From positions 27,422 to 91,421 of the forward strand of contig FLMG01002851.1 in NCBI GenBank assembly GCA_900088475.1: 64,000 nucleotides of DNA, written 5' to 3'. The stretch comes from Hyphochytrium catenoides (taxonomy: Eukaryota; Protista; Hyphochytriomycota). Made by a program: the position numbers and the translations under genes. Below, piece after piece: positions 1-64,000 of this stretch (positions are counted from its first letter, which is position 1; every line of letters starts with the position of its first letter). The notes below the pieces were generated by a model. The model was not told where the DNA came from, ran no database searches, and saw only the letters and a list, made by a program, of their open reading frames with translations.

Positions 1-473
1 CACAGCCAGCGCTGGAACTTCTCCGTCAGTGGATGGACTACGAAGGGTGGTATGACCGCGTGAAGTGCCACTGGAAGCACATCTTAGATATGCAGATTCT
101 TGCGGCTATGGCACCTCCGAACGGGGGACGAGCGAGCATCTGCAGCCGACTGGTCAGCCGCTTCCATCTCCTGAACATGACGGCGCCCGATAATTCACAG
201 GTACAGCGCATCTTTGAGTCCATTCTGTCCTGTCGCCTGGCGGAGTTTGAAGAGGATATCCGGCGCATTGGCCCGCTACTAGTGAAGGCGACCATTGAGG
301 TGAGGAAGGAGCAGTATTACTGTGGAGCTTGACTGTGTCCGTTCTGAGAAGTGACTCTATTTCACGCTCTCTTTGTCCCCGTCACCTGGCGCTTTCTCTC
401 TCTTTAGATATACGTGAGGGACCTTTCTTCACACTTTTTCTGGCCTCTTGGCATTTTCTGTCTGTCTCTTTCC

Positions 474-509
<36 letters not shown>

Positions 510-3500
510 TCCTCTCTTTCCTCTCCCTCTCTCTTTTTCTTTCTTCCTTAGCCTGTTATGTTCTGACTTCCTAACCTCTTGTGTGCCTGAGCCTATCACG
601 TCTCGCATCTCCTACCTCTTTACGTTCATTTGTCTCTAACACTGTGCTATCAACAGATCTACAGCGCAGTGAGCACCAAGTTCCTGCCGACGCCAATGAA
701 ATCTCACTACACCTTCAATCTCAGAGACGTCTCCAAAGTCTTACAAGGGCTTCTCAGAGCCAACAAGAAGCAGAATGACAGCAAAGAGAGCCTTCTCCGC
801 CTTTGGGTGCATGAATGCACGAGGATCTTCGCTGACCGCTTCCTCTTTGACGCCCAAGAGGACCACAAAGTGTTCCAGACGCTGCTCGGGGAGGTTCTTC
901 ACCACGAGTTTGGCGTCTCGTGGTCACAGTTAATGAGTTCCTTACCTGCTGGTCTCTCTGCTCCTCTCTTTACTGGCTTTGTCTCAGAGCTTCCCGCCCT
1001 CACACCTTCAGTCTCCACTGCCCCCGCTGCAACGAAGAAGAGTACGTCCACGACAGCTGCCGCTCAAAGCAGCGCACAGAACGCTGCAGCAATGCAGAGA
1101 CCTTCCACGCTACCGGCGAAAGGGCCGGGCTCGGGTGCGGAGAGTGTTCCTGGACATGGAGATAACAGTTATGGAGAGGTTGCCAGCCTCGACTCCTTAA
1201 GGGCATTCCTGGGTGGAGTACTGGAGGATTATAACAATGAGCCAAAGCTCATTCCTATGCCTCTCGTGCTGTTCAGGGTGAGACAACAGTGATAGAGGGG
1301 CGACAGAGAGAGACAGAGAGAGAAAAGCAGAGAGAGAGAGAGAGAGCCAGAGAGAGAGAGGCAGAGAGATGGACCAAAAAAATCCCGAAAGAAACTGATA
1401 TAGAGCGAGCAGAAAGTCCAACGTCTTACGCTCTGTTGTCCTTCTGTCTCCTGCGCAGGACGCGATCCTCAACATCTGCATCGTGCATCGCATCCTCACT
1501 CAGCCGAGAGGGAACGCAATGCTGGTAGGAGTAGGAGGTAGCGGGCGCCGCTCTTCTGCTCGTCTGGCCGCATACCTTGCCTCCTATCCTCTCTTCTCCA
1601 TAGACATCACAAGCACCTACAGGCTGACGGAGTTCAGGGAGGATCTGAAGAAGTTGTACACAGCCACTGGAGCCAGCAACAAACCCACTGTTTTCCTCTT
1701 TGCAGACACGCAGCTGAAGGAGGAGGCCTTTCTTGAAGACATCAACAACATACTCAGCAGCGGACAGGTGCCTGGCTTGTTCACAAAGGAAGAGATCCCA
1801 GCGCTGCTGGATGCTGTCAGAGGTCCAGCTAAGGTATGTGGCCATTGAAAGTGCTCAGTACTCCTTGCCAACTCTTCAAAACTTCGTTTCTTGCGCCTCT
1901 TTCTGGTCATGTCCTTGGCCCGCTTATCTCCAGCTCATCCGTACTCACTCTCCTCGTTGCAGACGGAAGGCCTACCAGACAGTCCTAAAGCTCTGTGGGA
2001 CTATTTCATTCAGCGTGTGAGGGCCAACTTGCACGTGGTTCTCTGCATGAGTCCAGTCGGTGCAGGCTTCCGCAACAGGTGCAGAATGTACCCAGCCCTG
2101 GTGAACTGCACAACCATTAACTGGTTCCATGAGTGGCCGGCGACAGCACTAGAGGTTGGATAACTATGATCCTTTTTTCTGTTCTTCAGTTCGCCTCTCT
2201 CTCTCTCTCTCTCCCCACCTCTCTTCTCCCTTGGGTTTGGCTTCTATCTCGCAGCGCGAACCGCCTTCCCCCTGAAGCAACAGTTGCTCTACGCCTATCT
2301 CCAGCTCTGTTTGCCTCTAGCTTCTCTACTTGCTGATACTTCTTCCCCAGCAAGCTCTTCTTTGTCTGCTCGATCGCACCTGAAACTTGCTTTCCATGGT
2401 CCCTATTGGATGTTGATCTCCTTATGCATGTATAGGAAGTCGCCATGAAGTATCTTGACGACATGAAGCTAGCAGATGGAGCTGCGAAAAAGAATCTGTC
2501 CGCAGTGTTTGCGGCCTGTCATGTTGGTGTGGCTCGGGCCTCTGAGAGAATGATGCTACAGCTCAGCAGGAAGAACCACGTTACGCCCACACACTACCTG
2601 GAGCTCGTGAAGGGCTATCGAGCGCTGCTTAGAGAGAAAGACAAGGAGCTGGGAGATTCCAGAGGTGTGCACATTAATTCTCTTCTGTCGCGCTTCTTTC
2701 CTTACACATTCTTTTGACCCGTCGCTATTCTTTAGGTAGTCGTTCCTTTCCTTCCCTCTCCTCTCTCTCTCTCTCTCACACTCTCACTCTCTCTCTCTCT
2801 CGTGCTCTCTCGTGCTCTCCTTGCCATTCTGTTCTCTTTTTCAATTTTCCCGCCTACGATGGCGGTATTGAAACGTTGTCGCGCAATAGACAAGCTTCGG
2901 AATGGGCTTAGCAAGCTGGAAGAAAGCAGAGTGCAGGTTTTGCGGATGTCTGAGGAGCTCAGCGAGAAGAAGAAGGTTGTGGCTGTCAGCCAGAAAGAGT
3001 GTGAAGAGCTGCTGGTGGTGATTGTCTCAGAGCGCCGGGTGGCAGACGAGCAGCGGAAGCAGGTCGAGGCAGAGAGCGAACAGATTACCAAGGAAGAGAT
3101 CGACTGCAAAGCCATCGCACAGGATGCACAGAGAGACTTAGACGTGGCTCTCCCTGCGTTGGAGAAAGCGATGGCGGAGGTTGATAAGCTGGATAAGTCT
3201 GCTATCTCTGAGGTCAAAGCCTACTCTAAGCCACCGAAGGCTGTGGAAACAGTGCTCAACGCCGTGATGTTGCTCTTCGGGTGCGGCCCATTCTTTTATC
3301 CTTTTGGAGTCTATCGGGTTATTTCCAGCTCTTCGATCAACTATTTCTCTATGTCGCCTAATCTCTCTCGTTAAGTCTTTAGATTCTCTATTCCCTCTCC
3401 ATCACTCGTCTTCCTCTCTTGCCTTCCTTTCTATCTATCTATATATGCGTCTCTCGTCTCTCTCTACGTGGGCGCACGTATCTACCCTGTTGTTTCTCTT

Positions 3501-6500
3501 TACTGGGTCGCAGATGAGCCTCAAAAGCCTCCTGTCCTGCCCCAAGTGATGCTCCCATCCTGCTCATGTGCTGTCTCTCCTGCTCTCTCCCTCCCCTCCT
3601 CTTCTCCCCCATTTTCTCTACCCTGCTCTGTTTACTTACCACCCAACAGACTGAAATCTGACTGGCCGACGGCGAAGAAGAAGATTAGCGAGGGCAATTT
3701 TCTCCAGCAGATCAAGGCGTACGACAAGGATAACGTCAGCAATGCTCTCATTATGAAGCTTAAGAAATACACCGACGACCCAGAGTTTAATACAGAGACA
3801 GTCAGAGGTGTCTCAGCAGCCGCAGCCGCTCTCTGCTCGTGGGTGTGCGCTATCTTCGTCTATGCGAATGTCTTTAGAGAAGTGGCGCCAAAGAGAGAAA
3901 GACTCCAGGCTGCGGAGCAAGGATTGAAGGCTAAGCAAGCTGCCCTGAGCAAGGCGAAGAGCCGTTTGGAGGAAGTGGTTGCCAAAGTAAATCAACTGAA
4001 GGAGAAGTATGACCAGAGCGTTGGAGAGAAAAATCGACTGAGAAAGGAGGCTGAGGAGCTGGAGCTGAAACTTACCAGGGCGGACAAGCTTGTGAAGGGG
4101 CTAGCCGGTGAGCTTTAAAGCCATCCTTGTCTTTCTCTCCCCCTCTTTCTTCCTTGGCGCTGCCATTTCCTCTTTTACCTCATTAGCTAGCTGTTTGTGA
4201 CCCTTTTCCAAAAGTCTGGCTCTGTCTCGCTAGACAACGTTTAACCCTTCCGCCACTATTCCTTTATTCAGCATCCCCTGGTTTTGCTCATTGTCGTCCT
4301 GAGTCTGGACCTCACTGCCGCTTGTCTTCTGTCCCTGTCCCCTGGGGTCTGCAGGAGAGTACACTCGCTGGCAGGAGTCGATTGCTCTGTTCGACGCGCA
4401 GGTCCACAACCTCCTGGGAGACTCTCTCCTCGCTTCTGCCTTCCTTTCGTACGCCGGACCCTTTGACACAAGCTACCGCGATGGTCTCCTCCAGAAGTGG
4501 CAGGCGGACGTTAGAGCGAAAGAGATTCCGGTCAGCGAGGCATTCTCCGTGACAAAATTCCTGGCCAAGCCTACGGACGTGCGGCAGTGGAGCCTGCAGG
4601 TAGTAATAGTGCCAGATTTTCTCTTGCTAACTTCTCTGTCAGTTTGTCCCTTCTCCTCAAAAGTTCCTTTCAAGCATTTCGTTCTTGGACTCCTTCGAGG
4701 ATCCCCATACGATGGTTGTCTCCCTTTCTGCCATTGGGAACACCTATAGTCGCTTCTTTCTCGCTTACCTCTCTTTGCCCTCTTCTCGTACCTTCAGGGG
4801 CTGCCCAACGATAGCTTTAGCACCGAAAACGGCGTCATCGTCACGCGTGGCAACCGCTGGCCGTTGATGATCGACCCTCAGGGTCAAGCCAACAAGTGGA
4901 TCCGAGCCATGGAGGCGAAGAACTTGAAAGTGATTGACCTGAAGATGAGGGACTTCCTTCGAGAGGTAACTGGGCCCCAGCTATGACTAGTCTTCCCCTT
5001 TGTTCCTCTCCCTTTGCCTTCCTGCCTTTCCTGCATACGATCTATAGCTAGACTTTTCCTAAGCTGTCTGCTTGCTGCAGGTGGAGAACGCGATCCAATA
5101 CGGTCTACCGGTGCTGCTGCAAGATGTCCTGGAGGAGCTTGATCCCAGCCTTGAGCCTGTTCTGAGCAAGTCTGTCCTCAAAGTCGGCAGCAGAGAAGTG
5201 ATAAGGATTGGAGACAGCGAGATAGAGTTCTCGCGGGACTTCAAGTAACGATACCTCGTCATCCTTCTCCCGAGACAATGTCTATTCTTTTCTCCCGTCT
5301 CAATCCTCCCGCCCTTCTCTCTCACACTCACTCGCTCTGTCTCCCTGTCTCCTCCGACCGAACCGTTAAGTTTCTCTCTCTGTTTCCCACCCGCTGTGTT
5401 TCCTTCTCTTCTCTCTCTCTCTCGTGACCCTCTCCCTCCCCCTCTCTCTTATTGCAAAGGGTTTCCTGTTCTCTCTCCCTCCTTGCTCGATTGACTGCTA
5501 ACTTGTATCTGATCCTCCAACCCAAAAACACTGCGCTTTCCTCTGTCCTCAGGTTCTATATTACCACGAAGCTTGCAAATCCGCACTTCACGCCCGAGGT
5601 GAGCACTAAGGTGGCAGTGGTCAACTTTGCCGTTAAGCAGCAGGGACTGGAGGCGCAGCTCTTGGGGCAGGTGGTGCAGGCAGAGGAGCCAGAGCTTGAG
5701 GATATGAAGAGTGAGCTCACCATGACAGTTGCTGCGGGGAAGACGAAGCTCGTTGATCTCGAGAACCAGATCCTTAAGCTCCTGAGCGAAGCCAAGGTCA
5801 CTCTCAACCTTTTTCCCTGTTGACAGTCGTCCCCAATTTCTCTCTCTGTCTCTCTTCCTTTTCGAAACTCTCTCTCCCATCTTTCTCTCTAGCTCGCTCA
5901 CTTTTTGATGTGTCTCTGACTGTGCCGCCCTCTCCTTTCAACGATGGCTTTGGCTTTCACTCTTCCTGGTTTAGGGCTCATTATTGGACGACGAGCATCT
6001 GGTCAGCACCCTGCAACAGAGCAAGGTGACAGCGGAGGAGGTATCTCGCCAGCTGAAGGTGGCGGAAGAAACGGAACAACGCATTGATCTGGCCAGAGAG
6101 GCCTATCGCTCATCGGCAGTGCGCGCTGCAATCCTCTACTTTGTGCTGGATGATCTCTCGCGCATCGACCCGATGTACCAGTTCTCCCTCGACTCCTACG
6201 TTGACCTGTTCCGCCAGTCCATCTCTCAGTCTCGGTACATACCTATTTATCCTGCTGTTCAACGCTAGTTGGCTTTCCCCTTGTGTTTCTTTCCCATCTC
6301 TTTCTCTCTCTGTCTGCATATCTCTCGCCCGGTATCCACTCGGTCTTAGCAACCTATGACTACCACACCCTATTGCAGCTCTCTCTCTTTCTCTTGCCCT
6401 TCCATAACCCTCAAAGAAAGCAGGACTATGACGGAGGAGAGGGGAGTCGGTTCTCCCACTTTAGAGCTCACTTGCGCCAAATTTTCCTCGTCTCTTCTCC

Positions 6501-9500
6501 CTGTTCAGGATGCTAAGTGAAGATGAGGAGGTCATGGATCGGAACTGGTCCATTAACGCTTTCCACACGTACGCGGTCTACGCCTCCACGTGTCTGGGGC
6601 TCTTCGCACGGCACAAGCTGCTCTTTGCCTTTCAGATGTGCACACAAATCCTCCGGCAAGAGGGAAAATTGCTTCAGGAAGAGTACACTTTCCTTCTCAC
6701 GGGGGGAACCGTCTTGGATAGAAGCAATCAGCCACCTAATCCAGGTAGGAGGATCCCCTCCTTTCGACTTGCTTGTGTGTCCTTCTTTGTTTCTCTCTCT
6801 CGCTCCTTTCTCTCTCTCCATCTCTTTCTCTCTCTCTCTCCCCCTTTTAACCTTCTACGTCTCTTCAGTTTCCTCTCTCCAACCCCCTGCTGTGGCCGAC
6901 ACCTGTAGCACTGACTCTCATACTGCAGCTCCCGAGATCTTCCAGCCCAAGATGTGGGACAGCATCACCGAACTTTCAAGCTTGGCTGCCTTCTCAGGCC
7001 TTGCGGGGGCGATCGAGCAGAGCACCAAAGTGTGGAAAGAGTGGTACTCCAGCCCTCAGGTTAGTCCTTTTAGCTATCCCCGTCTCACGCTTCTCCAGTT
7101 CTTCTCAATCCATATCCTCCGAGCTCTTAGATTTTCTTCAGCTTAAGGGCACACGTAGGCAACTCTTCCCTTTTGTCCGGGATCTCCTTGTCGGTTTTAT
7201 TGCTCTGTGTGCGGTGCTCTTTGACTTACGAAGCCCTCTTGCTAACAAACTATGTGCGCTCGACTCTCATCGACAGCCGGAACAAACGCCGCTGCCTGCG
7301 GACTGGAACATGAAGCTTGGGGACTTCCAGAAGATGCTTCTGCTACGAGCACTGCGGCCAGATCGCCTCCTCTTTGCCGCTAATCGTTTTGTTGCTAGCG
7401 TCATGGGTGCACAGTATGCAGAGCCTCCCGCGCTCGATTTGGCGCAGGTTTTAGAGCAGTCTTCGCCGTCCATCCCGCTGGTCTTTGTGCTCTCTCCCGG
7501 AGTCGACCCTACCGCTCAGGTATGCTGCCGCGGGCAGTCGCTCCCCGGAGATTGACTTTATTCCCAGTAAATGAATGAAAATTGACGAGTATCGTTCCTC
7601 TTCGCTGGTTCTCTCTTGCCATAGGTCTCCCAGCTCGCCAGCGCCATGAACATGCCGCTGGAGGTCTGTGCCTTGGGACAGGGACAGGCACCAGTGGCCA
7701 CACGGCTGTTGAAGGAAGCAATGGCGGCAGGAAAATGGGTGTTCCTCTCCAACTGTCATCTGATGCTCAGCTGGATGCCTACGTTAGAAAAGATTGTCGA
7801 GGCCCTCAGCAGTCGCTCTTCTGCACAGCCCATCAGCCCGCAGTTCCGCCTGTGGTTGTCCAGCGCGCCCCACCCACGGTTCCCGATTTCCATTCTGCAG
7901 CGCGGGCTGAAGATAACAACGGAACCGCCACGAGGCTTGAAGTCCAACTTGCTGCAGATGTACAACTTGATATCGGAAGACCGCTTCAACGCCTGCAAAG
8001 AGGTGCATCTCTATCTGCTTACCATTGTCTACGCTACTCCCTGATTCATCTTCAAAGACTTTCAGCATCACAACCTCCGTGTGCTTTAGGCCGTACCTCA
8101 GACTTTGGCACAGTGTGTGCGTCGCTCGTTTGCTCTTTCTGCTCCCTCTCTCCTGCTGCTCTGTCTCTTTGTCTTTCTCAATCCGTATTCCCCATCTCCG
8201 CACTATCCGCTATTGCCTCCTCTCGTCCTTTTCTTTCCACGATTGTCTCTATTTTCTCTGATATCCCAAACTGTCATTCTGTCTCCTTCGTCTAGGGAAG
8301 CACCTATAAGAAGCTCATTTTCTCACTGGCATGGTTCCACTCCATCCTTCTCGAGCGGCGGAAGTTCAAGTCTTTAGGCTGGAACACAGCTTATGACTTC
8401 AACGCCTCAGACTTCTCCATATGCCACGACCTCATAGCAACCTTTTTGGAAGCCTATCCAGAGCACACCCCTTTTGAAGCGCTGCGTTATCTCATCGCCG
8501 AGGCGAACTATGGCGGCAGAGTCACCGACGATTGGGATAGGCGGCTGGTGGTTGTCTACGTAAATCAGTTCATTTGTACCGAGGCCGTGACAGAGCCACA
8601 GTACAAGCTTTCCTCCCTGTCAGAATACTTTATCCCGCATGACGGCTCGTTAGAGTCGTATAAGGAGTATATTCGAGGGTTGCCCATCACAGAGCAGCCG
8701 AGCGCTTTCGGACAACATCCTAACGCTGACATCTCCTCCCAAATTGAGGAGACTAACGAGCTGCTGGACACAATATTCTCCTTGCAGCCTTCAGTGGTTA
8801 CCGAAGCAGGAGAGACAAGAGAGACCAAGATACTGCGGATGGTGAAGAGTTTGGAAGAGCAGCTTTGTCAGACCATTGACACCTCTCCGGTCACAACCCC
8901 TGGTGCCGTGCGGAAAGAGTCAGAGCCGCTAAAGACGGTGCTCCTGCAGGAATGTGAGCGCTATAACAAGCTCCTCACCACGATGCGAAAGCACCTGCTG
9001 GACGTTGATAGGGCGGTACAGGGGCTCGTCGTTATCACAATGGAACTGGAGCAGGTGTGCGACGCTCTTCTAGGAGGCAAAGTGCCATCGGCTTGGTCAT
9101 TCTGCTATCCATCTATAAAACCTCTCGGATCTTGGATGAATGACCTTAAAGAGCGCTGTGAACAAATGGGAAAATGGGTACAGAAGGGAATGCCAAGCGT
9201 ATTCTGGCTCTCAGGCTTTACCTATCCGACAGGCTTTCTTACCGCGTTGCTACAGACGACTGCACGGAAGAATGGGCTTCCCATTGACACTCTTGGTTGG
9301 GACTTCCCCGTCCTGAAGGAAGATGTCTATGGGCTTCGGGATGGCCCTCCGGCTGCCGAGGGAGCGTATGTTCAAGGCCTCTACCTTGAGGGCGCTCGGT
9401 GGGACAGTGAGGTTTCTTGCCTGGCTGACGCTCTACCTATGGAGCTATACTGTCCCATGCCTGTCATCCACTTCAAGCCAATCGAGAACAAACGAAAGCC

Positions 9501-9663
9501 CGCAAAGGGCTATTATAGCTGTCCTATCTATATGTATCCCGTCCGATCTGGGACTAGAGAACGGCCTTCGTTCATGATAGCGGCCGACCTCCGGGCTGGA
9601 CAGATGGACGGGGACTTTTGGACCAAGCGAGGGGTGGCGCTGCTGCTCTCCCTGGGGAACTAA
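1..9663 (+). CDS. DNAH2: Axonemal dynein heavy chain, inner-arm I1/f beta type (DNAH2/DHC10-like); 5' part lies outside the window; 17 exons visible
   Basis: Spliced exons give the AAA3 end (DYEGWYDR...[22 protein letters not shown]), the AAA4 P-loop ([15 protein letters not shown]), stalk/MTBD ([22 protein letters not shown]), AAA5 ([17 protein letters not shown]), AAA6 ([30 protein letters not shown]) and a DNAH2-like C-terminus ([38 protein letters not shown]). GT-AG introns: 300-656, 1278-1458, 1834-1962, 2155-2435, 2665-2889, 3281-3649, 4108-4354, 4600-4797, 4966-5080, 5245-5552, 5797-5974, 6235-6508, 6745-6928, 7060-7276, 7520-7624, 8003-8295. Stop TAA at 9661-9663. Confidence 0.95.
471..545 (+). 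repeat. (CT)n-rich microsatellite in dynein intron 1; similar tracts at ~2196-2214, 2755-2820, 5400-5450, 6790-6840
   Basis: Directly visible ctctctctct runs inside the dynein introns. Confidence 0.9.
1303..1370 (+). repeat. (GA)n-rich microsatellite in dynein intron 2
   Basis: acagagagagacagagagagaaaagcagagagagagagagagagccagagagagagag, within intron 1278-1458. Confidence 0.9.
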
Positions 9664-10007
9664 GTAGAGTCCATAAAGAACAGTCAGGCGAGCCTTGTAC
9701 ATTCGTGAGTTAGAAGTTAGAATGGCCACACTAGAGAATATGAAGTGTATACAGCCGCTATATGTCTAGTCTCCATGCTCTTCCTTGCATCTAACATGAC
9801 ATTTTCTCTTGGTGCGCACTGGGCTGATCTTGAATCCTTCGGGCCTCTCACCGACTAACTACTTATCAGTAGAAAGAATGATTCTCGATGACAGAGGCAA
9901 AGGTAAAAGAAAATAGGCCTTGCTGGCCCTGGATTTCAAAATTTAGGTTTTGTCTAAGTCGACGCCTTGCTGACGCGCAAGCTTCCTTTGAGCTTTCCAG
10001 ACTGCTA

Positions 10008-11086
10008 TTAGGCTTCCACAAAGTTGTGGATCTCGCTGTCGACAAATCGCTTCAAATCACTTAGGTTCTCCCACCACTGAGGGAGGAGCGTTGAAGAAAT
10101 GAACTGGAACCAGGGCGACACTAAGTGCTTGCCTTCTTTGCCCTCAGCTAGGAACCTAGCTAGCTCATCCGCCTTGAGGTAGCGGACTTCTGCAACTTCG
10201 TTCGGGTTCAGGTTGAGGTCATAGTCTCCTCTAAGTACCAGCAAGTGGTCTACCTCGTGCTCACCCCACATGTTATCGCATGGACTCTACTCAAAGATAG
10301 CAAGAGCAAGTTCTCGCTTTAGATCTCTGAGGATCGCTCTAGTGATGCGATTTTAAGCTATACCTTATAAAGAATCCGCGTGAGATGCACCAAGGAATCC
10401 AACTCAATGGTATTGGAATCAATGCCAAGCTCTTGCTGAAGCTTCCGGCGGGCCGCCCTGCAGCACGATGACAGAGGTCAGCATGCGTCCAGCCATCAGA
10501 AGCAAGAAGGTAAAGTTTAGAGGACGTGATGAGAGTACCTCTTGACGCCAACGTTATTTGTCTCGTCTAATTCCTCGGGTACGTGAAGAGGATGGCTGCA
10601 GCAGGTATTGGCCCAATAACTTGGAAAAATGATCTTATCGCTCGCTCGCTTCTGAATCAACAACTCATCCTGGGAGTTGAACAAAAAGACGCTAAACGCT
10701 CTATGTAGCGCCTTGTCTCCATTGATCTGAGTCAGCAGATGGCCTGGACACGAAGACCAGCGTCTCTTTTAGCATCACTTTGTGCTTCTAAAGCTCCTTT
10801 CTTACTTACAATTCTTCTTAGACTCCTCTCCAATAACTCGATCCTTCTCATCAACAAGGATGCAACGCTCTTCCAGCAACTTCACTTGTGTCGGATCTCC
10901 TTTTATCTCGTTGAACCCGGGCAGTGTCGCAGCTACTGAGAGCCTGGAGCCCAACACTTCTTATCAAATAGATAGCTCAAACAGAAGGAGTTACCCTAAA
11001 TACCTTCGGATGCCTTGCCAAGAGGGGGCCATGGCACACAGTCCAGACCTCAGAAAGCGCGGAGCCGTCGCAGAGAGGATCATCAT
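10008..11086 (-). CDS. IDI1: Isopentenyl-diphosphate delta-isomerase, type 1 (Nudix fold), 5 exons, with an N-terminal transit-peptide-like extension
   Basis: Spliced translation: [104 protein letters not shown]. These are the standard IDI-1 motifs, including catalytic Cys (NTCCSH) and Glu (EHE). Confidence 0.95.
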
Positions 11087-11941
11087 AACGACTCGCTGCG
11101 GCCTTCCCTGAGCTTGACCCGTGACCAAGGGTCTCTGAAGCTAAGTGAGCTTGGAGTGAGCTCTTGCCCTATGAGCTCTGCTCAGCGCACAGGCATCCAA
11201 GCGAGGCTGTCTCCAGGGAGGGCAAGGACGCTTGCGCAACTGTCGCGGGTCAAGCACAGTTCTTAGCAAGCGATGATGGGATGCATGACTTGACTGACGG
11301 ATGAGGCCGAAGTGACGATCCGAAGATAATAACAATAAGAACATAATAAGGCCCCTTTGAAAGGTTCGTGGAAAGATTGGGAAGTCCATGGCACATTAAT
11401 GACCCGTAATAGTCCTGTTTATTCAACCTGTGTCACACCATAGAAATATTTCGATGTTTGCGGACATCTTTTCACTTTCACTGTGACGAAAAGGCGAAAG
11501 GCCTTTGACCGAAATTGCCGCGCCGGAAAGTCCGAAAAGAGGCGGCGAAGTACAGTACAGACTATTGCAGAATAACGCTAGCTACTCCTGGGGGAGGCTT
11601 GATCAGGTCATTACTCTCCCACCCAATCGTCACACCAGAAAGCAAGCTGCAGCTTCAGCCTGCGCTCCACAGCAGTGCATCAACTCATCAGCTCATCGGC
11701 CACCAGCAACACGTTGTCACGTTGCTGAAGCTGCTGCTGACAAGTGCACACCAGGGAGCTGACTGTATGAAGCTGGTCTAAGTGCAGACTAAGCAGTCCG
11801 GGCTCTGAGCTAACGCTTGTCGACGGCAGTCCTCTGCTTGAGCACTGTCCAGGCCCTCAACAGAGGCGGAGGCGGTTGGGACAAATCTGTTTGGACGTTC
11901 AATCATCACCTCGACCAAGACTCCCACTTCATAATTGTAAA

Positions 11942-12610
11942 ATGTCAATCAAACGAAGTTCACTGGGTAATACTCTTACTGAGGAGGGCAAGATTTTGCC
12001 AGGTTCTAGCAGCTTCGTGGCGGCGACTAGCCGTGCGCTGAAACCGCCTGTCTTTGACCTGCAACAACAAGGAGGAGGAAGCAGCTTCGCAAGTCTTGCA
12101 GCAAGCCTTCCAGACAGCAACTCCACTTTGGGTCAAACGCACGCATCGACAAGGGTTAGTCTTCAGCAGGGGACCAATGGAACCACCTCACAGGCACAAG
12201 CGAGCTCCCGTACCACTATTTTAGGTGCCTTTGATGGCCTCAACCTTAGTCTATCTCAGACATCAGCAGACAATGTCGGCACCACATCTGAAGCCGCAAA
12301 ACAGCTTGAGCTACGGCGCGCAATCAAAGAGCTGGATGAAGCTGAGTCTTCTAAAGCAAAGGTAAAAAAAAACGAGATGTCGCTGCTGATGGAACATGCC
12401 TTCCAGTCGTATGATAAAGAGGTTGAGCAGAGTGGGCTCCTCGGAGCTAGAGGGAAATCCAGCAAAGCAACAGAAAGCAGTAGACGGGGCAATGCTAGGA
12501 AACAGAAGCTTCGAAACCGTGGCCAGGCCTACAGCGACAAAGTAGAGGCCAAAGTTTCGAAAGTGATGCGGAAAGAGAACCGGAAGCAACGCTTGCGAAG
12601 CGTCTACTGA
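11942..12610 (+). CDS. Single-exon hypothetical protein (~222 aa) with a basic C-terminal helix; possibly an Alb1/Ecm1-like ribosome-biogenesis factor
   Basis: Open frame from ATG 11942. The N-half is low-complexity S/T/Q; the C-terminus is K/R-rich (RKQKLRNRGQAYSDKVEAKVSKVMRKENRKQRLRSVY). The family guess rests on resemblance only. Confidence 0.6.
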   Translation: MSIKRSSLGNTLTEEGKILPGSSSFVAATSRALKPPVFDLQQQGGGSSFASLAASLPDSNSTLGQTHASTRVSLQQGTNGTTSQAQASSRTTILGAFDGLNLSLSQTSADNVGTTSEAAKQLELRRAIKELDEAESSKAKVKKNEMSLLMEHAFQSYDKEVEQSGLLGARGKSSKATESSRRGNARKQKLRNRGQAYSDKVEAKVSKVMRKENRKQRLRSVY

Positions 12611-12749
12611 GGCTCTTCCTCTCAACAACCTTCTGCGCGCGTCAGACTACTTGGCTAAGGGAGATGGACCTCTCTTTATCTGATGAGGGAAACAGACGGC
12701 ACTTGCCTCATGTGCTCTATGTGCTAGTGAAGCTCAGGACTATTTGTTG

Positions 12750-15700
12750 TTATTTCTTGGACTTAGCGGGCTCTTTAGGCTTCCGCTTGCCGGCTTGCGC
12801 TTCCAACTTCTTCCTAAGCTCATTCTTCACCGTGGCGCGCTGGCTTGGCTTGAGCGTGTTGGGTTTAGAAGAACCAGAGAGTACACCGCCAACAATCTAA
12901 CCATCACGAAGTCATCAGCCTTTTCCAAGGACAAGCCGCAGTTTTGTGAATACAGCGTACCTGCGCCTGGCGCTTAAAGGCCTTCGAGGCCTCCTCTCTT
13001 GCCGCAGAGCCGCAGCCGTGGACTTCAGGAATGCCATGGCTGAGATCAAGAGGCTGCTGGTTAATTTATTGCCTCTACTGTTAGAATAAATAGTAAGAGA
13101 GATAAATCGTCCTTACGATATGCAAAAGCGGTTCTTGCAGTGTGCGCAAGTGGATCCAATGAGCTCCACACGCTTCCCACAGCCAAACCAGCACTTTGAC
13201 GCCTGATGCACTGCCATGTCTAACGCTTGAGTCATGGCTTCTATTTCTTGAAGTTCCTCTTCTGCAGTCTTGCCGTGTCCTGTACGAGTTTCGTTAGTAA
13301 GGACTGTTCTCACGACCCCAAGACTGATAAGCTCTTCATAGAACTTACCCTTGCTCTTTGCTTGCTTCTTCCCCTTCTTTCTCTTGCTGGACGGCTTCTG
13401 TTGTTCCTTGGCACTCATACTAAAAGATGCTTCAGCGTTAGGTGGCGCCAATGAAGCTGCTCGCCGCAGTCGCTCTTCATGGAGCTGCTTGAGCAATACG
13501 TTCCCTGAAAGGAGGTCTGCTGCTGGCTTCCCTTCTACTTCGTCCTCTGATGAGCTTGATTCTAAGACATAGAGAGAAGGCTTCAAGCCAGCTGGTCGCT
13601 CTTCGTCACTCTTTACTTCCTGTACTTCCCTGTCCTGCTCATGTTGCCTCTTTTGAGACTGTATCTGCGGCTCAGGCGCTTTCGTAATCATCACGTAGCG
13701 CTCAGTACCCGTTCCATAGCTGTCATGGGCTAATCCTAGCTCTTCAGCCGTGGCATGGACTAAACGCCTCTGGAACGCGGTCAAGGTGGATGGAAATGAT
13801 AGTGTGCTTGCGTTATCGGCTTTGGAAAACTTCTGAACCTAGAAAGAATGTTACCGTTGAGCAAAGTCTCATGCGCTAATTCGCTCTTATAGGACCCCTA
13901 AGTACCTGATCAACAATCTCCATGCTAGCATCGTCGAGCTCATCCTCCTCAGCATGTGGCTGGTTTATAACTTTAGATTGGTTGCTGGCGTGATTGTGTG
14001 AAGAACTGGGTCTTGATGATAGGGCATACTTGGGCATAGCAGCCTCTGACGGCTTCTTGCTCTTTTTGGCAGTTTTTTTTGGAACTTGGGAGGCTTTCGG
14101 GGTTTGTCTCGGCCGCAGGAAGGATTCCGGCATAGAAGACTCAGGAAGATCTTCGTCACCCTCATAAGACTTTCCACTAATGCAGAGGCCATGGCTCTGT
14201 AAATGGTCCACCTGTGGGAGAGGTGTTAGGGTTGGGTCAGATGAGAGCTACCAGCGTCTACTTAGAACTAGCCGACCAAAGGTCTACCAAGGACTAGCCC
14301 AGGAGGAGACAATTCGACGTCTGCGGAAGCGTGGAACCAGATAATGGGGACAGAGTGAACGAGAGTAAGAAGACCAATCGCCAAAGAATTAATCCGAAAG
14401 GGCTTGCCAAGAAGACATTTGGGGTTGCTCACCAATCCCGCGATAAATTCATCCTGGCAGACAGTCGATGGGTCGCAGATGATGGCGCAGTGCCGCTTAG
14501 CCCTAGTCACTGCCACGTTTAACCGGCGCCGATCGGCAAGGAAGCCCACTTCACCTCTTTTGTTAGAGCGCACAAGGGACAGTATTACTGCTTCCCTCTC
14601 GCCTCCCTACGAGTAAATCTTAGATAGGGAATTGCAACCAGGCGACACTCTGGGCACCTGAAATCCATCAACAGAGCGCACTTGAACCTTGGGCATCGAG
14701 GGAGAGATCAGGCATTTCAATAACTCCACCTTCCGGAACGGTGTTGATGTCAGGGGTGGAAATGTGGCCGGAGCAGGCAGAGGATCAAAATACCTGTGCA
14801 TTGTATGGCGTGATCACTGCAATGTTCTCCTGCGGCAGACCGGCACGGACCAAGCGGTGGACATGACGAGCCACGATGGACGCTTCGCCTGCGTTGAACT
14901 TGGATTCGCTAGATGGAGCTAAGTTATCATTTACCCCGAACGGAGGTAAATATGTCCAGGATGATGCGCACCTGGTCTCGTGCGTCTGTTCCTCACAGTC
15001 ACAGCCTTCAGTATCGACCAACACCAGAACCGAGTGTACCTCGGGATCATCTTCCTCGAAGCTCAGAGTGATAATATCGGCAAGCGTATGTCCTGCCACC
15101 GTCTCATCCGACAGCAAGCGCCCTGTGAGGTAGATAGATGCAAAAGCTCAGTCAGTATTAGAAGACCATGAATCTCTTAAGAAGACTGTAACTACCTACC
15201 CCCATACAGAGCATCAGAGGCCCAGCTACAAATAAGGTGATTCATCCGGTACTGCGTGTCAAGCATCACTGCGACCTCATCCTGATATAGACTGCAAAGC
15301 GTAAGATAAAAGGTAATAATGGTGACCCAACAACCACCTCACCGATGGATGCGGTCAAAGAGCGTAACTCCCAACCCTTCACGCTCTGCCTGTGGAGACT
15401 TGATAGTTGGGGGGAGTTGATTGTGATCTCCTGCAAGCACTACTCTAGCGCCCTAATCATTCAGAGAGAGTCGCTAGTCAGCATTTTCTATATTGCTTCG
15501 GCAGAAGTTGGTGACCTTGAGGATAGGAATCCAGCACGACGCCTCCAAAGCTTGTGCTGCTTCATCTATAACCACGACATCGAACTCCACTTGCTCTAGC
15601 GTCCGCATGCCGGCTCCAATATTAGTGGCACAAATGACGTTGCTCTGTCGGACGATCTGCATGATTGTCAACCGAGAAAAACAAACAGATCATTCGCACC

Positions 15701-17133
15701 TATGCCTCAAAGGACCTGGGGATATGCGCAAGTGGACTTACTTCCTTCACAGCACCTTCCTCCCGCTGGCGAAGCTCTTTTCTCAAAATCTTCAACTCCT
15801 TTCGGAGCTCTCTCTTAGCATCCTTGCTCTTCGACTTCATGATGTTCTTGTACACTGAATTCAACTCCTTTCGGATGTCCCCAACAATCTCTGTGGCATC
15901 TGAAGCCTAAGAGAGGAGAGAGCGGCCAAAGGCGTTTACACCAAAGCATGATGGGGATTCTAACGTACTCATCAGTTCACAGCAGTACCTGAACCCTGGC
16001 ATCTAAGCAGTGGCGCAAGATTTGTGGCAGCATCCGGGAGGGATGGCCAAGCCTCAGAACTCGTGGCTGTGATCCTTTGATGGCAATTATAAGCGCCTTG
16101 TAATTAGAGTTCTTTTGATGGGCAAGTCCTGCTTACCTTTGATGGGGACGACCAATCTCTCAACGATGTTGTCTACAGCAACGTTGGACGGAGCACATAC
16201 CAAAATCTTCAGGTCCTGAGCCACCAGCTGGCGGATAAGCTCAACTACAACTGTGGTCTTGCCTATCAACGGTGTGACCGTAAGCCCTTGGTTGCTTTGA
16301 GAGTCTAAGGTTTGCCTGTAAGCTCATTAGTACCTGTGCCGGGTGGGCCATGAATAAGCGCGACGTCCTTCGAGCTGAGTGCGAAGGAGATAGCGCCAAG
16401 TTGAGATGAGTTCAGGTTCTGGTTGAAAGGCTTGAAAGGCCTGCTGGTTCCTCTCTCGGGCCGTTTACCATGGAAGACGCTTGATACAGCGATAGTCACT
16501 TCATTGTCAAGAACGATGAGGTTATTCGAGAACCCACTTACACATTCACCACTCTTGCGCCAAGATCATGGCCTGCACTGCGCTCCAGCGCTCGCAGACC
16601 TTCCTCCAACTTATTGTACGTCACCTCATTGGCTAGTTGATCTATCCGCAGTGGCTCTGGGGGCAGATCGACCTCATCTAGCTTGTCACAAGCGACAGAT
16701 ATGGACGTATCTGTCACTTTGGAGACCACTCCGGTCAGACCCCCCGATACATATTGTGAGTCTACAGGGTCACGAGAGCTTTTAAGGCCCACAATGTCAC
16801 CAACAGTAATGCGATTTGCGGGCAGTTGAGGCCTTGAGCCGTGTTTAAGCTCCACCACGCTACGTCCAAAGAGTCCTGACTGAAGAGAAGCAACTCTCAA
16901 CGAGAGGATGCTTGTGCCGCGTGCTTCGCATTCCTATAATAGGACAAGAACCAGCACGAAGCCTATAAGAAAGATGTAGAACGCTACGAGTCGCACTTCC
17001 GAACCTTTGCGGAGAGGTCATTCAACTGACTGTTAGATTGCTGCACCTCCTCCTGCTTCTCAATCGCTAGCAAGTGGCGCTGCTGCTTCAACCAGGCCTC
17101 CAACCCAATCTTAGCTTCCACCGTTGCCTCCAT
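12750..17133 (-). CDS. IGHMBP2: IGHMBP2/SMUBP-2 (Hcs1-like) UPF1-family SF1 helicase with R3H domain and AN1 zinc finger, multi-exon
   Basis: Walker [12 protein letters not shown] (split by an intron), [87 protein letters not shown]; R3[25 protein letters not shown]; AN1 [31 protein letters not shown] at 17133, stop at 12750-12752. Confidence 0.93.
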
Positions 17134-18760
17134 TTTGCCTATAGCGACCCAGCTTCCTCTGGATTATGCTGGAGAAGAGAGAGTAGGTTCTGTCCTCAGG
17201 ACAGAAGGAGCTTCGTTGAGCTTAATGATGATTTGAGATGAAGGCGCACTCTGTTGCCGAGGACGGAGGATTGTGAACTGGTGATGGAAGAGGTTGGTTA
17301 TCACCATTCCAGTCATCCTCCAGGACATCAGAAGGCTGATCAGAATCAGGGATGATGGGAAAAGATATTCCCATCGCGGCTCCTCGGAGTTGAGAGCGCG
17401 AGACAGAGGAAGAGAACGAAGGAGACATGCGGAAGAAGTTGAAGAAGCAACACACTGAAGCGAAGAAGATGTTCCTTCTCCCGGTTGGCAACAGACCTTG
17501 CCTTTCTTAGACGGAGGTGTGGCAGTGAAGTGCTCCTCCTTATCGTTGTCTCCTGTTGTTGGTCTGATTGATGCATACTATCGACAGCTCATGCTCCTCG
17601 AGTTGATAACGGCGCCTTATCCTCGAGTAGCTTGACTGTGAATTAGAGTCTGCGGAGATTCATAAAATGGGTCGACGCCACCTCACACTGAATTGCACTG
17701 TTTGCACCATTTTACCGTGACCCAGCCAAACGCTCAAGTGACTGCTAAGCCATCCACAGTCACAAAGAAGTTCTTCGCCTCAGCTTCACTTTTTCAATCC
17801 TTTCTCCGCCACCCCGTGATCAACATAAGGCACAGACTGCTCCAAACTTCGGTCAAGCTGCCGTAGGACCTTATGGATGGTTTCATTACCGCAGCTCCCC
17901 ATGCTGTTGGCTCACTGCCTTCCTCCTCTTGTCATTCCCTAACGCATGCATCTTCACAGACAAGGAGGCGATAAAGGGTCTAGAGTATTGGATACATAGG
18001 GATACACAATCTAGTGAACGATGTTCCTTTCCAGCTGACTTTGCAGATCGTCGGGAGCCATACGAAAGCCCTCCATTGCGGACAGATCGTCACCAATCCG
18101 GTAGACTATCAATGGAGGAGCGCAGAATCAGAGATGATGAAGAACCTGACGGTCTGTTATTATGGCACACATACAATCTAAAAGAAAGGCAGTCCTCTAG
18201 CTGCTGCTCCATCGCCGCCCTGTCTCTCTCTTGGCTGACAATGTCCTGACTCCTAGCCAACAAACCGCCTTTGCAGACCTCAGCAGAGCACCAAACCACA
18301 AAGATCTTGACGAGTGGGAGAGCTGATGGGCCCTAACGATCTTCACTCCTGGGGGTCTACAACTTTATCGTGAATGTGGTTTCCTATAGTAGATATTATT
18401 ATAGATCAACGTGTCCTAATTCGGAATGCTTCTCACAGTGGTCACTACTGCAATCGAAGTATTTGTTTGGTCGCTCTAGTGCAGCAAATCTTGCTTTCTG
18501 CATTGCTGATGAGTTTTGGGCCACTGGAGGCCCTGAGGCCTGAGGCACTCACTCGAGGAACAGCACTATCCATTGAAGGCTAGGAGGTATCAGAAACTCT
18601 CTCCTCCTCACTGGATTTGCGGCGTCTCAATAGCAGCACAGGGAGTTCACCTCAGCTCGGCCTCCTCCTTGTGGCTGGATAAACTTGCTTCGGCGTTGAG
18701 GAAGAGCACGTGCTACGTGTGTCAAGGCAGCCGAAAGACCAGCACTACCCACCCGTTGAG

Positions 18761-21341
18761 ATGGCGTTCAATGGCTTCAACTGGGGCTCAGGCTCTTTCT
18801 CGAGCACCGCCAGTAGCTCCTCGGCCCTGAAGCGCCAACGGGACGAAGCTTCCTTTGACCGAATAGGTTCAGTCCCAAAGAAAGGTAGCGCTGTCAGGCT
18901 GCTCCACAAGAGCTTTATGTGTCGTTGATTAAGCTAACCCTGTCCCTTTCTTGCTCCTCGACCCGCAGTGGCTGGTAGCAGCTTCGCATCTTCTTCGCTA
19001 TCCCACAGTGCTGATTTTTCCAGTAGAGGGCTCTACAAGCCTCGGAGAAGTAAAACTGAAGAGCTGACTAGACAGCTCGCCGCGCTAAACAAACATTTTA
19101 GTGCCTTCATAGAGCAACAGCACAGAGAGAATCCTGGAGAAGATTGGACTGCAGGTAAGAGTGAAGAGACGAAACAGTGATGTCACGTCAGAGCTATCCT
19201 ATTCCACCAACTTTCTTAGTCCTTCTCGGTGTGCTTTGAAATGTCCGATGGTGACAAAGGCTCCCTGACATGGCGCTTGACAGGCGTTCGGGACTATCTC
19301 TCCTATCTGTCGCAGCTCAAAGAGACCTTCGTACCTCAGAGTGGGAAGGTATTTACCTTTGGCAGTGGTGATTGTGGGCAGCTAGGACATGGAGTCGAGG
19401 AAGAGTCGGACCTTAGTGTGCGCTATCCTCGGGTGGTCCGTTCTCTGTACGCCGTTAACTTCGTGAAGATCTCCTGCGGTGGACTACACACGGTGGCGCT
19501 GACAGCTGAAGGGCAAGTCTACTCTTGGGGATGCAATGATGACGGCGCTCTAGGCCGAACCATGAAGGAAAGCGCGGAGGAGAATATCCCCACGCTTGTG
19601 TCAGGATTTCCAAATAACCCTTTGATAGTTGATGTAAGAGAGATGCCACGCGGACTTTATGAACGGGACAACCCATTGCCCCGGTCTTTCGCCGCTCCGT
19701 CAAATAACCCATGGCTCTCCCGCCCCGTATTCTCTTCCTCGGTCTTCATTACGCGTCTTTTGTCAGTCACCGTTTGCTCTTACCCTATTCTGCAACAGGT
19801 GGTCGCTGGTGATTGTCACTCGACAGTGCTCTCTGTAGAAGGTACGCTAATGGCTGCGTAAGACCCTCTTTCCTGGGCGAAGTGATGAACTTGACGGTTC
19901 TCAATCTCTTATAGGTGACGTCTACGGCTGGGGCTGTTATAAGGATAAGGATGGTAAGAACTGGTTCCACGACCAAGAGTCATCCAAATCCTTCAAGAAG
20001 AAGCAGGTTCTCGACATTGCAAGTATGCAGGGTCATCATAGCTTCCTAATATATTCTCGCCGACCCTCTCTGTCTTCCAGCTGACTCCAATGCTTATCAG
20101 AGGCGTCACAAACGCTGTAGAGATCAAATGTGGTGCCAGCTTCACTGTTGCCCGGACTGCAGATGGAGCGTTGTGGAGTTGGGGTCTAGGAGAAATGGGC
20201 CAGGTAACGCTCTTCTCGCTTTATAGCGTCCACCTAGGACACCTTGGCCTGGGTAGGCTCTCTATGCTCCCCTGTATCGCTGAGAGTTCTTTGTGTCGTT
20301 TGTGCAGCTAGGTCGGCCTGTAATCAAGGAGTTCAAAGACTCGGAACATGAATACCTGGTGGCGGATATCATTCGAGACCATCTAACACCTGCCCGGGTT
20401 CAGTTGGATCGAAAGCCAGTGGCAAATGTGAAGGTCGTTGGCTGTGGTGCTTACCATACACTTTTCTCAATGGCGATTGGCAATAGGACCTTCGCCGTAG
20501 GTAAGCCTGATACCTCTTGCCATCCCGATCACGATAATTGAGAGTTCCCCGTTTACAACGTACTTGTTTCCAGGGCTAAACAACTACGGACAGTTAGGGC
20601 TAGGAGACACAGATGCAAGGTATGTATTGCCACCTGGCCGTGCCAGATCGCGCACTAACGGATGCACTCTACTATTTGCCGTTTTGTTCTTCTTCTATAG
20701 ATGGGAACCCGTCAGAGTCTCGGCCTTAGATCCTTACAAGCTCATCCGCATTGCCGGAGGAGTGCATCACTCAATGGTGCTCACATGGGAGGGCAAGGTG
20801 CTGACATTCGGCCGCTCGGATTCAGGGCAGCTGGGAGATGGTTCCACAGGGGGCCCAGGATCCTTTACTGACAGGTAAGGCGTCGCTGTGAAGCTTTTCA
20901 ATGGTCGAGGAGCTATCCCAAACCTGCTAGTAGCGATATCACCCCGTATCAGAACTAACCTGGACTCTTTTCGCGTGACGCTTATTTCAGACCTCAGCTC
21001 ATCAAGATAGGGGACGACAATGAGCCTATCGTGGCCATCTCTTGTGGAGCAAACCACAACATGGTGCTCTCCAAGAGTCAAACAGTTTATGCTTGGGGCT
21101 ACGGAGACATGTACGCACTAGGGACAGGAAAGGACAAGGATGAAGTGCGGCCAGCTAAGTTGCGATGGGACAAGGTAGCGGTAGACAATGACAAACAAGT
21201 GCTGCAGGTCTGTTCCCTCCCAAATATTCATTATGTTCTGACCTCTTGACCTTACCTCAGTCGTATTCTTGCTCCCTCTAGGTGGAAGCAGGAGGTCAGC
21301 ATTCCGCAATTATCATAAAGGGTAAAATCTCCGTCAATTAA
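18761..21341 (+). CDS. RCC1: Regulator of chromosome condensation RCC1 (RanGEF) with an N-terminal extension carrying a Nup50/Nup2-like helical segment
   Basis: RCC1 blades match canonical RCC1 as I recall it: FGSGDCGQLGHG, ISCGGLHTVAL..GQVYSWGCNDDGALGR, VVAGDCHS..WGCYKDKDG, WGLGEMGQLGR, GLNNYGQLGLG, IAGGVHHS..FGRSDSGQLG, AWGYGDMYALGTG, VEAGGQHSAI. ATG 18761; first introns 18885-18968 and 19155-19283; stop TAA 21339-21341. Confidence 0.9.
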
Positions 21342-21441
21342 TTATTCAGTGGAGTTGAAGCTCCATAGTGACTATATCACAGCTTGTCAATCTGAAGATC
21401 AACAGCGAACAGCAGCTCACATCTACGGTTACGGATAACAT

Positions 21442-24209
21442 TCAGCTATAGAGGTCTATAGTGCACATCACCTTGATCAAGGAAGAGATGTCGAAAGGAT
21501 TAGCGGTGATGGGGAATCGGCGGACTTGGTCATTCGCGACTATCTCTGCTGCTATTAGATCAAGTGGTGCATTCTCCGCTGTCGTTAGGAGATGGATATC
21601 GGGTGGGCTTGCCTGTCGTCTTTTAGTAGGAGACTTCGCTGGAGATCCCTTGCTGGACATAAGGCCATTTGGGCAAAAGTGTCAAATGGATTGAAGTGAT
21701 GGCTACACAGGCTGAAGGTTCCTAACCTTATCATTAGCCGGGAGGAAATGGCATCGGCTAAGCCGCCCGTGCCGCTAATGACAATGAGGGGCCAGCCTTC
21801 CTTGGCTAAGCTCTGGGCAATGGAAGCTTTATTGGGCATGAAAGATTTGAGTGAAAGGTCCGTGCAAGGTTGGTCCATCCTTACCAAGCTCTTACCATCT
21901 CGCTCTCCCCCTCCGGTCAGCACAGCAACAACTCTGCCATTGCCACCTATAACTCTAGCCAAATCCACGACATCCGCTCCTACGGCGTCTGGGCTCTGCT
22001 CTCCGACCAGCACGACGTGGGAGGCATAAGTAGCAGGGAATGTCATCGTTGACCCTAAAGAGTACAGCGACAGTGAGGGATGTGAACAGGAGGTATTAAG
22101 GTTAGTTCCAGTCAGTCGTGCCTCTGCTCGTGCCTCCAATGTAAGTGACAAACCTGGTAGCGGAGCCGGAGCGATGCCAGCTATGTCCACAGCCTTTAAC
22201 AGCTGATAGGGAATCTGATCGGACGAGTGCAGACGACAGAGACTTTGGCCCACGCTGACATCGAGGACCATTGCATCTGCAAGCGCTGCGGTCCTTGCAA
22301 TTGCTCCCAAGAACAGTCTGAGATAGTCCAGTTCTTGAACCCCATCGTTGACAGACGAAGTGCCTGATAACAGGAAACCACGTCAGAGAAGTATAGGGAG
22401 GAAGGGAGAAGTAGGCCTACCAAGCAGTACAATCACCGGAAAGCGCCAGTCATGCATACCGCGACGCTCTCCTCTGATTATGGCAATATCAGATTCGTTT
22501 ATAGACTTGCATCCACTCTATCATCATCACGTCCCAGAATGGATGGCGTTAGAGTTCCGTCGTCTGTCTGTGCAGCTGAGGGAGACTTACCTGTATGATA
22601 ACAGCGTTGCTTGGCAGAGTGATGCCCTGGTCCTTTAGTCTAGACAGTGCCTAGTAAGTCTCAGAGTTAAGAGGTCCGCCAGCACACTTACTTCTGTCTC
22701 CAAATGCTCTCCGCCGACGGCTGGCTTCCCTCTGGCTCCTGGGTAGGAAATAGTCTTCACTATATGTCTTGCAGCGAAGGATAACACTCTTCTTACCTCG
22801 CGCCCTTCCTCCATGTCGCCTTCAATAAATGGAGGCGGTCTTTGCGGTTTTGCCTTAGGTTCAAGGGGTCTGGCATCCAGGGATTCGTCATGTTGGGCCT
22901 CGTTGAAAGGCCGAGGTAAGCTTTGAGCACTTTCAGCGACTGATGAGGCTTTCTCAGCACCCGTGGTTGGCAGTGACGGTACTTCTTTGGGCAGCACCAG
23001 CTGATCCCCCTTATGTTCTTCCTTCTTAGAGGGTAAGCTTCTTTCCGCCTGGCTAGGGATGAGCGTGATCTCTCGAGCGGTCTGGGGAAGCTCTTGAGGG
23101 TTTGAATAAGTTTGCGGCGTCGACGAAACCCGTTCAGTGGCTTGCTGCTCTATCAGATCATCCATCTCTCTTGACACAGCGGGAGGCCCTTTCAAGGAGA
23201 CTTTCTGAACAAGAGGATGCTCTTGAACCTGAACCGCGGTTCTTGGTGCAGCTGGAGGTCCCTTCAGTGGCATCTCTGACCCTTCTTGCTGCCGCTTTGG
23301 TCCCTCCCTTGCGTTCGCCTCAGGCTCAGAGTTCTGAATCGGAGTAACAGCTCTCTGTTCTTTACCCTTAACAACCTCTAAGGGCTCAGCAATACGCTCT
23401 GACGGTACGTTTGCAGCTACAGATTGCAATTTGCTCTGGACCTGTATGGACTCTGCCGGAGGCCGCTCTTCCTCCAAAGGGAGATGGTCAGACGCAGTCT
23501 TCTCCGCGTGCTCAATATTTTGACTCAGTGAAGAAGCGATACTAGGAGTGGGTTCATCAGGACTGGTAAGAGAAGAGCATGAAGATTCGCTAATAGGAGC
23601 TGAAGGAGAGAAGGCGACCTTTGTCAGAGGCTCATTTACTGCTGGATTCTCAGTTGGCTGTGGATTTGGTGGGAGGCCTTCGTTCAGGGTCCTCGGTTCA
23701 GCGATTGACACCGGCAAATTCTCGGCTTCCTTCACTGGCAACTCATACGACACTCCTTCGTCCTCTAGAGGAGCTACAGCATTTTGATCTCCTGTTGCAC
23801 CGGTTGGAAGCACGAGCAGAGTGCTTGCCGGAAGGGACAAAGCAGAATCCAAGGGCAGTGGTGCTGGGCCGTCAGCTAATTTAGCGGTTGGGGCCAGTGG
23901 GCCTACATCTGGAGGTGACAAAGTGGTATCCTCTGTGAGACCTGGAGCCTCCATTAGATTGCCGACTGATTGCAGGGAAGAGATATTCTCAGCGGTGTCA
24001 GAGGGCAGAGAATCTGCCACCGGGGTTGGATCTGTGACAGCTGAAGCTTGTAACCTAGCAGCACGTGCTGCCACCATCTCCTTCCCCTCATCTGTATCTT
24101 CGTACGAAGGTCCCACAACCGGTGCCAAGACATTATCATCTTCGGGAGGTCTCAAAGCTCCAACAGGCTGCTCTGGGACAAGAAGCGGAACAGCCTGACT
24201 CTCTTCCAT
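21442..24209 (-). CDS. Protein with a ~470-aa disordered P/E/A/S-rich N-terminus and a C-terminal SLOG domain (LSDAT / TRPM-N-terminal type)
   Basis: Long first exon from ATG 24209. Spliced C-terminal part reads FPVIVLLGTSS..LRLFLGAIARTAALADAMVLDVSVG..IAGIAP..SHVVLV..VVAVLTGGG..GWPLIVISGTGGLADAISSR, the pattern of LSDAT SLOG domains. Stop at 21442-21444. Confidence 0.7.
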
Positions 24210-24687
24210 CCCTCTTTGCAACCCTCCTCCAAACTTCAAAGTTTACCCCTTTTGCCCTTGTCCCCTAAGTCGGCGTCATCATCTCAGGCTGTGCTCATAA
24301 AGAAGGAAAGTAAGAGCTATTGCCGAGGCCATGACAAGGCTCAAAGCCCCGCTCAAAGCTCATCTCCCTGCTAGTTAGTAGAGCGCCAGTGCACTATCAA
24401 CACTGCACAGCTGCTGCCAGTGCTGGGGCGGATCGCGGCCCTGTCTCCTGAGTTCTGATGAGGCGCGAAGGCCAGCGATGAATGAAGAAAATGTCCTTTC
24501 GCCCTTCAGATATCCTCCAGGACCCGGCAAAATAACCACTTTCTCAGTAGCGGTTAGGCCCTTTTCTCGTGGCTGGGTACAGGTTTAACCGGAATGGCTT
24601 TGAGGAAATGACTCTATCTGGCTTCTGTCCTCCCCTTGGAGTTAGAGATGATCTGCTGATTGAAGGAAGGAAGCCAGGCTGCGGCCG

Positions 24688-27253
24688 ATGACGAAGGAAG
24701 AAGCACTTATATCGAGGAAGAAGGAGGAGGACCATGGCCTGCCGATGCTCAGACTGTCGTTCGCCTCGAGCTCAGCAGCAGGTTGCGGCAGTGCAAGCAG
24801 CAGGTTGCGGCAGTGCAACGGCTGATTGGACTCAAGAATCTGGGCGGAGCCTGACTTGGTTTGAGAAGAAGTTTTGAAGGTCGCCCTCTGCCTGTCCTCA
24901 CAATGGCAGACAGTTCAATCTCATCATGCCTGATGATGCCGGCCTTTGAGAGAGCCAGGAAGCGAGCCTTGGATCGCTCAAGACGCGACCAAGGTCAGGA
25001 GAGCATGGTCTCCACATTGCTAGAGAGATCATTAGACAAAGGCGCCTATGCCGGCATTCACAGTGCTAGCAAGGATGTGATCCGCGGCCAAGAAGATGGT
25101 CCGGACAAAACGATAGAGCCGTGGTCGAAGACCTTCTTACCGTCTTATAAGCTGACAGCAACGATAGAACGAGTGCATAGCCTTATGAGAATTCTTTCTC
25201 CTGAGCGTGGTCGTATTAGCTTTAGACATGACCCTGTAGGACAGCGGCATGATACTTGCATGGAAATGCGGGATTGGCTGCAATTTCTCCAGCACCTCGC
25301 TTCCCTCAGAGAAGGAGTATGTTCTTCTAATCAGGAAGTTGAGATGAACGACCTACCTGGGGAGACAGCGGCGAGCGACATTAGCGATGACGCTTTCCCC
25401 TGGCCCTTGTCGGACATGGTGAGTTCTGTTCTTTGCTGGGTCCTCTTGATGTCGCTCACCGACTAGTCTGCTCGCTCTTAGGCAGAGTATCAGTACGGAC
25501 GCCGTCGAACCACGAGAGAAGCATTGGACGACTTTAGACTATGTGTTAAATCTGAGGAGGAGGGCGCTGTGGTCCTGCTAGTCAACTTGCCGGAGATACC
25601 GGAGCCTTCAATCTCTACCCTCATCGTCAAGCCCTTGGCAGCCAATCTGTTCTGCTCTGTCATTGAAGAGAGGGACATCGTCGTACCCATGGATGATATC
25701 ACTCATCGGAGCAAAGGGTAGGCTAATGTAGAATGCAGAGCGTTGTTTACACTCTAGCTAATCTCGACCACTCTTCCGTCCGACCTCTCGTTTGCGCTCA
25801 TCTCTACGTTCTGGCTACAATCACTTTCTCTCGGTTCTTTATCAATCTCTTTCACCTCCTCGTTCTTTCTTACGCCTTTTCCCTCTTTACTCACACGCAA
25901 TCAACCTTGTCTGTCCTCTGGCCTTATCCACGGCCAGATGTGCTTTTCTTCGCTTCCCCTCGTCCGATCTGGCTTCGCGCCTTATATCGGAGGTCTCTGT
26001 CATTCCCTGGAGTAACCACAAGAAGCCGCTTCGAATGCGCCTTGTGCAGGATTATAATGGACATAGTTCGCCAGCTCCTTTTCCAGGTACTCGATGCGCA
26101 ACCTCAGGTACCAAAAGACCATTTCCTCCTCCTACTTTGTCTAGATGTAAATCAGCTGGTTAGATGTTTAAGGTCGACACCGCCGTTGCCTCTGTGGTAG
26201 ATGATGAACGAAGAGGCGATGAGAGAAACTCAAAACGTTTCTCATTTGTGAGCTGGTTGCAGAAGCCTAAGAGGGACCTTGTGCTAGAGACAGAGACAGA
26301 AGCCGGAGAGAATGATGGCGATTGCAGCTCTAACTGCTGTGAGACTGAGGAAGAGGAAGACTCGACAGAAGAGACAACGTACACAGACTCTGAGGAAATC
26401 GGGCGCAGAGACGGATCCCAGCCTTCGCATAGTGTTGAGAGAAGACTCTACGCTGCAACCTCTCGCTTAGCACTGATGGAAGGGAGGCTTGAGCTCGCTC
26501 TGATTGAACGTGAGAAGCTCCAATCAAGAGAAGAGGAGACAAAACGGAAATTGCAGGAGCACGCGGCGAAGGCTAGCGAGCTCGAGGAGCATTTACAGAT
26601 CTCAGACAGGAAATATGCGAAGCTTCTGGTGGACTTCAANNNNNNNNNNNNNNNNNNNNNNNNNNNNNNNNNNNNNNNNNNNNNNNNNNNNCGCAGATCG
26701 CCTACACAGTCTTAGAGCAGCAGCTGAATGGGCTGACGCAGCAGAAAGTTGCAGGAGCAGAGAGCGGTGGTGGTAGGAAGGCGAACAGTGGCAGCGGCCT
26801 CGAGATGCATAGCAATGCGATAACAAAGCTGGACTCTGCGGTTCCGCAGGCATCTCCAGACCTGACAGCTCTGAATCTGGAGGAACTCCAAAGACTGGAG
26901 CAAGATTTGGAGCTGAAATTGACGAATGTCAGAAAGGCCAAGGTAGGGAATGATTTATGTCGGCTATAACGCTTAGGTGTCCCCGTGTGTTGGCGCTAGA
27001 TATATCTGACAGTACCCGGGCGCTGCTGCAGGATTATCAGCTTCTCGTTCAGAGGCAGCAGATGTCTCGGAAGTATGAAGTAGAGCAGGAGCAGCGTATG
27101 TGCTCCATCTGTGCGGACAATGTGAAAACAGTGGTCCTGCTCCCCTGTCGTCATCTATGCGTTTGCAACGGCTGCAGCTCCAGAGCCGAGCTAAACCGAT
27201 GCCCTATCTGCCGAGAGCGCGTCAGCGAGAAGATCAACGTCTTCATCTCTTAA
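24688..27253 (+). CDS. Coiled-coil protein with a C-terminal C3HC4_3-type RING finger (putative E3 ubiquitin ligase); 5' exon structure uncertain; interrupted by an N gap
   Basis: C-terminus CSICADNVKTVVLLPCRHLCVCNGC..CPICRERVSEKINVFIS*, preceded by coiled coil (LEELQRLEQDLELKL; LEEHLQISDRKY) and an acidic tract. Upstream exons at ~24910-25418, 25485-25717, 25990-26086. The start codon is a best guess. Confidence 0.7.
24775..24818 (+). repeat. Perfect 22-bp tandem duplication (gcagcaggttgcggcagtgcaa x2)
   Basis: Directly visible; units at 24775-24796 and 24797-24818. Confidence 0.95.
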
Positions 27254-28039
27254 GATGGCTAGCACCTATTTGTGAATTACTTTTCACTAGGGCGTTTACT
27301 AATCATGATGAGATGATCTTGGTATCTATTTATGAAAAGCTAGAAGTGGTAGTCTTGGTCTCCTTCTCTATCTTTTGTCTCCTTCTGCACAAAAGCAATG
27401 TCCCGGACTGGCGTGTTAACTCTTACCCCTTCCCCTGCAATCTTCTTTCCTTCGCGCGTGTAACTCATCCTGATGTTCGGCCTCCTTGTCCCGGGGCCTT
27501 ATTCATAGAGCATACGAATATAGGGCAGCTTCTCGATACCCAGCGGGCGAAACTCTTGCACCTCCTATCTTCTTTGTCAAGAGTCCCGGTGAAACCTGTG
27601 AAGACGCTCCATTTCCGCTACTCCCATAGCGCTGTGGCCGGCGTAGCTTTGGCTGCATGCTCCTCGCTGCAGAGAGTTCGCCCATCTCATGCTATTAGAT
27701 ACCATTTGAGCCAAGTACTTTTCACCTCCTNNNNNNNNNNNNNNNNNNNNNNNNNNNNNNNNNNNNNNNNNNNNNNNNNNNNNNNNNNNNNNNNNNNNNN
27801 NNCTGTATGTCCTTTGTCTGGTGTATGTTATCTGCTGATTCCGCTCATTGGGGGCTTAGCAGCTGGTGCGCTAGTGATGCCGCTGTGCAGTGTGCACAGA
27901 GATCATCAGGTACAATAGCTAGTTGGCAGCTAGTGCCTGTCTCTTATCTAGAGAGGAAGGCAGAGATAGCGTGGGTTCGGTCCAGAAAGGGGCGAGGTTG
28001 GGCATTTCAGCGTCGCTTCTTGACACTCCCCGCGAAGCC

Positions 28040-29014
28040 TCAAACCTTACACGGACAGTCCTTGCACGAGCCCTCTAAACACTTCCCTGCCCACTCCACC
28101 TGCTCATCCACTGTCTTTCCCATCTGTCCTCTCCAGTGCTTGACCAGCACTTTGTCGCCGATAATATGTGACTCTACGAGTTCCGTCACAAGGTCAGGCG
28201 TCACATAGCCATACCAGTCCCCAATGACCACTCCCGCCTCGTCCCGCCTGCTGAAGATAATAACGTTTCCAGCGTACTTGTGTCCACCGACATGGGAGCA
28301 GNNNNNNNNNNNNNNNNNNNNNNNNNNNNNNNNNNNNNNNNNNNNNNNNNNNNNNNNAGCTACCGCCATAACCGCACCTAGCATCGCGCTTCATATGCGT
28401 GCAGATAAACACACTTGCGGGCGGGAGATGAGAGATCTGGAAGTTGCCAGATCCAAAGACTGCTGCTGCCGTTTGTACATCCGTCTTCGCTAGCAAGAAG
28501 GTTTTTACGAAGTCCTCTACATTATCAATCTTCAGGCCTGCACAAGTCAAGCGGCAGTGAGAAAGCTTCCCCTCAGGTAAAAGTTAGCACAGAGAGTCCT
28601 ACCTCTTATTCGGATAAGGTCTGGGTATACGAGAACATCTCCCTCCTCGTCGCCTGCCTCAGGGATGCCCTCAGCCGCTGTGAGGCGAATCTTGAAGGGC
28701 ATGGATGACTTGTGGGCTTTCATCGCAGCGCATAGACCCTGTGGTAGGCCCTCACTTTCCTCCCATCTCGCTGGCCACTGGAGCGCTTTGCCACTGATGA
28801 CGAAGAAGTGGCGATTGTACGTATCCACGGTACCCGGCAGGCTCAGAGTCCCGAGCTCCGCTCTCTTAAAGCCATACTCGGTGTTAGTCAGCACCTCCTC
28901 CTCCTTGCGAGCATCCTTCTTCCTCCTTCCCCGATATGTAACAATGGCTGTTGAGGCCACACAAAGAGCGAGTAACAATGCTCTAGAGCTCACCAAGCTA
29001 AACCCTGCCATCAT
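28040..29014 (-). CDS. Sucrase/ferredoxin-like (Apd1/Aim32 family) thioredoxin-like [2Fe-2S] protein with an N-terminal membrane anchor; N gap inside
   Basis: GTVDTYNRHFFVISG..WP, DVLVYPD, FICTHMKRDARCG (C-x8-C), CSHVGGHKYAGNVIIF (H-x3-H), WYGYVTP, HWRG. One intron at ~28539-28602. Confidence 0.9.
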
Positions 29015-29102
29015 CACTCGTCACCTTGCCTCCCCGCAGTCCTGCTAACGAGTACGGTTGGAAATCTTGGGACTGACAGGGCGCTTGCCATTGCGCTGGC
29101 GG

Positions 29103-29399
29103 CCTCATCATCATCATCAATCATCAGAAGGCCGCTCTGGCGCTCGGGCAGCTCGGTCAGACCAAAACCTCAACACCAGAACCCACATCCGACACCTGGG
29201 TTCCTTCCCAGAAAGCCCACAATTCGGAAAAGGAACCTTCTACTTACTGTTACCCGTACAACACAAAACAACTTATAACCAGGTTACCTACCCAGATCTG
29301 TTTACGCTTCTGTATGACAAGCCACAAGCCGCAGAAAAAGACATCAAGAATCCAATAATCTTCTCTCATCAGATGCCACTGCTGCTGCTGCTGCTGCTG
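29103..29399. repeat. Short trinucleotide microsatellites (TCA)n at 29103-29126 and (CTG)7 at 29379-29399 in a divergent intergenic region
   Basis: Directly visible. Confidence 0.85.
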
Positions 29400-29578
29400 G
29401 TGGTGGCAGCGACACCAGTCTTCAAGAGCAGGAAGAAGCAGATTTAGACACATCTCTTGCCAGCCGAGTTCTATTTAGTTAGGTGTGCTCAATGCCTTCA
29501 CTCTAGGACGCTAAGGGAGGTGGACGGAAGTTGAAAGGTTCCTGACAGAAGAGTGGTCCCGCCATCATTCCTTTGACG

Positions 29579-31142
29579 ATGGCCGCTGAAGCTCGTGATA
29601 GCATTCATATCAGGAGAATATCGCGGCATGTTGAAGACGTAAGACCATAGTCTTGTTTTACAGATGAAGTATAGAACTGGGACTCACATTATGCGAGAAT
29701 GCTTACTCATAGGCCGGGAGCTTTTTGGCACAGTCAAAGAAAATGGTAACCTGGAGATTCGTTGTTGGTCCGCGCGACGAGCTCCACACGGTTATTCTGG
29801 AGCATTCGCTGCTCAAGGCCAAGAAAATTATCAAGCTCGATGGTTGGCAGATTCTACGGCAGGAGACTCCCACAATGGGTGATGAATGGAGGCACAAGTT
29901 CTTTATTAAAAATTGGGACTTCCCCTGCGAACTTGTTATCCGTACAGTCGCTGCAAGCGTACAAATGTCCGGGATGCGCTCTCCTTACGACTTAGAACTA
30001 AATGGCATCCAGTGGCATGAACTGCCGGAGCAAACAATATCCAGGCCAGGTATAGAGGATCCTTCTTAGACGTCAATTTGCCAGTGCCTTTCATATCTAA
30101 ACAGAGTCCGCAGGGGCGTCCTCTAGCGGGTCTCATGTATGGAGCAGCACCAACCTGCCCCGGCAAGTGCAGAAAGTAGAGGAGGCTGTCTCCGACGAGG
30201 AAGTTTGGGTTAAGTGGTTCTTTTGCTTTGGAGTAAGGAGTGAGGTTCACACGCTCATCCTAGAGCACAACGCTTCAGGGAGAAAGATCTTACGGCTAAA
30301 CAACAAGGTAGTGTACACCTAGTTCTCTGATTCTTACTACGATGATGTCTTACATATCTCTTACTCTCTCCCGACTGTTTCTGCTGCAGCTGGCGGCGCA
30401 GTATACACAGGATCACGAAGGAGACTGCGAGCTTGTCTGCTCCTTCCCTGGTCACTCCATGACAGTCCGTATCCTAGACACAGATCCTTACACCTATCAG
30501 TTAATCGTGGACGGAGTAGATTTTGATGCAATGATTCCAACTGACTTCACGCTAAAAGAAGGCTGGGAGAGCGTCAAGCCAGCCTCGGGGCCGAAGATGC
30601 ACTACAGGAATATGAAGACTGGAGAGACGAGCACAGATGTACCGACCCAGCCACGAGGAGATCCGCAAGTTCTCAGTGCGTCTAAAGAGACCAAGCTTGG
30701 AGAAGTTGGGGCTGGCGACACAGTGTTGACAAGCACTAAACGCTTAGGAGAACGAGAAGACATTTCTCATGAAGCAGTGGCTGACCTGTTAAACATATCT
30801 GCCACAAGCGCCAACTCTGCCGCACAGCCTTTTTCAGGACCAAGACCGTTGACGGAAGATATTCCTCCTTCTCATGCTGAAGTGCGGGATATTCCTACTG
30901 CCGAAAGGAAGGCCGCAGCGACAGCAGATCTTCTAGACCTGTCTGCGGAGGAAACATCAATAGTTGCGGCGGTCCAATCTTTTGATCCATTTTCTACTTC
31001 CACCGCGGAGCAGGCAAGCCATGGACCCCTTAGTGACCTGATGGAGGTTCAACATCAACAGCCAATGGCAATGGCTGCGCGACCGGTAGCATGGGCTGTC
31101 AGTGATCCATTCCGAGAGCTCTCGCAGTCTGACGGTCGATAG
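29579..31142 (+). CDS. Protein with two FAIM-like beta-sandwich domains, a WW domain and a disordered tail with DLL/DPF motifs
   Basis: Spliced: MAAEARDS..SKKMVTWRFVVG..HTVILEHSLLKAKKIIKLDG..YDLELNG (repeat 1); VWVKWFFCFG..HTLILEHNASGRKILRLNNK..YQLIVDG (repeat 2); LKEGWESVKPASGPKMHYRNMKTGETSTDVP (WW-like); tail ADLLNIS, ADLLDLS, FDPF, SDPF. Confidence 0.75.
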
Positions 31143-31190
31143 TGGACAAGATATAGTCGCGATGCTTAAACAGTACTCTTCTGATTATCT

Positions 31191-34100
31191 TTATGGCACA
31201 TCGGAGCTCTGCAACTTAGCTGGTGAGAGCAAAGATGTGGGACTAATCAGCGAACTGACGGACTGGCTGACTGCCAGGGGAGTGAGGGACGCAGCAGGTG
31301 CGCCACATTTCTCTCTGAAGTCTGGATGCTTGGAGAAGATCTTTTCGTAGAAGTCTCGTGTCCTTCTTAGGAACGGGTCAGCGCTCTGCCATACCTTCTC
31401 TATGCCTAGCACGCTATCTAGCGCTCTTATCGCTCCTACATCGCGATGAGCGGAGGGAAGGTCCAACCGTCGAAAAAGAAAAACAAGATCGAACGACGAC
31501 CAGGGAGCCCACAGCATAGACCATGGCCGTGCAATCAAGACGTTGGAGTTAGTATTATTCAGCGTTGTTGGCCTTAGGCTTGACCTAGAGGGCCCTTACC
31601 TTGCGCATAGCCTAGCACTTCTTGTGAAGACACACGGGAGAGTGTACCCTGCCGGATCGGAGAGGAAGCTTAGGCAGCACGTCCTATATGCGAGCATACC
31701 CCATACCAGTATTTATAGCACCCATGCCTTCTGAAATCCACTATTGGCCTCCCTCTGTCTCCACATGGTGACCTCACTCATCTTCACAATGGTAACTCTC
31801 GCTCTGGCTCAAGTGTAAGCTTTCGTACCTGAACTGTCCACTCACTCAGCATCCTAGCGACTTGTTCGTGCACATGTAACGGAACGTTGGCGCCGCTTTT
31901 GTCTCCTTCTGCTGAGGTGGTCGCTCCTACTAGTGCTTCATACATAAAGTTATCCATGGCCAATTGTCGTAGGGATGCTGTGAGACGCTCTTTCCTCGAC
32001 AGTACGGCGGTCACTAGCGACTGGCAAAAGGAGTCATCGACCAAAAGCTCCTCCTTTGTCCAAAGGTTCTGGAAGAGGAGCTTACAAGGAAAGACAGCGC
32101 CACGCTTGACCATAGTGATTGCATAATACATCATCACCTTAAATGGGTGCAGGAACGAGAGATGAGGAGGATAAATTAATGGTTGAGGCCAAGGCAGAAA
32201 AGGTAGATAAGCCCATAATGATCCTACTTTGCCAAGGGCGGACTCATAGTTCATGAGCTCTTTCAGAACGGGATCTAAGGGTGGAAGCGCTTCGATGCCT
32301 ATTTTGTGGGGAGGGGACACGAAGAGGTGAGGTGATGATTAAGAAGGGCGGAGACCTGTTAATCACTATAAACATTTACCTTTCGAAGCCACCAAGCTTC
32401 CCGAGACCATACGAATCTCCACCGTGAAATGGGCCATCAATGGACAGAAGACGCGGCCCACTGCTGGATCGGCTTCGCGCACCACATACTCCTACAGCAC
32501 ACGTTCACAGCCATCAGGGTCACAACGTAAGGAGAGGAGTGGGGCATCAGCGCCACGCGTCAACGTTCAAGCTTACCCTAAGCTTCTTCATTCTCAATAT
32601 GGACTCTGGGCTTCCAAGCGTTAAGAGCTGCACAATGCCTGGCATCAAGGGATGGTCCTGGCACCGAGCAGGCAGTTAGGTTCAAGAGAAAGTGTGCAGT
32701 CGATTAGCTGGTTGAGTTCACGATAGCCTCTTGTAGACATTGGGCACCTTCGGCAGCTGGCTTTTCGCAATGGCTTCATTCACTACACGGACTAGACTCC
32801 TAATGAGCAGGTTCTGGACGAAAGGATTGCCCAGGAGGAAACAGACATCAAGAAGTGCTGGCATGTAGACCTCGCGAGGCAGAACAGGCTGACCGCTCTG
32901 GACAATTGAGAGGAGAGCGGCGAGTAAATAAACGTTATCGCACTGCCACTTAGTGATGGCAAAAGGCGGATTGGAGAGCTCACTCTACCCACATGATTCG
33001 GGCTTGCCAGCGTCCTTCTTCTCTTGGGCCTACTGCCTGGTTGCCGCTGCGGATTCAGCATCAATCGAGCCGCTTCAAACACCTTCTCCGCCTTCGACTG
33101 GAGTTTCTGTGAAAAGGACAGAGACGTACATGGCAGGGTCAGACACAAGGCGAACCGCACGCGACGATAGTTGACCCCTGTCATCATCAAATGGAGATTC
33201 CGTGCAAGCCCTGCGGAGCCGTTTGGCCGTTTCTCTCTACCCATGATACCCGCTGTATCTCTTCAGCCCATAAAGTGGAACTGTACCTTAGCATGCTTGA
33301 AGTATATAGTGTCAGGTTCATTGAAGAGGAGACAGTTATTGATCATCAACTGGAAGTCAGATTCAAGGTCTTCTACCGACTTATACTGCTCAAACGTAGA
33401 GGGCAAGACAGGTGCGAAGGCGTTCAGCGTGATCATGTGTTAGGTTAATGTTCCCGGATGTCAATAGCAAGTCTTGGCTAATTTTACCTCTTCCCCTTCA
33501 GCCTTTCGCTGCATAGTAGAGAGATCCATGGGTTCGGAGATAATCTCCCGGTAACCTGGCACATCGTCTGGAACGGGTAGTGCAAATATATTGTGGGTAT
33601 CATACTTGCTTAAGCTGGATAACACATACTGCAAGACCTATGCCGCGTGGAAAGACGAAGCAACGTTAGACATCACAGTTTGACACGCCTGGCACTAACA
33701 CCCTATTCAAGCAAGCTTTAAACACTTTGGTGTCAGCGCAGGTGCGCACAGGTCCAAAATCATCAGGTAAGGTAGAGCTTACTACCAGGAGGAAACGCCG
33801 CCATCACCATTCTCTAACCACTCTAGCTGCTCTAGGAGTGGGGCTAGATTCATGCATCGCTTTAAAACCTCAGAGCTTTCGAATGCTCCTTTTGAGCCTG
33901 GCAGGCAGTAAGTGGCTCACCTCAGGAAGGGGTATGGGTGCGTAGTCAGCTTCATCGTCATAGTCACCAAGCATACTTATATCCCCTGAAGAATGAGCTT
34001 AGCCTTCAGGTAACATCTCCCGTCGCCTTTTGCTCTTACCTAGTCGGTACTCTGCGATGATCTTCTGGATTTCGGTAAGCCTGGAGCTGTCCAGGTGGGG

Positions 34101-35953
34101 ATACTTTAGCGCTGCATCCAGCGCCCACGCCAAGCGACTAATAGAGTCCTCCTTTAGGGCCTATGCAGAGACAGAGTTGAGGCCATAGAGTTCAATTATA
34201 TATAGATACGATAGTGAGCGGAAGCATAGGGGTAGAAAGAGGAACCTTTACCAGACTTACCGATGGTTGAACGTCCTTATGTGAGAGGATGATATCCATG
34301 CGAAGTGCCAAGAGAAGCGGGTTCTGTGTCTCTTCGTATTTCTCAGCGATGAGCGTTGAGAAAGAGTTGAATAGGGTCTACGAAACATAAAGGACGGAAG
34401 TAACCGGGAAAAGCAGAGGTGGAAGAGACCTTTAATACAATGTACCGCAGATTACGGCGTCTTCCAGCTCCTCTAACCTTGGAAGTCCCAAGAGCTGTGA
34501 TAATCTTGCGTAAGCTCTGGTCGCCGTGCCGTCTAAGAAAAGATGGGGTCGAGAGCCATCGAGAAATAGAAGTCGGAGATTGAGTCTAAAAGAAGCATAT
34601 CACCTTTCTTGCCCCATTGTAACTATTTCACTCTTCAATGCGTTGACAAGTTATCACTTTGACCAATGTACCATCATCTTCCCATATCTCCACTCTCTTG
34701 AATCGTCTTTCTCGATCAGGTGGACAACTCCGCTACGTTATTACTCCTCCTCGATCTTACCTGGTCTCTGCCGAGATGGTATGGTCTCCGGTCATGTCCA
34801 GGGCATACGATGCCGTGTGTCTGTTTTTTACATAGTCTTCTATATAGCCTCCCACCGCTCCGAAGAACACTTTCTCATCCAGCTCCCAGACTCTGCTTTT
34901 CACATGTAGAGGTAACTCCCTCATGATATCAGGCTTGATAGCTAAAGAGCGAAGGAAAGGCTCTGGAATATGCGACCCAGGGCGTGAGATAAGAGCAATA
35001 GGGACAGGGCGGAGCTCTGGGAAGTCAATAAAGGGAAAGGTCTTGGCAAGAAGGATGCCAAGCTTTTCAGCCTCCATGGTCCTGATGCGGTCTATGTATA
35101 AGAACGAGCGTGGAGAGCAATAGTTAGACTTGTTTGTGTGCTGCTTTGCTGGAGTACAACCTGGCCCTTTAACCCTCTTCTTCCCCTCTTATCCAGTCTC
35201 TCCTCAAGCTTTGGTCTTTACTCTTTAGCTCCCTCACTAACACTGTCCCCTTTATGTGAATGTTGGACCTCACCAAGTAAGTGCCGGCGCAGCTCTGTGA
35301 CAATGGAAAGATAAAGGTCTGATCGCGCCATGTTTAGCTGTTCAAGCAGCGTAATGGCCGAGTCCACGCTTCCTAGTTTGAGAGCGTTCTGCTGCTGGAA
35401 CTCGGTGATCGTCATCGCTGGGTCAGCGGATTTGCTGTAAGGGAAAATGGGAAGGGAAGGAGAGAGCGGATAAGTCTAAGAGAGCGGCGATAGAAGACAG
35501 AGTACACGCGACAGAAAAAAACCAGGGAGTTAGTAGGAAGGAGACAATAGTCCAAGCTGTCATTCCTAGAGACGGCGAGACTAGAGCTATTCTCTCAGCT
35601 CCAAGCGCTTATAGGGAAGTCACATGGCAAGAGTATGGCGCGTTCTCAGCAAGGTAATCAGAGTAATCAAGCCTTCAGCAACCCAAGAGCACGGAAGGGA
35701 GAGACTCACGAAAGAGGGCCAGCAAGAGAGAGGATAAAGAAGGGAGAGAGCAGTAAGGCGAAAGAAGGACCGCACACAGAGGAAGAGAGTAGAGAGAGAG
35801 AGAGACAAGGGACAACGAGAAGAGAAATAAAAGACAACTTATATCCACGTAACAGGACCTTAGGGCATCGCGCAGGACTGCTCCTCCAAGCGAGCCAATC
35901 AAGGCCACCGGAGAGTGACCGGGATTCATCTCTCCGCCTCCCACCGTCGACAT
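31191..35953 (-). CDS. NELFB: Negative elongation factor B (NELF-B/COBRA1) homolog with an internal bromodomain, multi-exon
   Basis: COBRA1-like segments in order: LRDALSKSADPAMTITEFQQQN..SAITLLEQL..LRRHLL; LLAKTFPFIDFPELRPV..ELPLHVKSRVWELDEKVF; SRLAWALDAALK; LLDVCFLLGNPFVQNLL..LPK..IVQLLTLG. Bromodomain exons at 33488-33637 and 33287-33385. ATG at 35953, stop at 31191-31193. Confidence 0.88.
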
Positions 35954-37155
35954 TCTGGTAGTAAGAGAGACAAGAGCTAAGACCGGGACGCCAAGGGAGG
36001 GGCTCGACGTGAGGAACAGAGAGCTGAACGTGCCAGCAGTGCTAAGCGTCCTACAAGCGTTAGCTCTTGCTAGTACGCTCCTGCAGCAGCGCAAAAGTGA
36101 CCGACAAGCTTGTCGGTCACTTGTGAAGCAGGAATCATAGAAGAACACCGCTCTCTGCTGCTAGTGGACAAACGAGGAAGAAGATACTGACATGAGGTAT
36201 CGTCTGCAATTTCAAGAGAGGAGAAAGCCTAAAGGGAAAGAAGGGAAAGAAGAGACCGCTCGTTGAGAATTAGAAAGCTCACGATAGGGAAGAGGAGCCG
36301 CAGGATGTCTATAAACGTTGCTCCTCGATACAGAGAGAGAGCAAGCCAAGAGAGAGAGAGAGAGGGAGTCCAGACAGAGGCGTGAGCTAGCAAGCTGGGA
36401 GACCGGGGAGACAGAGTGCTCGTTGGGCTGGAGAGCTTGGAAGCGCTGAGCATGCCGCCGCGGTCGAGCGAGGACAGGAAGGTTCAGGAAGCCAATCGCG
36501 AGTGCTCAAGAGCTGGCCAAGATGCTGATGGTCTGCTTGGGGGGAATACGTATGAGCCACGAACCTCAGCTCGAAAATTATCAACCGCCTATTAAAGTCA
36601 AATCTTTGACAGATATCCCCCGTGACAGGCATATCTTTAGGACGTATGCTGGTGTTTGAAAGGATCAGAAGCTGGGGGAAGCGGACAAGAACGGACGTGG
36701 GTGATCAAGAGACGTGGAGAGGCCTGAAAGTGGGGCAGGAAAGGTCGAAGGGGACGCGGCACGGGGCAGAGGATCGCCTGCTTCGGCTGGCAGCAATCTG
36801 TAGGCTCTGGCTCATGCTCTCGTGCACCTGTGATGGGCTGTGTGACGGTGGGTTTCCAGTTTGAATGGCTGCAGACAGGGACAGAGTGCCAAACTCTGGC
36901 CTGTCTATCCACAGCCCAGCGCTTCCTTATATCGAGAAATAATAAAAAATGGAGCCACCTGTCCACCTCTCAGCACTATCCTGTCATGTTCTCTACTTTG
37001 CCGCCCTAGCTGTCTCTCCGCACACCATAGAAGAGCTAAACTTCTACATCAGCTAATCTGGGGTTGAAGGTTTCCCATCACCCAAGGGCAGACACAAGCC
37101 TCACTCCCCTCTCTCGCTCTACATAGGACCGTCTTGGTCTGCATAGTCCGTGGGC

Positions 37156-40100
37156 TTAATAAAAGTGCGCTCGAATGACTCTGTCAGAGGAGCTTCGGCT
37201 CCTTGCGATCTCTTTCACCGCAAGATGCCCGGCCCAAAGCTGCCAAACCGCCTTCAGTCGCTCAGCATTTAGAAAGAGAGGTCGTCTACGCCTCAAGCCA
37301 ACGTCTTCCTCCCCAAAGGCGTCAACATAGAACGAGCTAAAGTACGATGCCTTTGAGCCGCGAATCAATAGCGTTGAGCACTTGAGAATCAAAAAGAACA
37401 TGCCTGCACGGATCCAATAAAGAAAGGTGGCCAGAGGGAAGCCAGTGTTAGAACAAGTGTGACAGGAACGGCGGAGACATTAAGAGTTCTCTCGGTGAAG
37501 CGATTGTTCTGTTGACTAGCAGCTTACACAGATAGAAGGAGGAAGAAGCGGAACAATGAGAAAGGAAAAATAAAATGCGCTGAGGCAAAGAATAAGGCAA
37601 CAGGTGCAAAGATCTCAATCTAACGCCTCACCCGCTGTTATCGTACCTGTAGCATTCCTACAGTGCAGGGAATGGAGAGTGCACTCGCCAACGTTATCCA
37701 CCTTTCTCCCAGCGCAGAGGAAGGCCCCGCAGAGGAGACAAATGGCTGGATCTTCAATTCTTGTCTCCCCACAGGAGGAGCATGCGGAGCTCACCACAGC
37801 GGCATATAGCTCTGTGTAGGAAGGGGCGAGGTGGCAGAAGTTGAGGCGATAGCTATTGATGAAGAGCAGTGCGCCAGATGGGGTGAGAGCCACACGAAGC
37901 GGCGGGGACGGAAGGAAGAGCCTGTGTCGCCTCTCCACCACACTGTAGCCATCAATTTCCATGGGCTCTAATGCCTTTTGTTCTTGTGCACCAACCGCTT
38001 CGTACTCCGCTTGAGCCGCATCCAGGCTGTACGATGGGCTCTTGCGCTTTCGGACTTCGCCTTAAGAGCAATAGGCAATCATAAGCACGAGGTAAGGAGA
38101 GCATTAGCCGAACGTAATGAGGCGCCAGGGGACTGCGATAAAACAAGACCACCAGCTGAGGGCCTTGCGCTTGTGTTCCTTTATAAGGGAAAAAGTAGAA
38201 AGTGTCCTCACCTCGGCCAAGAAGCTTTACCCGTGCGTCCTCAAGCTTCCCACTAAGAAATGCGTTGCGCGCTTCTGCTGGTACGACGGCACTCATATCC
38301 GTGCTGAAGTCGACGATCTGCCCAGCTCCACTACCTCCTGTGCCCCACTGCTCCGCCCAGGTCTACAGGTCAACAAAGGAGAAAGGTAGAAGCCATTAGG
38401 GGTTGCAGAGAGCTCTATTAACGGCACCTCTTACCTTTAGCAAGTGTAAATTCTCATGGCTACTCGCGAGGTCTTTGGGCGCAGTGACCCCCAGGTTCTT
38501 GCACATTTCAGCGCAGGAAATTGAAAGCGGGAAGGTTCGCTCGCCAGGCATCGTGTTTCGGAGCTCTTCTAATGAGAACAGGACCCGCTGGAAAAGTGAG
38601 ATTTGACGGAGAAAGGAGCTCCAACCTAAGGCCACGAACTCTACCAGCGAGTTGCCTGCCAGTATTCCCAGGGTTAGTTACTGTCGACAACGAGCAGGTC
38701 TTCTCGGAACGACCTGGGAGGAACAGACAAGAAGAAGCAAGTGCCCAGCGAGCAAGTTTTACCTCCGAGGGCATCTGCAGGCACCACGACATTCGCTTCG
38801 GCAGCTAGAATCTGGCGCAACGCAAGTAGGTCGTCTGCATGCAAAAAATCTCTGTCCTCCAAGGCTACCATTATACTATGCACAGTGTCTCGCGCTGATG
38901 ATGGGTTTGACTCCTGAATAGGAGTCATAGATGCTAAAAGATGAAAGCCCAAACTCGCCAACGCCAAAGTCCGACAGCTCATTTGAACATTCCGCCTGGT
39001 AAGCGGCAGAAGGGATGTGACGGCCGTCAGGAGATAGAGCCCATCCGACTGATAGAGAGACTGACACAGGGCTAAAGGGAAGCCATCACGAAGGGCATCC
39101 GACCAGCTTGCTAAAGGTTTACGGAGACCCAGCACACCCATCAAAGGCTGTACCAATGTCTTCGGAAGCTCTTCTGACGATAGAAGTAGTTTTGGAAGAA
39201 GGCGGATAGAAGAAAACAGACGTGCAAGCTCCTCCGCTTCATTCCTGAACCATGGCTCTAGCTCCCCATGTAAACAGTCTGCAGCGTGACACGGGTATAT
39301 AAACCGCAAAAATATAAGCGTTAGCAGCGATCAAGAAACGAACCCAAGGCCAGGGGACACTGAGGGTCCACAAGCGAAAAGATGTCTCACCTTGAAGCTG
39401 CGAATGCCCTTCCTTCTCCTTCATGATGGCCGTTACATTGGCGCGAGCGCTCCCCATCGCCTCACTGCATCGTAAAGCACCAGCAAAGGCGGCCCAAGCC
39501 GTGTGGAACTTTTCAAAATTTTCGACCTGTAGGCTCTTGCGCTTAGGGTTGCGCAAATCCTCCTCTCTACATTCATCAGAAGAGAGATATGTGAGACGAC
39601 GTAAAAGAGAAAAGCCGTGGTTCATAAGTCGACACCAAGTGAGTCTCTCCTCATCAAAACAAGTGTCTTCAGCAAAACGACAGCAGGCTCACCTAAGTCC
39701 CTCGCCGACGTCCACAAACTGCTCCGTCAAAAGTAAGAAGCGTAGATGAAGCTGCGCCTCAAGCGCCTCATTACCGCCAGCAGCTAACTTATAGTCATCC
39801 CCCTGATGCGTCATCAGCAAATGTGGGAGGTCTGCAACGAACCACTCGCATGTCGAGTCCGCACTCGTCGCTACGCTGTCAGTGCTCATGTCCACTCCGT
39901 CCAAGGTGCTAAGGTGGGGCACCAGAATATTGCTGATGGTCTTGCAAAGCGGACAGAGAAACTCTGCCCACTCGATTTGAACAGCGGAGCGTCCTTCATA
40001 GTGTGCACCTGTAGAGACAAGGAAGAGATACTAATATTAGCTTAAGCTGCAATTGGTGACGAACATGCATACATACCAGAAGACGACTTCTCTATCAGCG

Positions 40101-43100
40101 AGGCGAAGTACACATCCCAGCACTCAAAGTGAAGGGCATGGCCACAAAATTGAGTGTGCAAGTACGCCCCTGACCGAGTGGGCGGATGAAGAAACTGGGA
40201 TTGGTCCGTCCTGAGCAGGGAGAAAGTAAGAAACCGCGGAACACAGCTTTTGGAAGAAACAAAAAGTTTTATAGAGAGCCTCCCGTCACCAAGACGCAAA
40301 GAGAAGGAAGAGAAGGAAGGAAGAGGAAGGCCAAGATCAACCACGAACGAACCATAATACGGAGGTTTGAGTAAATCCAAGAAAGCCTATCAAGCCATCG
40401 GTCTTCTCGTGGCACATGATGCAAGTGAGCGCCGTCCTCTTCGGCTTCTCCGTGCTTTGCAGTGCGTCCTCCCCTTCCTCTTCGTCCGACCAGTCCATGT
40501 CGGTCATCATCTTAGCGAAAGCTGCCTGCCGTTGCTGCATGGCAAGCATAGCTTGTTGCTGAGCATTCTTTCTATTAGAGCAGATTGAGGATGGGACCCG
40601 GTGGAGAAGGTAAAAGAGATGCTCGTTAATAGCTTTCCGTTGGGTTGATAGACCAACGTATTTGACTACCTCATAGCTTCTCTCTTGAGCTTCTCGTCTT
40701 CATTCCTGACCTCCTTCAGGGTTTGGATGATATCGCTTATGTCAGAATCTAGCGCCGCATATTGGTCGAGCAGCCAGTGAATCCCTTTTTAAGAATAGCA
40801 AGGAAAAAGAGACATGAGATTAGATTCCAGCATTGACCAAGTCCTGGCTGATTATGAACTAATCGAAGGTTTTAACTTACCATCAGCCGTGGAAGATGCG
40901 GGCATTGGCTTTTTCTTATTGATGCCATGGAGCAGGGTAAGAATCGAGTAGTGCTGAGTTGCGGTCTCCGAAGTAGATTGCGTGGAGGGGAATGTAGCCT
41001 TGAACTTCAACTCTGACACCACTTGAGCAACCAAAGACTTTCCTACACCCGTCTCGCCTTCTTGACCAGCTTCAGCAATGTAGGCGGTCAAGAATGATGG
41101 GTCAACCAGGCAATGCATCTGTATGGTAAGGAGTTGGACGGTTCGAGCAAGCAGCACCTCACGATGGCGCTGAGGAATCTCATGCAACGTATCAAATAGA
41201 ATGTTCCGCACGAGGGTAAAGATTGCAGGGCGGAGGACCAGCATCCGGACCTGCGAACAGGCAATAATCAGAGGATTACATTTAACGAACCCTTGACAGG
41301 AACGCAGAATGATGGTTACAGCTAGAAAGCGATGAACTGGGAGAATACCGGCAGAAAGGCTGGGTGGGCTTGTGGAAGCCTGGCTGAGATAGGGTAGGGC
41401 ACAGTAAGGAAGGTATCGCCTGCGCCTTCTGATCGTCGAGAGCCGTCTGCTCCGACCGTCCGCTTCCGCTGTTCCGTCCGCCTGGTCAAATATATAGCGA
41501 TTAAAAACAGAGTTGTGCAGGCAGGGTCCCGAACGGTGAGCACAATGGTTCATTTACGTCATTTGGCACTGGGGCAGATGGTCCGGTATTCCAGATTGCT
41601 CACCTTTCTAGTGCAGCCTCATGTTGGGATCGTGTGAGATGATAGAAACAAGGGTCAAGCTCCGCATAGAGCTCTGGCTTCAGCTCATATTTGGTCACAT
41701 CTGTACCAACGCCAGACCCAGAGTTTCGTCGGATGGCGACTTCTTGCACTACCTATGCCGTAGGTCACCGATGGATGAATCCTGGCCCCATGTAACCTGA
41801 TTTTGACTTCACTGACCTTCATGGCAGCTGCACTAGAGCTGTCCTGTTCACTTGTCTGGGGAAGAGACTCTAACAACTCGCTAAAAGAGCAAGGTCCAAC
41901 CGCTAAGCGATGGATAATCTCACGCCGCAAGGCAGGCAGGCAGACGCTCTCTCTTGTTGGCAAGGGAGGGTGGGGAAGCTCAGTCAGCACCCAAATCACT
42001 GAAAGTAGACACTCCTCGGCAAGCACGGAGGCGTAGTCCTGGAAATCTCCGGGCGCTAGGCCATAACAGCAATGCAAACAGGATGAGGGAGAGCGTTATG
42101 ACTGACTGTCCCTCCTAATTGTTTGACTCTAACGTACCTCCATCATCCACCTTGCGTTCCAAGAACCATCTGAGCATCCCAAACCGCTTCAGGAACATTG
42201 CGAAGAATCCATCCGGTCCCAGTTCTAAGACTCCAAACTGAAGCAGGATTAGATCCAGATCCCTCAGCTCTCTGCATAGTGGAGGACCTGCTCTCAAAAA
42301 GAGTTTTTAAGAATCAGACCTGACAACGCGGCTTTATATCTGCACTGAGTTTACCACAATAGTTGATCATCTGATTGATCATGGTGAGCCCATTCCTCCT
42401 CCAAAGCCCCGCGTGGATACCAGACACTAATGAGAAAGCTCGAAGTGGAAAGTCGATTATCCCAAGGCGTAGTCGCTCGCCCTCCTCACTATCTGGCGCC
42501 CATTCACGCATAAGACTGCGTACAAATTGCGGGTCGTATGGTCGAGTGTCTAACGTATGCAACTTGTGAGGGTCGCTGGAGTAGGAGCGACATCCGTAAG
42601 GGGAGACATCTACTAGTGCACTTACCCATGTTGCCTACGAGAGGGTTGCCATCCTTATCGTAGCGTATTGTGCATAGCTCTAAGAGAAACCTCGCAAAGA
42701 ATCTGTGTAAGGGGATGTGCAGCGACACCGGATCTGAAAGCATATTCCATTGCGGCAGAGTAAGTCTAGGAAGTGGAGGAACTGATAGCACCTCAAACGT
42801 CTGAAACTGCTGTTGCTGCAGCCAGCTGTCCATCTGCCGCATGAGGTGAAATTGCATTGATCGGGCGACAGACACCTCTCCCGCTTCTTCCAATTCAGCA
42901 CCCGCTGTTGCTTTGCTCTGAACCTCTTTTGCAATTGTGCTTGCACCTTTGCCATCGCCTCCGTCGGGGGACTTGCTATCCTGGTCTCCTTCTCGTAGGC
43001 CCTTCAAAGCGACAGAAAATGTTGAGCTGAGACCTACTGAGAGATAAAAGGCTTGAATCCAGTCTCGAGACTCGTGCTCAACATGGCTTCCCGTCTGCCT

Positions 43101-45016
43101 AGTGTGAGGGTCTATTCCCTGAGCCATCATCAAGAGATGAAGGTAGCGCTGCGAGTAGATAAAAACGAGGTAATGTAATGAAGTCAGTCATGGCGGTAGA
43201 GTTATGACACAGAACGAGAAAAATCCCTACATCAGAAATACAAAGACGATAAATGAGCTCAGCCTCCTGCCATCAACCCCTTCTTACCTTGACCAATGGC
43301 TCCATTCGGGCCATTCTAGCTGCCTGTCCCGGTATATGTAGAACATACTCCACATCTCGTAGGGTATTCTGATACCAGCGGTGCTCAAAGATTGGATGCC
43401 TAGGATTCAGAAGTGCCTCTGAAGCCAGCACGCCGCCAGCTGGAGGAAGAATAAGGGTGAGGGCATGAGCTAACTGTAACAGCTTTCGCTGCGCTAGCTA
43501 TGGCTTACCGTCAAAGCCCTCACCTGGACCCCGTGTAAGTTCCATTGCTGCTATAAGAGAGTCAAGCAGAATCTCCAGTAGGCCATCATCTTGAAGCATC
43601 CTGACGAGAGATGGCGAAGTGTACAGCTGCACTGAGCTGTTGAACACCGTCTCCTCCCCCGTCCCAATCCCCCGGACATATCTGTCCGAGAGAAATGCGT
43701 AAGATCGCGTGTAGTCAACAGCGAAGTGTCGCTTGAAGGCCAGATCGGCCAGAAGGCGCATATAGAGAGCGTGCAGGAGGACACCAATATCCTTCTTCAG
43801 GTAGGGATCAACCTATGGCAAGTATCTCAGTATTCTATTGAGTTGATCATCTCCCATCACTAGTGAGAGGGTTCTTACCTTCAGCATTGTTCCAAGCAGA
43901 GTAGGGGGACACGGCCAGTCAGTTTGCAAAGGACTATCACCAAAGATTGTCTGTTGATCCAGTTCTGGGTCGGTTACCGTGAATGCTTGTCCTGCTAAGT
44001 AGCGAAGACCTTCAGACTTGTCACAGACATGTTGCAACCATTTAATCAGGGCAACGCTCTTGCTCTCCATCGCATATCTGGCAGAATCTGCCAAGGACGC
44101 CAAGAGTCCGACACTTTGAAGGTGTTGGAGCGCAGCCAGCGCGTCTCTGAGGTTCACGTCACGTTTGACAGTGGCCTGCCCCACAGAATCCACCTCATTT
44201 GGCAGCTCTGCGTAGTCAGGGCAGCCAAGGTCCCGAAGAGCTATTCGAACCTCGTCAAACGTATGGACGTCGTCGTTGTGGAGAATTACGCTATAAAGCG
44301 AGCCTACGCCAGCGAGACACTTCAGCTAGGAGCATTGTACTAGTGCAGAAGCTTACGCAAACCATACCTTCCGGAAAGCTTGATACCCACTCTTCCTGAT
44401 AAGACTTGTAAACCGCAACAGCACTGTCATAGAGATAGCGGACGACCTTACTGAATATAACTTGGGCGCGGGCAGCGAGGTCAGAAGGAAAGGCGGCCAA
44501 TGGGTCCTGCTCGAGTTGTGCCTGAGCGTGGCGGATGCAGAAGCCTCTCGGGTCCCAGGCCTCCTCATCTCCACAGTCACAGAAACCTGGTGGACAGCAC
44601 GATAAGGTCAGGATCTGCGTTCGCCATGGTGATGTTCGTGCTGAGAAGCTTACCACCGGGCTTGGTTCTATGGAAGTAGACCTCATGCCCGGTGTGGTCA
44701 CCCTGCTTGAAGCAGTCCATACACAGAACGCAGGTGTCATCTGCTTGGCAGGTATGGCAGTTCCAGGCGATATCATTTAGCTGAAACATGTAGTTACATC
44801 GCCTACGTGAAGAAGAGATGGTCAGCAGACGTACTGCTTCTCATCAACTGGAAATAAGAAGGAAAGCAGGAAGGATGCCCGTCTACCTTTTCGGATCGAG
44901 GTTGGAGAGTGANNNNNNNNNNNNNNNNNNNNNNNNNNNNNNNNNNNNNNNNNNGCGTCAACCAGGCGGCCAATCTCTGCATCTTGGACAAGAGAGACGG
45001 GATCTTTCCTTTGCAT
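37156..45016 (-). CDS. N-end rule E3 ubiquitin ligase, UBR1/UBR2/PRT6 type; 5' end uncertain because of an N gap
   Basis: UBR box RCNYMF..IAWNCHTCQADDTCVLCMDCF..HTGH..GGFCDCGDEEAW..FCIRH; ClpS-like VILHNDDVHTFDEV; SVQLYTSPSL, VSLHIPLHRF, GLWRRNG, LRREIIHRLAVGP; RING-H2 CIMCHE..CGHALHFECW..CPLCK; C-terminal PAICLLCG..SFYVDAFGEEDVGLRRRRPLFL. Stop at 37156-37158. Confidence 0.92.
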
Positions 45017-45911
45017 CTTCCTGACAGTCCTGGATGTGACCCAGCCAGCTCTCTTCTACATGATCCCCCTACTCATAATGGTCTTCTTCCCTCCGATCTT
45101 GTCCAGCATATCGACGCAACCCATGCATATAACCAAAGAGGGAGAGGCAGTTCCCTATCTCTAATCAAGAAAGGTAAGCTCACGGACAGAGGTCTGCTGC
45201 GCTATGGTGACTCTCTTCCTCGCCCTACAATGGGCCAGCACACGTTCAATGCTGCTTATTATTATGAAGGCACCAAGGAAAGGCTCCATCGCGCAGGATC
45301 TGGGTCTTCATCCTCATGCACTTCCTGCTTCCCGCGATGCGATCAGAGATCAATCAGAACGGCCTAGTCTCCCGTCAATAAACAGTGTTTCTCATAGGAA
45401 CTCTCTAGGCCTCCCCCAGGAGTTGAAGGCCAGAAGACAGGGTCAAGACTGCGGGATGTGTTTCTCTCTCTCTCAAAAGGATCAGGCCTAGCACTAGAGC
45501 GGCCCTGTCGCCGCTGTTCTCATCTCTCCTCTCTCTGGCGGCCTCATCGCATTCATTCATCAAACTGCAGCTTGTTCACCTCCTGATGATTGGGAGCCGC
45601 TGAGGATGAGGAGTGAGGGGACTGGAAGGAGCTATTAGGAGTAAGCGGGACCACGTAGACCTCCCGGAAGAAGGAAAAGCTCCGAATGCTGTTCAGCAGC
45701 CAAACTCTCTGCAGCCTGATTTTACCCTTACAGCTTGGCGACTAGCCCTCGCGATTGTCCATGTCCTTGCTACGAGTAGATCTAGACCTAGCTCCAAAAC
45801 GCGCTGACCCATATGCTACTGGGCTGAGTCTCTTCCCAGTACAGTCCCTTAGGCTAGGGACCCCTGTTTACCAAGTTCTTATATGGCGCAGTGACCTAAG
45901 GGAAGGCACAG

Positions 45912-47891
45912 ATGAGGGGTAGACAGCTGAGAAGTGAAGTGCAGAGCCTTTCGAGAACTGGGCAAGAGATGACCAACCAACCTTTATCGGGAACCCGTGC
46001 TGGAGAGCGAACCCCACTTATGGCAGCCGAGGACGAAGAAAATGTTGACGCAATGGTGTTTCTTCATTACCTGGACACAGATGAGACCGTCACTGAGCGC
46101 AGGAAGTCCTACCGGAGCCCAGCTAACTTTAACTTTAGTCTCATGCCCACGCATGACATGGTCTTCCCTCCTCTAGACACATCTCTGTACGTCGGTGAGC
46201 TCATCATTCTTGCCCTTCTCCTATTTCTTAATGCTTTGGACTGGCCGCTCACTCTGCCAACACTATGGCCCTATATATCGCGCCGCTTCAACGACTCCTC
46301 GCCTTACGCACTATACGGTGTACTACTTGCATTGTTTGATGCCTTGGCGCTTGTCGGGGGACCGGTATCGTCCTGGTTGGTCAGGAGATGGAACCTGAGC
46401 TACTCCAGATCATTGGCAGCTCTGTTTGGGCTAGCCGCTTTGGGAAACCTCTTGGTTTTCTCTGCTAGCGTGATAAGCGCGTTTTGTGGGTCTGCAGATG
46501 CGAATACATCCGCACTGTCTCCTTCACCTTCCTCTCCTACATTTACCCCTCTGAGCTTATCAGACCCTAAAGTTCCCATTGTCATGGTGCTCCTCGGACG
46601 TGCCCTGTCAGGTTTCGCCTCTGGTTCTATTGTGGGCCTTGGGCACGAGTATATTTCCTCCATCTCAACCCATCAAAATCGGCCCTTACTGCTAAGCAAG
46701 TTTGCCGCGATCAGGGTGCTTGCTATGAGCTTCGGTCCACTCTTCGCAGCCCTCTTGACTGCAGTTGACCTGAAGCTGGGACCCTTCCAGTTGGACTGGG
46801 TCTCTCTCCCATTCGTCCTCCTGTCCTTGATCATGGCCGCGGGTATTTTCTTTTCCATCCGCATCCGGCAACCGTCATTTGATCATCTCCTAGACGGTGG
46901 AAGGGACTCCTCTGTCCACATGGAGACTATTGTGGAAGAGCCTGGGCAGGCCTTGCCACCCGTCAGTCCATCCTGGACTCAAGCGGGCCGTCTACTGCTG
47001 GAACCCCCCGTGCTGGTCTGTCTGCTGGTCATTCTGGCCACGAACATGACCATTAGCGTGATAGACACTATTATTACGCCCTTTATGGACGGAGCCTTCG
47101 ACTTTACTTCACTTGAGACCAGCATACTAATCTCTACTGGGCTTATCACCCTCCTTCTCGGCTCGACCGTAGTGTCTTCGTTGGCGCTGTATGTCCACGA
47201 TCGCTATGTCTTACTAGGTAGCCTGTTGATCCTAGTCGTAACCGTCCTGGTGTTGAACTACGGGGTCCTTTCTTGGGACTCCTCTGTGCTGGAGTTCACA
47301 ATCAGTGTCCTTCTGGTTAATTTCTTTCTTCGGATGGTTCGGACCCCAAATCGAGGCGTGCTAAGCAAGATTCTCGCCACCTATACTGTCTCTGAGTCGA
47401 GGATGCTGACTAACTTGCTAATGTCGGTGGACTGTTTGGCTGCAATTGCTGGCAATCTTGTGGTCGGTTTCTCTCTGCACACGCCGAGTAACAAAGACGG
47501 TAGCAAGCCCGTTGAGGAACCACTTCAGGGTGCATTGGAAGGCTACGCTGCAACCTATCCTCTTGGCATTCTTAGTGTGATCATCGCAATCGCACTAGTC
47601 ATACTCTTGACTTCTCTGAAACGGATGGCAAGGGTACACACTCAGTTCTTAAGAACTGTGCAAAGACCATTGGACGAGTATGGTCTCACAGAGCGGATTC
47701 TGAAGATCTGTATACCGCCAGGTCTCACCCCTGTGCAGCTTCGCGGCCGTTTTCTGACACCGAAGCAAGAGGAAAACCTCATTCGCTTTGGGACTCCAAC
47801 ACCTTACATTCTCGTAAAGCGGCTCAGAAGGGACAGACTGTCTAGTGGACGCAGCGAGCACACAAGTCATGAGGACTTTACGAGAAGATAG
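45912..47891 (+). CDS. Major facilitator superfamily transporter, MFSD8/CLN7-like, intronless
   Basis: 659-aa ORF with ~12 hydrophobic segments, LTLPTLWPYI, LLGRALSGFASG, HEYISSIS..NR and SFGPLFAA. The N-terminal ERTPLM resembles an acidic dileucine-type lysosomal sorting signal. Confidence 0.85.
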   Translation: MRGRQLRSEVQSLSRTGQEMTNQPLSGTRAGERTPLMAAEDEENVDAMVFLHYLDTDETVTERRKSYRSPANFNFSLMPTHDMVFPPLDTSLYVGELIILALLLFLNALDWPLTLPTLWPYISRRFNDSSPYALYGVLLALFDALALVGGPVSSWLVRRWNLSYSRSLAALFGLAALGNLLVFSASVISAFCGSADANTSALSPSPSSPTFTPLSLSDPKVPIVMVLLGRALSGFASGSIVGLGHEYISSISTHQNRPLLLSKFAAIRVLAMSFGPLFAALLTAVDLKLGPFQLDWVSLPFVLLSLIMAAGIFFSIRIRQPSFDHLLDGGRDSSVHMETIVEEPGQALPPVSPSWTQAGRLLLEPPVLVCLLVILATNMTISVIDTIITPFMDGAFDFTSLETSILISTGLITLLLGSTVVSSLALYVHDRYVLLGSLLILVVTVLVLNYGVLSWDSSVLEFTISVLLVNFFLRMVRTPNRGVLSKILATYTVSESRMLTNLLMSVDCLAAIAGNLVVGFSLHTPSNKDGSKPVEEPLQGALEGYAATYPLGILSVIIAIALVILLTSLKRMARVHTQFLRTVQRPLDEYGLTERILKICIPPGLTPVQLRGRFLTPKQEENLIRFGTPTPYILVKRLRRDRLSSGRSEHTSHEDFTRR

Positions 47892-48009
47892 CAAAGCGGC
47901 CAGGCGTCGAGGGCCCAATAAATAGTTATAGTTAGCTAACAGGCGTAAGCGAGGTCTATAAATAGAACTACGAGAACTCGCTTTCACACCTTGCGTGGTG
48001 ATCAGACCC

Positions 48010-51000
48010 CTAACTCTGCGATCTCACCATTCCAGTCATAGGCCTCGCAGTAAGGTCTGGTGTAACCCCAGTCTGTGAGCGCGCCAATGATTTGCCCTCG
48101 ACGATCACACCTTCGTTTATGCAAAGAACATGCTATAGAACACAAGGGATAAGCAGCAGCGTCAATAGCAAGACTGACAGGGTGGACTAACCTGTAGGCC
48201 CTCCCCGCAATATGGCCCCGTCATAGTGGACCCATACAATGCGGCGGGCTTTCCTAGTAGGATTGTCTGACAAGCCGTCGGCAAATTCTCAGTCAGTCCC
48301 GGGTTACTCACGTTGCTGGGGCAATACTGACAATAACGGCACCTACCTCTGAGAAGTCCAGACCTGGCTGCTCAGCAGCAGTACTGGGTTCAGGTGCCTG
48401 ACGAAGGGAAGTGGCAAGGACCAGGAGATCGTCCACCCAGATCTCCAGGTGACTCACTCCGCGACTTGGAGTCTTCAAATAGTTCCAAAACTGGGGAAAT
48501 ATTATTAGAAGTCTCTTCGCTCTTGCTCTTCCAGCAAACATAACTTACCTTCACTGCTGAGATGCTGACAGCGTTGTCTGAGACGAGCCAGATAGTGTTG
48601 GGCGGAAGATTGGGTTCTGGAGTCAGGGTAGTACTTAAGGGGGCCAGCCACGCGTCGCAGCTGTTCAGGTTCCGCCCATTTACAAGATTTCCAGGCAGCC
48701 TGACATCATTAGGCTGGGCATGCTTTTCAAGCCGAGGATCTCTTAGGCTTGCAGGGTGGGCAAACACCTTGTATCCTCACTTAATACTATATGATGGCGT
48801 TCGTGTTTGGGAGAGAGACATATGCTCACCTGATCCTCCCGAAATGTGATCTCCCTGCCATGGCAATCGTAGACAGCGAGGCCGTTGAGTCCTACATAGT
48901 ACGGGTCGCCCCATGTTGCCCATAATACAAGCTTCAGTATAAAGCCCTGCGGAAGGCATGGCACCTCATAGTCGTGCCTAAAGTTTGAGGGCAAGCGATG
49001 CTCTCGGAGGAGGACTTTCATGGGCGGAATGGGATCTTGCTCCGTAGGGCCAAATTGAAGTTTTCCGTCTCTATTGACTACGCTGAATCCCTGGCCGTAC
49101 TCGAACTTATCCGTACCCGGTGCCTTCCTGATTATGAGACCCCCGAAACCGGAAACCGGCTCATTATCGAGGTAAAGCCGCAGGAGCTTAACGCCTGGTC
49201 GTAGTCACTAGTAAGAAAGTGCTTACATAGAGAAAAGCTAATGCATACAGTTACCTCGAAAAGAGTCATCAACAGATTTGTTATAGTTCCAAAATCGCAG
49301 CCCTGAGATCCTTTGGGGGTCTCCAAGGTCCAAACGGATGCTATTGCTGGCACCTGTGAGATCCCACTTGCTCTCAGCATTACTTTACAAGTTCATCCCA
49401 TTCTCTTTTCAGTCACCTGAAGTGAAGGGCACCAGCCACATGTTGCGGTCGTCCACAGTTAACGTCGACCTATTCAGCAGCTACACGACGATCCAAGGAA
49501 GTAGCATATGGACAGTCGCTTAGAAATGCCTCCCTGCGGCCAAGGAATAGCATAAAGCCGGCGCTTACCTTATCTATAGTGCGAGGGTCATTTTTATAAC
49601 CGAGCTGCGGATATTAAGCGAAACTTTAGATCAGAGAAGACTCTAGCAGAATGGAGAGGAAGTGAGCCATACCGTCGCCAAATCTCTAGGGGTACCATCA
49701 ATCTGAGAGGATGAGAGTGGAAGCGCTACCCCATTTTGGTCCAAAATTTCGATGCCAGTGAGTCCTACGAAGCTGGAGTCACCCCAGTTCATCAGGAGTT
49801 CAATTGCTAGCCGTCTTCCTACTAGAAGTTCTCGTCTGGCTGTGTGCCCAACAGTCAAACCAGCCATACTGCGAGAGATAGGCTCGCTGCCCTCGTGACC
49901 TTCTTGTACTGGGTCCATTGGCAGACCGTGGTCGGACTGTGGTACCTTTGCTTCCAGCACTGAAGGTCTCGCAGCAGTTTTGGGTCTCTCTAGAGGGATA
50001 GCGGTCGATAACCCTTCGAAGCTCTTTAGTTTGCCATAGAGGGCTTCATAACTCTCTTCGGGTTCTGGCACCATCGTCTTCTTTAAGAGCGCTGAACCCC
50101 TTCTTGAAGTCAGCCCACCACCATCTTCTCCAGTCTTACGGTCGCTAGTGCTCGGACGCTCATGCTCGAGATGCTGTAACGCTTTTCGTACCAGCTTGGC
50201 TGTCTCATCATCATAGACTTTACGATCATGCCGCTCGATCTCGCTAAGAATAGCGTTGTCTTTCGTGAAGAGAATTATCTCAGAGGATGTCTCAGGATCC
50301 GTCAAAAGACCTGGTGCCTTGCGGATCTCCCCTTCAAAGATGAGGATTCCGTCTAACGTTATCGCTATCCTTCGAACTCCTCGATAGCTGTGAATTCTAG
50401 ACTTATTATAGTTCCAGATACGGATCATTGCTAAGGTGATTCTGAAGTCAAAAGTGACCCAGATCTGGTTGCACTCTCCTGCAGGGAAAGTGAATGCGTC
50501 AGACCAGGGCAGACGGCAATCGACCAGATATTAGTCTCATTGGTTTTCATTGGATGGCAGGAAGACGCCATTGAGAGCTTGCCTAGCTCGCACCTTCAGA
50601 GAATGGGGCCAACCATACGTGTAGATCATCGCACGTAAAGTTCTTCCCATCAAGGAGCTTGTCCACGGTTCGCGGGTCATCCCCATAGCCAGGGAGGATA
50701 TTGACATCTGGAGGCTCAGCAACGATCGCGGTCTGTGTTGGAAGGGTATCATAGGAGAGCATCAGTGCAGCCTATCCCTTGGGATTTCGGAGCTGCAGAA
50801 GAGTGAAGTCCCCTACCTTCCTGTCTTTAAACTCTACTAAGCCACCTAAGCTGTCAAAGAACTCGAGACCAGACAGTCCAACATAATGCGGGTCACCCCA
50901 CGTGGATTCTATGCTAATGCACAGAACCTGGACGCAGAACACGACAGACGGAGTTCAAAGGCATCTTTTATAAGTGCATGACTGACAGGAGGCTCAAGGT

Positions 51001-54000
51001 ATCCTCAAATGTCAAGCTTCTTGTAAAACACATCTGCTCACCTGTCCGTCCGGCAACTCAGGGATCCGGACAACAGAAGGCCGCGGAATTGTTTCTATTC
51101 TCGTCCCTTGTGTCTCTTCTGTACTAACAGCACTATGGGCCTTTGAACCTTCGGCAGGTACTCCTGTCGGTTTGGACTCTAGCTGTCTATCACCGGGCGC
51201 AGAGAAAGCCGGTTGATTCTCTGCCATGACACTAACCCACGTTGATTGGTGCTGGGATCCCCCTTCGCCAGCTGCCGAGGACTCTTGATCACCGTCGTGG
51301 AAGGAGCCCTTGACTCCTTTGGGCTCCAGATGAAAGCCTCCCGCGAGCGCCAAACGCCCACGTTGACTTCTTTCAAACTTACTGATACTCTCCAACGATC
51401 TCGAGAGGGAAGTATCCGCTAAATTGGACTTTGCAGGATTGAGAGGAGCCACAGTTTGCTCCCGGATTCTGGCTGTCAGTGCGTCTTCGTGAAGCTTATT
51501 GCCCTCGCCACTTGAAGAGGCAAAGCCAATCCCGAATCCTTTCCTCTGCTCTCCCGATGCACCCTGTTGGCTAATCTGCCCATCAACTGCAGTAGATTGC
51601 CTCCTCCTTCTGCCGTGCGTTGAAGCCATGGCTCCACTGGTCAGCTCATCATTTCTCCGTGGGGTTATTTGCAAATCATCCAACCAGAGAGGTCTGGCTA
51701 TCGTGGAAGCAGATGCACCCACACGGGTGATATGTACCGAGCTCTGACGGGCTGAAAGACGCTCGGTCTCGATGCTAGAGTCACTCCTCGAGGTCCGCTT
51801 GACAGCATCAAACCCTTCTCTGTTTAGGGGTTCACTTCCGGGTAAGCCTCTTAGCTTAGGGATCTCCGGTTTGGAGGAGGACGCATGTACCGGCGGATCC
51901 GGGTTAGTGCAATGACCTCGTAGCTGAACCAGAAAGAAGGGCTACAAATTGGATAGTTAGAACGTATAGTCAGTATGTCATATAAGACGTGTCGTCACCT
52001 CCTTGGTGCTTGCTTGAGGTACGTCACCTAAAAACCGCCGAGCTCCGTCCATCAAAACCTCCAGCTCTTTGACCCCGACCGATGTCAGACTACCTTGCTG
52101 CACGTTACGTTAATAGCAAGCAATGAGAGGGAGCCCAACAGATAATGAAGAAGTATGAAACGCAAAAAGATAGAGAATGTTTAGCCATGTCGGAGCTCCA
52201 AATAGTCTAACAACAATGGTACCTCTACCGCAAAGAAGAGTTTAAAGGAGAGCCTTACCCTATAATTGTATATTCGGACGTACTCCAGCTCGGGATATTT
52301 TGGCAGAGTGATATGGACGCGGAGGGAACCTAGTAGGACCGTGACCGTGAGGAGAGTTGAAGCGACGAGCAGTACGAATAGCAAGAATGAAGATAACGAG
52401 TCACCTGACTCAGGCAGTCTTCCCACCCAGATGTATTTCGGGTCTCCAGTGAATAGTTTGATGACATCTCTAACCATTGTGCTCCCTGCCGACAAAAACC
52501 CATTGCTCATGCCAGTGGAGACTTTTACGGTTGTCGGAGGGACTTCAACTAGTTTCCCTTCAGTAGATAACAGCTCCACCTGGAACAAGTATGCTCAGTG
52601 TGTCCATCACTAATGATTGACAAAAGGTAGGAAAAGCTCTCCACCTTGTTTAGCCCAATGGATCTTCCGCCACTCCACGATGAGAGGAACTTGAGGACAA
52701 GCTCCACACCATTCGGGTCCTTCGTGTTGCTCTCTGTTACCGAGGAGACTGCCTCTACCTTCATTGTAGCGTGACGCATGGCGCCTAATCTGGTCCCTTG
52801 CTCTACTGCTCCCTCCGCCGTACCCAGCTCTTGTTTATGGGTAGGCAACGACACACCCTCTTGTGTCATTGCTCGCTTGTTCTCCGCTTCTAAGGTTTGA
52901 TTCAGGGTCATCAACATCTGTCTCCGCTTATCAGGTTCCAGACTTGCCAGCTTAAGAGCCAAGTCCGCAAGCTCACGCTCCTCATGAGCATCTTTGTCCA
53001 CATCAATCTCAACTCGTTCCTTCAGGCTAGCACCACCAGCAGGGCCCCCAATCTGATCTGTCGTAGACACTTCGTCATCCAATGGTTGAATCTCGGTCGA
53101 CGTCGAACCGCGTGCTGCCCCTTGGGCTTCGGTTACGCGAGGTTTCGTCACAGAAAAAGTTGGAAATGGTGAACGCATTTTGTACGAGTCCTATGATAGG
53201 TAAGCTTGTTAGTCCACTTGCCAATGCAACCTACAACCCATAAGAGTCGACCTTCTTCTCCAATAGCTCGGGCTGAGTGACATCCGGAGAATCTAAACTA
53301 GGGCTCGACGCAATGGCCACAGTCTGCAAACTCACAACTTTTGAGACCTTCCTGACACTGAGTGGCATTCGAGACTTCACTGAGCTGCGCTGCCCGCCTA
53401 GAGGTTGTTCCTGGTTCGCTTGTGCTGCTGTTGTTATCTTCGTCGGCGTCATATCACGTGGTGCTGCATGCATCGCGGTGCCTGCCGAGGCCTCAGTTGA
53501 AGGGGGCAGATGTTCCTCAATGACCTCAAAGTCGTCGCTATAGTCCATACCACCCTCAGAGGATGGCCTCCCTTCCTCTTGGTCCCACCCTGTCTCCAAT
53601 GGCTCTTCCTCTAGTATCTCCTCCTCCTGTTCTTCATGATGGTTTGCAGGGTTGCTCGGACTGCCAGCTTGTTGATTGTTGCTATCTCCTGTCTGAGCAA
53701 CTTGATCTGGAGACTGGGGATTTTGGTCATTTCCGCCCCAAGCCTGAGAGACCCCAATATCCTTCTCGACAGGGACTTGTTTAGTGCTGACATTAAGCTA
53801 CCTGGCCACGTCGCGGTCAATAGGCTTACCTCGTCATACCGCACAAGAATATCTGGCATGTTGCGTGTAGCTTCAGTCCTGGATTTTCAACTCAGACGTC
53901 AGATTCATGAGGGCTGCCCCAACTGCCACAGACGTACTTATCCCATTTCTTCTTAGTGAGTTGCGCTTGTCGGTCTATTCTCTCTGTCACAGGCACCGGA

Positions 54001-54307
54001 CGGTCACGCTCTTTGGAGCCGTCCCGTTTGGGCTTTCTAGAGGGAGCAGACTGCGACCTCCTGGATAAGAATCGCTGTTAGAAGTTTCAGCATGAGTGCT
54101 CGGGAGACAGAGGGAGAGGGCTTACTTTGTCGAGCTCTTGTTTGCCCCGGAGAATTGAGTGCTGAAGCCCTTCTCTTTAGCCTCGGATTCGCTCTTTTCT
54201 CTCTCTTCTTTGGCCCTCAGCCTCCTTTTTAACCTATTGCGCTCTTCAAGCTTCTTTATGTACTCCATCTGTTTCTCAGTGCTTGGATCAGGTCCGGCGG
54301 AGGCCAT
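48010..54307 (-). CDS. KATNIP: Katanin-interacting protein (KIAA0556/KATNIP, DUF4457 repeats), multi-exon
   Basis: N-terminal EYIKKLEERNRLKRRL..EKGFSTQFSGAN; repeated modules STWGDPHYVGLSGLEFFD, DPRTVDKLLDG..DDLHVWLAP, MIRIWNYNKSRIHSYRGVR..IFEGEIRKAPG, NWGDSSFVGLTGIE, TWGDPYYVGLNG, FWNYLKTPSRGV. ATG at 54307, stop at 48010-48012. Confidence 0.9.
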
Positions 54308-55441
54308 CGGGCGAGACTGGGCTAACATTGCTGGCTGAGCCTGCAAAAGAAGTATTAGTAGCATTCGTCCTTCGTCTAATCCAAGCCTAAATGTATCCAC
54401 TGACCCTATTGCCAACCCGCTGCCCCTGGTGCGCAGCGTAGCTATCCCTTGAGCCTGCGACAGGTACGATTAGAAGTCTCGGCGGGCAACATCTCGTTAT
54501 ACGACATGTGGGACATGGGGGTACGTACTCTGCATCACGTTTAGCGCGGAATGTCCAGAGCTCTCGCTGCTTCCAGCAAGGCTATTCTTGTAAAGACGAA
54601 GCATGCTACCCTCCTGGTGGTCATGAGCGCTTACTCCTGTTGCTGGCACCACCCAGTGGTCCTCCCCATACTTGTCGTAGTGTTGTGGCGGCGTCGCTGT
54701 GTTGGCCTCATACTCAGGACGAACCTGATGCCCAGCCGGAGCATCCTCAAAGTTGGGATCTGTAGGTCTCGCCCACCTCCTTNNNNNNNNNNNNNNNNNN
54801 NNNNNNNNNNNNNNNNNNNNNNNNNNNNNNNNNNNNNNNNNNNNNNNNNNGAAGTGACATCCCCCGACAGGATGCCATGATCCATCCCTACACATCATGA
54901 TGCACCGTCGCATCGCAGCGGTAGTCCTACGTTATGGGCGCAGCAACATGCCTGCGAGCTAAGATTGACTGAACGTAGAGATAGCTCCTTCTCAGATCTA
55001 CCAGCGGCGAAGCCTCATGGAAGCTGCATCATCAGGACATAACCTTCATAGTCACGCCCAGCCTGCAGACAATAGCGAAAGGCTTGGCGAAAGGTCATGA
55101 AATCAAGAGCTTTATTGGGTTCTGGTCCCAGCGCTCCTCCAGGACCAGATCACCGCCACGCCAGACATCCTCCAGGATCGATTAATAGCCAAAAGGGCCA
55201 AGTTAGTGGAGCTTCAGGCTTTGGATGCAGACACAGAACTCGATGATCTCCATTATGATCCCAGTGAATCACATGGCAGACTACCTCACTTCCCATTGGT
55301 TATGCAGCTCTATCTGACAGCTGGGAGGAAGGTACGAGCAGCGCCTGAAGGTGCAGGGTATGCCTCAGCATTGCAGCGGATACTGAAACCAACAAATTGG
55401 CCTGACGGAAAGACTCTGGCGGCGTGGTTTAGGCGACAGCA

Positions 55442-57950
55442 ATGATGGCCGAGAAACAGGAGGATGACCGACCCCAGTTCAGCCTTCCAAGTAAGCTAGT
55501 GTTGGTGCCCCTCATAGTGTGACGCGGACGCCTAGTCAATATTCTAACTCCTCAACTTCTAGTCCTTTCATATATCTCAACCACACAGCTTCAAAATGGT
55601 CTCAGACACGGCGATTATCAGCGGTATAGGTACGCGATTGACCTTCCATTGGGCTTACGGGTAGCACTACAGGTCAGACTTAATGTGGATTATTCGCTTC
55701 GTAGGCAGTATCTGACGCGAAGATTGCGCCGCCTGCGGAAGTCGATAAAGTTCACCTATGGGAAGGGCAAGCAGTTCACTTTTAGGAAAGTGAGTACAGA
55801 CAATGCTGAGAATGAAAGGTGAGGTAGATGCGGTTACGGAGCACCCAGACACCGAATAGTGATTGACCGTCCTGTCTTACACCCACTGCTTGCAGATTTC
55901 TCTTAGTTCCCTTACTCATTGCCGAAAGGGCCTGGGCTTATGCCATGCAGTTGCAACAGGACGCGGCAAACAACCAGGACAATAGCAGGATAAAGTTCCA
56001 CTTGTTGCGACGTCTAGGCAAAGCTGCCCAGTGGAGCAAAGAAGTGCAAGCTCTCTGCTCAGAGCTAGCAGATGGGTGGGTCCCCTAGACCCTTTTTCTT
56101 CCTCCATTATCAGCTCCGTTCTGACGTTATCACAGGAGGAGTTCCCTTGAAGCAGAAGCGTACGCCGCGTACATGAATGCCCTGTATGCACTAGAAAAGG
56201 AGGAGTGGCAGTCTGCTTACGATGGCTTTGTGACTGCCAGACGAATTTATGAGGAGGTGAGGGATGTAAGGTGTCTCTCTTCATCCAGGTGCTTACTTTC
56301 TTATGGAACGTTCGACCAGCTTGGCAAAGTTGGATCTCTAGCGGAACAGGACCTTTTCCAATCCCGAGTAGAGAAGATGAACCCTAACATTCGGTACGGC
56401 TATTGCTTTCCGTTGTTTATTTACTGTTACGTCTAAGATTGGTGGTCCTCTATGTCTAGGTATTGCAAGTACAACATTGATCTGCTTGGCAAGATGAGAG
56501 GGGATAAGGACAAGAGGGCGAACTCACAGCTGCGCTCAATAAGAGATGACAATGTGGATGACGCACTGCTACAAGCTAAGCTTGATGCAGTTCTTGGAGA
56601 AGAGCGCAAGAAGCAGGCTGAGGAAATGGTATCCATAAAGTGGCGAGGCCAGGATTTGCCTGTGCCAACCAGGGAGGTGAGATAGCAGGGTTACTCTACA
56701 TTGATCACTCTTTCTTTTGGCTGGCTCAAAAGCACTTCTGACATACTGACATCACTCGCCTCACAGATCGGCATGGCCTTGATTCGTGTGGATGAGCTCT
56801 CGAGTCGCCTAAGCGAAAATCGCCAATCTTCAGTCAAGAGTGGGGCTACCGACAATCTCTATCTCGAGATTTTCAGGTCAGTAATGCGTGCATCTATCAG
56901 CTAGCCTAAGGACGAGATAGTTAAGATTAAGTTATTCGCTGTCAATGCTAGCGCTTATGACGAGGCGCACAAGCTTGTGCTGGCTGAGAAGGACAAGATG
57001 AAGTCCATCACAGCAGGAGCCAAGGCTCAGCAGCAACAACAGCAGCTAGACTTGCTAGAAAGCTACATCAAACTCAAGAAGATTGCTAAGCTGGTGCGCT
57101 GTTCCTCGAAAGTGGCGATTATTCAGAAGTTGATCCATACGTTTGACGCTCTCCGTTGCATTTCTGTTCGGTGCAGATCGAGCGGCATGAGCTCACAGTT
57201 GAGGATCTAGAGAGTAAGTTAGGCGCTCAACAAGGTCAAAAGGCTGGCTCTGGAGCCGGCACTGGCCCTCACATCCGGCCTGAGGATATGATCCATATCT
57301 TTGACGTGCTACTCAAGAGTGTTTCAGACCTTCAAGGGCTCCCCGCCTCCGACGACTACCTTGAAAACGCCAAGGTTCAGGCTCTAGAACATAAATTTCA
57401 GAGCTTCAGAAGTTTCTATATTGCCGAAGCATATGCACATGCAGGAAAGGTAGGCAGAGCCACAACTTAGTCCTGGGCTGCACTTGGCCTTTCTCATTCA
57501 CCAAATCCTAACCTATTCTATGCAGTGGGCTGAAGCGTTGGCCGTCTATGAGCATGCAGCAAGCTTAGCGAGTGGGGCGGAAGAGGAATACAGAGAGGTT
57601 ATTGCAGGGGAGACTGAGGATATTGAAGCACTAGAACAACAAGTGGAGAAGCTCAGGCAGCTGGGANNNNNNNNNNNNNNNNNNNNNNNNNNNNNNNNNN
57701 NNNNNNNNGGAAGGTGCAGACGCTGTTGGACAGGCTCGAGCAGTATGATGCTGGTGAAAAACTGAAGCACTTCGGACTAGTAGAAGTCCCTCCTGCCCTG
57801 CAACCAATGCCATGCAAGCCTCTCCTATTTGACATTGCCTATAACAGCATTACTCTGCCCGACATTGCTAGTCGCACGAAGACCAAGGAGCAGCAAGAGA
57901 AGGAACTGGCTAAGCAGAAGCAGGGCTGGTTTGGCTGGCTGAGAGGATAG
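55442..57950 (+). CDS. SRP68: Signal recognition particle subunit SRP68, multi-exon; N gap near the 3' end
   Basis: QNGLRHGDYQRYRQYLTRRLRRLRK, LLIAERAWAYAMQL, FHLLRRLGKAAQW, LEAEAYAAYM, PNIRYCKYN, PPALQPMPCKPLLFDIAYN, C-terminal GWFGWLRG*. Confidence 0.95.
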
Positions 57951-58125
57951 CGGTGCCTTGTCGGACTTAGACGTCTATTTGCGAGCTGGCAACGAGTGCG
58001 TGAGGGTTAACACGGGATGGGGCGAGAGATAATATATTGTGAAGCTGCAACAAACAATACTGCCCTATACATAATCTGATTACCTTATCAAGCCAAACAC
58101 CCTATTATTGGTCATAGTTCTCTTA

Positions 58126-59675
58126 TTAGATGATGGGGCTGTACTCGACTACACGCCCTCGCATGGCCCGTCTAAGACGGTGTCTAGCACTGAACAGCAT
58201 AACTGCCAGAGCGACAATAGCCACTACAAAGACTGCACTGACGGCAAAGGACTGGGAAGATTGCGTGGCCTTGGGCATTGCAACTTCGAGCTGTTGCGTA
58301 TTCGCCTTAGTGTCGGCGACAGAGATACTGGCCAGCTCTTCCACAGTCGTGTCCGCCTTCATGTCGACAATCCCATATTGAGATCCCCCGTACCGAGGAT
58401 GTGAACCCGCCGACAGCTTGAACTCTGAGAGATCAGGCTCCACCCACCTTTCCGTAATGTCAGTGAGATCCTTTAAGAATGACTAAAAGCCAAGCAGACC
58501 TACCAGCAGTCGCTCTCAATGGCAATGTTGTCGACGCCCCTAACTACCTTGAAGAAGCCGTTCATCCCCCAGTAAGTACCTGAGAACAGAGAGACCGTTA
58601 GCAATGGCTTTACATGGTAGGAGAGAATATAAACAGATACACAAGCAGTGGGCAGCATTCCAAACAAAGGCAACCGGTCCATATGGGATTGCTGTGCTCA
58701 CCCCATGAGTTCCGGACATGCCAGTACTTGACGCCGTCTTCTTCTCCCCAACCCACAACTTCAATATCATGGTCGACATCGCGGTTGTTTGTCTTGTCTA
58801 CGTTGTCAAAGGTTAGAAGCCTTTCAGAAGATTAAGTAGCAGAGTACTGGATCAAACCTTCAAAAATGCCTGAGCGATAGTCGTACGTGAAGCCATCTGG
58901 GCATGAGATGCCGCACGTAATCGGTCCACGCTTGTAGATTTCCTTCATCATTGCCGCCTCGCCAACGACACGTCCCCATTTCTTGGCGCGGTAACGCGTG
59001 AAGGTCTTTACGGGCCAGCAGTCAGTCTTCTGCGTCCCCTGAATGTACATGCAGTTCATGCATTCGCCGACAGCAGGACACTCTGAAGTCGCATCTCCAT
59101 ATTTGGTGTTGTCGGTCGCGTTGTACGGGAGACATGATTCGTCCGGAAGCCCATATTCCTTCATGTACCCATACACTTCAGCTGGTTCACCGCCGTTGCA
59201 TCCATTAGTATAGTTGCGGCCTGGTGCGCAGTTCAAAAATGTTTGCCTAGACAGAGTGACGGCGACGCCTTCAATCAACGCTCGGTCTTGGTAAGCAGAC
59301 AATGAACCATGCAGGTAGCAGGAGCCGCAGTACTCTGTCGAGGGGATAGAGGAAGGTGGTGAGCCAGTAGAGTGATATGGTAGCAGGATATCATTCTCAC
59401 TTACGAGGGATATGCTGGTTCCAAGATGGGCCGCAGAACCCCTTCTCGCACCAGTCGAAATGCTTAGGCAGAGAGCGGAGATCCTCCAGCTCATCCTGAG
59501 TTACGGACGGTGCCTTTTGCTCACGAGGATGCGGACGAGGAGGATGTTTGAATGTGCGCTTACTCATCTTCGCACTCTTCTCTGGCGCGTAGGTGTGAGT
59601 CGAGCCGGCTGGGGACGCAGTTAAAGCGGCCGCCATACCAAGAGCGAGCACCCATCGAGACACCATGTTTCTCAT
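58126..59675 (-). CDS. CTSZ: Papain-family cysteine protease, cathepsin Z/X type, with a signal peptide and a C-terminal transmembrane anchor
   Basis: Signal peptide MVSRWVLALGMAAALTA; short pro-region (PRPH..LPKHFDW); cathepsin X mini-loop NQHIPQYCGSC; GCNGGEP; EIYKRGPITCGI; DVDHDIEVVGWG; WHVRNSWGTYWGMNGFFKVVRG; TM segment FAVSAVFVVAIVALAVMLFSA and tail ending EYSPII*. Confidence 0.92.
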
Positions 59676-60231
59676 TCAGCTGCCAGACTCCAGCTAACTT
59701 TCAATCTGACGCCGCTTTCACGCCTATCGCCTCCCTCCTTTGACACAGAGGAAAGACTGTGTGGTTAAAATCACAGAGGAACAAGCGTAAAAATAGCAGC
59801 TTCAAGAGGTGTGGCGCTTCAGGAGCCTCTCTCAGCCATCGCGCAGCCATGCACTCTCACTCACATCATGGGCTCATCGCTGAGACGAAGCTCTGGAAGC
59901 CGCTGAACCGCAAAGGATTGTAAAAAGATCTTCGTCGCTTCCACAGCAACCACATCATTAGGAAAGCGAGATCTCGGAGTAGAGTAACTGCAAACATACA
60001 CTAGGTTTAGTATCCCAGCTCCGCGATGGTGCCATTTAAGTCAACGGTCATCTAGATCATCACGACAGGATACTAATTTGTGGTAATCGTTAGCCTCACA
60101 GCTCTGATCTGAGCGGTGGCTGATCTGATAGATGGGGTGTTTTGCTTTCAACGGACTTTGGAGTATTGATACCAGTCATTTATTACTGGCACTTTGAGGA
60201 GGTTTATACCCTCCTGGGGACAATATTACTA

Positions 60232-60246
60232 CGCCCAGAGTTTGAA
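60232..60246 (+). promoter_or_regulatory. Candidate CDE/CHR-like cell-cycle element upstream of the E2F7/8-like gene
   Basis: CGCCC-AGAG-TTTGAA: a GC box, a 4-nt spacer and TTTGAA. A second similar motif, TCGCGGC-AGAAA-TTCAAA, lies at 60371-60388. Function is inferred only. Confidence 0.3.
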
Positions 60247-60868
60247 TTTTTGCATTCACCAGCTACTCGAGGATCCATTTTGGCAAGGGGCCTGACGTAG
60301 CTCTGAAAACAAAACCTACGGGGAGGAAGTCACTCAGGGAACTGGGGGAGCTAGGGGGGTTCGTCCGTTCTCGCGGCAGAAATTCAAATCTCATTTTGGC
60401 ACCGGACAAGGCAAAAAGTGCAAAGGGTCTGGATGATCATCTGCGATCGATGAAGTGCCTTCTTCGGCTTCAAAAGTCTGCAGGCGGCGCGCAGAGCTGG
60501 AGAGTTTTATGCTCAGAGGGCATGAGATGGATGATGGCTGATGGCACTGATCGCCGCATTAGACGGTCAGAGCCTTGCCAGACCTTATAGACTGAGAGCT
60601 ACAATTTTACTTCTAGTGCGGTTAGCAGTAGGTCTATCCAGACGCCACTGTCAAGATACATATGCCCACTTCGGTCACGTAAGTTCGCGCAGCCACGGAC
60701 TGCGAAAGAAAAAGGCTGGAGAAGCAGACCAACTCTCTTCTTATACGCATTTTGGCACACGCTCTGCCTACGCCAGACCTTCCGTTGATAGTAGATTATC
60801 GCACCGGCAGCCGTCCTTCTCAAAAAGCACGTTTGTCTTTGGAAAAGACCAGATAAGGATAGCCTAGA

Positions 60869-63600
60869 ATGATAGATTTAGAGCTACAGTCTCCTCTCCG
60901 GAGTGACAAAGCAAATGGCACTGCAGTCAAGGAGATTGTAGAAGCCAGTGGAGCCGTCTGCCCTCTTACTCCGATGGACAGGTCACAGGTAAAGCTCAGC
61001 GGTTCCCCTTTTGCTATTGCAACTCTCACGAATATTTTCTTCTTCTGCTAAAGGCTCCAAAGCAGCGAAAACGGCTCGGAATTGGGACTCCAAGCCCTGC
61101 CAGGGGCGCAGCAGCTGAAGCGATGCTCGCCTTGTTTTCGGTCGATGGTGAGACTCTAGAGGATTTAAGCCAACAGCCAATGGTAAGGCACGGGACTATA
61201 GAGGACACTAGTGATAAGCAGCATACAATATTGACTTATACCGGTCGGTTTGTAGACAGAGACTGGCTCCACCGGACAAAGTTCGAAGCGCAGCTACTCC
61301 CAGTTGGCGCCAGAGGACGAGAGCCGTGCAGCCAAGCATGTAGCACTGCAAAGAAGTAGCAGCCAGTCCCAAGAGGACGATATATATAGGCGAAAAGACA
61401 AATCTCTTGGTCTCCTCTGTGAAAAGTGAGTTCCTGCAGTCCTCCAACGAACAGCATCCATGTGACCAAACTAACTGTTGGTCCTTCTTTGATGCTCACC
61501 GTTCCCAAGGTTTCTTCATATCTTCGGACGGTCTCCGTGCGCTAATATTCATTTAGATGAAGCAGCTGTTAGATTAGGTCAGTCACGGCAAATTTCTGCA
61601 GCAAGATCCAATCCTTGTACTACATAGAGCGATCTTACTCAAGCATAACTGCCTAACTAGGTGTCGAGCGGCGGCGGATTTATGATATTGTGAACATTTT
61701 AGAGAGTGTCAACGTCATGTCCAAAGCAGAGAAGAATGTGTATACTTGGAATGGGTTGCCGGGCATGGGCCCAGCCATCGCAGCATTACAGGTGTGTATG
61801 TCACCTCCCATGGTGCCAGGGAGGTGCTAGATAAAGGGCTGAAAGGAGACTGCAGGAGCATGGAGTCCCCGAGTTGGCTAGCCTTTCGGACGACGGCCAG
61901 CAGGACTCCGCCGAGGACTCAGAAGACTGTGACTCTCCAACCCGCAGCATACATGGCCAGAGGGAGAAGAAGGTCAAGAAAAAAGGTAAGAGAGTCTGAA
62001 GAGATAATAGTTGTAGCGTTTCCACTAAATACCAGCAGAAGACTGATCTCTAGTGCTCTTAGTGGATTCCAAGCGCAAGGAAAAATCTCTTACAAGGCTG
62101 AGCCAACAATTTGTGCGGCTCTTCCTACTTGAGGTTCTTAACCATTTGTGCTTCCGGCCGAGCTGAGCTCGATCTAACCCTTCGCTCACTGCTACAGAAG
62201 GGGAAGACGATCACCCTTGAGGGCGCCGCTAGAAACCTCATGGCTAGCTCAGATTGCCAAGATCCAGATTTGAAGCTTCTCAAAAGTAGGTACCATCTTT
62301 TTACTTAAGAGCCGCTCCCGTATCTAACGCCGCCCACCGATCTGTCAACAGCGAAGATTCGCAGGCTGTACGATATCGCCAATGTTCTAGTTAGTATCAA
62401 TGTGATAGAGAAGGTGAGCTCTGCTTGTCGATGTAATGCATAGAAACATTTTCGTCTTAAGAATAACTCTTAGGTGCATTTGCCTGGCACAAGGAAGCCT
62501 GCTTTTAGATGGCTTTTAGATAGATGCAAGAAGTCGCCTCTCGGCCATAACGAGTTGGCGACCCCTCCTCCAGCCGGTAAAAATCTACTCTTGCTCCTCT
62601 TCGGCTACATACTCCCGCGGCTAACAACTACTATTGGACAGTACCACCCAAGAAGTCGACGACGAAGAAAGCAAAGGGGCCACCTTGTGGACGTCAAGAA
62701 GACTCCAAAGACCCCGCAACGACTTTGGGCAGCCTCACAGCCAATTCTACAGATGCAGGCAAGATGGTCGTGGATGAGTCTATTGACCATCACGTCACAC
62801 CTGTGGTAGTGCAGGCGGGGGACAATGCTATTTCACCTGTGTTCTCCATTGCACAAGCACATGCCACACCACTAGACACAGCCGCCACATTTTGTAGAAC
62901 TCCTTCAAAGCCTGTGGCCAAGCAACGAATAGGAGACGGCGACGGGTGCAGTCAGCTGCCTCTGCTAGAATTCAAGAGAGAAGGAGACCTCATTGCTCCC
63001 ATCCCTCCAGCTGAGATGCTCTATTTCCAAACCCAGTACCTTAACCGATTTATGGATGAGTACAAGGACGAGTATAGGGCCTGGTGTTCCGCTCCGCTTG
63101 AGGAGAGGCATCTCGTCCTGGCCTCAAAGCTGGGCGCTCATAAACAGCAGACAGGAGAGGAAGCATCAAGGAACAACCCTGGCGAAGTTCTAAGGTCTCC
63201 TCCTTCTAGGAGCCACCGGCATCAAGAGTCCCATTGTGGGATACTTAGGGAACTAAAGAACCCGGCTTCCCCGCCAATCATTGTATCTTCCACCAAGCTT
63301 ATGCGGGAGCTATCAGAAGCCGCACCCGTCCGACCTGCATCAGCTAGAGCTCAAGTAGACACACCCATTCCGCAGAAAGGCACGTTAAGGGCAGGGATTC
63401 CAGCTCCACTTCTTTCCACTGGCTCAACTACAAAGGATGGCGACGGTTTTGAAGCCCCATTACCAGTCAAGAAGGTAAACTTTGACGAAGATGAAGGAGA
63501 ACCGAAGAGTCAAGAAAATAGCTTGACAGGTCAAAGCCCGACCTCCGTAGCGGAGATCGGTTTACACATAACTGCAGGAGCCCCGCTTCCTGAGCTCTAG
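60869..63600 (+). CDS. Atypical E2F transcription factor with two DNA-binding domains (E2F7/8, plant DEL type)
   Basis: DBD1: [51 protein letters not shown]. DBD2: [60 protein letters not shown]. Disordered C-terminal exon ending at TAG 63598-63600. Confidence 0.92.
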
Positions 63601-63712
63601 GTGCAGGAAGTCTGTCAGCTCTGCTGTCCACCCCACATCATTATTAATATTCAATGGCGCCATCAAGGCACCACAGTGTACATAGATATACGGATTGAAG
63701 CCCATATACTCT

Positions 63713-64000
63713 TCACCATCCAGGCAGAGGAGTTTTTGGAACCATCGTGCCGTTGGTCATCTTGAACCAGTGCTTGTCTATGAGCTGATCCCTTCGGCGA
63801 CAGGTGTATACATAGTACTGCCAAGAGATTGAGAGATCGTAAGGGTAGGTCGGCCATGTAGATTAGCCTCCGGCTATACAACAGCGGTCACTGATAAACA
63901 AGCGACAAGTATTGAGAAAGAGTGCGCCATTACCTGTGTGAATGTGAGCTGTTTCTCTCCACTGCTGTAGATCGGAAGATCCTCGCCGAGTAGCGCTTCC
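63713..64000 (-). CDS. 3' end of a gene running off the window; product unknown (the C-terminal YYVYTCRR is reminiscent of small SAM methyltransferases)
   Basis: Minus-strand exon EALLGEDLPIYSSGEKQLTFTQ|gtaatg..ttggcag|YYVYTCRRRDQLIDKHWFKMTNGTMVPKTPLPGW*, with in-phase GT-AG splicing. Confidence 0.5.

Follow-up and report, generated by a model that had tools for sequence, protein, structure and literature searches.

The window, a 64,000-nucleotide stretch of Hyphochytrium catenoides DNA, contains on its minus strand, at positions 35415–31784, a gene that in all likelihood encodes the H. catenoides orthologue of NELF-B (COBRA1). The predicted product is of the stramenopile type, an all-helical scaffold of 656 aa that carries a module of ~155 residues inserted in a surface loop. 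We modeled the gene manually on the genomic sequence as 14 exons whose compatible phases yield one open reading frame. All 13 introns have GT-AG borders, are 54–283 nt long and are phase-compatible. The longest, intron 6 (283 nt), lies directly upstream of the exons that encode a bromodomain. The exons are as follows.

35274–35415, minus strand: exon 1, residues 1–48; start codon ATG at 35415; N-terminal NELF-B helices; donor ctt g/gtgagg, phase 1; covered by the NELF-B HMM from residue 2
34761–35091, minus strand: exon 2, residues 48–158; best-conserved NELF-B/COBRA1 segment, with matches to Pfam COBRA1 and human NELF-B
34478–34532, minus strand: exon 3, residues 158–176; ttcttag/A is the sole acceptor compatible with the phase-2 donor of the preceding exon
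34261–34377, minus strand: exon 4, residues 177–215; inside the match to the bromodomain-free NELF-B HMM
34040–34160, minus strand: exon 5, residues 216–256; last NELF-B helices before the insert; RLAWALDAAL...; ISRLAWALDAAL...EYRL
33921–33985, minus strand: exon 6, residues 256–277; acidic linker DYDDEADY and PIPLPE, leading into the bromodomain
33488–33637, minus strand: exon 7, residues 278–327; bromodomain helix Z, ZA loop and helix A; VLQYVL...AEGEE; Tyr306 (PGY) and PMDL
33287–33385, minus strand: exon 8, residues 328–360; bromodomain helix B, BC loop and start of helix C; YKSVED...FKHAK; Asn349 (NCLLFN)
32984–33106, minus strand: exon 9, residues 361–401; starts with KLQSKAEKVF at 33106; remainder of helix C and the basic patch RPKRRRT (33031–33011)
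32748–32897, minus strand: exon 10, residues 402–451; NELF-B resumes; MPALLDVCFLLGNPFVQNLL...SQLPK; contains LLDVCFLLGNPFVQNLL; weak Pfam COBRA1 match
32577–32657, minus strand: exon 11, residues 452–478; within the NELF-B HMM match
32380–32491, minus strand: exon 12, residues 479–516; within the NELF-B HMM match
32228–32298, minus strand: exon 13, residues 516–539; manual model
31784–32137, minus strand: exon 14, residues 540–656 and TGA stop; C-terminal NELF-B helices, with the HMM match extending to residue 643

The peptides quoted in the sequence-only reading were found in place on the minus strand: those of the bromodomain are translated from exons 7, 8 and 9 as claimed, and the flanking ones from exons 5 and 10. 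Reading through exon 5 beyond its donor leads to a stop. Exons 7, 8 and 9 are each phase 0-0, such that an isoform skipping the bromodomain would keep the frame. Specifically, a join of exon 6 to exon 10 keeps the frame, and a direct join of exon 5 (donor phase 1) to exon 10 (phase 0) is impossible. Exon 6 also contains an in-frame ATG (MLGDYDDE...). Judged from the genomic sequence, it is very likely that these exons belong to a single gene with a NELF-B/bromodomain architecture.

NELF-B flanks and the inserted module

Pfam profiles were applied exon by exon, the spliced 656-aa product was compared using local HMMs, and the fold was taken from an orthologue, P0016. An HMM built from 17 bromodomain-free NELF-B proteins only matched the spliced product over residues 2–261 (HMM 26–290, 212 bits) and again over residues 415–643 (HMM 283–494, 94 bits). 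Both halves are matched and the break falls at ~283–290 of the HMM, which shows that the two flanks directly follow one another in the NELF-B family. Among the single exons, exon 2 matched Pfam COBRA1 (PF06209) over profile positions 2–78 of 348 at E = 5.7e-5, a marginal score of 22.7 bits for a cut-off of 22, and exon 10 gave a weak match over positions 192–227 of 348 (E = 0.14). Exon 2 further matched residues 91–185 of human NELF-B in the PDB (E = 9e-6) and had 146 relatives at E ≤ 1e-3 in a search of 1.84 billion proteins. Searches of the PDB using exon 5, exon 10 or the P. ramorum N-part alone yielded no match. The clade profile A1 aligned to human NELF-B in three stretches (E = 2e-22), and the Albugo segment equivalent to exon 10 aligned to the human protein from residue 293. 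Mapped using profile A1 and the Albugo C-part, the N part extends to ~288–291 of human NELF-B and the C part starts at 293. The proposal that COBRA1 segments lie on either side of the bromodomain was thus borne out by the bromodomain-free HMM for both halves, and by the Pfam and PDB matches of exon 2.

The insert spans ~155 residues (about 260–414) and comprises the acidic linker, a complete bromodomain (exons 7–9) and a basic KRRR patch. Two matches to the Pfam Bromodomain profile (PF00439; 84 positions) together cover the whole domain: positions 4–49 in exon 7 (E = 9.5e-9) and positions 51–83 in exon 8 (E = 3.8e-8). The ZA-loop Tyr306 (VPGY) is encoded at 33553–33551 and the BC-loop Asn349 at 33322–33320, and the PMDL motif is present. 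With this coverage and with the codons located, the bromodomain proved to be as intact as had been claimed, including the ZA-loop Tyr, PMDL and the acetyl-lysine-binding Asn. About 240 residues of NELF-B fold lie C-terminal to the bromodomain, which makes it an internal domain.

These features recur in the relatives. Both pocket residues are kept throughout the aligned clade except in P0169, an annotation with a gap, and all members with intact gene models likewise keep PMDL and the FAxPV shelf. Relatives carry an equivalent acidic stretch followed by PPP, as well as a K/R patch (KKRRK) at the same place, in which K485 and R486 are identical across every sequence of alignment A1. The corresponding patch of the H. 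catenoides protein, RPKRRRT, is probably a nuclear localisation signal.

The best sequence matches to the stramenopile bromodomain were those of BRPF1 (peregrin) and BRD1 (BRPF2), followed by BRD9 and BRD7 (family IV), at ~94–102 bits. The stramenopile domain shares with these bromodomains the two residues, Tyr and Asn, of the acetyl-lysine pocket. The settings differ: the bromodomains of BRPF1, BRD1, BRD9 and BRD7 occur in HAT-scaffold (MOZ/HBO1) or SWI/SNF proteins near PHD/PWWP domains, whereas the stramenopile one lies inside a helical repeat protein.

The AF2 model, made of the orthologue P0016 and not of the H. catenoides protein, had a pLDDT of 82.8 and a pTM of 0.74. It comprises an N half (residues 17–304), a disordered stretch (310–349) that is the counterpart of the exon 6 acidic linker, the bromodomain (~350–470) and a C half (519–880). 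As modeled, the bromodomain is a left-handed four-helix bundle. Using Foldseek, the top five matches to P0016 were human NELF-B chains (probability 1.0, TM 0.57–0.65, ~853 aligned columns), followed by crystal structures of the BRPF1/BRD1 bromodomains (rmsd 1.1 Å, 36% identity, TM 0.86–0.90). Family IV structures overall matched at rmsd 1.1–1.3 Å and 35–37% identity. Human NELF-B (PDB 6GML, 8JJ6 and 9J0N chain V) thus shares with P0016 an all-helical fold over both halves (TM 0.64), and its sequence similarity to the stramenopile proteins likewise lies in an N part and a C part, with an overall identity of ~13%. Where the stramenopile protein has its ~155-residue module, the human protein has a short loop at ~289–293. 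Indeed, the reference NELF-B proteins, including the human PDB chains, have only a short loop at this place, in agreement with the claim that animal NELF-B lacks a bromodomain.

Conservation of the insertion in stramenopiles

The bromodomain is inserted at the same site in >20 relatives, including proteins of Phytophthora, Pythium, Lagenidium, Plasmopara, Peronosclerospora and Albugo. The break in the canonical HMM falls at ~283–290 in the H. catenoides protein, at 277/281 in most relatives, including all of the oomycetes named here, and at 276–283 in P0016, P0006 and P0040. In P0016, P0006 and the P. ramorum protein, a single uninterrupted open reading frame spans both NELF-B halves and the bromodomain; the fusion therefore does not depend on splicing. 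The P. ramorum gene (1232 aa), the only oomycete gene checked, is intronless, as are those of P0016 and P0006 (824–898 aa). By comparison, the H. catenoides protein is small (656 aa) and its gene has 13 introns, whereas the oomycete proteins are 950–1270 aa long and contain long extra regions.

To place these proteins, a tree of 78 sequences, 20 of them bromodomain-bearing, was calculated using FastTree and 489 NELF-B columns without the bromodomain. All but one of the bromodomain-bearing proteins (19 of 20) formed one clade, with an SH-like support of 0.996 and the H. catenoides protein as its first branch. The remaining protein, P0017, fell just outside the clade, paired with a bromodomain-free sequence at a weak support of 0.37. 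Independent insertions in separate lineages are unlikely for the core clade, given the common site and the single clade. P0017 and P0131 are divergent or have no detectable C half, and the verdict on independent insertions applies to the core clade.

Among the stramenopile proteins, identity was 43–52% in the bromodomain versus 23–37% in the NELF-B halves, and 23 of the 56 invariant columns of alignment A1 lie inside the bromodomain. By these measures, no other part of stramenopile NELF-B is as well conserved as the bromodomain.

This architecture is already on record. According to the supplementary methods and Table S1 of Chivu et al. (bioRxiv 10.1101/2023.02.19.529146), every stramenopile NELF-B sequence that they examined has a bromodomain, termed C-terminal, and many stramenopile NELF-C/D proteins have WW domains. 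Their set included labyrinthulomycetes (Aurantiochytrium, Hondaea, Thraustochytrium and Mucochytrium), Vaucheria, an opalozoan and oomycetes. These NELF-B proteins have the same Pfam pair, PF06209 and PF00439, at the same site and in the same clade as the H. catenoides protein. Although the text of Chivu et al. describes the bromodomain as C-terminal, it is internal here, and their own Pfam table lists COBRA1 matches after the bromodomain. In addition, the public record of the Plasmopara halstedii protein is automatically annotated as 'putative bromodomain, cofactor of BRCA1'. Our search of main-text literature on NELF-B/COBRA1 and a bromodomain in stramenopiles or oomycetes returned nothing relevant; the statement was found in the supplements of Chivu et al.

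Of the overall reading made from the sequence, the part describing one NELF-B gene with a bromodomain inside its helical fold stood. The implied novelty did not, as the architecture is conserved across stramenopiles, automatically annotated in public records and stated in the above supplement. With the architecture on record, the H. catenoides gene adds no new kind. What it adds is a compact, intron-rich member of the subfamily, a correction that places the bromodomain in an internal loop, always at the same site, instead of at the C terminus, and an experimental handle in the Asn349/Tyr306 pocket.

Possible roles of the NELF-B bromodomain

Bromodomains have both ends at one pole and the pocket at the opposite pole. 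With this geometry, flexible linkers would hold the inserted domain out from the surface of NELF-B. So placed, it would bind acetylated lysines, and we somewhat favor the view that it does. The likeliest targets would be the histone H3/H4 tails of promoter-proximal nucleosomes, and binding to them would couple NELF occupancy to chromatin acetylation. The basic patch probably serves nuclear import.

A less probable alternative is that the bromodomain reads no acetylated histones. It would then act as a protein–protein module, binding for example an acetylated non-histone partner or a ligand that is not acetylated, or serve mainly to carry the linker and the nuclear localisation signal. Certain bromodomains are known to bind proteins other than histones or to have only a weak affinity for acetyl-lysine, and the conserved basic patch adjoining the domain suggests that the insert supplies nuclear import. 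However, all intact members, despite their deep divergence within the stramenopiles, retain the pocket Tyr and Asn along with PMDL and the FAxPV shelf, and the closest solved relatives are the histone-binding bromodomains of BRPF1 and BRD1 (36% identity, rmsd 1.1 Å). Acetyl-lysine binding remains the reading that we prefer.

With respect to pausing, Chivu et al. (bioRxiv 10.1101/2023.02.19.529146) describe NELF-B and NELF-C/D as the widely distributed core of NELF, and NELF-A and NELF-E as more recently derived; they report higher pausing indices in species that have only the B and C/D core than in species that lack NELF. In the literature, NELF-C/D homologues are described from oomycetes and other stramenopiles. 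The stramenopile protein would remain a core NELF subunit paired with NELF-C/D, which bears N-terminal WW domains in many stramenopiles. The downstream edge of the animal paused complex is formed by the NELF-B/E lobe, which lies close to the +1 nucleosome (PMC11881899). The proposal in the sequence-only reading that NELF itself may read acetylated +1 nucleosomes is plausible. That acetyl-lysine binding by the NELF-B bromodomain modulates Pol II pausing is a tentative suggestion. More speculative still is the idea that the stramenopile core NELF is a self-contained chromatin- and CTD-reading pausing module. Its bromodomain would engage acetylated H3/H4 tails of the +1 nucleosome and the WW domains of NELF-C/D would engage Pro-rich or phospho-Ser-Pro motifs, such as those of the Pol II CTD. 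Pausing strength would be set directly by promoter acetylation, and the module would substitute for the missing NELF-A/E.

It is also conceivable, at a lower probability than the absence of histone reading considered above, that the stramenopile protein kept the NELF-B fold, left pausing and is now the scaffold of another chromatin-reader complex. The reported recency of NELF-A and NELF-E fits such a departure, as do the low identity of the NELF-B halves among stramenopiles (just 23–37%) and the long extra regions of the oomycete versions (950–1270 aa). Nevertheless, NELF-C/D homologues exist in these organisms, species with B and C/D only show raised pausing indices, and both halves of the fold, which in animals contact C/D and E, are retained. 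A core NELF subunit is thus the preferred assignment.

Finally, it is very improbable that the bromodomain exons are not constitutive in H. catenoides NELF-B, being skipped or belonging to a nested transcript that starts at the exon 6 ATG: the phase 0-0 exons 7–9, that in-frame ATG and the position of the longest intron would permit it, but three relatives encode the N half, bromodomain and C half in one open reading frame, the insertion site is identical in >20 proteins, the introns around the module are short (54–283 nt) like those in the rest of the gene, no part of the family is more conserved than the bromodomain and, for skipping, exon 5 is incompatible with exon 10. We therefore return to the reading of the bromodomain as an integral part of NELF-B.

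For the proposed coupling of acetyl-lysine reading to pausing, BRD4/P-TEFb provides a functional analogy only: both link acetyl-lysine reading, putative in NELF-B, to a Pol II pausing step. In animals, the reader BRD4 recruits a pause-release kinase, whereas in stramenopile NELF-B the putative reader is built into a pause-stabilising factor. BRD4 is a BET protein and the NELF-B bromodomain is of family IV, and homology is limited to the bromodomain fold. Accounts of NELF usually describe an animal pausing factor that has no chromatin-reading modules. The NELF-B-borne putative reader is kept across a whole lineage of a eukaryotic supergroup, in oomycetes, labyrinthulomycetes, at least one ochrophyte and H. 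catenoides. Its carriers include pathogens of crops and animals (Phytophthora, Plasmopara and Pythium insidiosum), in which transcription control is poorly understood. Sequence conservation is higher in the bromodomain than in its scaffold, pointing to a link between histone acetylation and early elongation that has been under selection outside animals. If true, the self-contained pausing module considered above would be a reader-in-the-brake arrangement, with a logic opposite to that of BRD4/P-TEFb pause release in animals.

A NELF-B gene containing a bromodomain

The NELF-B (COBRA1) gene was assembled from the sequence as 14 exons on the minus strand, running from an ATG at 35415 to a stop at 31784. 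Its 13 introns are all GT-AG, range from 54 to 283 nt and are compatible in every phase, and the spliced product is a single 656-aa ORF. A sequence-only reading had placed a complete bromodomain between two COBRA1 segments, inside the NELF-B fold, and had quoted three peptides from it. Each of the three is an exact translation, and the claimed flanking exons were recovered as exons 5 and 10.

Features of the NELF-B-bromodomain gene
34160-34040 (-): exon 5, flanking the bromodomain module on the NELF-B N side
33637-33488 (-): exon 7, exact translation of the first quoted peptide
33553-33551 (-): codon of the ZA-loop Tyr (VPGY), conserved in the clade
33385-33287 (-): exon 8, exact translation of the second quoted peptide
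33322-33320 (-): codon of the BC-loop Asn (NCLLFN), conserved in the clade
33106-32984 (-): exon 9, with the third quoted peptide, an exact translation, at its start
33031-33011 (-): basic patch RPKRRRT, after helix C, equivalent to KKRRK of relatives
32897-32748 (-): exon 10, flanking the module on the NELF-B C side

Within exons 6-9 (33985-32984, -), exons 7, 8 and 9 each have phase 0-0, and the start of bromodomain helix Z coincides exactly with intron 6.

Exon 2 alone scored 22.7 bits against Pfam COBRA1 (cut-off 22), matched residues 91-185 of human NELF-B in the PDB (E 9e-6) and retrieved 146 relatives from 1.84 billion representative proteins. A canonical HMM of 573 positions was built locally from 17 full-length bromodomain-free relatives. 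In the spliced window protein, this profile matched residues 2-261 (N half; HMM 26-290, 212 bits) and residues 415-643 (C half; HMM 283-494, 94 bits). Thus, the two halves abut in the family profile, leaving about 155 residues (260-414) as an addition; where relatives have no bromodomain, only about 5-10 residues separate these halves. Alignment of the clade profile to human NELF-B extended to about residue 288-291, and the C part of the Albugo protein aligned to it from residue 293, at GQEQVLGDLSMILCDPF. The module therefore stands in place of the human loop at about 289-293. Both the COBRA1 identity of the flanks and the insertion of the bromodomain within the fold were thereby upheld.

Anatomy and conservation of the insert

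Exon 6 supplies an acidic linker (DYDDEADY) followed by the lead-in PIPLPE; in relatives, EEEE...PPP occupies this position. The bromodomain is encoded by exons 7-9. Of the 84 positions of the Pfam Bromodomain profile, 4-49 matched exon 7 (E 9.5e-9) and 51-83 matched exon 8 (E 3.8e-8). The domain is therefore complete, as had been claimed, with Tyr, PMDL and Asn present. The FAxPV shelf, ZA-loop Tyr, PMDL and BC-loop Asn are kept in every clade member except the gapped Phytophthora cactorum protein, P0169. In the latter, annotated as 'Cofactor of BRCA1', the BC loop and helix C fall in an alignment gap that is probably a gene-model error and not a real loss.

Two residues of the basic patch, K485 and R486, are invariant in the alignment of the bromodomain-bearing clade, and the patch probably acts as a nuclear localisation signal. 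The bromodomain shares 43-52% identity with relatives, compared with 23-37% for the NELF-B halves, and 23 of the 56 invariant columns lie inside the bromodomain's 83 residues. Judged by these alignments, conservation within the protein is highest in the bromodomain.

The fusion in relatives and its predicted structure

A bromodomain lies between two NELF-B halves in 8 of the 146 representatives, and in more than 20 proteins in all. These come from Phytophthora (P. ramorum, P. palmivora, P. citrophthora, P. lilii and P. cactorum), other oomycetes (Pythium insidiosum, Lagenidium giganteum, Plasmopara halstedii, Peronosclerospora sorghi, Nothophytophthora and Albugo laibachii) and metagenomic organisms. 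The canonical HMM is interrupted at 277/281 in most of these proteins, those of all named oomycetes among them; in relatives P0016, P0006 and P0040 the break is within a few positions of this. The genes of P0016, P0006 and P. ramorum are single uninterrupted ORFs of exactly protein length plus stop, so the architecture there is independent of splicing prediction. These comparisons argue strongly for a real fusion in the window gene. An in-frame isoform without exons 7-9 is possible in this organism. As intronless relatives have the same insert, the exon 6-9 introns are uninformative on how the module arrived.

In a tree based on NELF-B columns only (78 sequences, 489 columns), 19 of 20 bromodomain-bearing sequences formed one clade (support 0.996), with the window's protein as its first branch. 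The remaining sequence, P0017, was weakly placed outside. Adjoining clades consist of bromodomain-free proteins, including green-algal, glaucophyte and amoebozoan ones. In a further relative, P0131 (1086 aa, on a 7.8 kb Logan contig), two bromodomains in tandem (396-474, 598-666) come after a NELF-B N half, and no C half was detected by the canonical HMM. Either the insert was duplicated in a divergent lineage, or the gene call is truncated or misjoined.

The fold was evaluated using the orthologue P0016, predicted with a 73-sequence alignment (mean pLDDT 82.8, pTM 0.74).

Regions of the P0016 model
Residues 17-304: N half, confident, helical
Residues 310-349: linker, disordered
About 350-470: bromodomain, confident four-helix, the last helix extending into the basic region
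Residues 519-880: C half, confident, helical

The best Foldseek matches were human NELF-B chains (8W8E_V, 8JJ6_A, 9J0N_V, 9J0O_V and 8UHA_V), aligned over about 853 columns covering both halves (probability 1.0, TM 0.57-0.65). Next came BRPF1/BRD1 bromodomains (rmsd 1.1-1.3 Å, 35-37% identity); sequence comparison likewise placed family IV (BRD1, BRPF1, BRD9 and BRD7) nearest among solved bromodomains.

A UBR1/PRT6-type N-recognin gene (37618-38061 (-) to about 44800 (-); PRT6_C E 2.3e-12) lies directly upstream in the window and shares the strand of the NELF-B gene. On its metagenome scaffold, P0016 directly neighbours a zf-UBR/PRT6_C gene in the opposite relative orientation, and the shared adjacency weakly suggests microsynteny. 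Downstream, on the other strand, ORFs at 29725-30069 (+) and 30167-31142 (+) encode a FAIM1 (Fas apoptotic inhibitory molecule) domain (E 1.2e-4) and a second FAIM1-like repeat, then a WW-like segment and low-complexity tail. The window also holds an ORF for a dynein heavy chain C-terminal region (8446-9663 (+); Dynein_C E 5e-98) and a 659-aa ORF for an MFS/OATP-like transporter (45912-47891 (+)).

Prior record and possible function

Main-text literature searches returned no relevant match for the NELF-B and bromodomain combination. It is reported in the supplementary material of Chivu et al., 'Evolution of promoter-proximal pausing enabled a new layer of transcription control' (bioRxiv 10.1101/2023.02.19.529146), where every stramenopile NELF-B examined is said to bear a bromodomain, described there as C-terminal. 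Public annotations record it as well, for instance 'putative bromodomain, cofactor of BRCA1' in Plasmopara halstedii. The architecture is therefore already known, and the novelty implied by the sequence-only reading did not stand; the window gene is a further member of a kind recorded but uncharacterised. The candidate set of Chivu et al. holds 14 stramenopile NELF-B (1 ochrophyte, 6 Sagenista, 1 opalozoan and 6 oomycetes). Their Pfam output gives COBRA1, bromodomain, COBRA1 in Mucochytrium, bromodomain then COBRA1 in Hondaea and Phytophthora infestans, and COBRA1 then bromodomain in Thraustochytrium and Vaucheria litorea. The same supplement reports N-terminal WW domains on many stramenopile NELF-C/D, and its Table S1 restates both features. 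NELF-C/D of P. sojae, Albugo candida and Saprolegnia parasitica begins with WW-domain-like repeats (…W…YYYN…W.KP) (bioRxiv 10.1101/2023.02.19.529146); thus, both stramenopile core NELF subunits bear an extra reader-type module. In that study, NELF-B and NELF-C/D are the widely distributed eukaryotic core, NELF-A and NELF-E arose later, and pausing indices are higher in core-only species than in species without NELF.

To this record, the present analysis adds three points: the bromodomain is inserted internally, at a single fixed loop; conserved acidic and basic elements lie on either side of it; and no other part of the protein is as strongly constrained. One gene, two folds, the insertion site and pocket-residue conservation are established, and the structural interpretation, NELF-B with an inserted bromodomain, is supported. 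Both bromodomain termini lie at the pole opposite the acetyl-lysine pocket, an arrangement favourable for placing the domain in a loop of a host protein, pocket facing outward. By entry titles, the ligands in solved BRPF1 bromodomain complexes are H2AK5ac, H4K12ac, H4K5acK8ac and H3K14ac peptides. Acetyl-lysine binding by the NELF-B bromodomain is predicted as somewhat probable; a putative effect of such binding on pausing is tentative and rather doubtful. Acetylation reading by NELF is a plausible functional interpretation. Stramenopile NELF-B would stay a core NELF subunit, its tethered bromodomain would bind acetylated histone tails of promoter-proximal nucleosomes, and NELF occupancy may in this way be coupled to acetylation.
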